A stretch of DNA of 63,112 bases, the filler included, from Rozella allomycis CSF55 (taxonomy: Eukaryota), in assembly GCA_000442015.1 (NCBI GenBank). It is 9 parts of 9 records of this genome, joined end to end, with 100 filler letters (N's around TTAATTAATTAA, not from the genome) between each part and the next. Parts side by side here need not be neighbours in the genome. Positions count along the whole stretch, not along the records: positions 51,746 to 54,388 come from KE561036.1; 8 more parts are not named here. One strand, given 5' to 3'. The translations under genes and the position numbers were made by a program. How positions within the stretch are numbered: position 1 is the first letter of the stretch; the number at the start of each line of letters is the position of its first letter. Under the pieces are notes generated by a model that was not told the DNA's origin, did no database searches, and was given only the letters and a program-made list of their open reading frames with translations. Shown here in pieces: positions 1 through 63,112 of the stretch.

Positions 1-928
1 ATCTGCCTGCGCTGGTTTGCTGGGACTGGAAGTATAAGGTGGCACGATATTGCCAAGTCTGTGACCTTGTCCAGAAAATGGTTTCTTTTTAGGAACAAAT
101 TCTTCTTTAATATGCTCATGGCTCACAGCTATACTAACCCTTTGATTTCTCTTTGCACCAAACAAGCCTCTGGGTGTGAATCCGCGGTTAAGTTCCTCAA
201 GTAACCTTTTTGTACGATCATCTTCCATTGGATAAAATTCGTCGTCCTGATCAAACTTAATTCCATTGCTGTAAAAGTACATTATTCTTTTAATTTCATG
301 TTCATTTGAGCCATCAGTATCTTCAACGGTGGGTTCTTGTGACGAAGATCCGTCAAGACNAGTATCTTCAACAGTGGGCTCTTGTGACGAAGATCCGTCA
401 AGACGTCTCCCTGAATCTTAAAGGCAGAAGAAGTATTACCAGATCCTTTAAATACAGAGCTCTTGCTTTCAGTAAACTCATCTGCCGCTTTCGAACCAGC
501 TTGCCTCGCTTTTTCGAGCAAGGATTTGACCAAATCATTTTGAACATTTCCAAACTCATCATCACCTTCGTCATCAGGGCCTTCAACCATCATTCCTCTT
601 TATATTAAACACGTAGAATTGTGTTACGATTTTTCTCCTCCAGTGTAATAGCCCTTGGGATCCTTTTGCCCCTGCTTATTGAAACTCTTAAAGTTTGAAC
701 TTGAACCCGAAACTCTTTTATTACTCAGGAGCTTACTTTAATTACTTGGGAACCCTTTTTGGATCCTCGGGTGGATTCGATGTAAAGTCTAACAAGGCAT
801 CCTGAAATACCAAAGTTGATAAATCATACCTGTATATCATAATTATGCTTCTCTAAATACTCTGTTGCTACAAAATTTGAACAGTCGCAAGCAGAGCTAA
901 ACTGGCGAATCAACGAGTTCTTATCCAT
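1..928 (-). CDS. SHP1: p47/Shp1 (UBA-SEP-UBX) Cdc48 adaptor, multi-exon, 3' end outside the window
   Basis: Spliced reading gives N-terminal UBA-like MDKNSLIRQFSSACDC..., YYTGGEK, a SEP-like region (FYSNGIKF...LLEELNRG.TP) and an SHP box (FSGQGHRLG). Duplicated segment at the n at 360. Confidence 0.85.
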
Positions 929-966
929 AACGTGAAATTTCTTGGTTACGGTAATTGTCAACAAAA

Positions 967-1599
967 ATGGCATCTCCAAATATAACGATAGAAAAAGAAG
1001 ATCATTGGATGAATAGAATCAATGAGCTTACATCTCTATCACATTGTAACGCAATTAGATGCATCTAACAAGTTTCTCGCGATGAAATTCAGAGATTATA
1101 TAAAAGATTCAAAAAACTCGACAAGGATGGAAACGGATCTATAGACAAGGAGGAATTCATGGCGATTCCGCAGATTGCAGCGAATCCATTAGCTGGTCGG
1201 TTGATGGCGATTTTTGACACTGACAAAGGAGGTAGTATTGATTTTCAAGAATTTATCACTGGTCTTTCAGTGTTTAGCGTGAAAGGAGAAAAGCATGAGA
1301 AATGGCGGTTTGCTTTTAAAGTGTATGACATGGATCAAGATGGATTTATTTCTAATGGAGAGTAAAATATTTTTTCCAGTATTTAAAAGGCTTTTCTTGG
1401 TATTGAAAATGATGGTAGGAAACAATTTGACGGATTTACAATTGCAACAAGTAGCAAATCCTAAACATTTAAATAGATTGTCGATAAAACAATTATAGAG
1501 GCCGATAAGGATAAAGATGGTAAACTTAGTTATGAAGAGTTTGTGTACGTCATTGAAAGTAATGACATTTCAAAGCAAATGATTCTAACTGGTATCTAA
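967..1599 (+). CDS. CNB1: Calcineurin regulatory subunit B (4 EF-hands), 4 exons
   Basis: Splices to [30 protein letters not shown]...[24 protein letters not shown]...[60 protein letters not shown]; stop TAA 1597-1599. Confidence 0.95.
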
Positions 1600-1614
1600 T
1601 AAAGATGTCATAGA

Positions 1615-3075
1615 TCATTTATTTTCTAATATCTTTGAAATTAAATAAGCCTCTTTGTCGCACTTGGCCTGTTTTAGGAATTTAATAACTCTTTTAATGT
1701 TATCTTTATAATCATTCGATTGAATTAAAACAGCTTCCAGTTTCGGGAGTAAGATTCGTAAAATTTCTTTAAAGCTTTCTTTATGAATAATGTGGAGACC
1801 CTTCAAAAGGGAGAGTATTGTAGGAGCAGTAATTTTATCAGAAGTTTCCAAGATACCCAGGCAATCTACATAAACTAATGGTAAGGGATAAATTGTCGCT
1901 ATTTTTCTGGAAACGAAATATGCGAATGGGGTCTTTTGCTCATTAATTTCTGGATGTTGAAGGAAAGTAGCTTGTTTAGATAAATACACCAACGATTCTT
2001 CATCAAAAATATTTTCATGTGCTGCTGCAAGCAAACAATTGGCCCACTTGGGATCTTGAGTGATAAATCCAAAATTGGCCTTGAAATAATCAAAAGCTAT
2101 TCGCACGTCGTATTCAAGTAGTCCCCTCCATACTGCAAGATAATTTTTATCTTGTATCTGAAAGGTTGGAATATCTGTACTTATTTTATCTAAAAGTATT
2201 TGCACTTTCTCTATTTCGCCCTTTCTGGCAATGCATCGTAAAAGATAGGATAAAGCAATTGATCCCCACTTTGGCTCTTTCATTTCAAACATATGCTTAA
2301 CTATTTTTTCTAGATAATCTGTTTTGTTTCTTTTTTCTAAAAATGATGCCACTATCTTGACGTTTCCTGCTTCTGGAAAAAGCTCTCTCTCTTCCATTAG
2401 TCTGACCGCAAAGTCGATCCCTCCAAAATCAGACCTTTCATAATACAGGCGTAGCATATAATTAATTGATTTAATATCATGAATATCCACTCTTGTCATG
2501 TCTTTGAGCAAAATCTCAATCTTTTGTTGTTCCATTTTTTGAAACCAGAATTTTAATTGATTGACACATATTGGATTAGAAGGAATTTCTTTCCATCGAT
2601 TAAGAATATAAAAGTACAATCGTTCATGGCTTGAAGCATCTCCAATCTCCAAAAAATGTTGACTCAGAGCTTCAAACACATGCATCGGGGCATCTTTCTT
2701 TGTTTCTCTCATATGATACAATATTTTTTGAGTAATATACCACGGAGGTTGTTTTTCAATGTCCACTCTTGCTGACTTATCAAAGTATCCAACTGTTGCC
2801 CGCAAATAATCTTCTTCCTTAACCATTGACAACGTTAATGCTAAAAGATCAGAGAAAGTATTCTGGCTTGGGACAAATTCTCTCGGCGATTTTAGGTATT
2901 TTCTAATGGCTTCATCGTAATTGTGATCAATGCATAATTGACTGATGTTTCTATCTATATCTTCATATAATTGATTTTTCGACTTGAAGAATAAATTTCC
3001 TTTCAATTTGGTATAAATTGTATTGAAAGACGAATATTTTCTAGCAACATTCAATGGTATTGTTGCCCTTTGCAT
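1615..3075 (-). CDS. Intronless 486-aa alpha-helical repeat protein, PPR-like, probably mitochondrial
   Basis: N-terminus resembles a mitochondrial presequence (MQRATIPLNVARKYSSF); degenerate ~35-aa PPR-like units (INYMLRLYYERSDFGGIDFAVRLMEERELFP; LSYLLRCIARKGEIEKVQILLDKI). Confidence 0.55.
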   Translation of the reverse strand: MQRATIPLNVARKYSSFNTIYTKLKGNLFFKSKNQLYEDIDRNISQLCIDHNYDEAIRKYLKSPREFVPSQNTFSDLLALTLSMVKEEDYLRATVGYFDKSARVDIEKQPPWYITQKILYHMRETKKDAPMHVFEALSQHFLEIGDASSHERLYFYILNRWKEIPSNPICVNQLKFWFQKMEQQKIEILLKDMTRVDIHDIKSINYMLRLYYERSDFGGIDFAVRLMEERELFPEAGNVKIVASFLEKRNKTDYLEKIVKHMFEMKEPKWGSIALSYLLRCIARKGEIEKVQILLDKISTDIPTFQIQDKNYLAVWRGLLEYDVRIAFDYFKANFGFITQDPKWANCLLAAAHENIFDEESLVYLSKQATFLQHPEINEQKTPFAYFVSRKIATIYPLPLVYVDCLGILETSDKITAPTILSLLKGLHIIHKESFKEILRILLPKLEAVLIQSNDYKDNIKRVIKFLKQAKCDKEAYLISKILENK

Positions 3076-3252
3076 TTTGAAAATTACATATTAAATATTC
3101 AACCCAAATTTTAATGTTTTTTTCATGTATTCGTCATTGTTTTTTCATGTTATAGTAATTAATATAACAATGTAGAGGTAAGTTTACATACTGTTCGTAT
3201 AACTGCACAACACTATTTGATCTATTTTTAAAAGGGTATAAAAATTTATTAA

Positions 3253-3801
3253 TTATAAGCGGACTATATCTGAAAGACCAATAAAGTTCTTCGTTTCGAC
3301 TGCATAGACAGTCGGGGCGCCAGGCATATTGTAAATCGGCATAGATGGTCCCGCTATTGAGCCGCCAGTAGATCCTCCAGAAATAACAATATCTGCACAA
3401 TTCATGTAGTATTCAGGCTGGCCTGAGAGGACAGGAATCCAAGACCATGCAAAGACTGCTTTTCCGTTAGGTGCATTCGCCGGTATTTGGACAGAAAATG
3501 ATCGTTGAATTGGACATTGCTTGTCAGTGACAGACAAGACGGTAAATGAGTTTCCTCCGTCATAAGATATGGAAAATAGACAACCACCGCCTCCATGAAC
3601 AGCTTCTCCTGAAATGCTAACTTGTAGTGGCGACCCTGCCTGCACTGTCGTTGGCGAAGAACCGGCTGGTACTCCTTGGCATAATGATTGTGCAGGAGAG
3701 TTTGTTGTACCAGGTCTTGATGGAGGTGATGTCATGAGCATATGGCATTGAGACTGATGTATCATGCAAGAGCAAAACAATAGAATATATATATAATTCA
3801 T
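3253..3801 (-). CDS. Secreted lytic polysaccharide monooxygenase, AA11-like
   Basis: ATG at 3801; signal peptide MNYIYILLFCSCMIHQSQC followed by N-terminal His (HMLMTSPP); HGGGGCLFSISYD, CP, GKAVFAWSW and EYYMNCADI motifs typical of AA11. Confidence 0.8.
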   Translation of the reverse strand: MNYIYILLFCSCMIHQSQCHMLMTSPPSRPGTTNSPAQSLCQGVPAGSSPTTVQAGSPLQVSISGEAVHGGGGCLFSISYDGGNSFTVLSVTDKQCPIQRSFSVQIPANAPNGKAVFAWSWIPVLSGQPEYYMNCADIVISGGSTGGSIAGPSMPIYNMPGAPTVYAVETKNFIGLSDIVRL

Positions 3802-3934
3802 TTGATGATGGTGTCTGTTAAAAGCTATCCTATTTATATTTTCGAGTTGATGGATGAATACTAAATTTGGCAATAGTATTTGTAAACAAAAATTACAGAA
3901 ATGGAAAAATGGACCCAAAGGCCAAAACAAAACA

Positions 3935-4008
3935 TACCCCTGGCGAGGATCGAACTCGCAACCTTCAGATTAGAAGTCTGACGCTCTATCCAATTGAGCT
4001 ACAAGGGC
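3935..4008 (-). tRNA. tRNA-Arg(TCT), intronless
   Basis: Reverse complement GCCCTTGTAGCTCAATTGGATAGAGCGTCAGACTTCTAATCTGAAGGTTGCGAGTTCGATCCTCGCCAGGGGTA folds into a cloverleaf; anticodon loop CTTCTAA; T-loop GTTCGA; T-runs follow. Confidence 0.95.
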
Positions 4009-4411
4009 TTGTGTCAACTTAAACAGATATTCAAACTTAGCTGAAAATAGCAACTGTCCTTTGGCTCTCTTCACCTTTGATAAAAACTAAAAAACAATGC
4101 CAATAATGATCATGTTGTGAATTAAGTTGTTGATTCGAAGTCTTAACGAATACCCGTCAGATAGTAATTCTTAATCGTCTTTAGATTTAATTGGTCAGAA
4201 AAGCGAATCTCATCCTACTATTAAGTCTGCCTGACGTGCAAATCTTAAATGTATCATCATCCCAATTTTCAATATTTTGGTTGNTATTTAGGTTGCACGG
4301 ATTTTCTCAAAGACCCATGTTTTTATCTTATTTTTCGTTTATGGGATTAGTTGTATTTGAAACAAAATCGTGAATTGGCCGTGAATACAATCAGTTTCGT
4401 ACGGGTAACTT

Positions 4412-6142
4412 CAGGGCCGGGGAAACAATTAATGTATTGAAATATTGTGAATATTGTAGTCTCACAATCATTGATTGTGGAGATGTCCCGTCCAACAATA
4501 TAATGTCAATATATTGCAATATATTGTCACAATATATTGTGTTAATATACCGAAATATTATGTCCAAATACGAAAATATTGTTCACCCTGGCAGTTAAAT
4601 GGAAAAAAAGCCGACGAACAAAGATTGTGTTTCTGTGTTTTTTAAATCGGTTGAAGATAAACCTCACCATTACAAATGTAAATCTTGTAACGGAGAGAAA
4701 ATGTACAAACAGAATGTTAAGAGTGGGTAAGATTATTTTATTCTTATAAACAAGTTATGGAAATCTTATGAATCACCTGAATTCCACCCATCCCAACCAC
4801 AAAGCAGAAACTTTAAAAGTCCTTGAAGGAAAGATAGTGACACTTGACAGGTACTTGGACAAGGATTCTGTGATTACTCACGAATGGCTTCGCTTTCTTA
4901 TTAGAAAGGACCTTCCTTTTAGTTATTGTGAAGACCCAGATGTGCGTCATGCTGTACATTTTAAGGGTATAAGCCGCAAAACCTTGATGAAGAGAATGAA
5001 ATTTGTAGTGCTTGAGCCTTGAGGTGGAGAAAAACATTAAAAAGCTTCTTAAAGGTGCCATGGGCCTTGTTCTCGATGGTTGGACTGAGAATGGTATTCA
5101 TTACTGCGGAGTATTTGCAGTAACGAGTAAAAATATTTTGCTATTGGGCTTCTCTCCACTTCCAGATGAGGAAAGTATGAATGCTGCTGCTCACATTGAG
5201 TATTTGGATTTCTTACTAGACGTGTATAACATCAATGCCGTCGATATAAAGTTTATCGTGGGTGATAATTGTAGTACTAACAAGGCTATGTGTACTCGAC
5301 TCGGAATCCCATTGATCGGATGCAGTTCTCATCGTCTCAATTTGGCAGTGATGAAATTTTTGGAGGGTAAAATGGCCCTCTTTTCGAAAGTGAACAAGCT
5401 TATGAAAAAATTTAAGAACAGCGTGAATAGAAGGGCTAAGCTTGCACAATATACTCACTATAGACCAGTGTTGATGCAAAAAACCAGATGGTCTGGTCCT
5501 TTTTCTATGCTCAAACGTTATGAGCAGATTAAGAGTCATTTGCATCATTTCCAGAATGATACGATAATTGAAGCTGAAGAAGGTGAAGCAAATAATGAGA
5601 TCAATGATTATCGCCACTGTCGCCTTGTAGATCTGATTCCGAACCCAGCTGAGAATCTGGAAATTGCTGAGTTGCTGAGCAAAATGAAATTGCGCCTACA
5701 TTGATCTCTCTTGGGTCCCTTGCACGTCAAATATTGTGGAACGTTTCTTTTCGAAAGTCAAGCACGTCTTGGTTGACACTCGCAAGAGTTTGCTTGCTGA
5801 GACTCTTGAAGCAATTATGTTCTTGAAATTGAACGATAGCCACTGGACTGTTCACACAGTGGCAGACGCTTTGAAGGCTCTCAAACTGGCGAATAACGAA
5901 AATGATACTGCAAACGATGAAAATAATAAGGATTCTAGTGATGAAGACGACGATTATTAAATCAATAAATGGAATTTCCCCAATGATTGTCACAATATTA
6001 TACTTTTCTCAAATATTGTCAAGCAATATAGTGCAACAATATAATGCAATATAATGTACATTATATTGTCAATCTCACATTAATTGATTGTTGACTCGAT
6101 CCTCCCAACAATATATTGACAATAGTATTGTCCCCAGCCCTG
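4412..6142 (+). mobile_element. hAT-superfamily DNA transposon, defective, with intact ends
   Basis: TIRs CAGGGCCGGGGA... (4412) and ...TCCCCAGCCCTG (6142); perfect 8-bp TSD GGTAACTT at 4404-4411 and 6143-6150; subterminal AATATTG-type repeats at both ends. Confidence 0.93.
4599..5960 (+). pseudogene. hAT transposase with frameshifts and an internal deletion
   Basis: BED finger (CKSC...NLMNHLNSTH, one intron), LVLDGWT, VGDNCSTN, CSSHRLNL, TRWSG, and C-terminal WVPCTSNIVERFFSK; frameshifts near 5015 and near 5690. Confidence 0.88.
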
Positions 6143-6721
6143 GGTAACTTCTCTTTATAACAACAAAAAATTCTACACTTGTCCATGGAAATTCAATAAA
6201 TCGTCATCTTGATTGATGATTCAAACTTTTCCTTACTTTTTACTTTTATTGTGTTTCCATCAAACATAANTTAATACGGAAAGAAACATATTGCAAGGAT
6301 GAAGAAATATCTGAGCATTTTGCTAAGTGGTTAAATACTGATTGTGACGAACAATATTTTGATAAAATTGATACACATCCTGACAAAATGGGAATNATTT
6401 CATTGTGTTTCCATCAAACATACGATAGGCGCTAGGTCAAGTAGTGTCATAAAATTAAACATATGGCCTTATAAATATTAAATTATTTGCTTATAAAATC
6501 TCTCTGAGCCTTTTCTCTTTTGTCAAATATAAGCAATTAGCAATAGGTATCAATAGACACTAGACAGTAAAAGTAAGTCGATCTAACATTGTCACGCCAA
6601 GGGTAATATAGTGTCTTCGTTTCCTCTACTTATAAAAGAATTGCATAAAATAATCTTGACATCCTATATTCAATATTTTCTATTTAAAGTTTCAAATTTC
6701 GGATTTGTTTGTTGACATTGA

Positions 6722-9700
6722 ATGAACATTTCAATAGACGTTGCTGCAGATAAACTTCGTCAAATAGCCAATGCTGCGCAAGCAGCTATAGAAGGAAAAG
6801 GGCGTTATTTCGCTACGTCTAAGAAAGGTAAAGCAAACACACTATAACCATAGGCGAAACATATGAGCTAAAGCAAGAGCTTAATGCAGATCGCCAAGAT
6901 AAGCGAAAGGAGGCTGTTAAAAAAGTTATAGCCAATATGACTGTTGGTAAAGATGTGTCTTCTTTGTTTGCTGATGTTATCAAGTGTATGCAGACTGAAG
7001 ACATTGAATTGAAAAAGCTGGTTTATTTGTACTTGATGAATTATGCCAAGAGTCAACCTGAATTAGTTATTCTTGTTGTGAATACACTTTGCAAGGATAC
7101 TGAAGATCGAAATCCTTTGATACGAGCGCTGGCCATTAGGACGATGGGTTGTATTCGAGTAGATAAAATTGTGGATTACTTGTGTGAACCATTAAGAAAA
7201 GGATTAACAGATACTAATCCTTATGTGAGAAAAACCGCGGTTCTGTGTGTATCTAAACTATTTGATTTGGCACCTGAATTAACTCAAGAGCATGGTTTTA
7301 TTGAAATGGTACAAGAACTTGTGGCTGATCAAAATCCTATCGTGGCAGCTAATGCAGTTGCGGCACTGTTAGAAATCCATGATATGGCACCTAACGTTAA
7401 TGCTTTCAATTTAAATGGAAGTATCTTGACGAAATTATTGAATTCTTTAAATGATTGCACAGAGTAAAAAATCGTTATCGTCTTTTAAAAGATGGGGACA
7501 AATTACTATTTTGGATGCATTGATTGCTTTTGTTCCATCAAATTCAAAGGAAGCTGAAATGATCGTGGAGAAAATTCTGCCTCGCCTTCAGCATGCCAAT
7601 AGCGCCGTTGTAATGTCGTCCATTAAAGTTTTGTTGAACTTTGTAGATAATTACATTTCAAATGAAGAATTGACGAGACAAGTTTTAAAGAAAGTTGCAC
7701 CACCGCTTGTCTCTCTTTTGAGTACCATTCCAGAGATTCAATACGTGGCTCTTAGAAATTTATCGTTTATGCTTCAAAGAAGACCCGATTTATTGGGAGA
7801 TGAATTGAAAATTTTCTTCGTTTCATATAATGATCCACCTTACGTTAAATTAGAAAAATTAGATATTATAGTTCGATTGTGTAAAGAATCAAATCTTGAA
7901 ACAGTTCTTGCAGAATTGAAAGAATACGCAAATGAAGTTGATGTTCCGTTTGTTAGAAGAGCAATCAAGGCCATTGGACATTGCGCCTTGCGAGTGAACA
8001 ATTCTGCTGAAAAATGCATTCTGACTATTCTGGAGCTTTTAAAAACAAAAGTATTTAAATTATTGATTCTTAAAAGGTTGATTATGTAGTTCAAGAATGT
8101 GTCGTTGTAGTTAAAGATATTTTAAGAAAATATCCAAATGGATTTGAGTCTGTGATTCCTATCTTGTGCGAAAATATTGAAGCCCTAGATGAGCCTGAAG
8201 CCAAAGCATCTCTAGTTTGGATTATTGGCGAGTACGCTGAAAAGATTGAAAATGCCAGCGAACTTTTATCATCCTTTCTTGATTCTTTTGTTGATGAAAA
8301 TCATCAAGTATGTTTGTGCTTTATAATGAAACAGGTTCAATGTCAGCTCTTAACAGCTCTTGTTAAACTATTCTTAAAGAAACCTCAAAATACACAACAC
8401 TTAATTCAATCGGCATTGAAAACTGTTACAGAAACAATGGATAATGCTGATTTAAGAGATAAAGCCTACATTTATTGGAGATTGCTTTCTGCTGACCCTC
8501 AATTAGCTGCAGTAAATTTCGATATTTTCAAATATTATAGAAAGTAATTTTGGCGCCAAAATCGAAAATTGTTGACGATACTGAGAATTTAGATCCTGAA
8601 TTTTTGTCAGTTATGATGTCAAATATTTCTACATTAGCTTCTGTCTACCACAAAGTCCCTCAATCATTCATTGAAAATGCCAGAACAGCCCCAGTGCTTT
8701 CAATGAAGGATGTAACATCTCAATTAAAAGAGGCATCCAAAATCAATCCAGACGATGTTGATAACAATAATTTCATCACAGGCCACAACATAATTGAGAA
8801 TCTTTTGGATCTTGATTTTGGTGGAGAATCATTGCCGCAGAATGGAAATCAAGTTAAGCCTGTTGGTAATCCTTTAATGGATTTGCTAGGTGATGACTTT
8901 CTCACTTTGACCGCGCCTGCCGTTAACCAGCAATTTACAAGCACAAATCTTCCCTTGTCTAGCCCTTCAAGTCCTACCAGAAATTATGAACCATTTGTTT
9001 ATCCAAAGCAAACTTTGTTAAATTCTCAGCAAGGTTCGGGATTGGAAATCTCAGGTCATTTCATTCGAAAGTCTGGTGATATTGCGCTCGGGTTAACCTT
9101 TACAAATAGAGGCAATGTACCACTATCTGATTTCGCTATTCAATTCAATAAGAACAGGTAGATTTTACATTCAATATTTTAGTAGCTTTGGTTTGGTTCC
9201 TGCAGAACCTCTATTAGTACCTGTATTGCAACCGGGGACATCACACGAGACAACTTTGGCTTTAAGCAGTGATAGTCCTATTCAAAAAATGGAACCGATT
9301 CAAGTCCTTCAAATTGCAGTCAAGAATAATATTCAAGTCTTCTATTTTCAAATCGATATCCCATTAAATATTGTATCTGTTGAAGATTCTTCTGGAATTG
9401 ATGGTCATGTATTTGGAGTTGCTTGGAATAATACACCTATGATACCTGCTCACTCTATGCCTATTAAAATAGCTATTGATGAACTACAACGTTTATTAAA
9501 ATGCAACAATTTCCATGTTGTGAAAACAGATAACAAGGTAAATTTGACTACCTAGAATTAATTAAAGAAAGTATATTCAGCTGCGAAATTTACTAATGGC
9601 TTTACATTGTTAAGTGAAATTGAATTACTTGACAATAGCATCTCTGTTCAAGCACGATCTCAAGTTCCAGAATTTGTGCCCTTGTTTTACAAGATTCTGG

Positions 9701-9723
9701 ATTCTATCCTGGCAGATCAATAA
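6722..9723 (+). CDS. AP-1/AP-2 adaptor complex beta subunit (beta-adaptin), multi-exon
   Basis: [15 protein letters not shown]...[52 protein letters not shown], clathrin box LLDLD, appendage [12 protein letters not shown]; stop 9721-9723. Confidence 0.95.
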
Positions 9724-9976
9724 AGTTTTTCCTTACAGTTACACTAATTTCATTTCTTAGGCATAAGGCAATATTAATATATTATGATTTTTGTTCATGG
9801 AATGAAAATAATTATAAATACGAAAATAATACTTGCTAAATTCTCATAAATATAAGGGAGAGTCGACATTCAATAATAAATTAAAAGTCAATCACCAGGC
9901 TTTTTGACATTGCATTTTTAAATAGACTTCGCCATAATTGCATTATCAGTTTTATTATTGTTTGGATATTACTGAA

Positions 9977-11503
9977 ATGTTCTCTCAAATAACTAATAGA
10001 AACATTTTATCCAAATCAAAATTGTATAGGTTAAAGTCCAGTAACTTGTAAATTGATGGTGTTATAGCAATGGTAAGGTTCGATTGGAGCGACCCTTTGA
10101 ATTTGAATTCACTGCTTACCGATGAGGAGAAAATGATACGGTTTGAATAAATCGTTTATGATAATCAGAGATTCAGCACGAGAATACGCACAATCAAAAC
10201 TGTTTCCTAGAATACTGGAAGCAAATAGGAAAGAACGTAATTACCAAGCGATTTAATTTCGAAAAGGATTTGATCGTGAAATTATGAATGAGATGGGTCA
10301 ACTAGGCTTACTTGGTCCAACAATTAAAGGTAAGAGAAAAATGCTGACTTTATAGGCTATGGTTGCGCCGGGGCATCTAGTGTTGCTTACGGTCTTATTG
10401 CAAGGGAAGTTGAAAGGTTTGGTGGTTTAAATCTATAAATTAGGGTCGACAGCGGTTATAGATCGGCCATGAGTGTGCAAAGTTCATTGGTGATGTATCC
10501 TATCTATGAATTCGGATCAGAAGAGCAAAAGAAAAAGTACTTGCCCAAATTAGGTAAATTGCTATAATAGAAGCTTTAATTAGCTACTGGTGAATACGTT
10601 GGATCTTTCGGACTGACTGAACCTAATGTAACAGTATGTATTAGTAATATATAGCATGGTTCTGACCCTGCTGGGATGGAAACTACGGCCAGAAAAGTTT
10701 CAGGTGGTTATATACTTAATGGATCCAAAACTTGGTAAGCAAGATTGCCCTGTAGAATGTAGGATATCCAATTCCCCTATAGCTGATGTTCTAGTTGTTT
10801 GGGCAAAGACAGATGATAAAATGATTAAAGGATTTATTTTAGAAAAAGTAATTAATGCATAATGTTTGCAGAAAGGGATTCGAAGGTCTATCATGTCCTC
10901 CTATCAAGGGGAAATTTTCCTTAAGAGCATCAATCACAGGAATGATAATGATGGACGATGTATTTGTTCCAGAGGAAAACATGTTACCAAATGTTAAGGG
11001 TTTGAAGGGTCCTTTCAGCTGCCTTAATAATGCAAGATACGGGATTTCTTGGGGCGCTTTAGGAGCCGCAGAATTTTGTGTTTCAGAAGCTAGAAATTAC
11101 CTTTTGAACAGAAAACAATTTGGAGCACCACTAGCTAGTTACCAACTAATCCAAAAGAAGTTGGCTGACCAGATAACAGAGGTAATACATGTCATACATA
11201 GTATAATATAAGATATCGCTGGGTCTACAAGGATGTATTCAAGTCGGGAGACTTAAAGATCAAGGATTGTGGGCTCCTGAAATGGTATCATTAGTTAAAC
11301 GCAATAATTGTGGAAAGGCTTTAGACATCGCAAGGCAAACGAGAGATATGCTTGGTGGAAATGGAATTTCTGATGAATACCATATCATAAGGCATGTTAT
11401 GAACCTTGAATCAGTAAATACATACGAAGGAACTCACGATATACACGCACTAATTTTAGGGCGTGCAATAACAGGAATAAGTGCATTTGAGACAAAAGTA
11501 TGA
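9977..11503 (+). CDS. GCDH: Glutaryl-CoA dehydrogenase, mitochondrial, many tiny introns
   Basis: [116 protein letters not shown]. Confidence 0.95.
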
Positions 11504-12058
11504 AATAAACAGTGAATTCCATCTTTGAATCCTGTTTTGTAATTTTGGGTTTTCGCCGCTTGATTACGCAATCAACTCTATCCCGTTTCCAGGGAACTTA
11601 ATTCAACATATCTATAACCCCTGTACATGTTTTAATTTAATCAGCGATCTTATCGTACGTCTAAAACTTGTTTCAAAGTGAGTTTTCAATCCAAATAGTC
11701 AAGGACATTTCTATTCGTGATCCACCAGGGTTAAATATTGTCATTCTTTTATCTTTCTATTATATAATAGGTGATTCTTGTTTAGGAATGCATATTCAAG
11801 ATTCGATGAATGGCAAACGCGCCATCTACAGTGGCAAAGTAGACCCCCATGACTTACTCCAGAATTCTACATGGCGCTATAGATGATCCAAGTTTTAAAG
11901 AATGGCCTTTTAAGCTCACTGTGGCTTGATTTTAATAAAATTTATTCGATCTTTAGTAAATTTTGGAATATTATTTGAGGTCAGAGGATCTTCTATTAAG
12001 TCCAAAAATAGCAACATTTTTAAGAATCGGAGAAAACTTGAGCATCTTTATCCTTCAT

Positions 12059-15000
12059 ATGAGCACCTTGACACAGCCTTTAAATTTGAATTTCACTAAA
12101 GAGGACGTGACGGTCCACGTTCTTTCAATAAGTGCCTCACACGTTCCTTACTTGAGTTTTCAGTCAAGTTACGAAAAATTTACCTTGTCTCTTGAAACTA
12201 TTCTGTCAAAAATGATGATTCCTGACACTGTAAAAGTGAAACATATGACACGAATTTTTCCAAGCGATACCTACAGCTTCTTAATATCTGGTCCTCCACT
12301 AACAGCTGATAAGATTCGGTCGTTATTGATATCTTTCTTGATGAATACAGTAACTATTTAATCATAAAGAAATATTTAGAAAAGAATAGAAATAGCATTA
12401 AATCCATTAGGATTGAATGATCTAACTTCGATCGCGAAAAAGTTGACTGATATTTCTGATACATTAAAGATTGAAATTCAGGGGCCAGCTGATATTGAAA
12501 AGCCTAGACCACCAGGTATGTCTTCAGCCTTACCCATGATCGTGATATCATCTGACGATGGCCTAAAGGCTGAAAAAGCGAAGATTAAGATTTTATCTAT
12601 CTTAGATGAAATGGTAATTAATGATTTTACTATTGATAGCGTGGATATACGAGTAAGTGTTTTGACGTAGAATGTGCTGACCTTTATGCAAGATTTGGAC
12701 CTCGAAGATGTTACTTGTACGATCAGATATCTCTCAAATATGGCACCACAGTATATCTTCCAGATGTTATACCATTAATATTTGAAGAAATTCCTGTAAA
12801 GAGAATACCAATTTGCGTGTCTGGCCTTGATGACGTGTCTATAGAAAATACTATAAAAGATATAAAAAATCTAGCCATATCAACTGCAAAAATATTCTCT
12901 GAAACCATAATTATAAAATCCTCAAAATTAGAGTGGGCCTTGTTGCATAAAAGGGAACAAATATCACTCATTTTGCTAAATAATGGGTGTTCCATCAGCA
13001 CCAAAAAGCATGGATTTGACGAGCATCAAATGTCAATTTACAGCCTTTCCGAGTTTGAAGTTCAAAAATGCATAAAGCAAATATTAGAATTGACTAGCGA
13101 ATGTTTAAAGTGCGATGTTATTTTGGGACACGCCAACCCCGTCAAACAGAGTAACGTGGCATCCACATTTAAGGAAAAAGTGGCACTAGCAAAAGATGCT
13201 AATTTACATCATGATGAAAATGAACTGTTAAATTCTCTTGTGAAGACATCTGCTTTAGCAACTTCAAGCTTTATCATGTCGTCTAAAGAATGTCTAATTT
13301 TTGGAACTTCGAGAGCAATAAGAGATTCGCTTGAAAAGATTGTTGATTTAGATAATTTCAAAGTAATATGTAATAGTCAATTTCTTTAGAATCGAATAAA
13401 TCATTTCATGTTCTTCGTAGAGCAAAAATTGGAAGACAAAGAGTTCATTTGTGGAAAGAAAGATGGGAAGATTAACAAAATCATGAAAGCAACTGAAGCT
13501 AATGTAGCGTTTGAGGAATACAACCAGTATAACGTATTTGTCACAGTGAGCCACATTTCCCACGAGAGATTAATCGAAGCTTTAGAATTATTGATAGAAG
13601 AACTTCCTTCTGAGCTTTCATTTTACGTACCAGAGTCTCATCACAAACGAATTATTGGACATGGAGGAAAGAACATTCAAAGAATCATGAAAAAATATGG
13701 CGTCTATGTGAAATTCTTGAATTCCAGCGATGTCCAGGAACTCTATGGATTGTCAATAAGAAAACCCGTTTGCCTTTTGAATAACGTTATAGTCCGAACA
13801 CCGTCTAAGAACTCGCAGTCTTTACTCTTGATGAAAACTGCTGTTCTGGAGGCTTCTGAAGAAGATGTAATTATTATCAACGTTTTATAAAAGGAATATG
13901 AGCCATTTTCAATGATATATACAATACCAAACTATCTCCATACATGGATGCAGACTAAACTGGGAGACAAGTTGAATGAGTTGCGGTCTCATCTTCAGAT
14001 TGAAATATTATTTGATCCACCAGAGTTTTTAAATGATCAGATTACTATAAGTGGTATGCCTTCGCATATGAAAGGGTTGAAACAGAGCATATCGGAAATT
14101 GCACCGAAAGAAATTATTTTAAGATTTTCCCAGAACGAAGAGCTTTTTACAGCGTTAAGATCCACGGAAATAAATAAAATAATTAAATCTCTTGAAGAAG
14201 AAAAGTCCATATTTGTGTTATTTCACATCCCAGACCAATGCATGGATGGATCAGATTTTTATGTGACCTTAAGATCTGGAAAAGAACCGAGGTATATATC
14301 TCAGGCAAATAGTGAGTTTGTCGATTTATTGAAAAAATTAATAGTAAATATAAACGCAGTCTTAACATAGCCAAATATTAATTATTCATTAGCGCACAAT
14401 GACATGGGTCATACACCAGCGTCTCAAATAACTGGGATCAACACTTCTACAGCTTCATTGAAAAAACTTATTTCAAAATTAGCCATTGATACTAATCCTA
14501 AAGGGTCCATTAATTATTTTCGATTTATGTCGGCGGGCCCTGAAGGGAAATTTCCAAGCCCAATCCAGAACAGGTTCACTCTTGACATTGAAAGCCCTAA
14601 AATAGAATCTCTCAATATAAATAGTGTTTATGAGACATCTAATATGCCCAGACTTTTTTCTAACGGAGATGACAATGAAATTGTATTTTCCAANCGCAAA
14701 TAGCGAGTTTATCAATTTATTGAGAAAATTAATAGTAAATTTAAACGCAGTCTTAACATAGCCAAATATTAATTATTCATTAGCGCACAATGACATGGGC
14801 CATACACCAGCGTCTCAAATAACTGGGATCAACAGTTCTACAGCTTCTTTGAAAAAACTTATTTCAAAATTAGCCATTGATACTAATCCTAAAGGGTCCA
14901 TTAATTATTTTCGATTTATGTCGGCGGGCCCTGAAGGGAAATTTCCAAGCCCAATCCAGAACAGGTTCACTCTTGACATTGAAAGCCCTAAAATAGAATC

Positions 15001-15576
15001 TCTCAATATAAATAGTGTTTATGAGACATCTAATATGCCCAGACTTTTTTCTACCGGAGATGACAATGAAATTGTATTTTCCAAGCAGAGTGCGATAGGG
15101 GAAGGAATGGCATCGAAAAGTAAGAAACACATAAGAAGAAATGAAACAAAACCCCAGAAACTGTCAACAGAAAATGATGACATAATTCCTAAGCCAAAGA
15201 ATATCAAAATTAACAACTCCCCATTCCAAATGCTTCCATCTCCAAGTTTAGGATCATCATCTGCTGTTGGATATTTTCCTGCCTTGGGACTTTCCACTTC
15301 ATTGGCGCCAAGCCCAACTCTACCATCTTATAATTCATATCTTAACACAAGTTCCTGTCAAGGTAACAAACTTTCACATTTAAAATAGAAATGGAAAAGT
15401 TTTTAAAAGACAATGAATTAGAACACTACTTTCAACTTTTAGCTGAACAAGAAGTCGATCTGAAAACATTGGCAATCTTGACGGAAGAAGACTTGAAGGA
15501 ACTCGGCATCGTTAAACTCGGAGCAAGAAAGAAATTATTGCTTGCTATAAAATCGTTAGAAAACAATTCGAAATAA
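12059..15576 (+). CDS. Multi-KH-domain RNA-binding protein with C-terminal SAM domain (Mug60/YLL032C-like KH region; Bicaudal-C-like architecture)
   Basis: KH motifs EFICGKKDGKINKIMK and ELSFYVPESHHKRIIGHGGKNIQRIMKKYGVYVKF; Ser/Pro-rich linker; intron 15362-15388 joins in frame to SAM EQEVDLKTLAILTEEDLKELGIVKLGARKKLLLAI. About 390 nt duplicated at the n at 14694. Start codon approximate. Confidence 0.8.
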
Positions 15577-15615
15577 TACTGTATATATCAAATAAATTAA
15601 AGCATTTACACATTT

Positions 15616-16873
15616 TTATTGAAGGTTTGAAATGATCGCGTTTTGGAACTCTGTGGTGGTTGCTTTTCCCCCCAAGTCTTTCGTAACTATTTTCTTTTCT
15701 CTAATAACTTTCAAAGTTGCATTTTCAATTTTTGTAGCATAATCTCCAAGCTTTAAATAGCGTAACATCATTGCAGAAGACAGCAACAAAGCCGTTGGAT
15801 TAGCCAAGTTCTTACCTGCTATATCTGGAGCAGTTCCATGTACAGATTCAAATAGAGCCCCTTCTTTACCTACATTTCCGCTAGGCGTCAACCTTTTCAA
15901 TAATGTGTTTAGACTTTTACCCCAAGCCGCCAATCAAACCTGCACCCAAATCGCTTAAAATGTCGCCATAAAGATTAGCCATTACCATAACGGCATCATT
16001 AAATTGGGTAGGATCTTGTACCATCTTTTTGATAAATATCTAATATTTAATACCTTAAGGCACATAGAGTCGAGAGTGTAATCAACATGTTGAATGGTAG
16101 GATATTCTTTTGCTACTGAATGAAACGCGTCCAAAAACAATCCATCTCCCTTTCGCCTATTATAGCTGACAAAAGATGTTACAAGATGCCTGCCTTATGT
16201 ACTCCTATTACTTTCTTTCTCCCAATTTCCTTGGCGTGCTCGAAAGCAAATCTAGATATTCTTTCAGAAGCCTCCCATGTAATGACTTTGATAGTCTGAA
16301 CAACGCCTGGAATTATTTCATGCTCGATGCCAGAATAATACCCCTCTGTATTTCAATGACAAAACAACGATTTACCAGTATTTTCTCTGATTAATACTGT
16401 GTCTACGTTGTCGTACAAGGTTTTGTATCCCTCAATGCTTTTGCATGGACGTACATTAGCGTAAAGGTTGAACATTTTGCGCAATGTCAAGTTTAATGAC
16501 ACATGTCCTTTTCCTACTGGTGTAGCTAATGGTCCTGTTATAACACAATGCATTATTTACCTTTAAGACCTACCTTGTTGCGTTTAAGACATTCAATTGC
16601 CTCTGGCGGTATGGAAGTTCGTCCATCTGGTAGCTTAACAGGTGTTACATTGACTTTTTCAAAGGCAATTGGTACCTTTTTATTTTTCAATAGTACCATA
16701 CCTTTGCTGCTTTGAATATTGTTTCAACGGCGGCTGATATTTCGGGTCCGATGCCATCACCTGGAATTAATGTAACTTTTCTTAATGCCTATACATTGAG
16801 TGTCAATAATTTACGGATGAAAAGAATCTCTTTGATATCATCACTATCAATTCTTGAAAAATCGGGAAACCAT
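15616..16873 (-). CDS. IDH2: NAD-dependent isocitrate dehydrogenase catalytic subunit (yeast IDH2 / human IDH3A type)
   Basis: [85 protein letters not shown]. Start codon approximate. Confidence 0.93.
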
Positions 16874-16899
16874 TATCAAAGCTGTAAAAGAAATTAAAT

Positions 16900-19800
16900 T
16901 TATTGAATGAATTTGTTGTTCATTTCGTATTCCAAAAACTCCACTGAACTTCTGCTTAAATATGACTGGTATTCTTTTCCTATAAAGGCTTCAGGGTTTA
17001 TGTCAATAGGAGTGTCGCAATATATATCCCGTATGTCTGCATTGGCTCCTGCTTTCAATAGTAGCATTATTACTCTGCCGCAGTTATCAGAAAAGACAGC
17101 TTCATGTAACGCAGTAGAGAAAGACGAAGAAATTTGATTAACGTTGACATTATTGACAATCAAGGTTTCTATTGTCTGGATTGATCGATGGGCATCAAAA
17201 TTAGAACAGGCATAGTGGAGAGGTGTTTTCTCGTTGGAATCAAGAAGGTTAAAGTTACAGCCCTTCTGTATCAAGATCGACAAGACATCCATGTTCCCAT
17301 TGAACGCGGCTATGTGAAGAGGATACAAAAACGTGGGCAAATTCTCCACAGGATATGCCGAAAGAAATTGCTGTGCATCGGTGGGAAGGATATTCCAGAC
17401 TGTATTCGCTGAGCAATCAGGCATATCCAAAAGCAATTTCACTAGTTTTGAATTTCCTGACATACAAGCGGCATGAATGGGCAAATAATTGCTGTGCGAA
17501 GAACATACGCTTGTACTGGCCCCATGAAATATTAACAGTTCGACCATTTTCAGTCTTCCCAAAAGACATGCTGTAACAAGAGGTGTATGCTTTGTATGAA
17601 GACAAGTAAAATTAACATCCATCGTGGGCAATGAATCAAAAACCTTTTTAAACGCTTTCACGTCATCGTCAAAAATAGCTTGAATCAGTTTAAATCGACA
17701 TTCGGCAACTGTCAAAGTGTCATTAAGAATTCTTAATTTTGAATTGATATAATCAACGATAAATGGAGTTGAATCTAATTGAGAAATTTCATTATTTGAA
17801 GAGTAATAAATAATGTCAGCCTTTGGTGAATTGGACTCGAAATTTTGTTTTATAGTTTGATTTTCCTCGTTAGTATCAAATATTTTCCGTATTGTGATTT
17901 TTCCTTGGCCATAGAACAGTACAGACAATGTGGTCTCAGTTTCAATTAAAGCAGGATTCTTTGTTAAATGAAATAATAATTCCGAGTGCATCAATTTAAT
18001 TTCCTCCACCAATTCACCAGTGCTACTTTTGAATATACTATATTTTCCTTCTCCAGGAGCCCAAGTCCAAATGTACTTGCCATCTTTGTTGAAACCAGCA
18101 TACTTGACACCAAAGCATTGCAAAGCAATAATATTAGAGCTATTTTCCGCAAAACTCACAGTCTTTAATTTATCTAAAGATGCCATAGACTTTCTCAAGT
18201 CTGGAAATCGGCCTGAAATAAAATCTCGGGACTTTTCAAATCCAGATCTGCTTAATGGGTCTTTTAATGTTTCTTCTGGGTTACTAATACGAGAATGGTT
18301 GGTATTCCTTAATCTATTCATTTTTCTCTCATCATTTCTTGAAACATTCGAACCTTGTTCGAAAATAGGAGCAATAGCATATGAATGCAGTAAGTCTAAT
18401 TTTTTCATTTCATTAAAGAGGCCAGAAGGACTAAAGACATTGCTCTCAGGGCTATCCTCATCAAATTGCCACAATAACACTTTTCCATGGCAAGTCAACA
18501 CCAACAATTGATTATCTGAAGGATGAAATTGTAATAAAGTATTCTGTCGAATTTTCAAAGCAAATGACAACTCCTTTTCTTTAACCTCGTCCCATATAGT
18601 CGGCTCTTGAATACGGAGTTTAAAAACTCTCTTCCTTGTACCAACATCATACACTTTAATTTTATGAATAGGACCGTCTGTGGCATTGGCCAGCAGATAC
18701 ACATTCGAGCCGTCTGGACACTTTGCAAATCTTCCTGTCATTGTATTCGATGGTCGACCAATATGCCATAAAATCTCGCTGGAAATAAAATCCCAAAAAA
18801 TCACACCTATCAAAGGTGATCCAATTTGAAGAATCGTCCTTTTGCGATCGGGATGAAAAGTTATCATGGGAAATGTAAAGTCGTTTTCGTTTTTATGTCC
18901 TGTCATGGAATTCCATGCATATTGTAGTCTTTCAATGCCCACAGTCCCCATTCTAGTCTTTAAATCTATCCAATTAACCATCTGCCTTGTCTGAATATCA
19001 TATACAGCGACATTTGAATGGGATACAAATACTGAAAGCAAAGTTGTTTCATAATTTTCGCAAAGCACTCTTCTGGACAATGAAATGAGTCTCTCCAATA
19101 TCACACCATCTCTATTTGTGTATATCGTCATTTCTTCTGATTGAACATTTAATAATGGAGCTATTTTAAAAGTGCCTTGGACGGGAAGACCTTCAGGGTG
19201 GTAGGCCATCCCATAAACACCCCAGACCTGTATTTGCAAATAGCCAAGAACCTTATTAACGCAATCACCAGAAAGATCTTCAATAGGTGATGTATTTGGA
19301 TTGTGGTCTATTTTTGCATACGGATTCATGGGTATAAAGGAAACTGTAGCAAAAAAAGGAGAATCATCACTAGTAACTAATGTTCTTATACGATTATGAG
19401 TATCGNTTGTATTTGGATTGTGGTCTACTCTTGCATACGGATTCATAGGTATAAAGGAAACTGTAGCGAAATAAGGAGAATCATCACTAGTAACTAATGT
19501 TCTTATACGATTATGAGTATCGATCATTGCAATTAGCTCCTCTCCTGGTCTGGATTCTTCGCTCGTACCAAATACCTTAATTCTCGAGGTTTTGTAGAAG
19601 TTTCTGTCAATGTCAGATATCATAATCCATTTCCTTGCTTTTAAAAGAACCGGAAAGTCAGGTGTTATAAAACTATTCAAAGGTGCTTCTTCAATACTCT
19701 TCTCTGCTTGTGTTCCAAAGTCGTGTTCTTTAAAAATCGAAACGATTTCATCGCAATCCAGTAAGATAGTTTCTTGGTTTTCATTTGTTTCAGATCTGTC

Positions 19801-20790
19801 ATGTTCGTCAAGTTCGTACGTGTTTTCTTCAAAGTACGTTTTTTCGATGTTAGAAATAAAATCTAGTGCCATTCCTTTAGCCTCCTTATCTGCGCTTTCT
19901 AAGTACTCCATCATACACTAATTAAATATTGAAAAAGACTTTTACGTTGCATAGAGACCTGTTCCATTTACTAGAAATATCTCCATCGTTAAGATCTGGT
20001 ATTGCAAATTCTGCAGTCTTAAAATTCTCTTTCATTCGTTTGATAAACACGCTAATTTCTTCTACAGTTCGAACAACACTGTGGTCTTTAGATGGTGGCA
20101 TGATGGATCGTATTATCATGAATCTTTGGTAATGGTCTTTAGATTTTAATTGCCGAAAATATCGTATTCTCATAGAGTTTATAAAATTAATCCACGAGTT
20201 GCATGCTTCACTGCTTCCCACACGTAAGTACAACGTCTTCTTGAAAGTGTGTATCTGAAATATAACACTCCAGTTTGCATATAGCGAAACATCGTCAAGG
20301 ATTGCTGCAAAAGGGACAGTAAAAGCAGGCATAGAATCTTTAAATATTTTTTGTTGCGCATAAATACCCTAAAGTCAATAAAGATATTACTTAGTACACT
20401 GCGCTGAATATCATAAAAATGAAGGTCCTGATGAGTAGCAATTGCATAATAATCTTCAAAAAATGCTCCAAGCTTGTTTTCTTGTATTGAGACCTGCCCT
20501 TCATAAAGTTTAATNATTTACATCGATATCATTAGAGGTACGCTATTACATTTAAAAAGAACTATTACTGAAATTTGGTAAGGCACTTCTTCTATTCGTA
20601 GTCCAAAATCGTGATTTTCTGTGTCTTGGGGAAAACTCATGTGGCGTAGTGGTGGCTCAGCGGCAACTCGAAATAGATTTTGGAAAATTCCTAACTCTTG
20701 TCCTGGCAATAACTATTTCTTTTGTGCACGAGAAGATTTTCCATGACAGCGAAAGCTTATTTGGTATGGTGATTTACTTCCATCTCCAAA
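16900..20790 (-). CDS. Large multidomain protein: PH domain, degenerate beta-propeller (WD-like) region, C-terminal ankyrin repeats
   Basis: PH-like YEGQV...LHFYD and FQIHTFKKTLYLRVGSSEACNSWINFI; WD-like FHPSDNQLL..GKVLLW and FNKDGKYIWTW; ankyrin TPLVTAC, PIHAAC, PLHIAAFNG, KTPLHYAC, TALHEAV. 5' end uncertain. Confidence 0.7.
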
Positions 20791-21231
20791 TTCCAAGTCC
20801 ACGGGATTATAAATTTAAGAGAACTTAAAATTGGCAGGATGAATTATTGATTTTTTGTAGGCAATATTCGATAATTGATGACTCAGTGTCTCTTTGGAAA
20901 AGTGTTTGTGTCATAGTGTACCATGTGCAATCATTTCATGAGCGAAGTCTACAATTTCCTAAATGAACAAGGTGAAGGTACTTAGTCTAGGAGTTGTAGA
21001 GTACCAGAAGGCGTTACAGATACAGAGCAAAATATTTTCTGAATTATATAATTCTATTAACTGTGATAATTTATTGTAGATAGAAATAGTTGACCCTGTG
21101 CTACTGNTCTCTGACTCTCTTTGAAAAAGTGTTTGTGTAATAGTATCCTTGGTCTAATACTGAATTGAGACTTGGATCTATACATACAATTTCTTGATAT
21201 CTATGATTTCTCTAACCCTAGAATTTCCTAA

Positions 21232-21994
21232 ATGAACAAGGTGAAAGTACTTTGTCTAGGAGTTGTAGAGTACCAAAAGGCGCTACAGCTACAGAACCAA
21301 ATATTTTCTGAATTATATAATTCTAGTAACTGTGATAATTTATTGTAGATAGAAATAGTTGACCCCGTGCTACTGCTTTTGCAACACCCACCAATCTTTA
21401 CATCAGGGAAAAGGCATAATCCAACAGAGATAGAGGTTAATGTTCTTAAAAGTACTGGTGCTGATTTTTTAAAAGTATTACTTTCTAATTGTTTGAATCA
21501 GACTGAAAGGGGAGGTCAACTTACATTTCACGGGCCAGGGCAATTGGTCGCGTATCCAATTATGGACATCAGAAGTGTAAATACAACTTGTAGCGTAATC
21601 TATTGTCAGACTAAAGAAACAGCCATCAATAAGACATTTTGTATGTAACCTTGAAAATACCATTCAATTGTTCTTGTCTCGATACAATATACCAACTACT
21701 ACTCGGTGTGAGTATCCTGGAGTATGGATAGAAGGGCAAAATAGAAAAATTGCGTCAGTTGGTATACATGTGAGAAGATGGCTGACATGCCACGGGGTTT
21801 CTATAAATATCACAAATGAGCCGCTAAAGTATTTTAATCAGACCACAATTTGCGGCTTTCCTGGCAATATATTCACATCAATTCAAGCAGAGACTAATCG
21901 ATACGTTAGAATTGATGATGAACTTTTGCATACATTTGCAGAGTCGTTTAGCAAAACATTTAAGATGGAGTATGAAATTAAATACGAGATGTGA
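21232..21994 (+). CDS. LIP2: Lipoyl(octanoyl) transferase LipB/LIPT2
   Basis: LLLLQHPPIFTSGKR, ERGGQLTFHGPGQLVAYPI, GVW...RKIASVGIHVRRWLTCHGVSIN, ICG. A diverged copy of the 5' end lies at 20963-21107. Confidence 0.92.
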
Positions 21995-22053
21995 TGTGAG
22001 TTTATTATTTTTTATAGAAATGCAATAAAAGTCTATTTAGCTCTCAGACTTCA

Positions 22054-23297
22054 TCAAGGTAGATATAGTCTTCTAAGCGCCAAGAAAGCCAGCCCAAAAG
22101 TCGCCAGAACAGTAGACCCGAAAAGAGCAAGGCGTTTTCTTCGTCCATGTTCTGCCCATGAATTTCTCCATTTTGTTGCCATAATCTCCCAATCATCTGA
22201 GCTATCAATTCTTTCAAACCTTGCAAATAAAGCTTTGTGATCGGAAGCTGAATAATCATTGTTCAAAACTAAGCTTAAAGTTGGTTTCATACGGTGAACC
22301 AGCATCCAATCTAACTTTGCTTTGTATACATTGAGCCATCGCTTGATTTTGAAGGACTCTTCCATTCCATCAAACGTCTCAATAACGTCTAGGGACATTA
22401 AATACGTGTATGAAGCAGGATCAAGTAAGAAATGGCTTCTATTAGCCATTTTCCTGGTCGCATATCGCTCATCATTTTTATCATCTGTCGATAGCTGAAA
22501 GCAAAGAATATTTGATAACCAGAATTCACTCTCTGTCCAGCCAAAAGAGTAAAATCGCATTCGATCATTGCAATATCTTGGAGAGAACCTCGCTAAGCCA
22601 TGGCCCAGGGTATTCAAATCTCCAGCGATTACAAACGGATGGCTTGGTTTTTGATGTGCAACATCTCTTGCAATCTCGGAAAACTGCAAAAGTCTGCCAA
22701 TCATTCCACAAAACGGCTATATTTTTTGGTTTCAGAATTCTTACTTCCAAATGGGCAGAATAAACTGTTAATTTAGTCTTGTCGTTAAAATAAAAGTCTC
22801 CAATAATTGTATATCGTCTTTAACAACCCGAAGAAAGATCATTACCCACCCTGTCTCGGCTCACCATAAGATAATCCATTGGAAACCCAATCAAACGGCT
22901 GATGTTCGTGTTCTATTACTCGTGGATCAAAATCGTATTTAGAAAGAATAGCATTCCCATGGACTCCACCACCCTTTTCAAATACACCGTGTTATATTAC
23001 TTGATGGTACTTTGATCTCTTTTCGTGATATTCTTCGACAAATTCTACAACAAACGCAGCTTTCATTTGCAGTTCCTTTGCCAAATATTTTACAATGTCA
23101 ATATGCTGCGTTCTTTCGCACTGAATGTCTAGTTCCTGCAAACATAAAATATCCGATGGGTGCGAAAGCAGTAGTCTAAGTATATTTGAAAGCTGATATC
23201 CGCGCTCGATGTTGAATTGTAATACAGTGGGACTATTGGGAATATGTGACGAAGGCTGAATTCTAAAATCGTAGGTAATAAGATCTCCTGGCTGCAT
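22054..23297 (-). CDS. Endonuclease/exonuclease/phosphatase (EEP) family protein with C-terminal membrane anchor
   Basis: VLQFNIERG, DILCLQELD, GVHGNAILSK, YSAHLE, IAGDLNT, KLDW, ASDH; hydrophobic tail LALFGSTVLATFGLAFLAL. Confidence 0.85.
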
Positions 23298-23378
23298 TAT
23301 TCTACAAGCCACTAAAGTTGCCAATCTTCCATTTAAGGATTAGCTATTAAAATGTATGATTATATTCTTTAAGCTTTA

Positions 23379-23920
23379 TTAATGAGGGGCTAATGTAGTT
23401 AGTGTCTCTGTTGCGCTACTTTTTGACTCTTTTTCTTTTTTAGATCTTGCATCTAAAGTTGAAAATTTGCTAGGAAGATCATCTCGGACATCCCAGATCC
23501 ATCCTACTGTCGTCGGCCTGTCATTGTAGAGCGATTCTATCACAAATTTGGGTTGAAACTCGTCTATCTATATTTTGATCATATTACTTGTTGCCCACCA
23601 TAGCAGGCTTTGTACTGTGTAAAATAGGCGGTGCATTGATCGAAATCTACAAATCCATAGTGGTACGAATGTTGCCAAATTCCATGTGCTTCTAATATCA
23701 AGTGAAAATCGTAATTATTACCGTAGCACCTGCGATATTGTTTAAATAAGTATTTGCATTCCAATTTTGGAATATTTTCAAAGGAATAGCTGTAATCGTT
23801 AGTTGTATCAATTGTGGGGGCTTCAGTGGATTCTGAATTTGTATCAATATTTGAAGAGTTATTTTCTTTGAGGTTGTTTGAACTGCTTTGGTCAATAACT
23901 GGAGTTTCTTGATTAGCCAT
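23379..23920 (-). CDS. Small twin-Cys protein, DUF3128/EMI1/C22orf39-like, 3 exons
   Basis: CKYLFKQYRRCY...QHSYHYG..FDQCTAYFTQYKAC, then a spliced last exon with WIWDVRDDLP; stop at 23379-23381. Confidence 0.6.
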
Positions 23921-23999
23921 TAATTTTGAAAATTCAATTTCATCGACAACTAAAAGAGAAGAAAATGTATTGATATAGAGAAAATTTATTGAACTATAA

Positions 24000-26159
24000 T
24001 TAACGACCACCTCTTTCTTTAATCGAGAGCGATATTTTAACATCTGGACTAATCAGGTAGGAAGCCAGCGATTGTTCATTCTTTAGGTTTGAAAAACCAG
24101 GGACGGTAATCTTTTGTTTCGATATAGGAAAATTTAATTTGGCAAAGATTGATTCTTTTAATCTTTGAATTGAATCTTTAAGATTGAGCATAATAGGAAG
24201 TGATTGACCTTTGAGATTCCAGTCTGGTTTCTCTGGAACATTTGGGCATTGAACAGTCAACTTTACAACATTCTATTTGATAAAAGGAAAATGTTTACTG
24301 GATATAATGCGATAAGAGATTTTTCATCTTTTGGTTTTTGTGGTTCATCAACTTTGATTTTCTTCTCAGGGGGTTCAGGAATAGGAGCTTTGGCTTTAGG
24401 CATTGGAGGTAAAGGAATTTTAGAAGAAAACGTAGAAATAGTAGGGTTTGTACTTTTAGGAGCAGTTGGGATTAAAAATGTTTGAGGCGCTGGCCCGATC
24501 GTTGATATTGGCGTTGACGCTTCTTGTTGAACGTTCTTGGCCATTTCTTTAGCGATAGTTTTTGAAGCNTTTAGCGATAGATTTTGAAGCTGCGTGTCCA
24601 TCCCATTGAACAACATTTTCATTTATTTTTTCTTTTTCTTGAGGCTGTTCTCCTTTGCCAAAAATGTCGCTTCGTTTCTTTGCAAAATCTTCCATGTGTT
24701 TTCCAATATCGTAACCTTCTTGAACATAATTAGTAGACCCTTGTTTAGCCAGCATTCGATCTCTTTGTTCTTTCCATTTAGGATCCAAAAGTTCAATTCT
24801 CATGTGTTCTTGTAATTCACTTGAAAGAATCATTTGATTACAAACTGGACACAATTGCAGTTGATCTGAAGGTTTCGCGTGTTTCAAAAGTTCCGCCTTT
24901 GGAATATAATTTGTTTTTATTTTAACAGAAGCCATCGTTTCAGGAACAATCACTTTAGGCTCTTCTACTGGCGCTTCTTCTTCATCGTCCATATCCATGT
25001 CCATATCCATCTATTATATCCAAATTAAAACAATTTTACATCTTCATCTTCTTCTTGATAATTTTCTTGGTTCGCAACTGGAAAGGTTTCATTCACAGTT
25101 TTCTTTTGAAGCATCGTTAATGATTTCATCGTGGCTTGATCTATCGGCCCTGGAAGATCAACGTGTAGATCCATTTCTTTAAAATCTATCGTCTGAACTA
25201 TAACAAAATCATTCCAATCTATTTGATTGTACATTTCTTCTTCCCTGGCCCTCTGTTCTTCTTCCATTTTTCTTTGCTCTTCTGTGTACAATTCATACTC
25301 TAGTCTCCCCATGATTCTATCCAGCGCATTAAATTTATCATTTGCATCTTTTTCTAGCTTGTCTTTCATATCTTTAGATGGTATCAACACTTTTGTGTAC
25401 TGCTCAATCAATGCATTAAAAAATGGAAATAGTGAATGCTGTGGCTTGAGAAAGTCAAACTGGAAGTTCTTGGCTTCTCTCTGTGAAACCATCGTCATAA
25501 ACTGTCTACCATTTCTAGCTACAAACAATGCCGTCAATTTTATCACATCCCTATTATAAAAATCATTTAAAATTACANTGGAGGATGTTCAAAATAGAAC
25601 TCAAACTTTTCTGGCTCTGGAGGTGCTGCATTTTGCTTATTGGTGGCTTTGTTATTTTTCTGAACTAGAACATCCTCTTCAATTGGTTTCAATAACACTC
25701 TTCCTTCACTGATTTCTTGAAGCTTGTATGTATAATACAAATGGTACGGATCCATCGGATTCAAAAAAGAGAAACGCGGATTGCCCTTTTCGTTCTCTCT
25801 AATTCTCTCTTGAAATTCAGCACCATTTTTAACAACAAAACCAGCAGTTTTATCAATAATTACTATGAAATATCACAAAAATCCTTACATCGAAGCTCAA
25901 CGGGTGGATAGATAACATCCTTCACATACTCTGTATCTATTGTAATCCCAAGCTCTTTCAACTTTTCCCTATAATACGCGTGATATTGGTCATTTGCTTT
26001 CAAAAACGCAAATCTGGGATTTTCAGCTTCGTCTCTTCTTATTCTTTCCTGCGTTTCAAGCCCCATTTTAGCAATAAAATTGGCAGTCTTTTCAATAACA
26101 TCTCTTAAAATTATAAAAAGTTGTGTACCTTTTATCTCTTTGGGTGGAATGACAGTCAT
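24000..26159 (-). CDS. SF3A1: Splicing factor 3A subunit 1 (Prp21)
   Basis: SURP domains, YNQIDWNDFVIVQTIDF, CPVCNQMI..ELQEHMRIELLDPKWKEQ, VQWDGH, C-terminal ubiquitin-like domain ending SIKERGGR. Confidence 0.95.
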
Positions 26160-26197
26160 AAAATTATTAGTGAATTTTCCTAAAGCAATTTCAAATA

Positions 26198-27091
26198 ATG
26201 CAAAACACCTCTATTTTACCTAGCTTTGTGGACGGCGTGTCCTTGTTGGATATCGAGCACGGAAAAAGCACTATCAAGCAAAATTCAAACTATTCTTTGA
26301 ATGGTGCAAAGCAGCATACTCAACAACCCATTTTGACTGGAACGTCAGTTATAGGCATTGTCTACAAGGATGGCGTTATGATGGCGGCCGATTGTCTTGG
26401 TAATAATTGTTTAGTCTTCATATATAGCTTCATACGGGTCCCTAGCTCGCTTTAGAGATGTTCGCCGTTTTACGCCATTTCAAAACAATACAATTATTGG
26501 GTAAAGATAATTAAGTATTTTTATTAAGTTCTTCTGGAGAATATAGCGACTTGCAACAGATGCAGCAAATATTGGAGTCTCTCGCCATTTCTGAATATTG
26601 CTACCAAGACCATTATCAATTGAACACTAATAATGTCTTTGAATATTTAAGAACTGTTATGTATGGAAGAAGAACAAAAATGAATCCTTTATGGAATTCA
26701 CATGTTATTGGGGGTCTTGTTTCCGGAAAACCGTAATTGCTCTCATGATTACTGATAGATTTCTGGGATACGTTGATTTACTTGGCACAAGTTATAAGGC
26801 TAGCACTATTGCTACAGGCTTTGGCGCTTACCTGGCTCAACCTTTGTTACGCAAGGCAGTGGAAGGAAGAGAGAATGAAATCGATGAGCAAGAAGCATTG
26901 CAAATCTTGGAAAATTGTATGAGAGTTCTTTTTTATAGAGATGCTCGATCATTAAATAAGGTATATTCTTCATGCTGTAAGCATAGATACAAATCGCTAA
27001 AGTTACAACCGAGGGTGTCGACATTTCCGATCCATATTCTCTTGAAACTCAGTGGGACTTTGCAGAGCACATTCGCGGTTATGGAGCTTAA
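26198..27091 (+). CDS. PSMB4: 20S proteasome subunit beta-7 (Pre4)
   Basis: TQQPILTGTSVIGI, AADCL|ASYGSLARF, YGRRTKMNPLWN, ATGFGAYLAQPLLR, CMRVLFYRDARSLN, end WDFAEHIRGYGA*. Confidence 0.95.
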
Positions 27092-27272
27092 TAAAATATA
27101 AATGTTAAAGTTGACACATATAAATATGAATTTAAGATATATTTGACTATAATTTTTAAAACGTCATTTAACTAACGCCAATGATTGGTAGATGAAGTAT
27201 ATTTAGGCAATTTTGGGGCATATTCTCTTCTTTTTGGTAAGAAATTGCAGAAACCATTCGAGGCTCGATATT

Positions 27273-27372
27273 NNNNNNNNNNNNNNNNNNNNNNNNNNNN
27301 NNNNNNNNNNNNNNNNTTAATTAATTAANNNNNNNNNNNNNNNNNNNNNNNNNNNNNNNNNNNNNNNNNNNN
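27273..27372. other. Artificial contig linker (N44-TTAATTAATTAA-N44); same linker at 30189-30288, 42406-42505, 45381-45480, 51646-51745, 54389-54488, 58929-59028, 60696-60795
   Basis: Identical 100-nt spacer with stops in all six frames, repeated eight times; genes are truncated at these points. Confidence 0.98.
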
Positions 27373-27584
27373 TCAGATTGTGCTTTGCCATGACCATAAA
27401 CAAAGCGCAGGGCCAAACGTTGAAAAAGGTAGGCATCTTTTTACCAGATCCTGTGTTCACTCATGGACAACTTTATGTGGCTTTATCGCTTTCAAGATCT
27501 ATGAATGACATCTCAGTCCTCAATTACAGCAATCAAAATCCATTACAAGTCACAAACGTTGTTTATCGTGAGATTATGACATAG
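27373..27584 (+). CDS. Helitron RepHel PIF1-family helicase, C-terminal fragment
   Basis: RLCFAMTINKAQGQTLKKVGIFLPDPVFTHGQLYVALS...TNVVYREIM, characteristic of Helitron helicases. Confidence 0.92.
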
Positions 27585-27747
27585 CATATCATGTAAAGGT
27601 ACTTGACAATACGGCCTGGGATCCGTCAAGACTCCTCCCCCATGATATGTGACGGCAAAATCAATCACGTAAATGACGCATCAAAACTCAAATAAAAACA
27701 TTTTAATAAAGACAAATATTGTGTATGCAATCCTGGGACTTATCAGG

Positions 27748-28217
27748 TGTGACCTTACTACAGGTGTCCCCCTACCCTTCTCAACTTTAATACCAAACAC
27801 TTTTTTTCAAATCCACCGCAAATCACTATCAGCAACGATCATTGCACATGTCAATTAATATATTTTTTGCATTTGCACTTTACAGTTGTGACCTTACTAC
27901 AAGTGTCCCCCCTATCCATCTCAACTTTAATACCAAACACTTTTATCAAATCCACCGCAAACCACTATCAGCAACGTTCATCGCACATGTCAATTAATAT
28001 ATTTTTTGCATTTGCACTTTACAGTTGTGACCTTACTTTACTACAGGTGTCCCCCCTATCCATCTCAACTTTAATACCAAACACTTTTATCAAATCCACC
28101 GCAAACCACTATCAGCAACGATCATTGCATATGTCAATTAATATATTTTTTGCATTTGCACTTTACAGTTGTGACCTTACTTTACTACAGGTGTCCCCCC
28201 TATCCATCGCAACTTTA
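27748..28217 (+). repeat. Tandem array of 139-144 bp units, about 3.3 copies
   Basis: Unit starts TGTGACCTTAC at 27748, 27887, 28026 and 28170; near-identical copies, the fourth degenerating toward 28320. Confidence 0.95.
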
Positions 28218-28339
28218 CTGTCAATGAGGTTGCAAAAACACCAGATGCCACTATCAGGAAAGGTAAAAATTCAACATGCTCAAAAATATCGTTCTCATTA
28301 TCTATTTAGATTTTACAGTCGTCATACCCTGGTTGCAAA

Positions 28340-29289
28340 ATGGTAGTAAATGACGACAAAGAAAAGAAAAAACGTGCCAAAAATCGCGAATATTTGAGAC
28401 AAGGATTAAAGATTACTAAACATCTAGAAACGAAACAGATCTATGATAAGAATTTACGTAAAAAGAACGCCAGTATTAGTCAACATGTCTATAAACGACT
28501 TATGCTCTCTAAAACCCCGGAACAAAAAGAATGTCATAAATATTTATTGACCTCAGGTATTTTTCGTCTATCTGCATCGATTGTGAAAAGTTATGGAGTG
28601 AATAGTTCTGACATTTTAAATCAATTACAGTCTACAGAAAATTCCTATGACAGCATTTTTCAGGATAAAAGTAAAGCGTTTGCTTTGAATAACAAACGTT
28701 TTCGGAAAAATTTTAATTCACCACGAAAGCAAGCTAAAATAGATTTGGGAAGAGCATTTAAGGACAAAATGAACAAAATTGCAAGAGATTATGTCGGTGA
28801 AAACTATTTTGTTAGCGATTTTGTTGCGCTCAAGTCGGAATGTAACTGTCCAGAGCAGGCTGTACATTCCGACAACGACACGTCGTTGTCCAACCAGTTT
28901 GCAGAAAAATTTCCTTTACGCGCAATTTTGGCACTTGAACATGGAACGAGGCTTAAGGTTTTTAAAGGAGGCATAAATACTGTTACGGTTACTAAAGAAC
29001 AAATGATGGAGGTTAAAATTCCAAAAGGTAGTATTGCATTCTTTTTAGGCTATCTTCCACATGCCGGCTGTCATTACGAGAATGAGAACACAAGAATACA
29101 TTTTTTGTGTTCGCACAGAGACGTGAACATAAACACAGCGGCCACCTATATNACACAGCGGCCACATATATAATCGATCTTGACGAGAACGATGACTATT
29201 TGCCTTCTTTTTCTGTTGCTGTGGCCCCAGAAAACAATGAATATGCTTATAATACTCGCAGTGCTAGCAAGCTCAAACCCAGCCAATAG
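28340..29289 (+). CDS. Intronless 2OG-Fe(II) dioxygenase (PhyH-like fold) with basic N-terminus
   Basis: Q-x-x-H-x-D (EQAVHSD), PLRAILALEHGTRL, KGSIAFFLGYLPHAG, NTRIHF give an HxD...H...R signature. The break at n 29152 is a 19-20 nt assembly duplication. Confidence 0.7.
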
Positions 29290-29422
29290 CGCATATAAAT
29301 ACATTTATTAATTGTTTTAATGAACTATGTTTTTTTGCTACAAATAGTACAATGCGAGCGAAGCGAGCACAACTGCTAGTTAGGGTAAAAAATGTTGACC
29401 AGGGTTGTCAAGTGGTACCGTA

Positions 29423-29670
29423 CTAGCGGTTGTACTCGCTTCGCTCGCATTACAAAATTACATATGTTCGTTATTTTTCACAAGGCATCGCATGAATTTG
29501 CAATTTGATAGGCATCTATACAGAGAATGCATATTTGTGTTTTACGAAAAGCATTTTGTTTCTAGCGGTTGACATTGCTTCGCTCACATTAATAGAGTTA
29601 CATATACGGCCCCGGGTTCCCACCACATTGTCCATGGTTAGGGTTTATGCTCGCTTCACTCGCATTCATA
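29423..29670 (-). mobile_element. Opposite-strand Helitron 3' termini (three, progressively degenerate)
   Basis: Reverse-complement GCGAGCGAAGCGAGTACAACCGCTAG|T ending 29423; degenerate copies ending about 29562 and about 29639. Confidence 0.7.
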
Positions 29671-30384
29671 ATTCTAATGCTTTTTATAGACCATTGCCTT
29701 GAAGCAAAGGCGAGAGTAACAAAGAGAATATTGTTTATTTGCACAATTCACATTACATTTTACCAACATCCGAAGCGCTTATTGAGTAGTTTTGGCTCAA
29801 ATGACAACTCAGAGGCACTCGTTATAACAAATCGGCCGACTCAATATGGTGATCAATTCTATTGATGACAACCGCTTACTACCATGGAAACTCCGCTGTT
29901 AGTATTACAGATTTACCCATGACTATTTTATCCACATCCGAAAGTCGAAACGCTTAAATTGTAGTTTAGACCCAGAAGACAACGTATAAGCATGCAAAAT
30001 AAAAAATATCACTCATTATTGGCATCATGCATGGTTCAATTCTATTATTTTGGAAAAGAGTTGCGAAAATAGTTTGTTTATGAATACATTGATTTGAGGG
30101 AAATTTAAATGTTTTTTTATATTTAAATTAATTTATTTAAAAAATTACTACATAGTATTTCTTGAAAAGATTCGGGAAAATGATTTTANNNNNNNNNNNN
30201 NNNNNNNNNNNNNNNNNNNNNNNNNNNNNNNNTTAATTAATTAANNNNNNNNNNNNNNNNNNNNNNNNNNNNNNNNNNNNNNNNNNNNAGACGTTATATT
30301 TCATTGCATTATTAACAATTAATAAGTTAAAGCCTTTTTCGAATACTTTCCTTTAAACTTAAGATTAATTAACGGGGTATTTAT

Positions 30385-31690
30385 TTAATCAAGTTGCTCT
30401 GGGCTAAAAATATTTAATGGTTTTTGGTTTTGTAAAATAACGTGATATTTCATTGCATTTAATTTCTTCATAAAGTCTTTCATTTCAACGTTTCTTAATT
30501 CGCTTGGATTTTCTGGATTATTTCTTATTCTTTCTTGCACTGGAATCATTAAAGTTGCCAGGACAAATTTTTTTAAATCGCTCCCTGAAAATAGATTTCT
30601 TTTTTTTGCTATTTCATCAATATCAACATCATCATGCAAACTGGAATTCCTTCAAATCGCTCCCTGAAAATAGATTTGTTTCTTTTGCTATTTCATCAAT
30701 ATCAACATCATCATGCAAACTGGCGCCTTGCAGTAACTTTTCTTATCAAAAAGTGAACTTTACCTTTTTCAAAATTTCTTTTCTTTGAATTTGATTAGGG
30801 AGATTAATGACAATTCTTTTAGAGAGCCTTCTTTGAAATGCTGAATCAATATCGTTAGGTCGATTAGTCGCGCCTAAAATAACAACTCTTGAATTTCCAG
30901 TCATCAGACCATCCCATAAGCTATTATTAAACTCTATGCTTTCTTACCTCATCATTTCTGTCTTCATAATTGCGACTACTTCATGGTCTTTCGATTGCCT
31001 ATCTCTCAACAAAGCGTCAATCTCGTCAATGAAGATTATTGATGGCTGAATCTTTGTTGCCAAACTAAACAATGCATGCACAAGCTTTTCGGATTCACCA
31101 AGCTTTCATAACTTGATATTATTCTTACATATTTATCCATTAACGTCGACGCTCTTATATTAATAAAACGTGCATTAGCTTCTTTGGCTAAAGATTTGGC
31201 AATTAAAGTCTTTCCAACACCAAAAAGTTATAAAGATTTCAATTCATTACCTGGAGGGCCTTGCAGGAGTACCCCTTTTGGCGCCGCAATAGATAGGCCT
31301 GCTTGCTGAAAAAGTTCAGGGCGACATAATGGCAACAGCACACTCTCCTTGAGCTCGTCGATTATATCATCCAGACCGCCAATATCTATAATGCATGGTT
31401 ATACTTGCTAGTTACCTTCAAAGGAATCTTTGATATCTTCTGGGTCAACAACTTCATTTGCAATTATCTCTTCATGCGAGTTCAATGCCATATCAGGCAC
31501 GCCCAGCTTTTTGAACAATTTCTTTCTATTTTTCTTTGCTTCCTCATACTTCTCCTGTTGCTGCTTGATCGGCTGAAGAAACTGATTGAAAAAATAGACA
31601 GTTATACAAGTGGTTATTACATACATAGAGACTTTTATCAATATTTTATATTAGGTTACTTTCAGGCCATGAGATTTTAGAGGCCACCAT
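30385..31690 (-). CDS. MSP1: Msp1/ATAD1 membrane-anchored AAA ATPase (3' end disturbed by a 79-nt duplication near the contig end)
   Basis: N-terminal [85 protein letters not shown]. Confidence 0.88.
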
Positions 31691-31717
31691 AAAGTTTCTA
31701 AATAGGAAATTTGCAAT

Positions 31718-33189
31718 ATGAAGCTTAAGAGAATCCTTCTTCGCTATTATCCACCAGGTAAAAAAAAATCTTTACATGATTCCAAGGTTTGATATTTGAA
31801 TATTCTCAAGATGAATCCAATGAAGACAATTTACATAGAATAGTTGATTTATTGGATTTACATTCAGAGTAAGACATTGTCGACTTGATTAATTAGAGAA
31901 GTGATATTGAATCTGTTGTAGCTCAAGTATATAGAATAGAACCGTACATATCACCAAATAAAAGAGATTTGGTCACTAAAATGATTCAAAGTAATATTGC
32001 AAAATCAATAAACATCAGAATTAGTCAAGGCTCAAGAAAGGCCTGCAATCATTGAATTACAAAAACAATTTCAAGTCAAATCAGAAGGAATACCCTTTAC
32101 AAATTTCTGCGTGTCAAGAAATAACCTGTAATGTGCAAAAGACATTTACATAGAATATGCACCGTTGGCTATGACAGATCTTGTCGTATACTAGATTCTG
32201 AATCTCAAAAAGAAGTTGCACATTTTAAGGGACATGAAGATGTGACTGTTAACGCTACATTCAACTCACCATTCGATAATTACCTCATCTCATGCTCAAT
32301 GGATAAAACTGTTAGGGTTTGGGACATCCCAAAAGAAAAACAATTGATGAAATTGAATCACGATGATGGTGTTGTGTGCCTATCTTTTGAACAAACAGAG
32401 CAGACGTTGGCCTCGGCCGCTTTGGACGGGAATGTATCGTTGTGGGATTTGAGAATAAGAAATCCGATTAATTCATTCAAGGCTCATGATGCTGAAGTTT
32501 ATGATATTTCCTTGTCTCACATGAATTCTTTGCTACTGACCGTTGGATTGGACAAAACAGTAAAAATGTGGGATTGGCGCAACATGAAAGAGTAAAGTTT
32601 CAAATTTAATTTGAGAGATATTTATTCTTGGATGGATTTAGCGATTTCGTCTCTTCAGCCTTGTTTCCATATAATGCTTCATTAATTGCAACAACTTGTT
32701 TGGATGGAAATGTTCGTGTTTATGATGCTCTTACTGGGAACTTATTACAACAAATAGAGTAAAAAACTTTCTCGCTTTAAATAGCATGAAGTCTCAAATA
32801 CTCGCCGCTTGTTTTGATGCGCGTGGAACAATTTATGCTGTTGGGCTTGCTGATGGCATGGTTAAGGTGTACCTTGTGGATGGAAACCAATTAAAAATAT
32901 TTAAAGAGTATAATGGAGACTCAGAAGTTGTTAATGTATGACTTTTGGTATGATATTCTAGCTATCAATTGATTTGACGGGCACGTATCTTACATGTTGC
33001 CGCGCCGATAACATGGTGAGCTTGTACAACTTTAACGATGATTCAAATAGATTCAAAGTAAACAACTTCGATTGGTAATTTAAGATTGATTCGTACTCAA
33101 TGCCTTTCAGGAGTTGCACTAGTTATGATGGGAAACATCTCTATTTTGGGACAGAAAATGAGGTTGTGACATATTCAGTTGTATCTTAA
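31718..33189 (+). CDS. DAW1: Dynein assembly factor with WD repeats 1 (ODA16/WDR69)-like, multi-exon
   Basis: Diagnostic N-terminus MKLKRILLRYYPP|G..ILEY..., then WD40 repeats (GYDRSCRI, GHEDV..ATFNSPF, SMDKTVRVWD, AHDAEV, GLDKTVKMWD). Confidence 0.8.
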
Positions 33190-33263
33190 ATAAATCTTTT
33201 TGAATAATTGTATTCCATTCTTCCGTGTTTGATAAAAATAGACATTTTTAGTGGCTGGTGCAA

Positions 33264-35282
33264 ATGACAGTTGAAAAGAAAAAGTTTGAAAGTGAGAATC
33301 TCGATGAAAATTTTTTTGGGATAGATAAATATGTAAATAATGGCTTGAAAGGATTTTCTGGCCTAATTAAGGAAAAGTAAGTAAATAGTTTACACTGGAT
33401 AAAGAGCGTTTGATTTTATGGTGAATGAAATTGACAATGACTTAAATATTATAAGATTAGAAGATTTCAAAGAGCAGCTAGAATCCTTAAAAGCAGAAGA
33501 AAAACTCAAACAAGAAGAGAATCGTAAAAAGGAATTGGAGATGCAAGAGAAAATAAAGGTATACATATTAATTCGAAAAAATAGGAAAATATTGATTTAT
33601 ACATTAATGAATTCAGCCAGTACATGGACGAAGATCAATTTATTCTATTCAAGGAAATCGTTTCAAATGTATCTTCTGAAAATGTCGCCAAATTGCATGC
33701 TCTAGATAAAGAAACAAGAGCTTCATGCCATGAAAAAATAAAAATGTATTTTCCTGGCTTGGTTTCTGAAACCAGTGACGGAATTGTCCAGATTAAAAGA
33801 AAATCATCTGCTAAGGGTATAAAATATGAGATTTAAAAATCAGATGATCGTAACAGAAACAAAAGAAGAAACAATAATTCCAAAAATATTATTTCCTTTC
33901 ATTTATACAAAGATAGAAAAGATACAATGGAAGCGTTGAATCAAATCGGGCGTATTCTCAAGTAACGCTTTTCTATTAATTATAATAGGGTTGATCCTGG
34001 CAAATTTCAGTTTGCTGGAAACAAAGACAGGAGAGCCATTACTGTTCAAAGAATTAGCGTTCCAAACGTTGAACCAATTAGATTGNTTAGCGTTCCGAAC
34101 GTTGAACCAATTAGATTGTTGAGTTTGAACGAAAAATTTTGGACTCCAAATATGCGCATTTCTTCACCAAAGTAAAATAATTTTTTTACCTTGTTACAAA
34201 GAATTATTGAAAACCAACTCCAACTTGGCGCCTTGTTTGGCAATCATTTCCAAATCGCAATCAGAAATGTTGAGAATTTGAGCGCGGAAGAAATAGATGA
34301 ATCTTTTCAAGCGTTGTCCGATAATGGATTCATTAATTATTTTGGAATGCAAGGATTCGGTTGCACAAATGTTCCTACCCATGTCATTGGAGAGGCTTTG
34401 ATAAAGTCTGATTGGGAGACAGCTGTAAATCTCATACTTTCACCAAAAAACATCGGTAACAATTTATTTTGCCTTGAAAATAGATGACGATGCCACAATG
34501 AATGCTAGAAAGATTTGGTTTGAAGAGAAAGATGCAGTAAAGGCAGCCAAAGCATTCCCAATGAGAAACACTTCTGAAAAGAGAATATTGTTTCACCTTG
34601 CAAAAGATAATTGTAGTTCTGATTTTGCGGGAGCGATTGCTGCTATTCCAAGAGAAATGCGAATGATGTATTTACACAGCTACCAGAGCTTCATTTGGAA
34701 TCATGCTGTTTCTCATAGAATCGAGAAATTTGGAATGAAAGTCTTGGAAGGTGATATTGTTCCAAATCCTTTAAACAAATCTGAGCCAATTATTGTTACT
34801 AATGAGAATATCGAGAAATATTCCATTTTCGACATTGCTTTGCCTTTGCCAGGGTCCTCTGTTATTTACCCAGAAAATGAAACCAAGAAAATTTATGAAG
34901 AGATTCTTTTAAATCATGGAAAAGATTTCTCTTCATTGTCAAATAAGAACAAGTAAAACATATTCTGTGCATTGAAAGATTAATTGATTTGAGTGGTGAT
35001 TATAGAAAGATTGTTGTAAAGCCTTTAAATATGGCCTGGAAGCAACTCAGCTATTCTAGCAATGATGAGCAATTGATGCTATCCGACTTTGAGAAGCTTG
35101 AAGGCAAAGAATTGGAATTGAAAGATGGGCCACTTAAAGGTATCGTTGTTGAATTCAGTTTACCGTCTTCTTCGTATGCCACTATGGCACTTAGAGAAGC
35201 TATGCGAATGGAAACAAGTTCCAGTCATCAAAGAAATTTGAGCAAGCGCATAAAACTAGAAAGTGAAATTGTTAATGAATAA
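33264..35282 (+). CDS. PUS7: tRNA pseudouridine synthase Pus7 (TruD family)
   Basis: GFSGLIKE, FHLYKDRKDTMEA, FAGNKDRRAITVQ, LGALFGNHFQIAIRN, GFINYFGMQ, MYLHSYQSFIWN, DIALPLPG, GDYRK, FSLPSSSYATMALRE. Confidence 0.93.
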
Positions 35283-35447
35283 ATTGATTAAATTTGAAAT
35301 TAACATGATAAGTTTAGCGTTTATACATTTGCCGAATAGTATGAGCATACAAGTTTTAAATCATCCAGTCTATCCTCCACTATAGAGAAGCATGTCATGT
35401 GAATAATTGAATTATTCATATAGATTTTTGAAACTAATGATGATAAA

Positions 35448-35463
35448 ATGACTCATCACGTGA
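35448..35463 (+). promoter_or_regulatory. Adjacent Gcn4/AP-1 site (ATGACTCAT) and E-box (TCACGTGA) upstream of asparagine synthetase
   Basis: ATGACTCATCACGTGA about 45-60 nt upstream of the ATG at 35507, followed by an AT-rich TATA-like stretch. Confidence 0.55.
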
Positions 35464-35506
35464 TCTAAGGTTATACATATTTAAGCCACTGCAATCTACT
35501 TTCCAT

Positions 35507-37245
35507 ATGTGTGGAATATTAGCTACTTTCAACTACCGCAGCGATCAATCACAACATGCATTCAGAAACTTGATGCTTTCAAAGTCAAAATCAATAAGGC
35601 ATAGAGGGCCTGACGCAAGTGGGATTTACATGGAGGCTAATGATAAAACTTTCAGTGCTATTTGCCACGAGAGACTTGCCATAGTTGGTAAAATTTCTTC
35701 AGAGTCTTAATGTAAGGTGACTTACGTGACACACAACCTTTTAAAGAGAACGGGGTTGTATTAGCTGTTAATGGAGAAATATATAACCACAAGGAGATAA
35801 GAAGTTCATTAGGGGCTGATCCAGAAATATATTCATCTGACTGTGATGTTTTGATTCCCGTGTATGAGAAATACAAGAAGGGCAAGAAAATAAGTGATTT
35901 ATTGAATGGGATTTTTGCATTCGTGTTGTATGATTCCAAAGATAACAAGGTTATTGTTGCTAGAGATCCATTTGGAGTGATTCCTTTATACCAAGGATGG
36001 AATAGCAATAATGGAAGTGTTTGGTTTGCGAGTGAATTAAAAGCTTTGGAGTCTGAATGTGATTATATTAGATTATTTCCTCCTGGGAAAGTTCTTGAAG
36101 TAAGTTTGAGCGACGATGATGCATTAATTGGCATGAAAATGATTCAAGGAGAATTCGACCAAGAATATTATTTGCCTGAATGGAAAGCGGCAGACTTCTG
36201 TCAAACTGTTCAAGAAGATGAATTGTATATAATTGGTTTAAGAGAAAGATTGATGAAAAGCGTTAAAGATCAATTAATGTCAGATGCGCCTTTTGGGGTT
36301 CTTCTATCTGGTGGGTTGGATTCATCACTGATAGCTTCAATAGCCAGTAGATTTGTTCCAAAAGGAACTCTTCATTCATTTTCTATTGGACTTCCTGGAT
36401 CTCCAGATCTTGAAGCTGCAAGGAAGGTAGCCGAGTATTTGGGAACAATCCACACAGAATTCCATTTTACTCTGCAACAAGGTTTTGATGCTATTCGTGA
36501 CGTAATTTATCATATAGAAAGTTATGACGTTACAACTGTTCGTGCTAGTACTCCAATGTATCTATTGTCAAGAATGGTTAAATCACTTGGAATTAAAATG
36601 GTTCTGAGTGGAGAAGGTGCTGATGAACTCTTTGGGGGCTATTTATACTTTCACGATGCTCCAGATGACTTATCGTTTTTAAAAGAATGCAAGAGCAGAG
36701 TTTTGAACCTTCACACGTCGGATTGTCTTCGGGCGAACAAATCTACAATGGCCAATGGATTAGAAGCAAGAGTACCTTTCCTCGATAAGGATTTTGTTGA
36801 TTTCGTCTTTGATTCACTTCCATCGATATCGAAAATGCCTTCATACAAGGGTATAGAAAAGTGGATTTTGCGAAAGGCGTTTGATGATCAAGAGTACCCA
36901 TTTTTGCCATCTGAAATCCTATGGAGACAAAAAGAACAGTTTTCTGATGGTGTAGGATATGGATGGATTGATTTTCTACGCGATCAAACGTCCATGCTGG
37001 TCACTGATGATGAATTGCAGTGCGCCAAATATCGCTACAAAGTGGATCCACCATCTACTAAAGAAGGAGTCTACTATAGAAAAATATTCGAGGAGCTTTT
37101 TACCAATCCTGCTTCAATCCGGACAGTGAAAAGATGGATACCAAGAATGGACTGGGGTTGCTCCGAGGACCCTTCTGGAAGAGCTCAATCATCACATAAC
37201 AGTTCATATATCGAAAAGAAAACAAAGATTGATCTCATTAAATAA
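35507..37245 (+). CDS. ASNS: Asparagine synthetase (glutamine-hydrolysing), one intron
   Basis: MCGI, IRHRGPD, HERLAIV, VNGEIYNH, ARDPFGVIPLY, GVLLSGGLDSS, YDVTTVRASTPMYL, SGEGADELFGGYLYF, EARVPFLD, WRQKEQFSDGVG, DPSGRA. Confidence 0.97.
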
Positions 37246-37384
37246 ATTAATCTAATTGCCAATGAAATTAATTTTTCTGAATTAGTGCCACCCTAGGCTG
37301 ATTCCCAAAGAATTAAGGTCAGAGTGTTTATGAAATGCGTAAACGCAATTTATAAATAAATCTAAATTTGAAACGGACTAAAAT

Positions 37385-39488
37385 TTATTTCCACGGTTTG
37401 GGATTTGGCACAGGATACTTCCAAACATTTCTTTTGCGTATTTCGTTATTGGAAACATTTGACTTGTAAAATTTTGATAGGGAATGACCAATAATACCCA
37501 AACCTTTCATAAACTTAACTTGATTGTAAATTGGTTTTCCCTTGACCAAAATATCATCAATATCTTCTCTTATATATGATTTCTTTAAATTCTTATCATT
37601 GTTCAAAAATTGATGCCTTTGAGCCAAAATTCTCTTGGCCTTAAATTTCTGTTTCCTGTTCCCTTGTCCATGCTCTATTTGAATTAATTCTTCCTCCATT
37701 GTTTGCTCATTATTGATTTCAGACTCAAAAATATCACCAGACTGCTCCACAATCGGCTCATCATACAATTTCCTAAAGCAGGCTACGAATATTCCGTTTC
37801 CGTAATCCGATGGCGCCAATTTAAAGCATTCCTCTATTCTTAAATTTCTTCAATTATTACTAAACTCGAATGGTTTCACTTCATCATTTAAAAATTGAGG
37901 CATCACATAGTCAAGTTCAACATGATTTCTATCCAGAATTTCACAAACCACTTGTTCGTTTTCTTCAAAATGTACAGAATGAGTAACATATATTATAGTT
38001 TGGACATTGGGGACTAGTCTTAATAACATGCGATTTTTACATTTGAGTGCATGCTCAACAGTTTCTATCTGTTTATTCTTTAATCTTTCCAAGTCTTTGG
38101 AGTCAACTTCGCCTTCTGGTAGCTCTTCTTCTTGTATCACATAACTAAATTTATCTATAATGGAAGATCCTGATGAAGGTGGTTCACATATTATGGTTGA
38201 AACGTTTTCAAAATGTGGATCATTAGGATCAAGGAGACTAAAATTTGTGGGCAATATTTCAACATCTAATTTGCAAATGTGGAAAATACTTCCTTTTTAT
38301 GTTGTATAATTGTAATCTTCTTTTCAATGTTGCCAATCTTCCTGGTTTCTCTTCAACCGCAAAAATTTTCCCTTTGTTATGAATCATTGCTGCCAGAGTA
38401 GATGCCCGTGTTCCTGTATAAAAACTAACAAGAATCACTACCATTGCCGGCTCTTGCATCAATAATTACAGGAAATTCATCATCTTTTACTGAAATTGAA
38501 GCTTCTAAAGGACCAACTATGCTTGGTTTTTCCTTTAAATATCCATGGAATTTATCCTACTTGTATTGCTAGCCATCCTCTATGAATCAATTCAGATTCA
38601 CCAATTTCATTAAATAAAGCTGGTGGAATAACCAACAAATCATCAAAATCCTTATCGAAAGTAATGCAGTTATTGTCATTCTTTTTGTCAAGGCTACTTT
38701 AGAAATGAATTTGAATTTACTCGACTTTTCTGTCAACAACATTATACCCAAGCTTGGAAAGTTTCTTTAAAACCTGCTCTTTGGTCACTTTACATGTATT
38801 AATCCTAAAATATTTGCTCAAATGATCTATATTTTCAAACCTATTCTATCACCTCCAATTTGAGTTTCCTGGCGATCTTCTTTTGGAAGAATATTCCTCA
38901 ATACTTCTTCCGGGGAACTTCCGATTGCTTGCTTTTCTATCCTCAGTCTGGCGTAGCATGCAGCTAACCTAACTTTGTACGCGTAAATCGCTTCTGCAAA
39001 TTCTCTGACTTGGGGATATTCTGAATCATGTTGGTAAACAATTCCTCCAGAGTTGTAATTAAACTGATTTTTCAAAACTTGATATAAAAGGACTTTTAGC
39101 AACGAAAGGTTTTGCAATAATTCAGGATAATTTACCAAAAATTGCGTCTTTAATATAATTAAATCAATATACTTTAGATCTTTTATCTTGTTATTCAATT
39201 ATCGTTACATTTAAAAGTTTCGAATGCTAACATACTAACTTTATGTCTATTCTCATTTGTCACATTTTTGACAGGATTAGTTCGTTTGCTTATTGTTCCT
39301 ACAAAGGTATCAAGCAGCTCTGCCGCCATCACATAATCAAGATCAGAGTATGGAACAGCCTTAATTTCTTTTTCAAAAATTGAAGGCTCAGAAAAGGCCA
39401 GCTTGGAGCGAAGATAGTTGGTGGATATATCATCCATTGAATTTATAGAATATACAATGTCTGTGGTAGAATGATGTAAACGTTCCAT
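37385..39488 (-). CDS. NSUN7: NSUN7-like RsmB/NOP2-family protein, multi-exon
   Basis: LAFETFK, YKVRLAACYARLRI, RINTCK, FDKDFDDLLV, IIDARAGNG, EPPSSGSS, VEHALK, YVTHSVHFEENEQVV, MAPSDYGNGIFVA. Confidence 0.72.
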
Positions 39489-39672
39489 ATGCCAAGGATA
39501 AAGTTATATTGTAAACAATTTGTCGTCAAGTTGCCATTATTTTTCCTGACATACACACATTCGCCTAGCTTTATTTTCACATGGTCAAGCCTTGGTATTT
39601 AACCACATTTGAAACGGCCTAATTTGACAATTTGGGAATTGGGAATTTCACCATTTGTAGAATCGAATTTCA

Positions 39673-40064
39673 ATGAATGAAGTATTAGGGAGGACAGGTC
39701 AAAAGTATACAAAATATATGAAAAATATGCATTTTGAGTTTTCTCCATTTGATCCGAATTCAAAAACTATAAGGTATGCTTCCTGCTTTCAATTAAAACA
39801 GGACACTTTTGCAAAAAGTAAAAACAAGAAAAATTGAACTTGATTGTCCCAAACTACAAGTGTCAGTGAAATGTAGCGCGGATGTTACCCAACCTTTGTT
39901 GAAGGTCACCACCAGTAATTCGTTGGTGGTAAATTTAAAAAGATGATGACCGGCTGTTCATGTTTAAAAAAACTTCTTTATATGATCAAGAACAACTAGA
40001 AAGAAGACTAATGCGTACTATCAAGCCATTAATTGAAAAGGATTGGTACAAACCTCCGCAGTAG
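39673..40064 (+). CDS. MRPL53: Mitochondrial ribosomal protein mL53-like, 3 exons (absent from the ORF track)
   Basis: Splices to TKYMKNMHFEFSPFDPNSKTIR|TLLQKV...PKLQVSV...QPLLKVTT|NDDRLF, resembling yeast Mrpl44/mL53. Confidence 0.65.
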
Positions 40065-40304
40065 AAATTTTCGCTTGCGAACAATAAAATGATTTATTGT
40101 AATTTTGTGCAATCCAATTAAATAATAGATGCTGATTGTAATTTTTATAGAGCCATGAACATCAAGTCGGATAGTGATATATATACCCCGCATCAATTTA
40201 TCTGATTTTCATGGTTTGATCAATCATAGATATCATTTGATGGAACCTTGATTAATTATTGTATAAAAACGTTAGTGGATTCAGGTGCCCAAATTGTGTT
40301 CACC

Positions 40305-40796
40305 ATGTCCGCACGCCTTTTTGTAGGTAAGTTTAATAAGATCTATAATCCAGGAAACTTGAGTTTCAGATTGGATAGCGAGAGCTTACGCGAAAAGTTT
40401 TCTGAAATCGGTGATGTTGTTGATGCCTTTGTTGTAACTGACAGAGATTCGGGTAGGTCTAGGGGCTTTGGTTTTGTTACTTTTTCTGATCCCGCGATGG
40501 CTTGTAATTAATTTATCCTTATGTAGAAAAGCGAGCGCACTGGATATTCTCAATGATTCAGATATTGATGGGAGAATGATAAGATTGGAATATGCTAGTG
40601 GTACGATTCATGTGTGAATGTTAAAGGACGGGACAACAATCAAAAGAGTGACAGGGGCTATTCAAAGTATCCTCAGAATTCCCGATCAAGATCGATGTCT
40701 AGAGGAAGACTAAGTTTTCACAATGACCGTGAATTTGGACGGGACAAGCCAATGTTCTCGCCAAAACCCAAAAGCAACTACGGAAGACGGTACTAG
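40305..40796 (+). CDS. Small RRM protein (glycine-rich/cold-inducible type) with Arg/Ser-rich tail
   Basis: RLFV|GNLSF (RNP2), VVTDRDSGRSRGFGFVTF (RNP1), IDGRMIRLEYA, tail SRSRSMSRGR. Confidence 0.88.
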
Positions 40797-40877
40797 TGAA
40801 GTAATAAACACTCATCTTTAGCTTTCAACAAAAGATTATAATCGTTTATACAGTTAAATAGCAACATTTATTTATGG

Positions 40878-42276
40878 TCATAGATTGTTTGGATGATTGT
40901 TCATAATGCCGAGTGGATAGGTTGAATATCCCGATGAATTAGCATTAAATGGTGCGTATTGTACGGGAAAAGATTGTGCGTAATGTAAATAGTTGTGATC
41001 AACGCGGTCTATTGTCTGCACTGTAGTGTTTGACCCCATGGGATTGCTAAGCAAATTTACTTGATTACCCAATGTTGATCTGAAGACGACAATTATTGAC
41101 TCGCCCACAGTTAAAAGCATTATAAAACCGACATTGTAAATTTTTGCAATCGCCACCTGCTTAAACAACAAAAAGATTTCATACACTTTTTGTTGACGAT
41201 AGAAACTTAAATAAAAGGCCGAGGGATTGAATATCTGATGGTTCCACAGAATTTGAATTTAGAATGCACACTTTCCCAGAAGCAAATAGCTTGCTCACCG
41301 CGGGAAGCGACAATGGAAGATATTCTGTGATTGTTAAACTATTAGGCCACATTTCCGTCATAAATTCTGAAATGTGTGGTGATTTGGGGTGAGGTTTCAG
41401 TGATACTTTTAGTAATGTGGGTTTCGCTGTTGCATTAACGTGGAATTGCAACGACCCTGACCAAAACTGTCTGTTAGATGTTTTTGGTGATTCCGTAATT
41501 GGCAATGAGCTCTGTAACGATATCGATGAGTCTATTTTGGGTCTTTTCGTGAAATCCATGCAATTTTGATCTTTTCGTTTTAATGGAATATTTTCATCAA
41601 GTGAAAGACCATTCATATAAACAAAATGATCATCGCGAATTAAAGACTCCATTGAGCTGATTTTAGAATTTAGAAAACTGGAATAAAATGATCCCAGATC
41701 TTTTCGCAAACAAATAAGACTCAATGGTATATTTTTCTATTCTGGCACATCATAGTTCTTACAGATTCAAATATTTTGGGGACATTTGATATATCAAAGT
41801 TCCCCAAATCATTTACGGAACAAAATCTAGGGGGTTTCTGTATTGGTGCCGAATTTGTTAACACGACACAATATTTTTGTGCAATCACATTTGCTTCTAG
41901 GGCCTTTGATTTAAAAATCACATCATTACTTCATAGGCAGACATAAGACCTTCAAGCAAAGCATTATTCTGAAGACTTCCACCAAGACATTGCAGTTTCC
42001 TTTCAATCGTGGACAACAAAATCGAGGTATCTGTAGTAGTTGCATATCGCTGAACAGCTGAAATATTCGATGAAGAGTAGTTTGAAAATAATACAAGTCG
42101 AAATGAGACTTCCTTTGATAATTGAAGAGACCTTTATTTACCGAATAAGACGCTTTTGCAAATCTACAAATTATGAAAGAATATATATACCTGCAAATAC
42201 CCGCAACGTATCCCTTAACGGTAGATACGTGCTCTTTCATAGCTAGAGTATTTTCAATCACAAAGCAAACTTCCAT
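40878..42276 (-). CDS. MED25: Mediator subunit 25-like (vWA + ACID/PTOV domain)
   Basis: vWA start VCFVIENT, LEGLMSAYE, KYCVVLTNSAP; ACID-like FWSGSLQF...WPNSLTI...LGLLFKFL. Confidence 0.62.
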
Positions 42277-42505
42277 CGGAGAGTGGCTGATGCACGTGGA
42301 AAAGTCGTTATTAAAAGATTACAAAGTTGATTACATCCATAAATAGATTTATTGTTCATTAATGGCACTGGGATTTACGTGTACAATAAATTTCAACGGA
42401 TGGCTNNNNNNNNNNNNNNNNNNNNNNNNNNNNNNNNNNNNNNNNNNNNTTAATTAATTAANNNNNNNNNNNNNNNNNNNNNNNNNNNNNNNNNNNNNNN
42501 NNNNN

Positions 42506-43266
42506 TCGAATGGTGGAAGAATAGTGGATTAAAGTTGGAATGGTCCAATATGGCTATGGATAGAGCTAGTTCAAATGGCCATGTTGAAGTGCTTGAGTGG
42601 TGGAAAGAAAGTGGATTAGAGCTTAAATGGAGTGGAGATGCTATGGATTATGCTAGTTCATATGGTCATATTAATGTTCTCGAATGGTGGAAGAATAGTG
42701 GATTAAAGTTGGAATGGTCTTATTCTGCAATGAATGACGCTAGTTATAATGGTCATATTAACGTTCTTGAGTGGTGGATAAAAAGCGGATTAGAGCTTAA
42801 ATGGACTGAAAATGCTATGGATGATGCTTGTTATAATGGGTATGTTGAAATTCTTGAGTGGTGGAAAGAAAGCGGATTAGAGCTTAAATGGACTGAAAAC
42901 GCTTTGGATAGAGCTAGTTCAAATGGCCATGTTAATGTTCTTGAGTGGTGGAAGAATAGCGGATTGGACTTAAAATGGACTGAAAACGCTTTGGATTATG
43001 CTAGTGAAAGAGGTCATGTTAATGTTCTTGAGTGGTGGAAGAATAGCGGATTGGACTTAAAATGGACTGAAAACGCTTTGGATGATGCTTGTTATAATGG
43101 GTATGTTGAANATGGGTATGTTGAAGTTCTTGAGTGGTGGAAGAATAGCGGATTGGACTTAAAATGGACTCATCAAGTTGTGGACGCGGTTAGTTATAAT
43201 GGGCATGTTGAAGTTCTTGAATGGTGGAGAAAAAGTGGGTTAATTCTAAATCATGTATTAGGTTAA
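42506..43266 (+). CDS. Ankyrin-like repeat protein (35-aa unit AMDxASxNGHVxVLEWWKxSGLELKW), 5' truncated
   Basis: About seven 105-nt tandem units in one frame ending at TAA 43264-43266. Confidence 0.85.
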
Positions 43267-43968
43267 AAGATATATCTTTTATCATATTTTTTAATTTAGA
43301 ATATTGTTATTTTATTATTATCAATTAAAATAAAAAATCTTTTTCCGTTTATTACCGAAAGTCCGAAACCGATTACATCTTTCTGGTATCTTCCCATTTG
43401 GTTAACACATCAATATAATTTTTTTGGATGAATTATATGCAATGAAGTCCGAAAGCTTATCCCTATACTGTGAAAGGTTTTCTCTAGCAGTGCATTGCTA
43501 GTTTTAATTCGCAAATAATAGAGTTCCACGCCGATGACCTTGATTCATTTAATTGTATGTTGAACATTTCATTTATGTAATCTATAAATAGTAGCTAGTA
43601 TGCTGCACTGACTACAGGAAATTCGAAAAATTTGTGAAAATTAGTGCATGGTACATTTAAAAAACACCTTGTTATTTTGATCAAAATTAGACCTTTGAAA
43701 ATCAGAATTTAAATGTCCACCATAATGTCGCTGTCTCTTGATCTCCTACTGTTTCTTCCAACTTTAATGATGTATTCTTCATCCACGGCGATTGCAGTAT
43801 AGGTGACAGGCACGGCTCTTTCTTTCATCCGCTTATTAGTTCCGGCTTTTCAAGTTTTCCTCACTCTCTTCTAACTGTTTTCTTGGGTCTAGTGATGACA
43901 AGTTCTTCTGGTTCTGGATTAAAATACATCATATTCATTTCTTTTNAGTTTTGCCGGTAGCAATAAAA

Positions 43969-44448
43969 CTATCTCATGAAATCTATTATTTTACTATTTC
44001 TACTAGATGTCGCTGTCTCTTGATCTCCTACTGTTTCTTCCAACTTTAATGATGTATTCTTCATCCACGGCGATTGCAGTATAGGTGACAGCCACGGCTC
44101 TTTCTTTCGTCCGCTTAGTAGTTCTGGAGTTTCAAGTCTTCCTCTCTCTCTTCTAACTGTTTTCTTGGGTGTAGTGACAAGTTCTTCTGGTTCTGGATTA
44201 AAATACATCATATTCATTTCTTTTCTCTCCCAAATATCATTCTTACCACTCACATTATTTCTGGTATTATTTTCCTTTTCTCCCTCATTACTAGCAGCAA
44301 AGGGATTAACGCCTGAATCAACTCTCTTGCGAACAAGTGACACCCTCAATGAATCTCGCGGCCGTAGATCAGCATTTATTATATCTGGTGATCCCTTTAA
44401 ACATCTTTCATGAAGTTGGCTTGAACGGCATGGACTAGATTCTTGCAT
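43969..44448 (-). CDS. Last exon(s) of an unknown low-complexity protein; gene may start near 44923
   Basis: 159-aa ORF; a diverged partial copy lies at 43725-43946 before the n at 43947. Confidence 0.45.
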   Translation of the reverse strand: MQESSPCRSSQLHERCLKGSPDIINADLRPRDSLRVSLVRKRVDSGVNPFAASNEGEKENNTRNNVSGKNDIWERKEMNMMYFNPEPEELVTTPKKTVRRERGRLETPELLSGRKKEPWLSPILQSPWMKNTSLKLEETVGDQETATSSRNSKIIDFMR

Positions 44449-45022
44449 TTCTCTTTTCGGTTTTGGCGCCTAAAATTGGTAATAATACTCAAATTATTGC
44501 TTTATTCATATAATATACATATCCTTCATTCTAAAACAATAAAGAACTTGTTAATATTTTTCCGTATATTTTCTTACAAAATTTTTAAACTGGACTGTGG
44601 TTTCACCCGTTTCCCGTAAAAATCCTGGTGATATTTTCTGGTAATTTCCAAAANTGGTTTAGTTCTCTGCGACTTGAAATTATCGTTAATATATTCAATT
44701 TTCATTTTTTATCATAATCACAGCTATTGTCTGCAGGTTAAAGTACTATCTAAAAGGGCCTAAATTGTTTAACATAAGAAGTTTTATTAAAGTATTTGCT
44801 ACATTTAAAAATTAAACTATTACGGCATAAAAGATCTAAATCTTTGAAGTTTGATATTTGTTCAGTCTCCCTGGGGCCTGGGTGTCTGGCAATGGGACGC
44901 TTTAGCCTTTTTAAGGGTTTCATTCCAGCAATAGCAGCTAGTACTCTTAAATCAGCTTTAGTAGCATTTCCGTGACTCCGTCGTCCAAAGCAAAGGTTTA
45001 ACCGCGGGGATTATGAAATTCA

Positions 45023-45227
45023 ATGACTGAAATTTGTAAATTTCTAAATGACATAAGTGGATGATATTCAGTTCCAAGACGCTCAAAATACAGATAAGCC
45101 TTCCAATCATTCATCTAAAATCACTGTATTTCCAATAGCTCGAATGAAAAGATTTATCAAAGCGGTTTCTGATCAGTCGGTGGTTAGCCAAGATGCCGTT
45201 CTTGCAATCAATGTTGTCTCAGAATTA
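45023..45227 (+). pseudogene. Histone-fold protein (NF-YC/Dpb3/CHRAC-like) interrupted by a TIR element
   Basis: MTEIL|DD...FPIARMKRFIKAVSDQSVVSQDAVLAINVVSEL, then TCGGACGGGGAGTTTACGACC begins at 45228. Confidence 0.65.
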
Positions 45228-47619
45228 TCGGACGGGGAGTTTACGACCCGGACTTCAGAAACGATTATTGGNTGTCGATGTCCATTAACGAATTACTCTC
45301 TCAGAACTTTATACCAGGAATCCGACTGTTGTGTTTCATGTAGCATTGCTGAAATTGTGTACCTAACAGGGAACCTTCCGNNNNNNNNNNNNNNNNNNNN
45401 NNNNNNNNNNNNNNNNNNNNNNNNTTAATTAATTAANNNNNNNNNNNNNNNNNNNNNNNNNNNNNNNNNNNNNNNNNNNNATAGTTGAAGTTGGCTCTTA
45501 GACCATTCTGGAAAGGGAGTACTCAATAAAGTTAATTTGTTTATCGACGTTCATTATCTCATCTGTCACTTGGCTTATCTCTTTCTGCAAATTTACGACG
45601 TTTGCTAAAGTAGTGCATTGTGTTCTTCCTTTTTTGCGACTTTAATAACTCATAAATAGTAAGTGACTTTTAAATGGTTTGTGGGCCAAAACATTATTTA
45701 TCATTGTTTTGTAATATTTTAACACGAATGGGTTAAAAAAAATAAAGAAAAGAGAAAGCGTTCATGCTCCGCTTTTGTGGTGGAGATGATTTTGGTCCGC
45801 TAGAAAGCGGACACAAATATCTTAAAATATTTTAGAAATTTATTTAATGACCCCTGTCTTACACGGGTTAAAGCAGAGACGGAGCAACTTGAAACAGGCC
45901 CTGGGTGTTGCAAATGGGTTGTTGACGGTTTGGGATAAAAGTACAATTGGAAGATATCCTGTTGGGCTAAACGAAGTGCATCATGGCAGCCCAGACGCTT
46001 TTACAAAAATTGAATAACAAAGTATTTTATGATGTATTGTAGTTTTTATTTTGTTCTTTGAATGTGCTGATTTTTGAAAGCCATGTTTTCGCCATAAAGC
46101 CGTAATCAGTGTCCAAGACCGGAATCCATAGTCTTTCATGTTTTCTGCTAAAAGTAATATCTCTCGTATTGTTTTGCCTTTAGAATCAGCAAAGTTACTT
46201 TAATACCCAAGTTCACTATGGGAATATTCATTTAGCTTTTCATATGTCGGCCGTCATTTCTGAATAAAATTGAAATGTTGTGAATGCTTTCTTTAGACAT
46301 GTCGGCGTTTGCGGCAATATTTTTTTTTGACATCACTCATTCAGGTGTGGGACTGTCGAAACAGGTAAACTTATTCTTGGTGTTATATTAGTTTGCCGCA
46401 TGAAACTCGAAGTAGATATTGCTTCCGAAATACGATTTGGCTGACCAATTACATACTCAGGAAAAAGACCTTCCATTGAAAAGTCAACGTAGTTGGCATT
46501 TGGAAATCTCTCAACCTTTATAGTATATATAATATACTCTTACTGTTCGCTTTAACCATTCGTGATTTACTGGTGGTGTATTTGGTAAATTTCGGCTTTC
46601 AAATGGTTCACTCTTGTTTAACAATTCATAAAATTCGATTATTTCTTTCTTTTTGCATTTGTTTATTTAATTGGTTTTTGTTAGCTTGAATGTCGTTGGT
46701 TTGTTTGTTCATGCATTCAAGAAGTCGTTTGGCACGTTCTAAGCCTTCAGTTTTGTCTCAAATTTCCATTATTTTTGCCGCTATTCCTGAATACGTCACC
46801 CACTGTATATTAATTTTTGATAAACGTTCTCCGGTTACTATGAGTCCAACACCCTAAATGTTAAACCGCTGTTGGACGTATTTAAGCCACTGGCTAAGCG
46901 AAATTTGTGTCCAACACCCAAAAGTAATTGTTCAAAATTATCCCTTTGACAGCTTCGCCACTGTCGCTCATTTCGGTATCAAAAAATTTTCATGTATTGT
47001 ATGTTTGACGTCGAAACAAGTTATTTTGCTTCAAACAAATTATGCCAAAGAATAGAGTTTGACCATATTCGTTGCCACTTTTGATATCCTGACCCGCTAC
47101 CCAACCAACATCAGAATATATTTAACGATTCTGATAAAGATGCTGTCGACCGAAAACGATAACCAGTTTTTACATCCACAAAATCGTTGATATGATTATA
47201 AATGTCAAATGGTAAGACTTCAGGGGTTTCAGTAGTGATATCCGTGGCGATGGTGGGCCAAGCTAAAAGGAATAGTAAGAAGATACAATTCATTCCACAC
47301 ACACACAACTATGAGCCAGGGTCTGATTGTTGAGCCTCATTAGGCAAAATGTTTTAATAAAAAGGTTGATTTTCCAAATGCTTTAAACCTATGGGCAATG
47401 AGTATGGTAAACCGTGAAATGTGAAATCTTTAGATGGTTAACAAATTTTAGATCTAGCAATAACAAAATAGGGCATACCATTCGTCAAAATCACCATTTT
47501 ATAAAATATATAGGACAACATTGAGAATATTTTCATACTTTAAACCTAAATATGGAAATTCATAATTTAATGTTTTGAAGAAAATGGGCCCTGGCTCTAA
47601 AAGGATCATACTATGAAAG

Positions 47620-47945
47620 TATTTCATCATCAAACAAACACATTCACTCTTTGCGGGAAGAGAAGCTGCATTTAATAATCGAGGGTACATTGACGGAGCT
47701 ATGGAAAGTGGGAAACGAGTAGCTAAAGAAATTAACGCGTCTCTGCAACATTCAGGAAAGCCATTCATGGAACTTCCACAGCCTATCATCAGTGACACTC
47801 TTGGTAATTTCAAGGCCGAAAAGCGAAAAACAGAAAAGCAAAGAATATAAAAACAAGTTAAACAAATGTAAATCTGGAAAATTTTGGTTGGGGGTTGCTG
47901 CCATCGGGGCAGCGGTTTTGAAATCTATAATAATAGACTTGTAAT
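47620..47945 (+). pseudogene. Flavin amine oxidase (MAO-like) C-terminal relic
   Basis: LFAGREAAFNNRGYIDGAMESGKRVAKEI; downstream hydrophobic FWLGVAAIGAAVL in a shifted frame; no upstream exons recognised. Confidence 0.65.
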
Positions 47946-49146
47946 TCTTATTATCGCAGATCAAAATAATCGCTATATCGTTTATATCGATGAGTTACCG
48001 TAGATAGCAAACAGTTATTGATACAATCGATACGTTATCTCGTCGATATCGTTGATCGATAAAATTTTGATAAAATTGCGATACCAGTGCGGTAAACTGT
48101 GCTTGTAGAGAAGATAAATCATATTACAGTGATAATTCCCGATCGTAATAAACTAAATAAATTAAATATAGTTTCTTACCTTTATTTACAACTGCTTTGT
48201 ACTTTCTTTATTAGTACTTGAGGGACAATTTCTTCAGTCTCTTTACGCTTGAGGGTTCGGGTTCTTGTGCTTGCGTTGATGTTCTCGTCACCAAGGGAAC
48301 CTTTTTCTTTTCTTCCTTGGATTTGTCTTTTGCCAACTCCTCCCTTTCGTCTTGAGACATATGTATTATTAATTTTGCGTCTGTGGAGTTAATTTCACTT
48401 CCTTCCTGCTGACTCAGATTCTTCAGTTTCAAATTTTTCCTTCATCATCATCTTCATGTTTGTCGATTCTGGTATTCATGGGGGAATGGTTAATGCTTTT
48501 TTTATGGATAACGGGACCGTGTTAGATTTGATAAATTTCAAAATATTTTCAAATTCATTCAACGAAGCAATAATGCGTCTTTGGGTCCTGGCTACCATAT
48601 CACGCTTCTTAACTAAATAACTGAGAAATTTTTTGATCGCTGCCGCCTGTAACTCCAGCAGCTTCAATTTCGTTTTCCAAGCCATTTTCTCCAAACACTT
48701 CCAACCTTTTCCTATCTTCTTCTGTACTATCATATTCACTATCAGGATATTCGTTAAGAGTTTGTCTCCTTTTTTTAAAAAAGTTGCGCGATCAAACCCC
48801 GTAATTCCTAACTGTAGTCCAATAAATGTCTTACCTTGTTTTCATAAATGTTCTGCATCTTTTACATATTTTATTTCTTGTTTCTGGACCGTCATATTTT
48901 CTTATCGCGTGTGCTGCAGCACGGTTTTGTAGCGTTTCAAGATCGACTACTTCTGTCATCGGAAATTATGACAGGGGTCAACAATGTGGAATTTGTTAAG
49001 GTATCCTGAAGCGCAAACTGGATTCTGCATATCAAAATGAGAGCAAATATTAATTAAAGATTGTGGTCGGAGAACCACAATAAAAACGAGAAAAATGCTT
49101 GCGAAAACCCTCACCTTCATAAAAAAAAATCCTACATTAAAAAGTT

Positions 49147-49385
49147 ATGTATCCATTACCGGCAGATGATCTTCCTTTACTACCAACCATAATCAAATAG
49201 AGCATAATATTTCGTTCTTGCAAATGTAGTGGACGAACTTACAGAAACATGGGTTGATCGCTTCCATGAAAGCAATACATTGCCGTTCTACTTCCCACCA
49301 AAGGTCACCGTTTCCTTAGATGTATTTCCCATACGCATTCAAAGACCAAAGAAACATCAAAGAGTCTATTATACGGGCACGTAGA
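49147..49385 (+). mobile_element. PIF/Harbinger (DDE_Tnp_4-like) transposase fragment
   Basis: VTVSLDVFPIRIQRPKKHQRVYYTG, resembling the first catalytic Asp motif; truncated by a stop. Confidence 0.55.
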
Positions 49386-49594
49386 CTTAAGAACAAAAGG
49401 CTTTTAATTTGATTTAGGGTTCGTGTCCAGCATGGCATCGGATATTTGAAGAGGTTTCGTGTGTTGAGTGCCAGGTATAGAGGAAGAATGCATAGTCAAT
49501 TTTTGCGAGATATTGTCATAGTTTGTATTCATTTGACAACGTTGCATACCAAAAGCTCGCCTATAAGAAATTAACATAAATAAATTGATAGTTA

Positions 49595-49776
49595 AAACTT
49601 TACCGCAAATAGCGATATTAATGTCATTTAGCGCGGTAAAAACGCTAAATATCGCCCAAAAGCGCAATTATCGATACTAAAAACTAGCCCAAAATTGTGG
49701 TATCTATAATTGCCTATGTTAGCGCTTTTACCGCGCTAAATGACATTAAAAGCGCTATTTGCGGTCGGTAAAGTTT
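49595..49776. repeat. Long imperfect inverted repeat (foldback/MITE-like)
   Basis: Left AAACTTTACCGCAAATAGCG..TAATGTCATTTAGCGCGGTAAAA.CGCTAA matches the reverse complement of 49719-49776; inner GCAATTAT.GATAC / GTATC.ATAATTGC. Confidence 0.85.
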
Positions 49777-49789
49777 ATCGTAAGAAGTA

Positions 49790-51645
49790 CAAGTCTACTC
49801 TTAAAATCGGAAGGCTTCTTTGAACCAATAATTCTTTGGACAGATAACGGCAACTTAAAAAAAATAAAAAAACAACGACTTCGTTTTCGGTATTGTCAAA
49901 TGATATGCTGTTTTCTAAAAATTTTCTCCTCAACTTTTGCAAAGAAAGATTTTACAGTATCCGTCTTATTATAATTTAAATTAAATAGCTCCTGATGTCT
50001 TTCAGTTCTCCAAGAGGGTGAAACAAACTTATTAATAAATTCTTGCTTTTGGGTTTCTGGAGTAAGATCCTGGAAATTTTTAATAACAACATTCTCAAAC
50101 CAAATGTAGCCTTGAGGATGATCTTGAATAAGTCCATCAGGTAGTTGGCATGTTTGTTCTAAATTTAAATTACGAATTCTTATTGTTTGATCAAAAAGTT
50201 TCCAAAATTTGTCTGCAGGAGTATTTACCGTCAACTTCAGTCCTTTTGACAGTCCGGTGGCTAATTTAGCAAATATCAGCTTTCCTTCAGAATGCGCCAC
50301 ATTTTTTTTCACTACCCCTGTTGTCTTCTCCAATAAACTTTTATTTGCTTCTATTAACTCTTTTAACAAATTCATTTTGCGAGCTAAATTCGCGCGAACC
50401 TCTAAACTAGCATTTCCTTCCGCTAACTTGGCTTGCTCATCTATCTTCAAATTAAGGCTTTCTTCGTCAAAAAAAATTGTTTTCTTTAAATTTTCTTGTT
50501 CTCCTCTAACTTCCACGGTTGAATTCATTTTTTAAAATAAGTTCAAACGGAAAATAAAAAATGAGACAAGGGTTTATTTAGGAAATTAGAGAATTATAGT
50601 TAACAGGGATATCGTTATTTACGACAATTTACATGGATTGGAAAGCTGTACAACTTTATTCGAGCTCCTTTCGGCTTCAAGAAGATCCCTAGTGTAAAAG
50701 AGCTTTATGATATAGTCGCAACATACCTTGGAATTCCGAAAGATATGGCTGAGCCCAGATATAAATTTTACCAATGTGATTGACTATTAAGTTGTTCATC
50801 TTGCCAGGGTTCAAATGCAAGAAGAAAAAAATTTCGGAAAATTCCGGAACTGTATTGTGATTTTCATGGGGAGAATGATTCCCATACAACAAGTCAATGT
50901 CGAACCTTACTGAAGTCAAAGAAGACCGGTGAGAAGCCTTTTGAAAGAGATTCCAGTTCAAAAGATGTCAAAATGAAAAATGATGCTAAAATGTGCTTTC
51001 ATGGATGCAGTCAAAAATATGAACCTAGTCATGATTGCCCCAAGCGTAAAAAGCCTTAAAGTAGGGCGACCCAGTTAGAAACTGATGATTTTGAAGTTAT
51101 GGAACAAACTATTTATGACCTTGAAAATTCTACATTATCTTACCCAACTTACATTGAGAGTGCTGATGAAGAGATTTTTGATGACGTGAAACCATCCATA
51201 AGTATGACAGAGGTTAAACATAAAATTGATAAAACCCCTGTAAGAAATTACATTTATGCTCCAGTACTCTTAAATAATCCCAAAGTTGAAGCGGGCATCG
51301 ACTCCATGTCAACCCATAGTTTTATTACTCCGAACTTAGTTTCTGAATTAAATTTGAAATTTACAAAAGTAGATGGTTCTATTGGACTTGCTAGTGCCGG
51401 TGCCTCTTGTAAGCGTATAGGCTACACCGAAGAGGTAAAAGTTATTCATGGTGGAGTAACTATTTATCACGCATTTGAAATAATGAACCTNAATTTGAAA
51501 TAATGAACCTGGGAAAGGATAAAGATAAAAATATTGACTGTATATTTGGTTTGGATATTCTTCCTTAAATTGGTATATTCCTTGGTGGTATATCTAAAAA
51601 ATTTAATATTCCTGGAAATGATAATATTGCGGAACCGGCGCCAAT
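49790..51645. mobile_element. Rearranged Ty3/gypsy LTR-retrotransposon relic
   Basis: Gag-like ORF on - (49896-50528); on +, an RT fragment FTWIGKLYNFIRAPFGFKKIPS (about 50627-50692), a knuckle-like CFHGC...HDC and a retropepsin VEAGIDSMSTHSFI (51099-51503). Confidence 0.65.
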
Positions 51646-52963
51646 NNNNNNNNNNNNNNNNNNNNNNNNNNNNNNNNNNNNNNNNNNNNTTAATTAATTA
51701 ANNNNNNNNNNNNNNNNNNNNNNNNNNNNNNNNNNNNNNNNNNNNAGACAAATTGCACTGAATTAGGAGAAAAACTCGAAAATGCGTTTTTGCCACAATT
51801 ACTGTGAGATTAAAGTGAGTCATATATCAATAATAAATTTCTTTGTTAACTTTTATCTCTCGGCGTTATCATTGTAATCAACATTATCAGCGNTTTTTAC
51901 GACAATTACTGTGAGATTTAAAAAGTGAGTAATAAAATATCATATATCAATAATAAATTTCTTGTTAACTTTTATCTCTCGGCGTTATCATTGTAATCAA
52001 CATTATCAGCGTCATGAACGGATGGCACCCTTTGATCAACTTCGGTGAATTCTTCAAATTTAACACCATATTCTCCATTCAAAATAATCTCTATTTTATT
52101 GTCGACACTTTCACGCATCACCTCATTGATACTATCATCGAAGCACTATCATTTTCAATCTGTTCAAGATTCTTCTCAATTTCTTGGTCCGATGGAATTT
52201 TTGGACCATAAAATATATTTTATATTTAAAATTAAAATAAAAAAGGTTGAAAACATGAAATATGAAGACAAATTGTATTGAAATGAGAAGAAAACTCAAA
52301 AATGCTTTTTACCACAATCCTGTGAGATTGAAAATGAGTATCAATAATATATATTCATTTATTTAATAAATATTTATTTTTATTGTTCAAAAAATCACAT
52401 TCAAGTTCCCTACCCCGTGTACTTTTTTTTTNAAAAAATCACATTCAAACTCCCTACCCCGCGTACACTACCATCTGGAATATCTCGTCAACGACCTTTC
52501 TTACAGGACCTGAAAAAGAATATTACTTGGTATATTGGATGTTCTGAGTTCATAGACCAAATTTGAAGGAAAACGGAAGCAAAAAATGGTTAGAAACACA
52601 CATATACACAAACACACACACACACACCACTCGACAACCACCCTGTAAATCCCTTAAAGTGAGTGTATATATGAAGTGAAAATCTTATTAACAATAATCG
52701 TTTATGAAGTCCGGGTCGTAAACTCCCCGTCCGATATCTTAGTAAATATATGTACAATAAGTAGCATTGACCGACGCCAAAAAGTCTCGGTGATATTAAA
52801 GCACTTCTTATATGATTTTTACGTTTTTACGTAATTATATTTATATGTGACTCTTTTAGAACCTACCGTCATAATTTTGAGCCCTATTAACGTTGAAGAG
52901 TCACACAAAGTAAAGTTATCACAGCTTGAACATGAACTAATAAACATTTTATTTAATAATGCA

Positions 52964-53924
52964 TTAATCGAATTCAGGTAGATCTTCTAATGTCGGATCA
53001 AAGTCAAAGGGGTTTTTCTCAAGGTCCAACTTGGGAGGCACAAAGCTTTGTCCAAAATTTATTGAAGGCATTGGTGGCAATTCTCGGATTTTGATATCCT
53101 TTGAAACAAACTTGTCCCAAGGATTGATTGTTATATCGATGTCATTGAAATGAACGTTCTCAGGAAGGGTCAATTCCAATTTTCTTAACCTCTTTTCACT
53201 AGCATTGTTTTCACTGTTCCCCCCGCGTTTCCTTTTTCGGCCCGAGGTAACAAATTTATCACATTCCTCCTTTTCCAATAATTTACTTTCCCTTAACTCT
53301 TTCTTCATCAATTGACGATGTGAAAAGCCAATATCACCAAACTCTTGATTCAAAGCAACGCTTCTTGCATTGAAACATACGTGAACTCCGCAGGAAACTG
53401 CATCGACTTGTTTTTCAACATTTTCAACAAATTCTATTTCACATTTAGATTCATCTGCTCCTAAAAATAAAGAAATGTCCTATTTTACAAGAAAATCAAA
53501 TTTACATGAGGAAAATTTGGATAAAGGAATTGTTTTAGACTATCATAAACTTGAATTTGATAACTTTCATTTATCACTCTAACGACAGTCAAGAACCAAT
53601 GGTCGTTGATATGTATTGGAATTAAGGTTGTGATCCCTTCCTGTAATGTAATTTTGCTGCGATCAACGGTTTCAAAGCCGTAATGTCTCGCCTCGGCAAA
53701 GAACGAAGGATCAACAACTGCACAATTATTGCAAACATCTGTGATAAGTGAAAAGTAGTGTTTAATAATAGTGTCTTCTAAGTAAACTTCAGCATCTAGA
53801 TTCTCACTCAATTCTTTGTCGGTCAAAGGACTACAATAAAGAGAACCATAACTTACGATGTATAATCACACGGAAAACATAACACAGTGCCCAAGAGTAT
53901 GAGAAAATGTAGGAATATTTTCAT
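52964..53924 (-). CDS. Secreted Ulp1/SENP-like (peptidase C48, CE clan) protease with basic NLS-like tail, 3 exons
   Basis: Exon 1 MKIFLHFLILLGTVLCFPCDYT; GT-AG introns at 53831-53856 and 53480-53505; YLEDTII, LIPIHINDHWFL, VYDSL, KQVDAVSCGVHV; GRKRKRG and EKRLRK. Confidence 0.8.
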
Positions 53925-54488
53925 CTTACAAGGGTCCTAAAATTATGGGCCAAGACACAAGCCACTTGACAATAGAAATCCGAAAATAATCGGTAAAACT
54001 CAAGCTCATATTGACAAATCAAAACACAAATGTATAGATTGATTTAAACTAGATTTTTAGCTAATTGACATGGTGAGTACCGATTCCTCAATTAGTCAAT
54101 TTATATGGGACACATGGTGTCACATGGCAATCCAGAAAAAAAGTAAAAAGACGAAATTGATGAATATTAATAAAACTCTAAGAAGTTCTCTTGGGGTGTC
54201 GTTTTAACCTGAATCAAATATTATTTTTGAGGAAAAAATGCTTGTTTTCTGACTATGTAAATCGTCATTTCAATTGCTCATGTACTCAAAAAATATACCG
54301 GAAACCTTGAAAATGGAAAAAGAAAAAAAATATTTTCATCGAAAATCCTTTTTTGTAATAAAATTTAAAGTGTAGTAGTTAATGTCATNNNNNNNNNNNN
54401 NNNNNNNNNNNNNNNNNNNNNNNNNNNNNNNNTTAATTAATTAANNNNNNNNNNNNNNNNNNNNNNNNNNNNNNNNNNNNNNNNNNNN

Positions 54489-55005
54489 ATTCACCCAAAT
54501 CTCTAAAAGTTTTTCTGAAATATTTGAAAAATTAGTTCCAAGTGGATTTGCTCAATTAATATCAGACAAAGGTAAGTGATGATGTGATTTTTGAAATAGG
54601 TAAATTATACTTCTTCTAATCAAAGGTGGACTCGCTGTTAGAGTATCTTTTACTTCTAAATCAGATCAAGGCCTCTTAATTCAACAACTATCAGGCGGCC
54701 AAAAATCTCTCGTTGCTCTGGCTTTCATTCTAGCAATTCAATCTTGCGATCCCGCCCCCTTTTATCTATTCGATGAAATCGACGCTAATTTAGATGCCGT
54801 TTACAGATCTTCTGCTGCTAATCTCATAAACGAACTATCCAAAAATGCTCAATTCATCATCACAACTTTTAGACCTGAATTCTTAAACATTTCTAAAAAA
54901 TTTTACGGTGTAACTTTTAATAACAAAATTAGTCAAATCAAATCAGTCTCAAAACATGACGCTCTGGAATTTGTTGAAACTGAACTAAAACTAGTTGATG
55001 AATAG
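54489..55005 (+). CDS. SMC3: Cohesin subunit SMC3, C-terminal part
   Basis: QQLSGGQKSLVALAFILAIQSCDPAPFYLFDEIDANLD, QFIITTFRPE; stop TAG 55003-55005. Confidence 0.95.
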
Positions 55006-55397
55006 TCAAGTTGAAATTGAATAAACATTATTAAGTTATTACAATTTTCATGGTAGAATCTATATCAGTTCTAAAGAAATTTTTAATTATTGTGGAATCT
55101 ATTTTTTTCAGTTTAATCAATTTTAATGTTCGTGGAATCTATTTTTATCTCATCAATAATTGCTCCATCTATTCTGCAGGGGACCGGGGTACATTTTGTC
55201 AAAAATATGAGTGATAAACTCAAAAACGATATTCCATATACACAGGCAATCCATCACCCCAAAAATATAGAAACCAACCCACAAAATGCTCTCAACGAAT
55301 CTTGGACCTCAGAAGCACCCCTCTGTTGCTTAACCTGTCTCTGTCCATGCTACACACACGGCGCAATCGAAAAGCTACTAGANTTTAATCAATTTTA

Positions 55398-55895
55398 ATG
55401 TTCGTGGAATCTATTTTTATCTCATCAATAATTGCTCCATCTATTCTGCAGGGGACCGGGGTACATTTTGTCAAAAATATGAGTGATAAACTCAAAAACG
55501 ATATTCCATATACACAGGCAATCCATCACCCCAAAAATATAGAAACCAACCCACAAAACCCTCTCAACGAATCTTGGACCTCGGAAGCTCCTCTCTGCTG
55601 CTTCACCTGTCTCTGTCCATGCTACACACACGGCGCAATCGAAAAATTACTAGATGACAGTAAACCCAGTCCATCCATTTACGGAATATTAGGCTGCCTC
55701 GCTTTCTGTTGCCAATCTGAAACTCTGGGCGAAAGCGTTAGTACAAGGAGAGAAAAGTCACAAAAATTTACTGGAAAGAAACTGAAAAGTTTGTGGCAGT
55801 ATTTTTGTTGCTATCCCGTGGCTATGACGGAAGAATATATTGCTGTAAGAAATGCCAAGTTGAAGTCATTGGCAGATAAGTCTTCTAAGTGTTGA
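55398..55895 (+). CDS. PLAC8/Cys-rich family protein (5' part duplicated at 55126-55382)
   Basis: W...CCFTCLCPCYTHG...RRE...FCCYPVAMTEEY. True start may be MSDKL. Confidence 0.75.
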   Translation: MFVESIFISSIIAPSILQGTGVHFVKNMSDKLKNDIPYTQAIHHPKNIETNPQNPLNESWTSEAPLCCFTCLCPCYTHGAIEKLLDDSKPSPSIYGILGCLAFCCQSETLGESVSTRREKSQKFTGKKLKSLWQYFCCYPVAMTEEYIAVRNAKLKSLADKSSKC

Positions 55896-56626
55896 AGAGA
55901 TGTGATTGCAAGTAGTCACTAACGATGTATTTTGTGATTTTAAATGGATTTATTTTAATGTAATAAATTCAATTGTAATTTTTTCAATAATTATGTTATA
56001 TGTCGGGCGTTAGAATTCGTCTATTTTTTGGTTGATTGAACATTTGTTATTGAAAACATCAAATATTTTGATACAAATTGTTAAGGCTGTCCTAAAAGTG
56101 ACTTAAATATCGCGTTTGAATAGGAAATGAAGGGAGACGTAGTGTTGATGATGTGGTAACTGGCAATTGCAATTAGTACCACTAGCGATGTATCGTGTGA
56201 TTTGGAATTGTTTATATTATAAACGTAATTGTAACTTTTTCGGTCACTGTGACACAATACCATCAAACATGTTGATAAGATACAAATTGTTAAGGCTGTC
56301 GTAAACGTGACGTAAATATCGCGTTTACTTCTGGATTCTTCTATGTTGAATAAATTGCTTTCTTTCAAACGTCATCGTTTCCTCTTACATCTATTAAACT
56401 GTTATTAACTTATTACTTATTAGTCAATGGTGTTTGCTTTCATTTTGAACTCGAAAATACCATTACCGATAGCTTTCGACAAAATCTCAATGACAAGATG
56501 AGTCGCCAAAACACTGTCAATAAATAATAATAAGTAATAAATACATTATTTTACAAAATATCTAATTTTTATTGTTCAAATCTCATTGCAAACTCCCTAC
56601 CCCGGAAAAGATTATTACTTCGATAA

Positions 56627-56881
56627 TCGGACGGGGAGGTACGACCAAGACTCCAGACACGAATCGTGTTAACACTATTTTCACTTCGATTACACATTCA
56701 CTTTAAGGGATTTATACTGTTGACCAGGGTAGTTGTCGAAAAAGATTATTAATTCGATTATTGGGTATTGGGAATTCACAGACTTAGATTGGGACACGGT
56801 GTAGATATAAGAAGTGAAAATGTCATTAACTCAACATGCCAAAGTCGCTTCTGAAGTCCAGGTCGTAAACTCCCCGCCCAA
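56627..56881. mobile_element. About 255-bp MITE with ~30-bp TIRs (TCGGACGGGGAG...); related ends at 45228-45270 and 52631-52734
   Basis: Left TCGGACGGGGAGGTACGACCAAGACTCCAGA and right TCTGAAGTCCAGGTCGTAAACTCCCCGCCCAA; about 110 nt of left-end homology with the reverse complement of 52631-52734. Confidence 0.75.
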
Positions 56882-56928
56882 TTAAAAAAATCAAATAAAA
56901 TGATAAAATTCTTCGCTATTAAGTGTGT

Positions 56929-58928
56929 TTATTCAAGGGGACGTTTCTTGGAGTTGATCTTCTTGGACAAAGAGATAAGATCGAGAGCCATAGCATTGCA
57001 GCATTTGCCAGGGTTGATAAACAATAAACGGCCATTAGAGATATAAGAAGACACAACTGCATTTGATTCAAGTACTGGACGGTCATTATCCTTGAGAAAG
57101 ATCCATAGCAAAAGATCTACTTCTTCCTGTGACTGTTTACTAATTTTCATCTGAGAAACGACGGACTTTTCCAAGGGAATGGCTAATGAGTTCTTTATTG
57201 AACAAGCAACCCTAACCTGACGTTTATGTCCGCGTTCATCTGTGTGCAACGCCTTGAATACAACATCATGATGTGCAGTGGTAGCGTGAATGTTATGTGT
57301 AATTTTGTTGTCTGGGCAATCATCAACAAACACTTCAGTCGTAGGTCGTTCGATTCCATTGATTTTTTCAGTAGACAAATTGTCCAATACCGCTTCTTCA
57401 CAGCCAAAAACTTCAAACAAAGTTTTGTCATTAGACAGGTGGATTTTCACTGCTGCAGACGACACAACCAAACTTTCAAAGATATGGCCAATCTTTTGAG
57501 GGTCAGCGTTGTAATACTCTTGGAAATCAAAGAAGAGATCTTCTAAAACTAAGCCAGGAATCAATTGATTGACAAGATTTCTAATTTCCTCTTTTCTCAG
57601 ATCCAATAATGCAATTTTAGAGATGTTGAAGTTGGCATTGTTCCAAATGTATGTAAACGGCAAGAGATAAGTGCCTGCATTAGTTGCGGGAAATATGATG
57701 GATTTGTGCACTAAATCTTTCCACTTCCAGCGGTTTGATCCTGGAACCATGGCGTCCAAATCCAGCTCTTTGCTGACAGAGCAGTGAAGAATCACTTGTA
57801 CAATTTCCGCCACAGAAAAATCATTAGAAATCAAGAAATTCGACATTTCAGGGTAATATTTTCTTGCAGCTTGTTCAAATGATTGAAAGACAATTCCTGT
57901 TTCTGATCTATCACATTTTCCATAAAACCATTCAAGTGTCGCCAGATACAATATGCGAGGAATCCTGTACGAGGCATAAATCAATGCTAATACATCTGCA
58001 TCATCTACAGAATACTCAATCTCCTTCTTTTTCTCCTTCATCCAATGCTCAGCCATCTTTCGCCAATAAACTTTACATTCTTCTTCACTGAATACTTGAA
58101 TATTAATAGGATCTGGCGCTATTTTAGACTTTTCTGTGATCTTAAATATATTGCAATCGTGCGTTCCAGCGCAAATACAAACTGGCCGACACAAGGAAAG
58201 CTTGGTAAGGAGATAACTGAGAATTGTGTGGTGTTGCCCGTCAAATTTAGAATGAACTTTAATCTTTGTGCCCCAATACTGCATTTCATCTAGAAGAATA
58301 ACAAGTGGCGCCTCTGAATTATCGTACTCGACACCAAAAGCAATATTGGTCAATCGGATATACTCTGCAGCAACATTTTCAACTGAACTGTTCCTGAATT
58401 TTTCTATCCACTCGTTAAACTTGCGTTGTTTTCCTTTATGAGTTAAAACACGTTCTACATCAGCAACTTTGAAGAAGCTAATGCCATCAACCTGTCGCTC
58501 GTTAAACATATCACACAAGAAATAGATCATAAGGTATTATTCGGCCACATGCTTTAGATCGCTTGAGCATCTCATTAGCGAGGTCAGGATTATCTTGCAT
58601 CCCAACCTTCTTCAGTAAAAAGGTTTTCCCAACACCACGACTCCCCGTTATTATCATGGGTGAGTACTTTGGCGCGGTCATGTTGTTATCTACAGCCTTG
58701 TTGATTGCTTTAAACTCCTTCTCCCGCCCTATCACTCCAAGATACTTCGCTCCGTTATCTTGAAAAAATGGAAAACTAAGCGAATACTTGGACCCATCAA
58801 ACTTTTCATATTCCACGTCCCTCTCAGATACCACTGATTATTTGCAGCAATTCATGTTTACCTTGTCGCAGATGAATAGTTAATCTTTCGTTCAGCTCCT
58901 TTAAGAGCCTGTTTTTCTCCTCTCGTAA
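56929..58928 (-). CDS. Crinkler-type P-loop NTPase + restriction-endonuclease-fold protein, 5' truncated, frameshift near 58520
   Basis: IGREKE, Walker A GSRGVGKT, Walker B VILLDEMQ, IPRIL, C-terminal GHIFESLV...AHHDVV...VACSIK, terminal KKRP. Confidence 0.65.
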
Positions 58929-59028
58929 NNNNNNNNNNNNNNNNNNNNNNNNNNNNNNNNNNNNNNNNNNNNTTAATTAATTAANNNNNNNNNNNNNNNN
59001 NNNNNNNNNNNNNNNNNNNNNNNNNNNN

Positions 59029-60693
59029 TAATTTGATCATTAAGAATAATTATTGCGATTCCACCAAAATGTGGAGATACCGCCTTAGACCAAACTGAAT
59101 TAGGAAAAAGATTGAAAGGAAAACATTCTTCATTCAAAATATGATGATCTTGAATTGCAAGAATATCAATAGAAATAGATAATAAAGATACAAAATTTTT
59201 CAAAAATGATTGTTTTCTAAACGTTTTAAGACCGCGAACATTTAATGTCGCGGTCGTTAAAGGAGACATATTTAATGGGACTCAGTCGGCCCATAGCAGA
59301 CCGATGAGTCCTTTTCATTTAATAAATTTATATCATCAGAATAAGAAATTTTTTGTCTTTTAGATAAATTATTGTTCTGCTCATTATCAATGTCTTCAGA
59401 GTCTGAAGATTTTTCATCCGACGATACTAATTCCATGTAAGTAGAAATATCATTAGAAATTACTTGATTAAAAGCAGGATCGATGTTTAAATTTGAATTA
59501 TTTAAATCATAAATAAATTGAAAATTAGATTGATAAGAATTTGGAACAAAATTAGATAATAGATTTGAACTTATGTCTTTTGTCTTTATCATTGGAGTAG
59601 AAATATCTCTGATCTTTACATTCATTGTTTTAATATTAGAATTATTATTATTAATACTTGAAATTGAAGCTCCTTTAACGACATTAGCATAAGATACAAT
59701 TTTGGATTCAGCACACTCTTCCAACTCCATGTCCGAGGAGTGTTCTGATAATGCGTCAAACATATTGGGATGAACTATATTGTCATCATTAGAAATAGAA
59801 TTTTTATTTTTTGTTTCATTTTTTTGTGTTTTATTTATATTTTTTTCTTTTTTTGTATTGTTTTTTTCATTTTTTTCTTTTTGTTGTTGAATTGCATTTG
59901 ATTTATCAATTGCTTTCTTTTTATGACAATCATTAGATTTATGTGGTCGTTTCTGTTTGCAATATTGACAATAGAATAACTTGTCACATTTTGCAATGGA
60001 ATGACTTTTACTTTTGCAATAATTACAATGATTGGTACATTCAACTTTACATTCAACGTCATAGATATTAATTTTTGATGGATAATTAAAATTTAACATA
60101 TCATTGTCTGTGTTAAATTTAACTTTAACAAATATTTTGTCAGATCTAATCTCTGGTTTTTCAAAGTAGGTCAAAATTCTGATGTCTTCTACCATCTCCC
60201 TTGGTATTCCCAGTTGTCCGATAACTGTATTTTCCAAATTCTCCAAATTATCACAATATGGAATACTTGAGATCTTCAATGACAAGAACTTGGGTTGGGT
60301 CTTAACACACAAAAAGCCCTGGTAACTTTGATTATTAATCACCAAGGACTTTTTCAAAGCATTTATCGCTTCATTATTATCTTGATATGTAAAATAAATA
60401 ACATTGTTTTTTAAAGATATTTGGACTGCCGTTTGGGCCACCTCACTTTTTACCAATTGTGGACTTAAATTATTTATCTGAGCATTAAATATAGGAAAAG
60501 CAACACTGTTAGCATTATGAAACGTATAGGTTCCCATTTTGGCCTTTTGCTCGGCCATCACCATTAGTTGCTTCAATTTACATTTTTCGTCCCCAGAGGA
60601 CACTAAAAAACGTTGGTATAGAGATAACTGAACACTTAAGTAGTTTTTCGGCTTGTTAAGGCCATGAACTGAAGTTTTTAGAATTGACGTCAT
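59029..60693 (-). mobile_element. Non-LTR retrotransposon (L1/Tx1-like): ORF1 (59272-60693) and start of ORF2 APE endonuclease (from 59269)
   Basis: ORF1 knuckles CNYCKSKSHSIAKC and CQYCKQKRPHKSNDC; ORF2 TATLNVRGL...DILAIQD...GGIAII. Confidence 0.88.
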
Positions 60694-60795
60694 TGNNNNN
60701 NNNNNNNNNNNNNNNNNNNNNNNNNNNNNNNNNNNNNNNTTAATTAATTAANNNNNNNNNNNNNNNNNNNNNNNNNNNNNNNNNNNNNNNNNNNN

Positions 60796-63093
60796 TCAAT
60801 CTTTTGTTGATAATTCAATAGATTTGAACTCATCTCCAAATTACTTCTTCTCAAATCTTCATTCTCTTTAATTTGGTTTTTAACATTTTCATTCAACAAT
60901 TCATATCTCTCTTTATAAAACTCTCCCTGCGCTTGATTCTTTCCCAATTTTATTCTCAATTCAGAATTTTCTTTATTCAATTCATTCAATTTATTTTCTT
61001 GTTCATTCAATATATTCTTACATTTCATTTGATATTCTTCATCAAAGTTATTATGTGGGTTGAACTGTGTATTAGAGTTGAACTGTGCATTAGGGTTGAA
61101 CTGTGAGTGTGGGTTGTAGGGAGAGGAACTAGTATTACCATTGATGTTATCATCTCCTCCTTGATATCTCCTTTCATCTCCTACTTGATATCCCCTTTCT
61201 TCTCCCCTTTCCCTTTGACCTCTTCTATTTAATCCATCAATAATTTCTTTATATGAATCCCTCTGCTTAACAATAGACATAACCATCTCCTGCTGCCTAC
61301 TCCTCGCTTCTCTCAACTCACTCAACTCTCTTTGCATTGCCTCAATCTCTTCCTGCCTCTTATTCTTTTCCTTTTCCACATTCATCATTCTAATAACCTT
61401 CAACAACTCTTGATTCTTCATCTGCAACTCTTGTATGTTCTTAAACACCACCATCCTCCCACTCACACTATCACTCTCACTCATCTCTGGAACAACACAC
61501 GAATCCATCAACAGTGTCTGCACTTGGTTAGACAAATCTTTGTTAATCTTTTCCAACGCTTCTCTATCCATCATTATCATCTTCATCTCCTTTTCAACTT
61601 CATTCATCCTACCCCTCAACACATTCCTCTCACTCATCACCTTTTCATACTCTTTTATCAACATTTCATGGCCCTTATGAACCCTTTCATTATCATCACT
61701 CATCTACAATCTCAAAATTTAAATCCACTTACTTGCTCCATCAATCTTGCCTTGGATTCAACTTGCTCCAATATCTCCTTCAATTCTTCCCTCAATCTTT
61801 CATTCTCTATCCTCTCCTTGCTCAGTTCTTCCGTCATCTTTGAATACTCATGATATATCTCCGTCATTGATTTGCCTGCTATTCTGGGTGTTTGGATATT
61901 AAAACTATTTTGATTAACTTGCGGAGTTCTAAACTCGCCTTGTTCAATCATCGCGTGACTTGGAGTGGCTTCTACATACTCCCTCTCTTGCTCCTTGAGT
62001 ACTTCATTCTTCTCCATCTCTGATATCATTTCTTTATCATCTCTTGCAACTTTGCTTACCCTCATATTCACCAAGTCTCTTATTCAAATCTTCAATCGAT
62101 TGCTGCTGCAACTCATTCAGTCTCTTCAGGCCATCCAACTCCAGCTTCAAACTCTCTTCAGTCTCTACAAAATTATCTCTCGTCTTTTTCAATTCATTCT
62201 GCAATCCCAATATCATCTTGCTATTCCTCTCGTCATTCTCTTTAAATCTCTCCAATTCTCTCTCCAACATTCTCACTTGCTCCCTCATCTGCTCATTCTT
62301 TCCCTTAATCTCTACAACTTCCACAGCCTTTCTAACCACCTTAAATTATTTACCTTGTTCTTTCTAAATTCTTGATACTCAAAAACTTTCTTTTCATATT
62401 CCTCCTGTGCCTCCTCCAACTGTTTCTTCAAGCCCTCAATCTCCTTCTTCATCCCACTCCTCTGTATATTAAACGTCTCACTCTGAATACTCAAATCAGA
62501 AAAACTCATCTCGTATTTCTCCTTTTCACCCCTCAACTCATTAACCAAACTCTGCGCTTCGTTTAATTGCCCTATATCTCACACATACACATTCTTACCT
62601 CTCAACTGCTCAATCAAACCACTCTTCCTCTCACTAACCTCCAACAGCTCCCTCTTCTCGCCTCCCAAAATTTCAACCGTCTCCTTCAACTCTTCATTCT
62701 CCCTCTTCACACCTCCAACAGCCTCCTCAACTCTCTGCAAACTTTCACTCTCCATCTCCCTCATCCTCTGCTCCATCTCCCTGGCCCTTTCCTCCAGCTC
62801 CCTCCTCTGTCTCTCAACCTCCTCCACAAACTTCACACTCTCAGCACTCTTTCCCTCTACATTACCAAAAACCAACACACTCACCTAGCTCCACAACCAT
62901 CCTGTCCTTTTCAACTGACCTTTCAACAAACTCAAATAGGCNCAACTGACCTTTCAACAAACTCAAATAGGCCACTCCAAAAAATACTCGTTGGCTCTGC
63001 TTCCAACGTAGGCTTCAAAATATTATACACCGCACTCGTGTCGATACTGGGAGATAATATTGATAGGGTATCGACAAACTTTTGTCGCTCCAT
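60796..63093 (-). CDS. TPR: Nuclear basket coiled-coil protein Tpr/Mlp1, 5' part, multi-exon
   Basis: GKSMTEIYHEY..EL..ERIENERL...ILEQVESKA, RMVVFKNIQELQMKNQELLKVIR, RQQEMVMSIVKQRDSYK; ATG at 63093 is in frame once the duplication at n 62942 is removed. Confidence 0.85.
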
Positions 63094-63112
63094 TTTGGAA
63101 ATTTGTTAAATG

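Follow-up and report, generated by a model that had tools for sequence, protein, structure and literature searches.

A predicted PhyH-like 2OG-Fe(II) dioxygenase gene inside a Helitron of Rozella allomycis, with subfamilies linked to distinct Helitron lineages

Does the 2OG-Fe(II) dioxygenase gene that lies beside a Helitron terminus in Rozella allomycis CSF55 belong to the element, does it encode a working enzyme, and what might such an enzyme do for a Helitron? The gene lies in the window, by which we mean the whole stretch of DNA analysed (63,112 nucleotides, filler included, joined from nine parts of this genome), on a contig of 2816 nt (27373-30188; G000:C683) with scaffold gaps at either side. 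A sequence-only reading had described a Helitron apparently carrying an intact dioxygenase, encoded by an ORF of about 310 amino acids within 28340..29379. That description holds in part: the residues, the N-terminus and the position of the gene stood, and the word 'intact' and the length of the ORF as assembled did not. The features are listed below, in positions of the whole window.

27375..27584, plus strand: RepHel 3' end, the last 69 codons and stop of a Pif1-type helicase tail (sequence, Pfam matches under cut-off)
27755..28217, plus strand: tandem array, 144-nt unit x3.2, in the RepHel-to-dioxygenase interval (93% matches)
28340..29151, plus strand: dioxygenase codons 1-270, basic N-terminal helix (5-56) and predicted PhyH-like DSBH domain (AF2 model, structure matches)
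28865..28873, plus strand: H176-x-D178 iron ligands, then N179, which is Y in most relatives (alignment)
29060..29101, plus strand: H241 (putative third iron ligand), R252 (putative 2OG-binding Arg) and family-invariant H254 (alignment)
29152..29171, plus strand: single N and 19-nt duplicate shifting the frame, probably an assembly artefact
29170..29289, plus strand: dioxygenase C-terminal 39 codons and stop, an acidic stretch followed by YNTRS (29248-29262)
29353..29379, plus strand: Helitron1-type 3' end, imperfect hairpin, then CTAG before T
29423..29911, minus strand: separate non-autonomous Helitron1 (5' A/TC ... CTAG/T 3'; repeat comparison)

The gene lies inside the Helitron. It was said to sit between the RepHel stop and the first same-strand terminus, and it does: the stop codon is TAG at 27582-27584, and the sole same-strand Helitron-end match in the contig, GCGAGCGAAGCGAGC...CTAG/T, is at 29354-29379. 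Position 29379 is the end of the element, and the ORF itself stops earlier, at 29289. RepHel is reduced to 69 codons because the scaffold gap at 27273-27372 cuts it, with a host proteasome-subunit gene beyond the gap on the left. Both Pfam matches of this tail are under the cut-off (Herpes_Helicase, E 8.7e-6; UvrD_C_2, E 0.0066), and its DNA is 88% identical to a copy in C625 that has Helitron_like_N and PIF1 upstream. The gene-carrying element could not be extended via neighbouring contigs, since contig numbers diverge from scaffold order. A 197-aa stop-to-stop frame across the array (27753-28346) had no Pfam match and was treated as non-coding; the 144-nt array might be a promoter or a nucleosome-positioning array. 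Elsewhere in the window, a plus-strand ORF at 5009-5701 has no Pfam match at E<=0.001 and presumably resembles a hAT-type transposase fragment, an ankyrin-repeat ORF with an 87-nt period (42511-43263, plus strand) directly follows a scaffold gap, and a minus-strand open frame of 535 codons at 56932-58536 is without Pfam match.

Copies elsewhere in the genome place the gene in the same element, which we call the subfamily A Helitron. Its helicase tail occurs at seven genome places, four of which run via the array into the dioxygenase gene: one each in C683 and C543, and a pair in C625, one member of which crosses single-N joins. Three of the copies (C683, C543 and C625) share the CTAG/T end and have unrelated flanks. 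In one C625 copy Helitron_like_N and PIF1 lie upstream; this copy is 88-91% identical to the window element and contains no N from the helicase tail through the gene to the end. At C229 the sequence jumps from the first repeat straight to the element end, an internal deletion that removes the gene; at C593 and C38 it breaks off in or before the array. No other copy has a terminus before 27750, where an end would have left the gene outside the element.

The element has traits of the HLE1 type, namely an HUH Rep and Pif1 helicase upstream (in the C625 copy) and a 3' CTRR boundary followed by T. A subterminal 17-nt imperfect palindrome is conserved, with a computed energy (-1.7 kcal/mol, z 0.25) no better than that of shuffles; a GCGAAGC mini-loop and sheared G-A pairs may stabilise the hairpin. 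HLE1 elements are described as starting with TC and inserting between A and T without duplication (PMC11417382). A 5' TC and A/T insertion without duplication were seen in a non-autonomous family sharing the 3' end (C494 compared with an empty site); the 5' end of the gene-carrying element itself was searched for and not found. The minus-strand non-autonomous Helitron1 at 29423-29911 has a 30-nt end in common with the cargo element and lies tail to tail with it. It is multicopy and has two extra internal copies of the end motif; several of its relatives are inserted directly after another Helitron end, and one interrupts a subfamily F dioxygenase gene in C494. A subfamily G gene fragment at C625:24828-25058 (plus strand; L042:4828-5058) is cut exactly at a subfamily A Helitron end, and therefore one dioxygenase-carrying element inserted into another.

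As assembled, the dioxygenase frame ends after 277 aa, at 29173, because the N at 29152 splits two copies of a 19-nt stretch. Ten of the 21 single Ns in the window are flanked by duplicates; public contigs from two DNA runs, which may derive from sibling copies, pass 29151 without the 19-nt duplicate; and P0002, a named record from Rozella allomycis, has a length of 309 aa and 95% identity to the window protein. From these three observations the 309-codon length is taken as right and the frame break as probably an assembly artefact, so the ORF of about 310 aa described earlier has the right length once the duplicate is removed. Near-exact duplicates of 14-390 nt also flank single Ns at 360, 14694, 19406, 24569, 34086, 43111, 51491, 55383 and 62942, and apparent tandem repeats at such places are probably assembly artefacts.

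The Lys/Arg-rich KEKKKRAKNR N-terminus and the HxD...H...R residues reported from the sequence are present (ATG at 28340; H176-x-D178, H241 and R252). To call the dioxygenase 'intact' was an overstatement, since the window protein departs from P0002 in 14 of 270 residues. Three of these changes, Y179N, G194R and S211G, also set it apart from nearly all relatives: N179 occurs in one of 123 (Y in 83), R194 in none of 123 and G211 in two of 97. At residues 179, 194 and 211 deeper public contigs show the P0002 residues. In DNA run X2 the window-identical contig has a depth of 259, against 1655 for a variant contig and 202 for a contig of the flank; this only hints at collapsed siblings, depth being no copy number. 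The dN/dS of the window copy against three siblings was 0.70 (0.34-1.94), 0.96 (0.41-3.78) and 0.58 (0.35-0.98). The window copy thus retains its catalytic residues and is probably decaying; its near-identical siblings keep the consensus residues.

We then considered what kind of protein the gene encodes. In the AF2 model (mean pLDDT 91.3) residues 5-56 form a long basic helix, and a DSBH domain is predicted, as expected for a 2OG-Fe(II) dioxygenase. In all, 215 relatives were found by a full HMMER scan at E<=0.001, the best 150 of them listed, and 125 sequences were aligned; among these 125 H176, D178 and H254 are invariant, H241 and R252 are kept in at least 90%, and R129 and Q131 are nearly invariant. 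The roles of H241 and R252 are putative and taken from superfamily analogy. Best Foldseek matches were OkaE, FtmOx1, SptF and KanJ, and best among the 50 VIA matches listed were EvdMO1 and TlxI; these top PhyH-like matches reached Z 16.2 (rmsd 2.9-3.4, 180-182 residues aligned), close ahead of the prolyl hydroxylase PHD2 (Z 15.0, rmsd 3.9, 182 aligned) and above AlkB (Z 12.1, rmsd 3.2, 161 aligned). Against the PDB, the family profile matched DhiD, AndA and FtmOx1 at E 5e-6 to 6e-5. The window protein itself has no Pfam family at E<=1 and no PDB sequence match; 64 of the 125 relatives match PF05721 (PhyH) at E<=0.05, and the protein is therefore called PhyH-like and not a member of the family. 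Like known oxygenases of that family (PAHX, PHYHD1, FtmOx1, OkaE, AsqJ, KanJ and DhiD), it has a DSBH core, HxD...H and a distal Arg. Unlike them, it has an added basic N-terminal helix and C-terminal tail, an invariant R-x-H after the third ligand, identities of only 10-16% that fall below Pfam detection, and a family distribution of mobile elements plus giant viruses.

Of the 26 families matched by the 125 relatives, 25 were shown, and these include neither Tet_JBP (PF12851) nor PF13532; no TET/JBP chain occurs among the Foldseek matches and 50 VIA matches listed. AlkB enzymes have a terminal R-x5-R motif. An AlkB identity was rejected on the missing PF13532 match, the residues after R252 (IHFLCS) and the lower Z. 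The protein is, by model and profile, a PhyH-like 2OG-Fe(II) dioxygenase and not a TET/JBP or AlkB enzyme, in keeping with the earlier proposal of a dioxygenase other than TET/JBP. Sharing the PhyH-like fold does not give the substrate. PHROGs gave nothing for the window protein, a phage collection nothing for P0002, and 7999 longer-protein candidates held no fused form, which is weak evidence.

Homologues occur on at least 21 contigs of the genome and fall into eight subfamilies (A, B, C, D, E, F, F2 and G) that are 25-46% identical; they are multicopy and repeatedly Helitron-linked, not single-copy genes apart from transposons. In a quick tree of 102 rows, to which no root or donor was assigned, 10 of the 11 Rozella-type rows grouped with SH-aLRT 94 (under the mark of 95), and subfamily D stayed unplaced on a long branch. 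Five of the eight subfamilies (A, B, D, F and G) are linked to RepHel directly or by overlap, subfamily C only weakly (C162), and E and F2 show no link, so that linkage within this genome, proposed earlier as a check, is partial. The linked Helitron lineages are distinct, comprising HLE1, HLE2 and a split type. For subfamily A the link is direct. Subfamily F genes in C494 and C201 are preceded by 138-nt repeats 87% identical to those after the helicase stop in C214, whose RepHel has DUF6570 and is separated from its repeats by no N. DUF6570 in RepHel is given as an HLE2 marker in PMC11417382; all four of its matches here were in C1014, C214, C236 and C1048, and none was in the window's family, whose copies are incomplete. 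In C1019 the subfamily D gene is found 2.5 kb upstream of a C694-type helicase; C694-like DNA containing one N separates the two, and there are 148-nt repeats near the gene. In C694 Rep and helicase are convergent (the split type), and C694:1-11579 itself contained no dioxygenase. In C483 an N-free interval of 1.7-2.7 kb separates subfamily G from C601/C1014-like Rep remnants upstream of it. In C806 subfamily B adjoins a C601 helicase piece that has a single N at each of its ends, and in C601 another B start comes after a stretch that is also found behind the C601 helicase. Subfamily E has a 139-nt x2.9 array upstream and no RepHel nearby. Arrays before A, D, E and F thus have a period of 138-148 nt and no sequence in common.

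Three further ORFs were noted around these elements. At C694:10583-11143 (plus strand; L278:583-1143), upstream of the split-Helitron helicase, an ORF has an NHxC motif and terminal CxC, which we take to be SET-domain features; Pfam, PDB and single-sequence folding gave no confirmation. ORFs in C720 (L244:5612-6498) and C184 (L047:2885-3257) end in FDTKSFSKG, have no Pfam match and are presumably tyrosine-recombinase-like; in C184 a 66% DNA match lies upstream of the subfamily E gene.

The multi-family pattern would be artefactual if only subfamily A were true cargo and the rest reflected repeat clustering in a misjoined assembly. The assembly is indeed fragmented (1059 contigs), and the links of B, D and F depend on overlaps or span single-N joins: the C806 helicase piece is flanked by single Ns, and an N stands between gene and helicase in C1019. 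Some copies also lie near copia, Gypsy, hAT and MULE pieces and a Myb/SANT ORF, and such transposon clustering could inflate the RepHel link. Yet the C214 helicase-repeat stretch is free of N, C494 and C201 carry that very repeat before subfamily F, and C483 runs from Rep remnant to gene without N; an artefact of this kind is unlikely. The gene mostly follows RepHel and an array of about 140 nt in distant lineages, and this suggests exchange of a module between elements.

Selection differs among the subfamilies. As proposed in the earlier reading, dN/dS was computed, with a mixed outcome: five pairs of subfamilies C and F gave 0.10-0.38 with all intervals below 1, pointing to past purifying selection between copies on the sequence comparison, whereas A gave the near-neutral 0.58-0.96 reported above and other pairs (B, E, A-C616) 0.83-1.20. 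Such decay in A fits a gene that is a neutral hitch-hiker or benefits the host, a small-molecule oxygenase of giant-virus origin, or a parasite effector, from which the Helitron gains nothing. So do the closest solved structures, which are natural-product and metabolic oxygenases, and F2 (C639), a 265-aa open frame with a changed second His context; its neighbours in C639 are a host gene and a copia-like piece, and no RepHel was seen near it. This reading is nevertheless rather improbable: the gene is intronless in an intron-rich genome, its position after RepHel and a roughly 140-nt array recurs in unrelated families, C and F were under purifying selection between copies, and the N-terminus is basic and helical, not hydrophobic. 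The earlier suggestion that the Helitron serves as a vehicle spreading an effector obtained no support.

Outside Rozella, 13 non-Rozella relatives were aligned and used as the query. This yielded 22 viral loci, 12 of them with a GVMAG label, 119 metagenomic stretches (80 were retained) and two loci in prokaryote genomes. Pfam annotation of neighbourhoods, covering 148 of 313 ORFs at 12 of 25 chosen loci, showed an NCLDV capsid and polymerase B. At these 12 loci the family gene lies two genes before a Ulp1 protease in two, directly after a DNA polymerase X in two and before a D12 adenine methylase in one; sites with such neighbours are L122:7986-10099, L123:2247-4436, L121:7001-9791 and L139:6606-8624. 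Structure matches in the Atlas are Nucleocytoviricota clusters (TM 0.76-0.78 by query), sequence matches to giant viruses reach E 1e-11, and some relatives are fused to PHD, SET or Ulp1 domains. Those outside relatives that can be placed are, by sequence, giant-viral. PF05721 has been noted in accessory genes of Phycodnaviridae only, in the part of PMC10598087 available. The giant-virus proteins have the motifs D/S-x-R-x-Q, S-x-x-x-C-x-x-Q-x-x-H-x-D-Y and H-A-G-x-x-Y-x-x-x-N-x-R-x-H in common with those of Rozella but are about 200-260 aa long and without the YNTRS tail or RepHel linkage; RepHel probes on 102 outside loci found a helicase match about 4 kb away in one and Rep in none.

What would such an enzyme do? 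An anti-silencing role was suggested earlier by analogy to the TET/JBP genes of KDZ transposons; one that acts on 5mC is unlikely. The genome search for C5 methyltransferases, whose counts are lower bounds, found two loci, each matching only DNMT2 structures, and no DNMT1/RID-type methylase; no account of Rozella methylation was found in the literature searched. The DNMT2-like genes are in C631 (L276:929-1964) and C504 (L277:556-1697), the latter with STFT where C631 has CFT, a motif we take to be typical of DNMT2. DNMT2 enzymes are tRNA methyltransferases (PMC5372726). With only these found, a TET-like role on 5mC is improbable, and the analogy to 5mC anti-silencing is not supported.

An enzyme acting on nucleic acid is an alternative: its targets would be bases (alkylated bases, 6mA or thymine, for example) that it oxidises or repairs, either in the single-stranded intermediate of rolling-circle transposition or in DNA or RNA of the element, like the HLE2 AlkB-type or fungal TET/JBP enzymes. 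The protein is basic (pI 9.4-9.7), polymerase X and D12 methylase stand beside giant-virus-like relatives at the two and one of 12 loci just mentioned, and two other dioxygenase classes that act on nucleic acids are known in Helitrons (PMC11417382, PMC12730594). Against this, the profile searches gave no TET/JBP or AlkB match among the families shown, AlkB aligned less well, 5mC is a doubtful target, and differences between copies show no C>T or G>A excess; the nucleic-acid reading is accordingly unlikely, if less so than a passenger role.

Hints of a chromatin target come from the C-terminus of the protein and from the relatives fused to PHD, SET or Ulp1 domains. The N-terminus is basic, helical and not hydrophobic, with a net charge of +12 in 60 residues. 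The C-terminus of subfamilies A and B has an acidic stretch and YNTRS, and P0006 has YRTRN. No such tail motif was seen in C, D, F, F2 or G in the form in which these subfamilies were read, nor in any non-Rozella protein examined. Y537, L539 and R540 of PFV Gag bind the H2A-H2B acidic patch (PMC9040877), and Y-N-T-R of A and B has the spacing of this Y-x-hydrophobic-R chromatin-binding sequence with T for L, which by analogy makes YNTRS a candidate nucleosome acidic-patch anchor. The predicted complex of P0002 272-309 with the H2A-H2B of this genome scored 0.56 (best control 0.00), on a scale where 51 of 78 solved pairs and 2 of 108 mismatched ones attain the mark, peptides are uncalibrated, and scores <=0.60 comprise 5 of the 78 solved pairs and all 4 passing mismatches. 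Its runs agree in 78% of contacts and partner pLDDT is at least 56; the support is weak, and resemblance to acidic-patch complexes already solved may explain the pass. Of the structural neighbours that have been characterised, most have small-molecule substrates.

The sequence-only comparison with KDZ transposons understated what is known. PMC12730594 reports TET/JBP genes from 11 lineages of fungal transposons, Helitron1 and Helitron2 among them, and their passage between lineages. As there, the Rozella genome has a separate 2OG-Fe(II) dioxygenase gene in several lineages, apparently exchanged; unlike there, the family is PhyH-like with no Tet_JBP match and no DNMT1/RID-type methylase was found. 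The paper covers three Dikarya lineages, the Rozella host being outside them, and the available text has no mention of Rozella or PhyH. AlkB-type 2OG-FeII_Oxy_2 (PF13532) is among the stable HLE2 domains and almost confined to HLE2 (PMC11417382), again an oxygenase stably carried in an ORF separate from RepHel; the Rozella family, in contrast, has no PF13532 match and is in an HLE1-type element and probably in HLE2 too. The domain tables and supplement of that source, as far as available, hold no PhyH entry. Central tandem repeats, of about 150 bp in DINE-TR1, are described for Drosophila DINE/Helentron elements in PMC9957191; these are likewise internal arrays of nucleosome-sized units inside a Helitron-like element, whereas the Rozella arrays are just upstream of the dioxygenase gene and have a period, 138-148 nt, but no sequence in common. 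No account of PhyH-like cargo in Helitrons was found in the literature searched, mostly outside subscription papers, bioRxiv supplements and Repbase. What is new, on the sequence evidence, is the presence of eight PhyH-like subfamilies in one genome, five of them linked to distinct Helitron lineages.

Our preferred explanation is that the gene would be a long-kept accessory gene of this genome's Helitrons and not a chance capture of a host gene, and that it would encode a hydroxylase dependent on Fe(II) and 2-oxoglutarate, from a PhyH-like family that giant viruses share and that diversified in the Rozella lineage and is carried by several distant Helitron lineages. The fold, the catalytic residues, the location within the element, the link to several Helitron families and past purifying selection are together highly probable. 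Beyond this core, the basic N-terminus would bring the enzyme into the nucleus, the C-terminal Y-x-T-R anchor would dock it on nucleosomes, and there it would hydroxylate or demethylate a chromatin protein, a modification that would help expression or transposition of the element; taken jointly, these steps are tentative, a little less likely to hold than to fail. As a whole, a PhyH-like chromatin-protein oxygenase kept by Helitrons is the best explanation, with a chance approaching but not reaching even. A bolder extension, in which an array-and-gene cassette is swapped among HLE1, HLE2 and split Rep/Pif1 Helitrons and encodes a nucleosome-tethered writer or eraser of marks, used for DNA-methylation-independent counter-silencing shared with giant viruses, is speculative and improbable as things stand.

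Dioxygenase cargo of Helitrons was already known in the TET/JBP and AlkB-type forms, and the PhyH-like family would add a third, unrelated branch. If the PhyH-like cargo is indeed selected, mobile elements would recruit 2OG chemistry again and again. The setting is the genome of an early-branching fungal parasite in which no DNA-type C5 methyltransferase was found, and the family is small, single-domain and confidently modelled, with many unstudied relatives in giant viruses. Carriage by several Helitrons suggests that the enzyme is kept for the elements' own benefit, possibly by acting on chromatin, and if this is true, transposons and giant viruses may share a way to alter host chromatin.

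Follow-up and report, generated by a model that had tools for sequence, protein, structure and literature searches.

The gene described here lies on the minus strand at 53924..52964 of a 63-kb stretch of Rozella allomycis DNA (the window, i.e., the whole stretch that was analysed). It is apparently a single-copy nuclear gene of this organism and, as read from its sequence, would encode a 302-residue, strongly diverged cysteine isopeptidase of the Ulp1/SENP type (family C48, clan CE) with an intact set of catalytic residues. We regard it as nearly certain that this is a real gene with a C48 fold. The reading of its role that we favour, tentatively, is that of a C48 isopeptidase exposed to the host, either secreted or tethered to the parasite surface; our confidence stays at that level because every step beyond the intact C48 gene is one that we infer. 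Rozella allomycis lives as an obligate parasite inside the water mould Allomyces, in keeping with the 'eukaryotic endoparasite' of the original prediction, and its lineage adjoins the microsporidia, making it a model of an intracellular eukaryote controlling another eukaryote; to our knowledge, its host-manipulating proteins are almost unknown. The original prediction for this DNA had proposed a secreted effector targeted to the host nucleus, and as a whole that reading is partly supported by our analysis, in which secretion, host entry and nuclear targeting stand as conditional steps.

Gene model and genomic context

Every sequence statement of the original prediction was confirmed in its coordinates, all of them on the minus strand, and the elements assemble into a three-exon frame of 909 nt (302 codons) with one stop, located at its end. 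Exon 1 (53857..53924, minus strand, 68 nt) begins with the ATG at 53924-53922, which has an A at -3, and comprises 22 whole codons plus two bases of a split Ser codon, with a GTAAGT donor adjoining. It is followed by intron 1 (53831..53856, minus strand, 26 nt, GTAAGT...TGTAG, phase 2) and by exon 2 (53506..53830, minus strand, 325 nt), which encodes the N-terminal half of the C48 domain, including His100 (53601-53599) and Asp119 (53544-53542). Intron 2 (53480..53505, minus strand, 26 nt, GTAAAT...AATAG, phase 0) lies between the active-site Asp and the Gln/Cys pair, and exon 3 (52964..53479, minus strand, 516 nt including the TAA at 52966-52964) supplies Gln155 (53410-53408), Cys161 (53392-53390), the last helices of the domain and the C-terminal tail. 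Since intron 2 splits the catalytic domain between Asp and Gln/Cys, both splices are required for an active enzyme. Exon 2 cannot form a gene by itself: it lacks a start codon, no Met occurs ahead of the active site, and a stop at 53866-53868 closes its frame on the upstream side.

The usual intron size was estimated from the window itself. Distances between GTAA[AGT]T and YAG, plotted as a histogram, scattered too widely to reveal it, and a count of ORF bridges was used instead, in which the shortest in-frame GTAA..AG bridge was taken for each of 81 neighbouring same-strand ORF pairs in the window. Such bridges were possible in 33/81 pairs; 23 of these 33 measured 26-31 nt (intron 2 of the present gene being among them), the modal length was 26 nt (7 occurrences), and only 5 were at least 72 nt long. 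As bridges of 26-31 nt are the commonest in the window, both 26-nt introns of the gene fit the normal size class of this genome. The in-frame joining of a 5' exon to the protease, a central claim of the original prediction, is therefore supported by a continuous 909-nt frame with two introns of the window's usual class. The gene also resembles other genes of the window in base composition (GC 0.363, GC3 0.33).

The window consists of separate contigs chained via N44-TTAATTAATTAA-N44 linkers, and the gene's own contig, bounded by such linkers, spans 51746..54388 (2,643 bp). Because the contigs are merely joined by linkers, the SMC fragment, the PLAC8 genes and the retroelement-like ORFs found on the flanking contigs are not true neighbours of this gene. 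Tandem units of 119 nt and 44 nt occupy 51787-52466, downstream of the gene, and the contig end also shares short matches with other contigs of the window; these repeats probably explain why the contig is short.

A first exon absent from the public protein model

An exhaustive HMMER search with exon 2 retrieved a public protein, P0004, annotated as 'hypothetical protein ROZALSC1DRAFT_31917, partial [Rozella allomycis CSF55]', which is 279 aa long and derives from a 989-bp contig. It is identical to exons 2 and 3 of our model at 278/279 residues, the sole difference being Thr235 in the model versus Ala in P0004, and the intron 2 junction (…NFPH/DISLF…, the slash marking the splice) is identical in this independent public model. 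The first residue of P0004 comes from the first complete codon past the intron-1 acceptor, suggesting that another gene finder settled on that acceptor as well. The protein does not include exon 1; likewise, the representative of its 90% cluster is the 279-aa form without exon 1. Profile, fold and homology searches were run on the 279-aa P0004 or on single exons, with exon 1 outside them. The C48 domain had already been flagged by precomputed Pfam annotation on this partial protein, and what is new here is the 5' exon and, with it, an architecture combining signal-like, SENP and NLS-like elements. The public model being 5'-partial, the addition of a 68-nt exon alters the predicted location of the protein, and more generally, ultra-short first exons can hide members of the secretome in genomes where introns measure 26 nt.

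Twelve ATG-started, stop-free segments on the contig reach the intron-1 acceptor in phase. Exon 1 alone among them yields an intron of 26-31 nt, and its GTAAGT donor is the best. The next most reasonable first exon would start at ATG 54009 and use a GTAAGA donor at 53929, leaving an intron of 99 nt. Codon log-odds per codon were -0.09 for exon 1, +0.068 for the alternative upstream exon and +0.184 for the whole CDS, values that are uninformative on so short a segment and do not separate exon 1 from the alternative. From the splice signals and intron length, we consider that exon 1 is probably the true first exon.

The identity of this exon bears directly on an alternative explanation, namely that the protein is a nuclear deSUMOylase internal to the parasite, i.e., a fast-evolving extra SENP/Ulp paralogue that acts in Rozella's own nucleus by virtue of its NLS, with the apparent signal being the product of a misassigned first exon or of T-rich 5' sequence that reads as hydrophobic residues by chance. 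We regard this explanation as rather unlikely. It gains from the absence of exon 1 in the public model, from coding log-odds of that exon that are not positive and from the formal possibility of a start at ATG 54009 with its GTAAGA donor; however, the latter requires the 99-nt intron, in a window where 23/33 bridges are 26-31 nt long and only 5 reach at least 72 nt, whereas exon 1 combines the best donor, GTAAGT, with the modal intron length.

The C48 protease domain

The assignment of the domain relies on profile, alignment and fold comparisons. P0004, which corresponds to exons 2 and 3, matches PF02902 (Peptidase_C48) at 36.3 bits (E 7e-9), above the Pfam cut-off of 20.7 bits for this model; when the exons were scanned separately, exon 3 scored 21.1 bits and exon 2 gave no C48 match. 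In the 302-aa frame, the catalytic motifs appear as DHW with His100, YDS with Asp119, KQVD with Gln155 and SCG with Cys161, Gln155 being placed six residues before Cys161. The best sequence match in the PDB is human SENP5 (E 3.5e-5), and SENP3 and SENP1 rank next. In the SENP5 alignment, IHINDHW is paired with IHLEVHW, YDS with YDS, and KQVDAVSCG with QQKNDSDCG (present protein and SENP5, respectively), so that His100, Asp119, Gln155 and Cys161 fall at canonical positions; His and Asp are moreover invariant in our alignment of relatives (A1). The compact C48 domain with an intact His, Asp, Gln and Cys that had been predicted for this locus is thus supported by the 36.3-bit PF02902 match and by the SENP5 alignment.

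One substitution within the domain may affect substrate handling. The Trp that precedes 'LND' in SENP5 is one of two that help to clamp the Gly-Gly tail, and at this position the present protein has Tyr.

An AlphaFold model of P0004, built from a four-sequence alignment only, had a mean pLDDT of 56.4, with values of about 55-84 per 10-residue block in the core (residues 1-177). Foldseek searches with this weak model recovered SENP5 at E 4.7e-5 and probability 1.00, with TM-scores of only 0.34-0.49 and 23% identity; Ulp1 came next (E 3.2e-4), and the NEDD8 protease DEN1 was found lower in the list. The best match in the viral structure library (E 3.5e-3) was weaker than those to cellular SENPs. 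In the Atlas feature search, C48 clusters accounted for 28/30 matches. The closest solved relatives, SENP5 and SENP3, are nucleolar enzymes, a point in favour of the parasite-internal nuclear deSUMOylase introduced above.

Copy number, relatives and the mobile-element question

Searches for further copies and relatives depict a lone and very divergent gene, with no sign of an expanded effector family in the sequences covered. No second copy or paralogue was found in the 63-kb window. Out of 1.84 billion representatives, the HMMER search with exon 2 picked four proteins at E<=1e-3, with only the protein itself below 1e-10; as all four matches are 144-324 aa long, none is fused to a transposase. 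A search at the level of 90% clusters, restricted to proteins of 153-489 aa, returned the protein itself as the only match, and no paralogue was found at 50% or 90% clustering. Regarding a longer fused form, exon 3 was compared with proteins of 301-2000 aa, and none of the 820 candidates reached E<=0.01. When P0007, the most similar non-self relative, was used as the query, only P0007 itself was found. The more distant relatives P0005-P0007 display no signal-like N-terminus by reading, which is compatible with the internal deSUMOylase; conversely, a divergence so extreme that only four matches at E<=1e-3 exist among 1.84 billion representatives would be unusual in a housekeeping enzyme.

The contig was also inspected for mobile-element features. 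There are no terminal or inverted repeats flanking the gene on the contig, none of the 11 other ORFs on this 2,643-bp sequence reached any Pfam cut-off, and Rfam gave no matches on the contig at E<=0.1. An origin as the tail of a transposon ORF, one of three findings named beforehand as overturning the effector reading, found no support: nothing transposon-like was seen on the contig, there being no second copy in the window and no transposase or terminal repeats, and base composition is that of the window. The other two findings of that kind were not encountered either.

Certain DNA transposons, Polinton-like elements and large DNA viruses encode Ulp1-like proteases of clan CE, and the gene could be conceived as the remnant, or a domesticated descendant, of a protease from a mobile element or virus, with no host-directed role. 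Such an origin would suit a gene that stands alone on a 2.6-kb contig ending in repeats and has very few sequence relatives. It would also suit the Atlas look-alikes, some of which are clusters of short, stand-alone plant and arthropod C48 proteins that we take to be linked to mobile elements. We nonetheless consider it very unlikely, given the lack of a second copy in the window and of paralogues at 50% or 90% clustering, the four matches of 144-324 aa with no fused transposase, the lack of terminal inverted repeats, and the other contig ORFs, of which 0/11 reached a Pfam cut-off. Further, the introns of 26 nt and the base composition are of host type, cellular SENPs match better in structure (4.7e-5) than the viral entries do (best E 3.5e-3), and the reading frame and the four catalytic residues are intact. 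Compared with stand-alone or transposon-borne Ulp1-like proteases, whose nearest Atlas clusters are C48-only proteins of about 180-220 aa, the present gene differs in being single-copy and intron-bearing and in having neither transposase nor terminal repeats.

A signal-like N-terminus encoded by exon 1

The candidate signal peptide or signal anchor corresponds to codons 1-19 (53868..53924, minus strand), namely Met-Lys followed by an uncharged hydrophobic run at residues 3-19. This run comprises 17 residues, with a best 15-residue Kyte-Doolittle mean of 2.59, and is preceded by a charge of +1 and followed by a charge of -3 over 15 residues. A second hydrophobic segment is absent from the 302-aa protein, the best 19-residue window elsewhere reaching 1.12. 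The signal-like call was made with our own hydropathy and charge criteria, which were passed by only 2 of the 860 ATG-started frames in the window that stay open over 22 codons or more, the present one included. This rarity makes T-rich non-coding DNA a poor explanation of the hydrophobic run, and the scarcity of signal-like frames by chance (2/860) consequently weighs against an internal deSUMOylase with a spurious N-terminus.

With its positive N-side, short h-region and acidic C-side, the segment has the layout of a signal peptide or of a type II anchor, and the protease domain would accordingly be placed in the lumen or outside the cell. Provided that exon 1 is genuine, entry into the ER is likely on the basis of this layout. 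The cleavage region is less typical: the sole site compatible with the -3/-1 rule falls after Cys16, within the hydrophobic run, and the sites after residues 19, 22 and 23 are disfavoured by their -3 residue (Phe, Asp or Tyr) or by a Pro at +1. Since no good cleavage site follows the run, a membrane-tethered form appears as plausible as a free secreted form. The classical signal peptide originally proposed is therefore supported in its n-region, h-region and charge layout, and falls short in having no good -3/-1 site past the hydrophobic run.

These same features open a further alternative, in which the protein is a parasite protease tethered to endomembranes, its uncleaved anchor residing in the Rozella ER, nuclear envelope or plasma membrane, so that it would never be free for the host nucleus. 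Seventeen residues are long enough for a thin ER-type membrane, which the uncharged run of the present protein could span, and an NLS can also serve proteins destined for the inner nuclear membrane, a circumstance that we count in favour of this alternative. The charge distribution (+1/-3), however, predicts a lumenal or external C48 domain, apart from the SUMO conjugates of the nucleoplasm, and the strictly hydrophobic core of 15 residues matches the h-region of a signal peptide in length, and not a typical anchor; in our judgement, retention of this kind is quite unlikely.

As a separate observation, the window contains an LPMO-like ORF (3256-3801, minus strand), its product probably secreted, with a weak AA9 match (E 7e-4, under the cut-off), whose N-terminus is short and rich in Cys, Ile, Leu and Phe, with a Cys directly before a His. 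LPMOs need His as the first mature residue. By analogy, if this His is the mature N-terminus of the ORF product, as we infer, it suggests that Rozella signal peptides may resemble the peptide encoded by exon 1. An AA11 LPMO is noted in Rozella allomycis in a review (PMC6690862).

The C-terminal tail and its basic cluster

The domain is followed by a tail of about 100 residues that is predicted to be disordered, with pLDDT <50 for residues 178-279 of P0004. Pfam recognised nothing in the tail, and an Atlas search with residues 175-279 of P0004 gave no usable match. The NLS-like basic cluster that had been reported for this protein is indeed present (53180..53239, minus strand) and is formed by RKRKR (residues 212-216) and KRLRK (residues 227-231), located 10 residues apart; it is defined by motif only and looks like a classical NLS. 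Towards its end the tail becomes acidic and includes an NPF motif at residue 287.

Housekeeping SENPs normally have an NLS as well, and ordinary SENPs are nuclear. The presence of the cluster therefore adds to the case for a deSUMOylase acting inside the parasite, as it fits a parasite-internal nuclear SENP equally well as a host-directed enzyme.

Proposed role at the host interface

Returning to the host-exposed isopeptidase that we favour, the proposed sequence of events would begin with the 68-nt first exon, which would supply a signal-type N-terminus with positive charge on its N-side. Translocation of the protease domain into the ER would follow, and the domain would end outside the parasite, either released or held at the surface by an uncleaved anchor. 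There, the enzyme would face host material and could free host conjugates of a ubiquitin-like modifier, SUMO being the likeliest. Should the protein also gain access to the cytosol of the host, it might be directed to the host nucleus by the RKRKR…KRLRK cluster of the disordered tail, a step that we put forward with greater reserve. Most SUMO conjugates are nuclear.

The lifestyle of the parasite determines what such a protein would encounter. As described in one study, Rozella occupies a compartment in its host and phagocytoses host cytoplasm (PMC6317583). A secreted protein would therefore first meet the compartment boundary or engulfed host material, and a further crossing step would be needed to reach the host nucleus. 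If the protein is secreted, it may act within host nuclei, although we hold this to be somewhat less likely than not. The complete scheme, in which a secreted, active C48 isopeptidase crosses into the cytoplasm of the fungal host, is carried by its own NLS into host nuclei and strips SUMO from chromatin or defence regulators, seems to us improbable.

If it were true, the protein would constitute an eukaryote-versus-eukaryote counterpart of XopD-type effectors, in which an ER signal was given to a SENP domain by one 68-nt exon, and it would represent convergent targeting of the SUMO system by a signal-peptide-bearing SENP of a eukaryotic parasite. In addition, a single catalytic Cys would then provide a simple enzymatic handle on the reprogramming of Allomyces by Rozella. 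The gene is a clean and cheaply testable candidate, and not a demonstrated effector.

In the literature, which was mostly represented by titles and the opening lines of abstracts, no description of a secreted C48 protease of a eukaryotic parasite was found, nor was any literature linking Rozella and Ulp1. The nearest match on secreted Peptidase_C48 effectors was a survey of Babesia proteases, in which the C48 entries are ordinary SENPs. As far as their titles and abstracts indicate, articles on SUMO proteases, signal peptides and the host nucleus deal with bacterial effectors, or with eukaryotic effectors that bind a host SUMO ligase.

Comparison with known systems

The system that the gene most resembles is the Ulp1/SENP family (MEROPS C48; human SENP5 and SENP3, yeast Ulp1), with which it has in common the PF02902 domain, the His-Asp-Gln-Cys order and a Gln located six residues before the Cys. 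The predicted fold retrieves SENP5 and Ulp1 first, and a basic nuclear-type motif is also present. Nevertheless, Ulp1/SENP enzymes carry a long regulatory N-terminal region, whereas the present protein has a signal-like N-terminus in its place and, unlike them, its domain begins only about 12 residues past the hydrophobic run. It further differs in its low identity (23% to SENP5 by Foldseek), in the Tyr for Trp replacement and in its 100-residue disordered acidic/basic tail.

Bacteria are well known to manipulate their hosts by means of deconjugating enzymes of clan CE. The predicted protease fold is shared with XopD, SseL, OtDUB and CidB, which were retrieved by Foldseek at E 1.4e-3 to 8.2e-3, and the proposed logic is alike in bacterial clan CE effectors (XopD, SseL, ChlaDUB, OtDUB and CidB), namely a parasite enzyme that deconjugates ubiquitin-like modifiers of the host. 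The bacterial proteins are exported by type III or type IV systems, while the Rozella enzyme would use a eukaryotic ER signal. Foldseek places it nearer the SENPs of eukaryotes than the bacterial clan CE enzymes, and the Pfam model for ElaD/SseL (PF22102) gave a non-significant match to P0004 (E 0.071, 13.4 bits versus a cut-off of 27). XopD itself acts in the host nucleus, according to a review (PMC3355726).

A precedent for the overall layout comes from Rozella itself. A RiNLE1-like family, whose members have a signal peptide and an NLS, is reported to include a Rozella allomycis homologue (PMC8048545), and thus the combination of signal and NLS has a precedent in this species. The likeness is one of architecture: RiNLE1-type effectors have an N-terminal secretion signal and a C-terminal NLS, as would the present protein. 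According to the same article, RiNLE1-like proteins have no known domain (PMC8048545), whereas the protein described here carries an enzyme domain between the two elements.

Window composition and assembly features

The window consists of nine separate contigs strung together by eight linkers of the form N44-TTAATTAATTAA-N44, located at positions 27273-27372, 30189-30288, 42406-42505, 45381-45480, 51646-51745, 54389-54488, 58929-59028 and 60696-60795; because of this joining, the gene order across the linker points is artificial. One of the linkers truncates the 5' end of a plus-strand ORF at 42508-43110, which is built from repeats of the ankyrin type and in which the pattern 'LEWWK.SGL.LKW' recurs. 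In addition, near-identical direct duplications of coding sequence were observed on both sides of several single N's (positions 360, 19406, 43111 and 55383). For instance, a 1005-aa ankyrin ORF displays a 38-residue stretch that occurs twice, once on each side of the X, and the PLAC8-like ORFs at 55117-55398 and 55389-55895 share a common start. Such an arrangement does not look like genuine tandem duplication, but like alleles, or overlapping ends of contigs, that were left unmerged.

Sequences surrounding the protease gene

Downstream of the C48 (SUMO-type) protease candidate, the contig is occupied by non-coding repeats (51746-52470 and 52594-52625), including two units of ~119 nt (51787-51892 and 51894-52011) that are 87% alike, a 44-nt tandem pair at 52379-52466, and an (AC)n-rich tract. 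The short length of this contig (2,643 bp) is probably a consequence of these repeats. Also downstream of the gene, a 45-nt segment (52692-52736) displays 98% identity to positions 45226-45270 of another contig, where the copy sits within an ORF, and a 100-nt segment (52646-52745) displays 79% identity to positions 56615-56714 of a third contig; these segments may constitute a short dispersed repeat.

On the upstream side, a minus-strand ORF of 27 codons (53929-54009) extends from the ATG at 54009 to a TAA placed four bases ahead of the ATG of the protease gene, and the same ATG at 54009 doubles as the start of the sole semi-plausible alternative first exon for this gene. With regard to the protein itself, the C-terminal tail of the 302-aa model harbors an Asn-Pro-Phe motif (residues 287-289; 53005-53013, minus strand) followed by acidic residues, an arrangement which we take to resemble the EH-domain-binding motifs of endocytic proteins.

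An LPMO-like ORF

A minus-strand ORF at 3256-3801 displayed a weak match to AA9 (E 7e-4, 20 bits, under the cut-off of 27.8), and its N-terminus is short and hydrophobic, ending in a Cys with a His directly after. An AA11-type LPMO is mentioned for Rozella allomycis in a review (PMC6690862), and the LPMO-like ORF probably corresponds to the enzyme referred to there.
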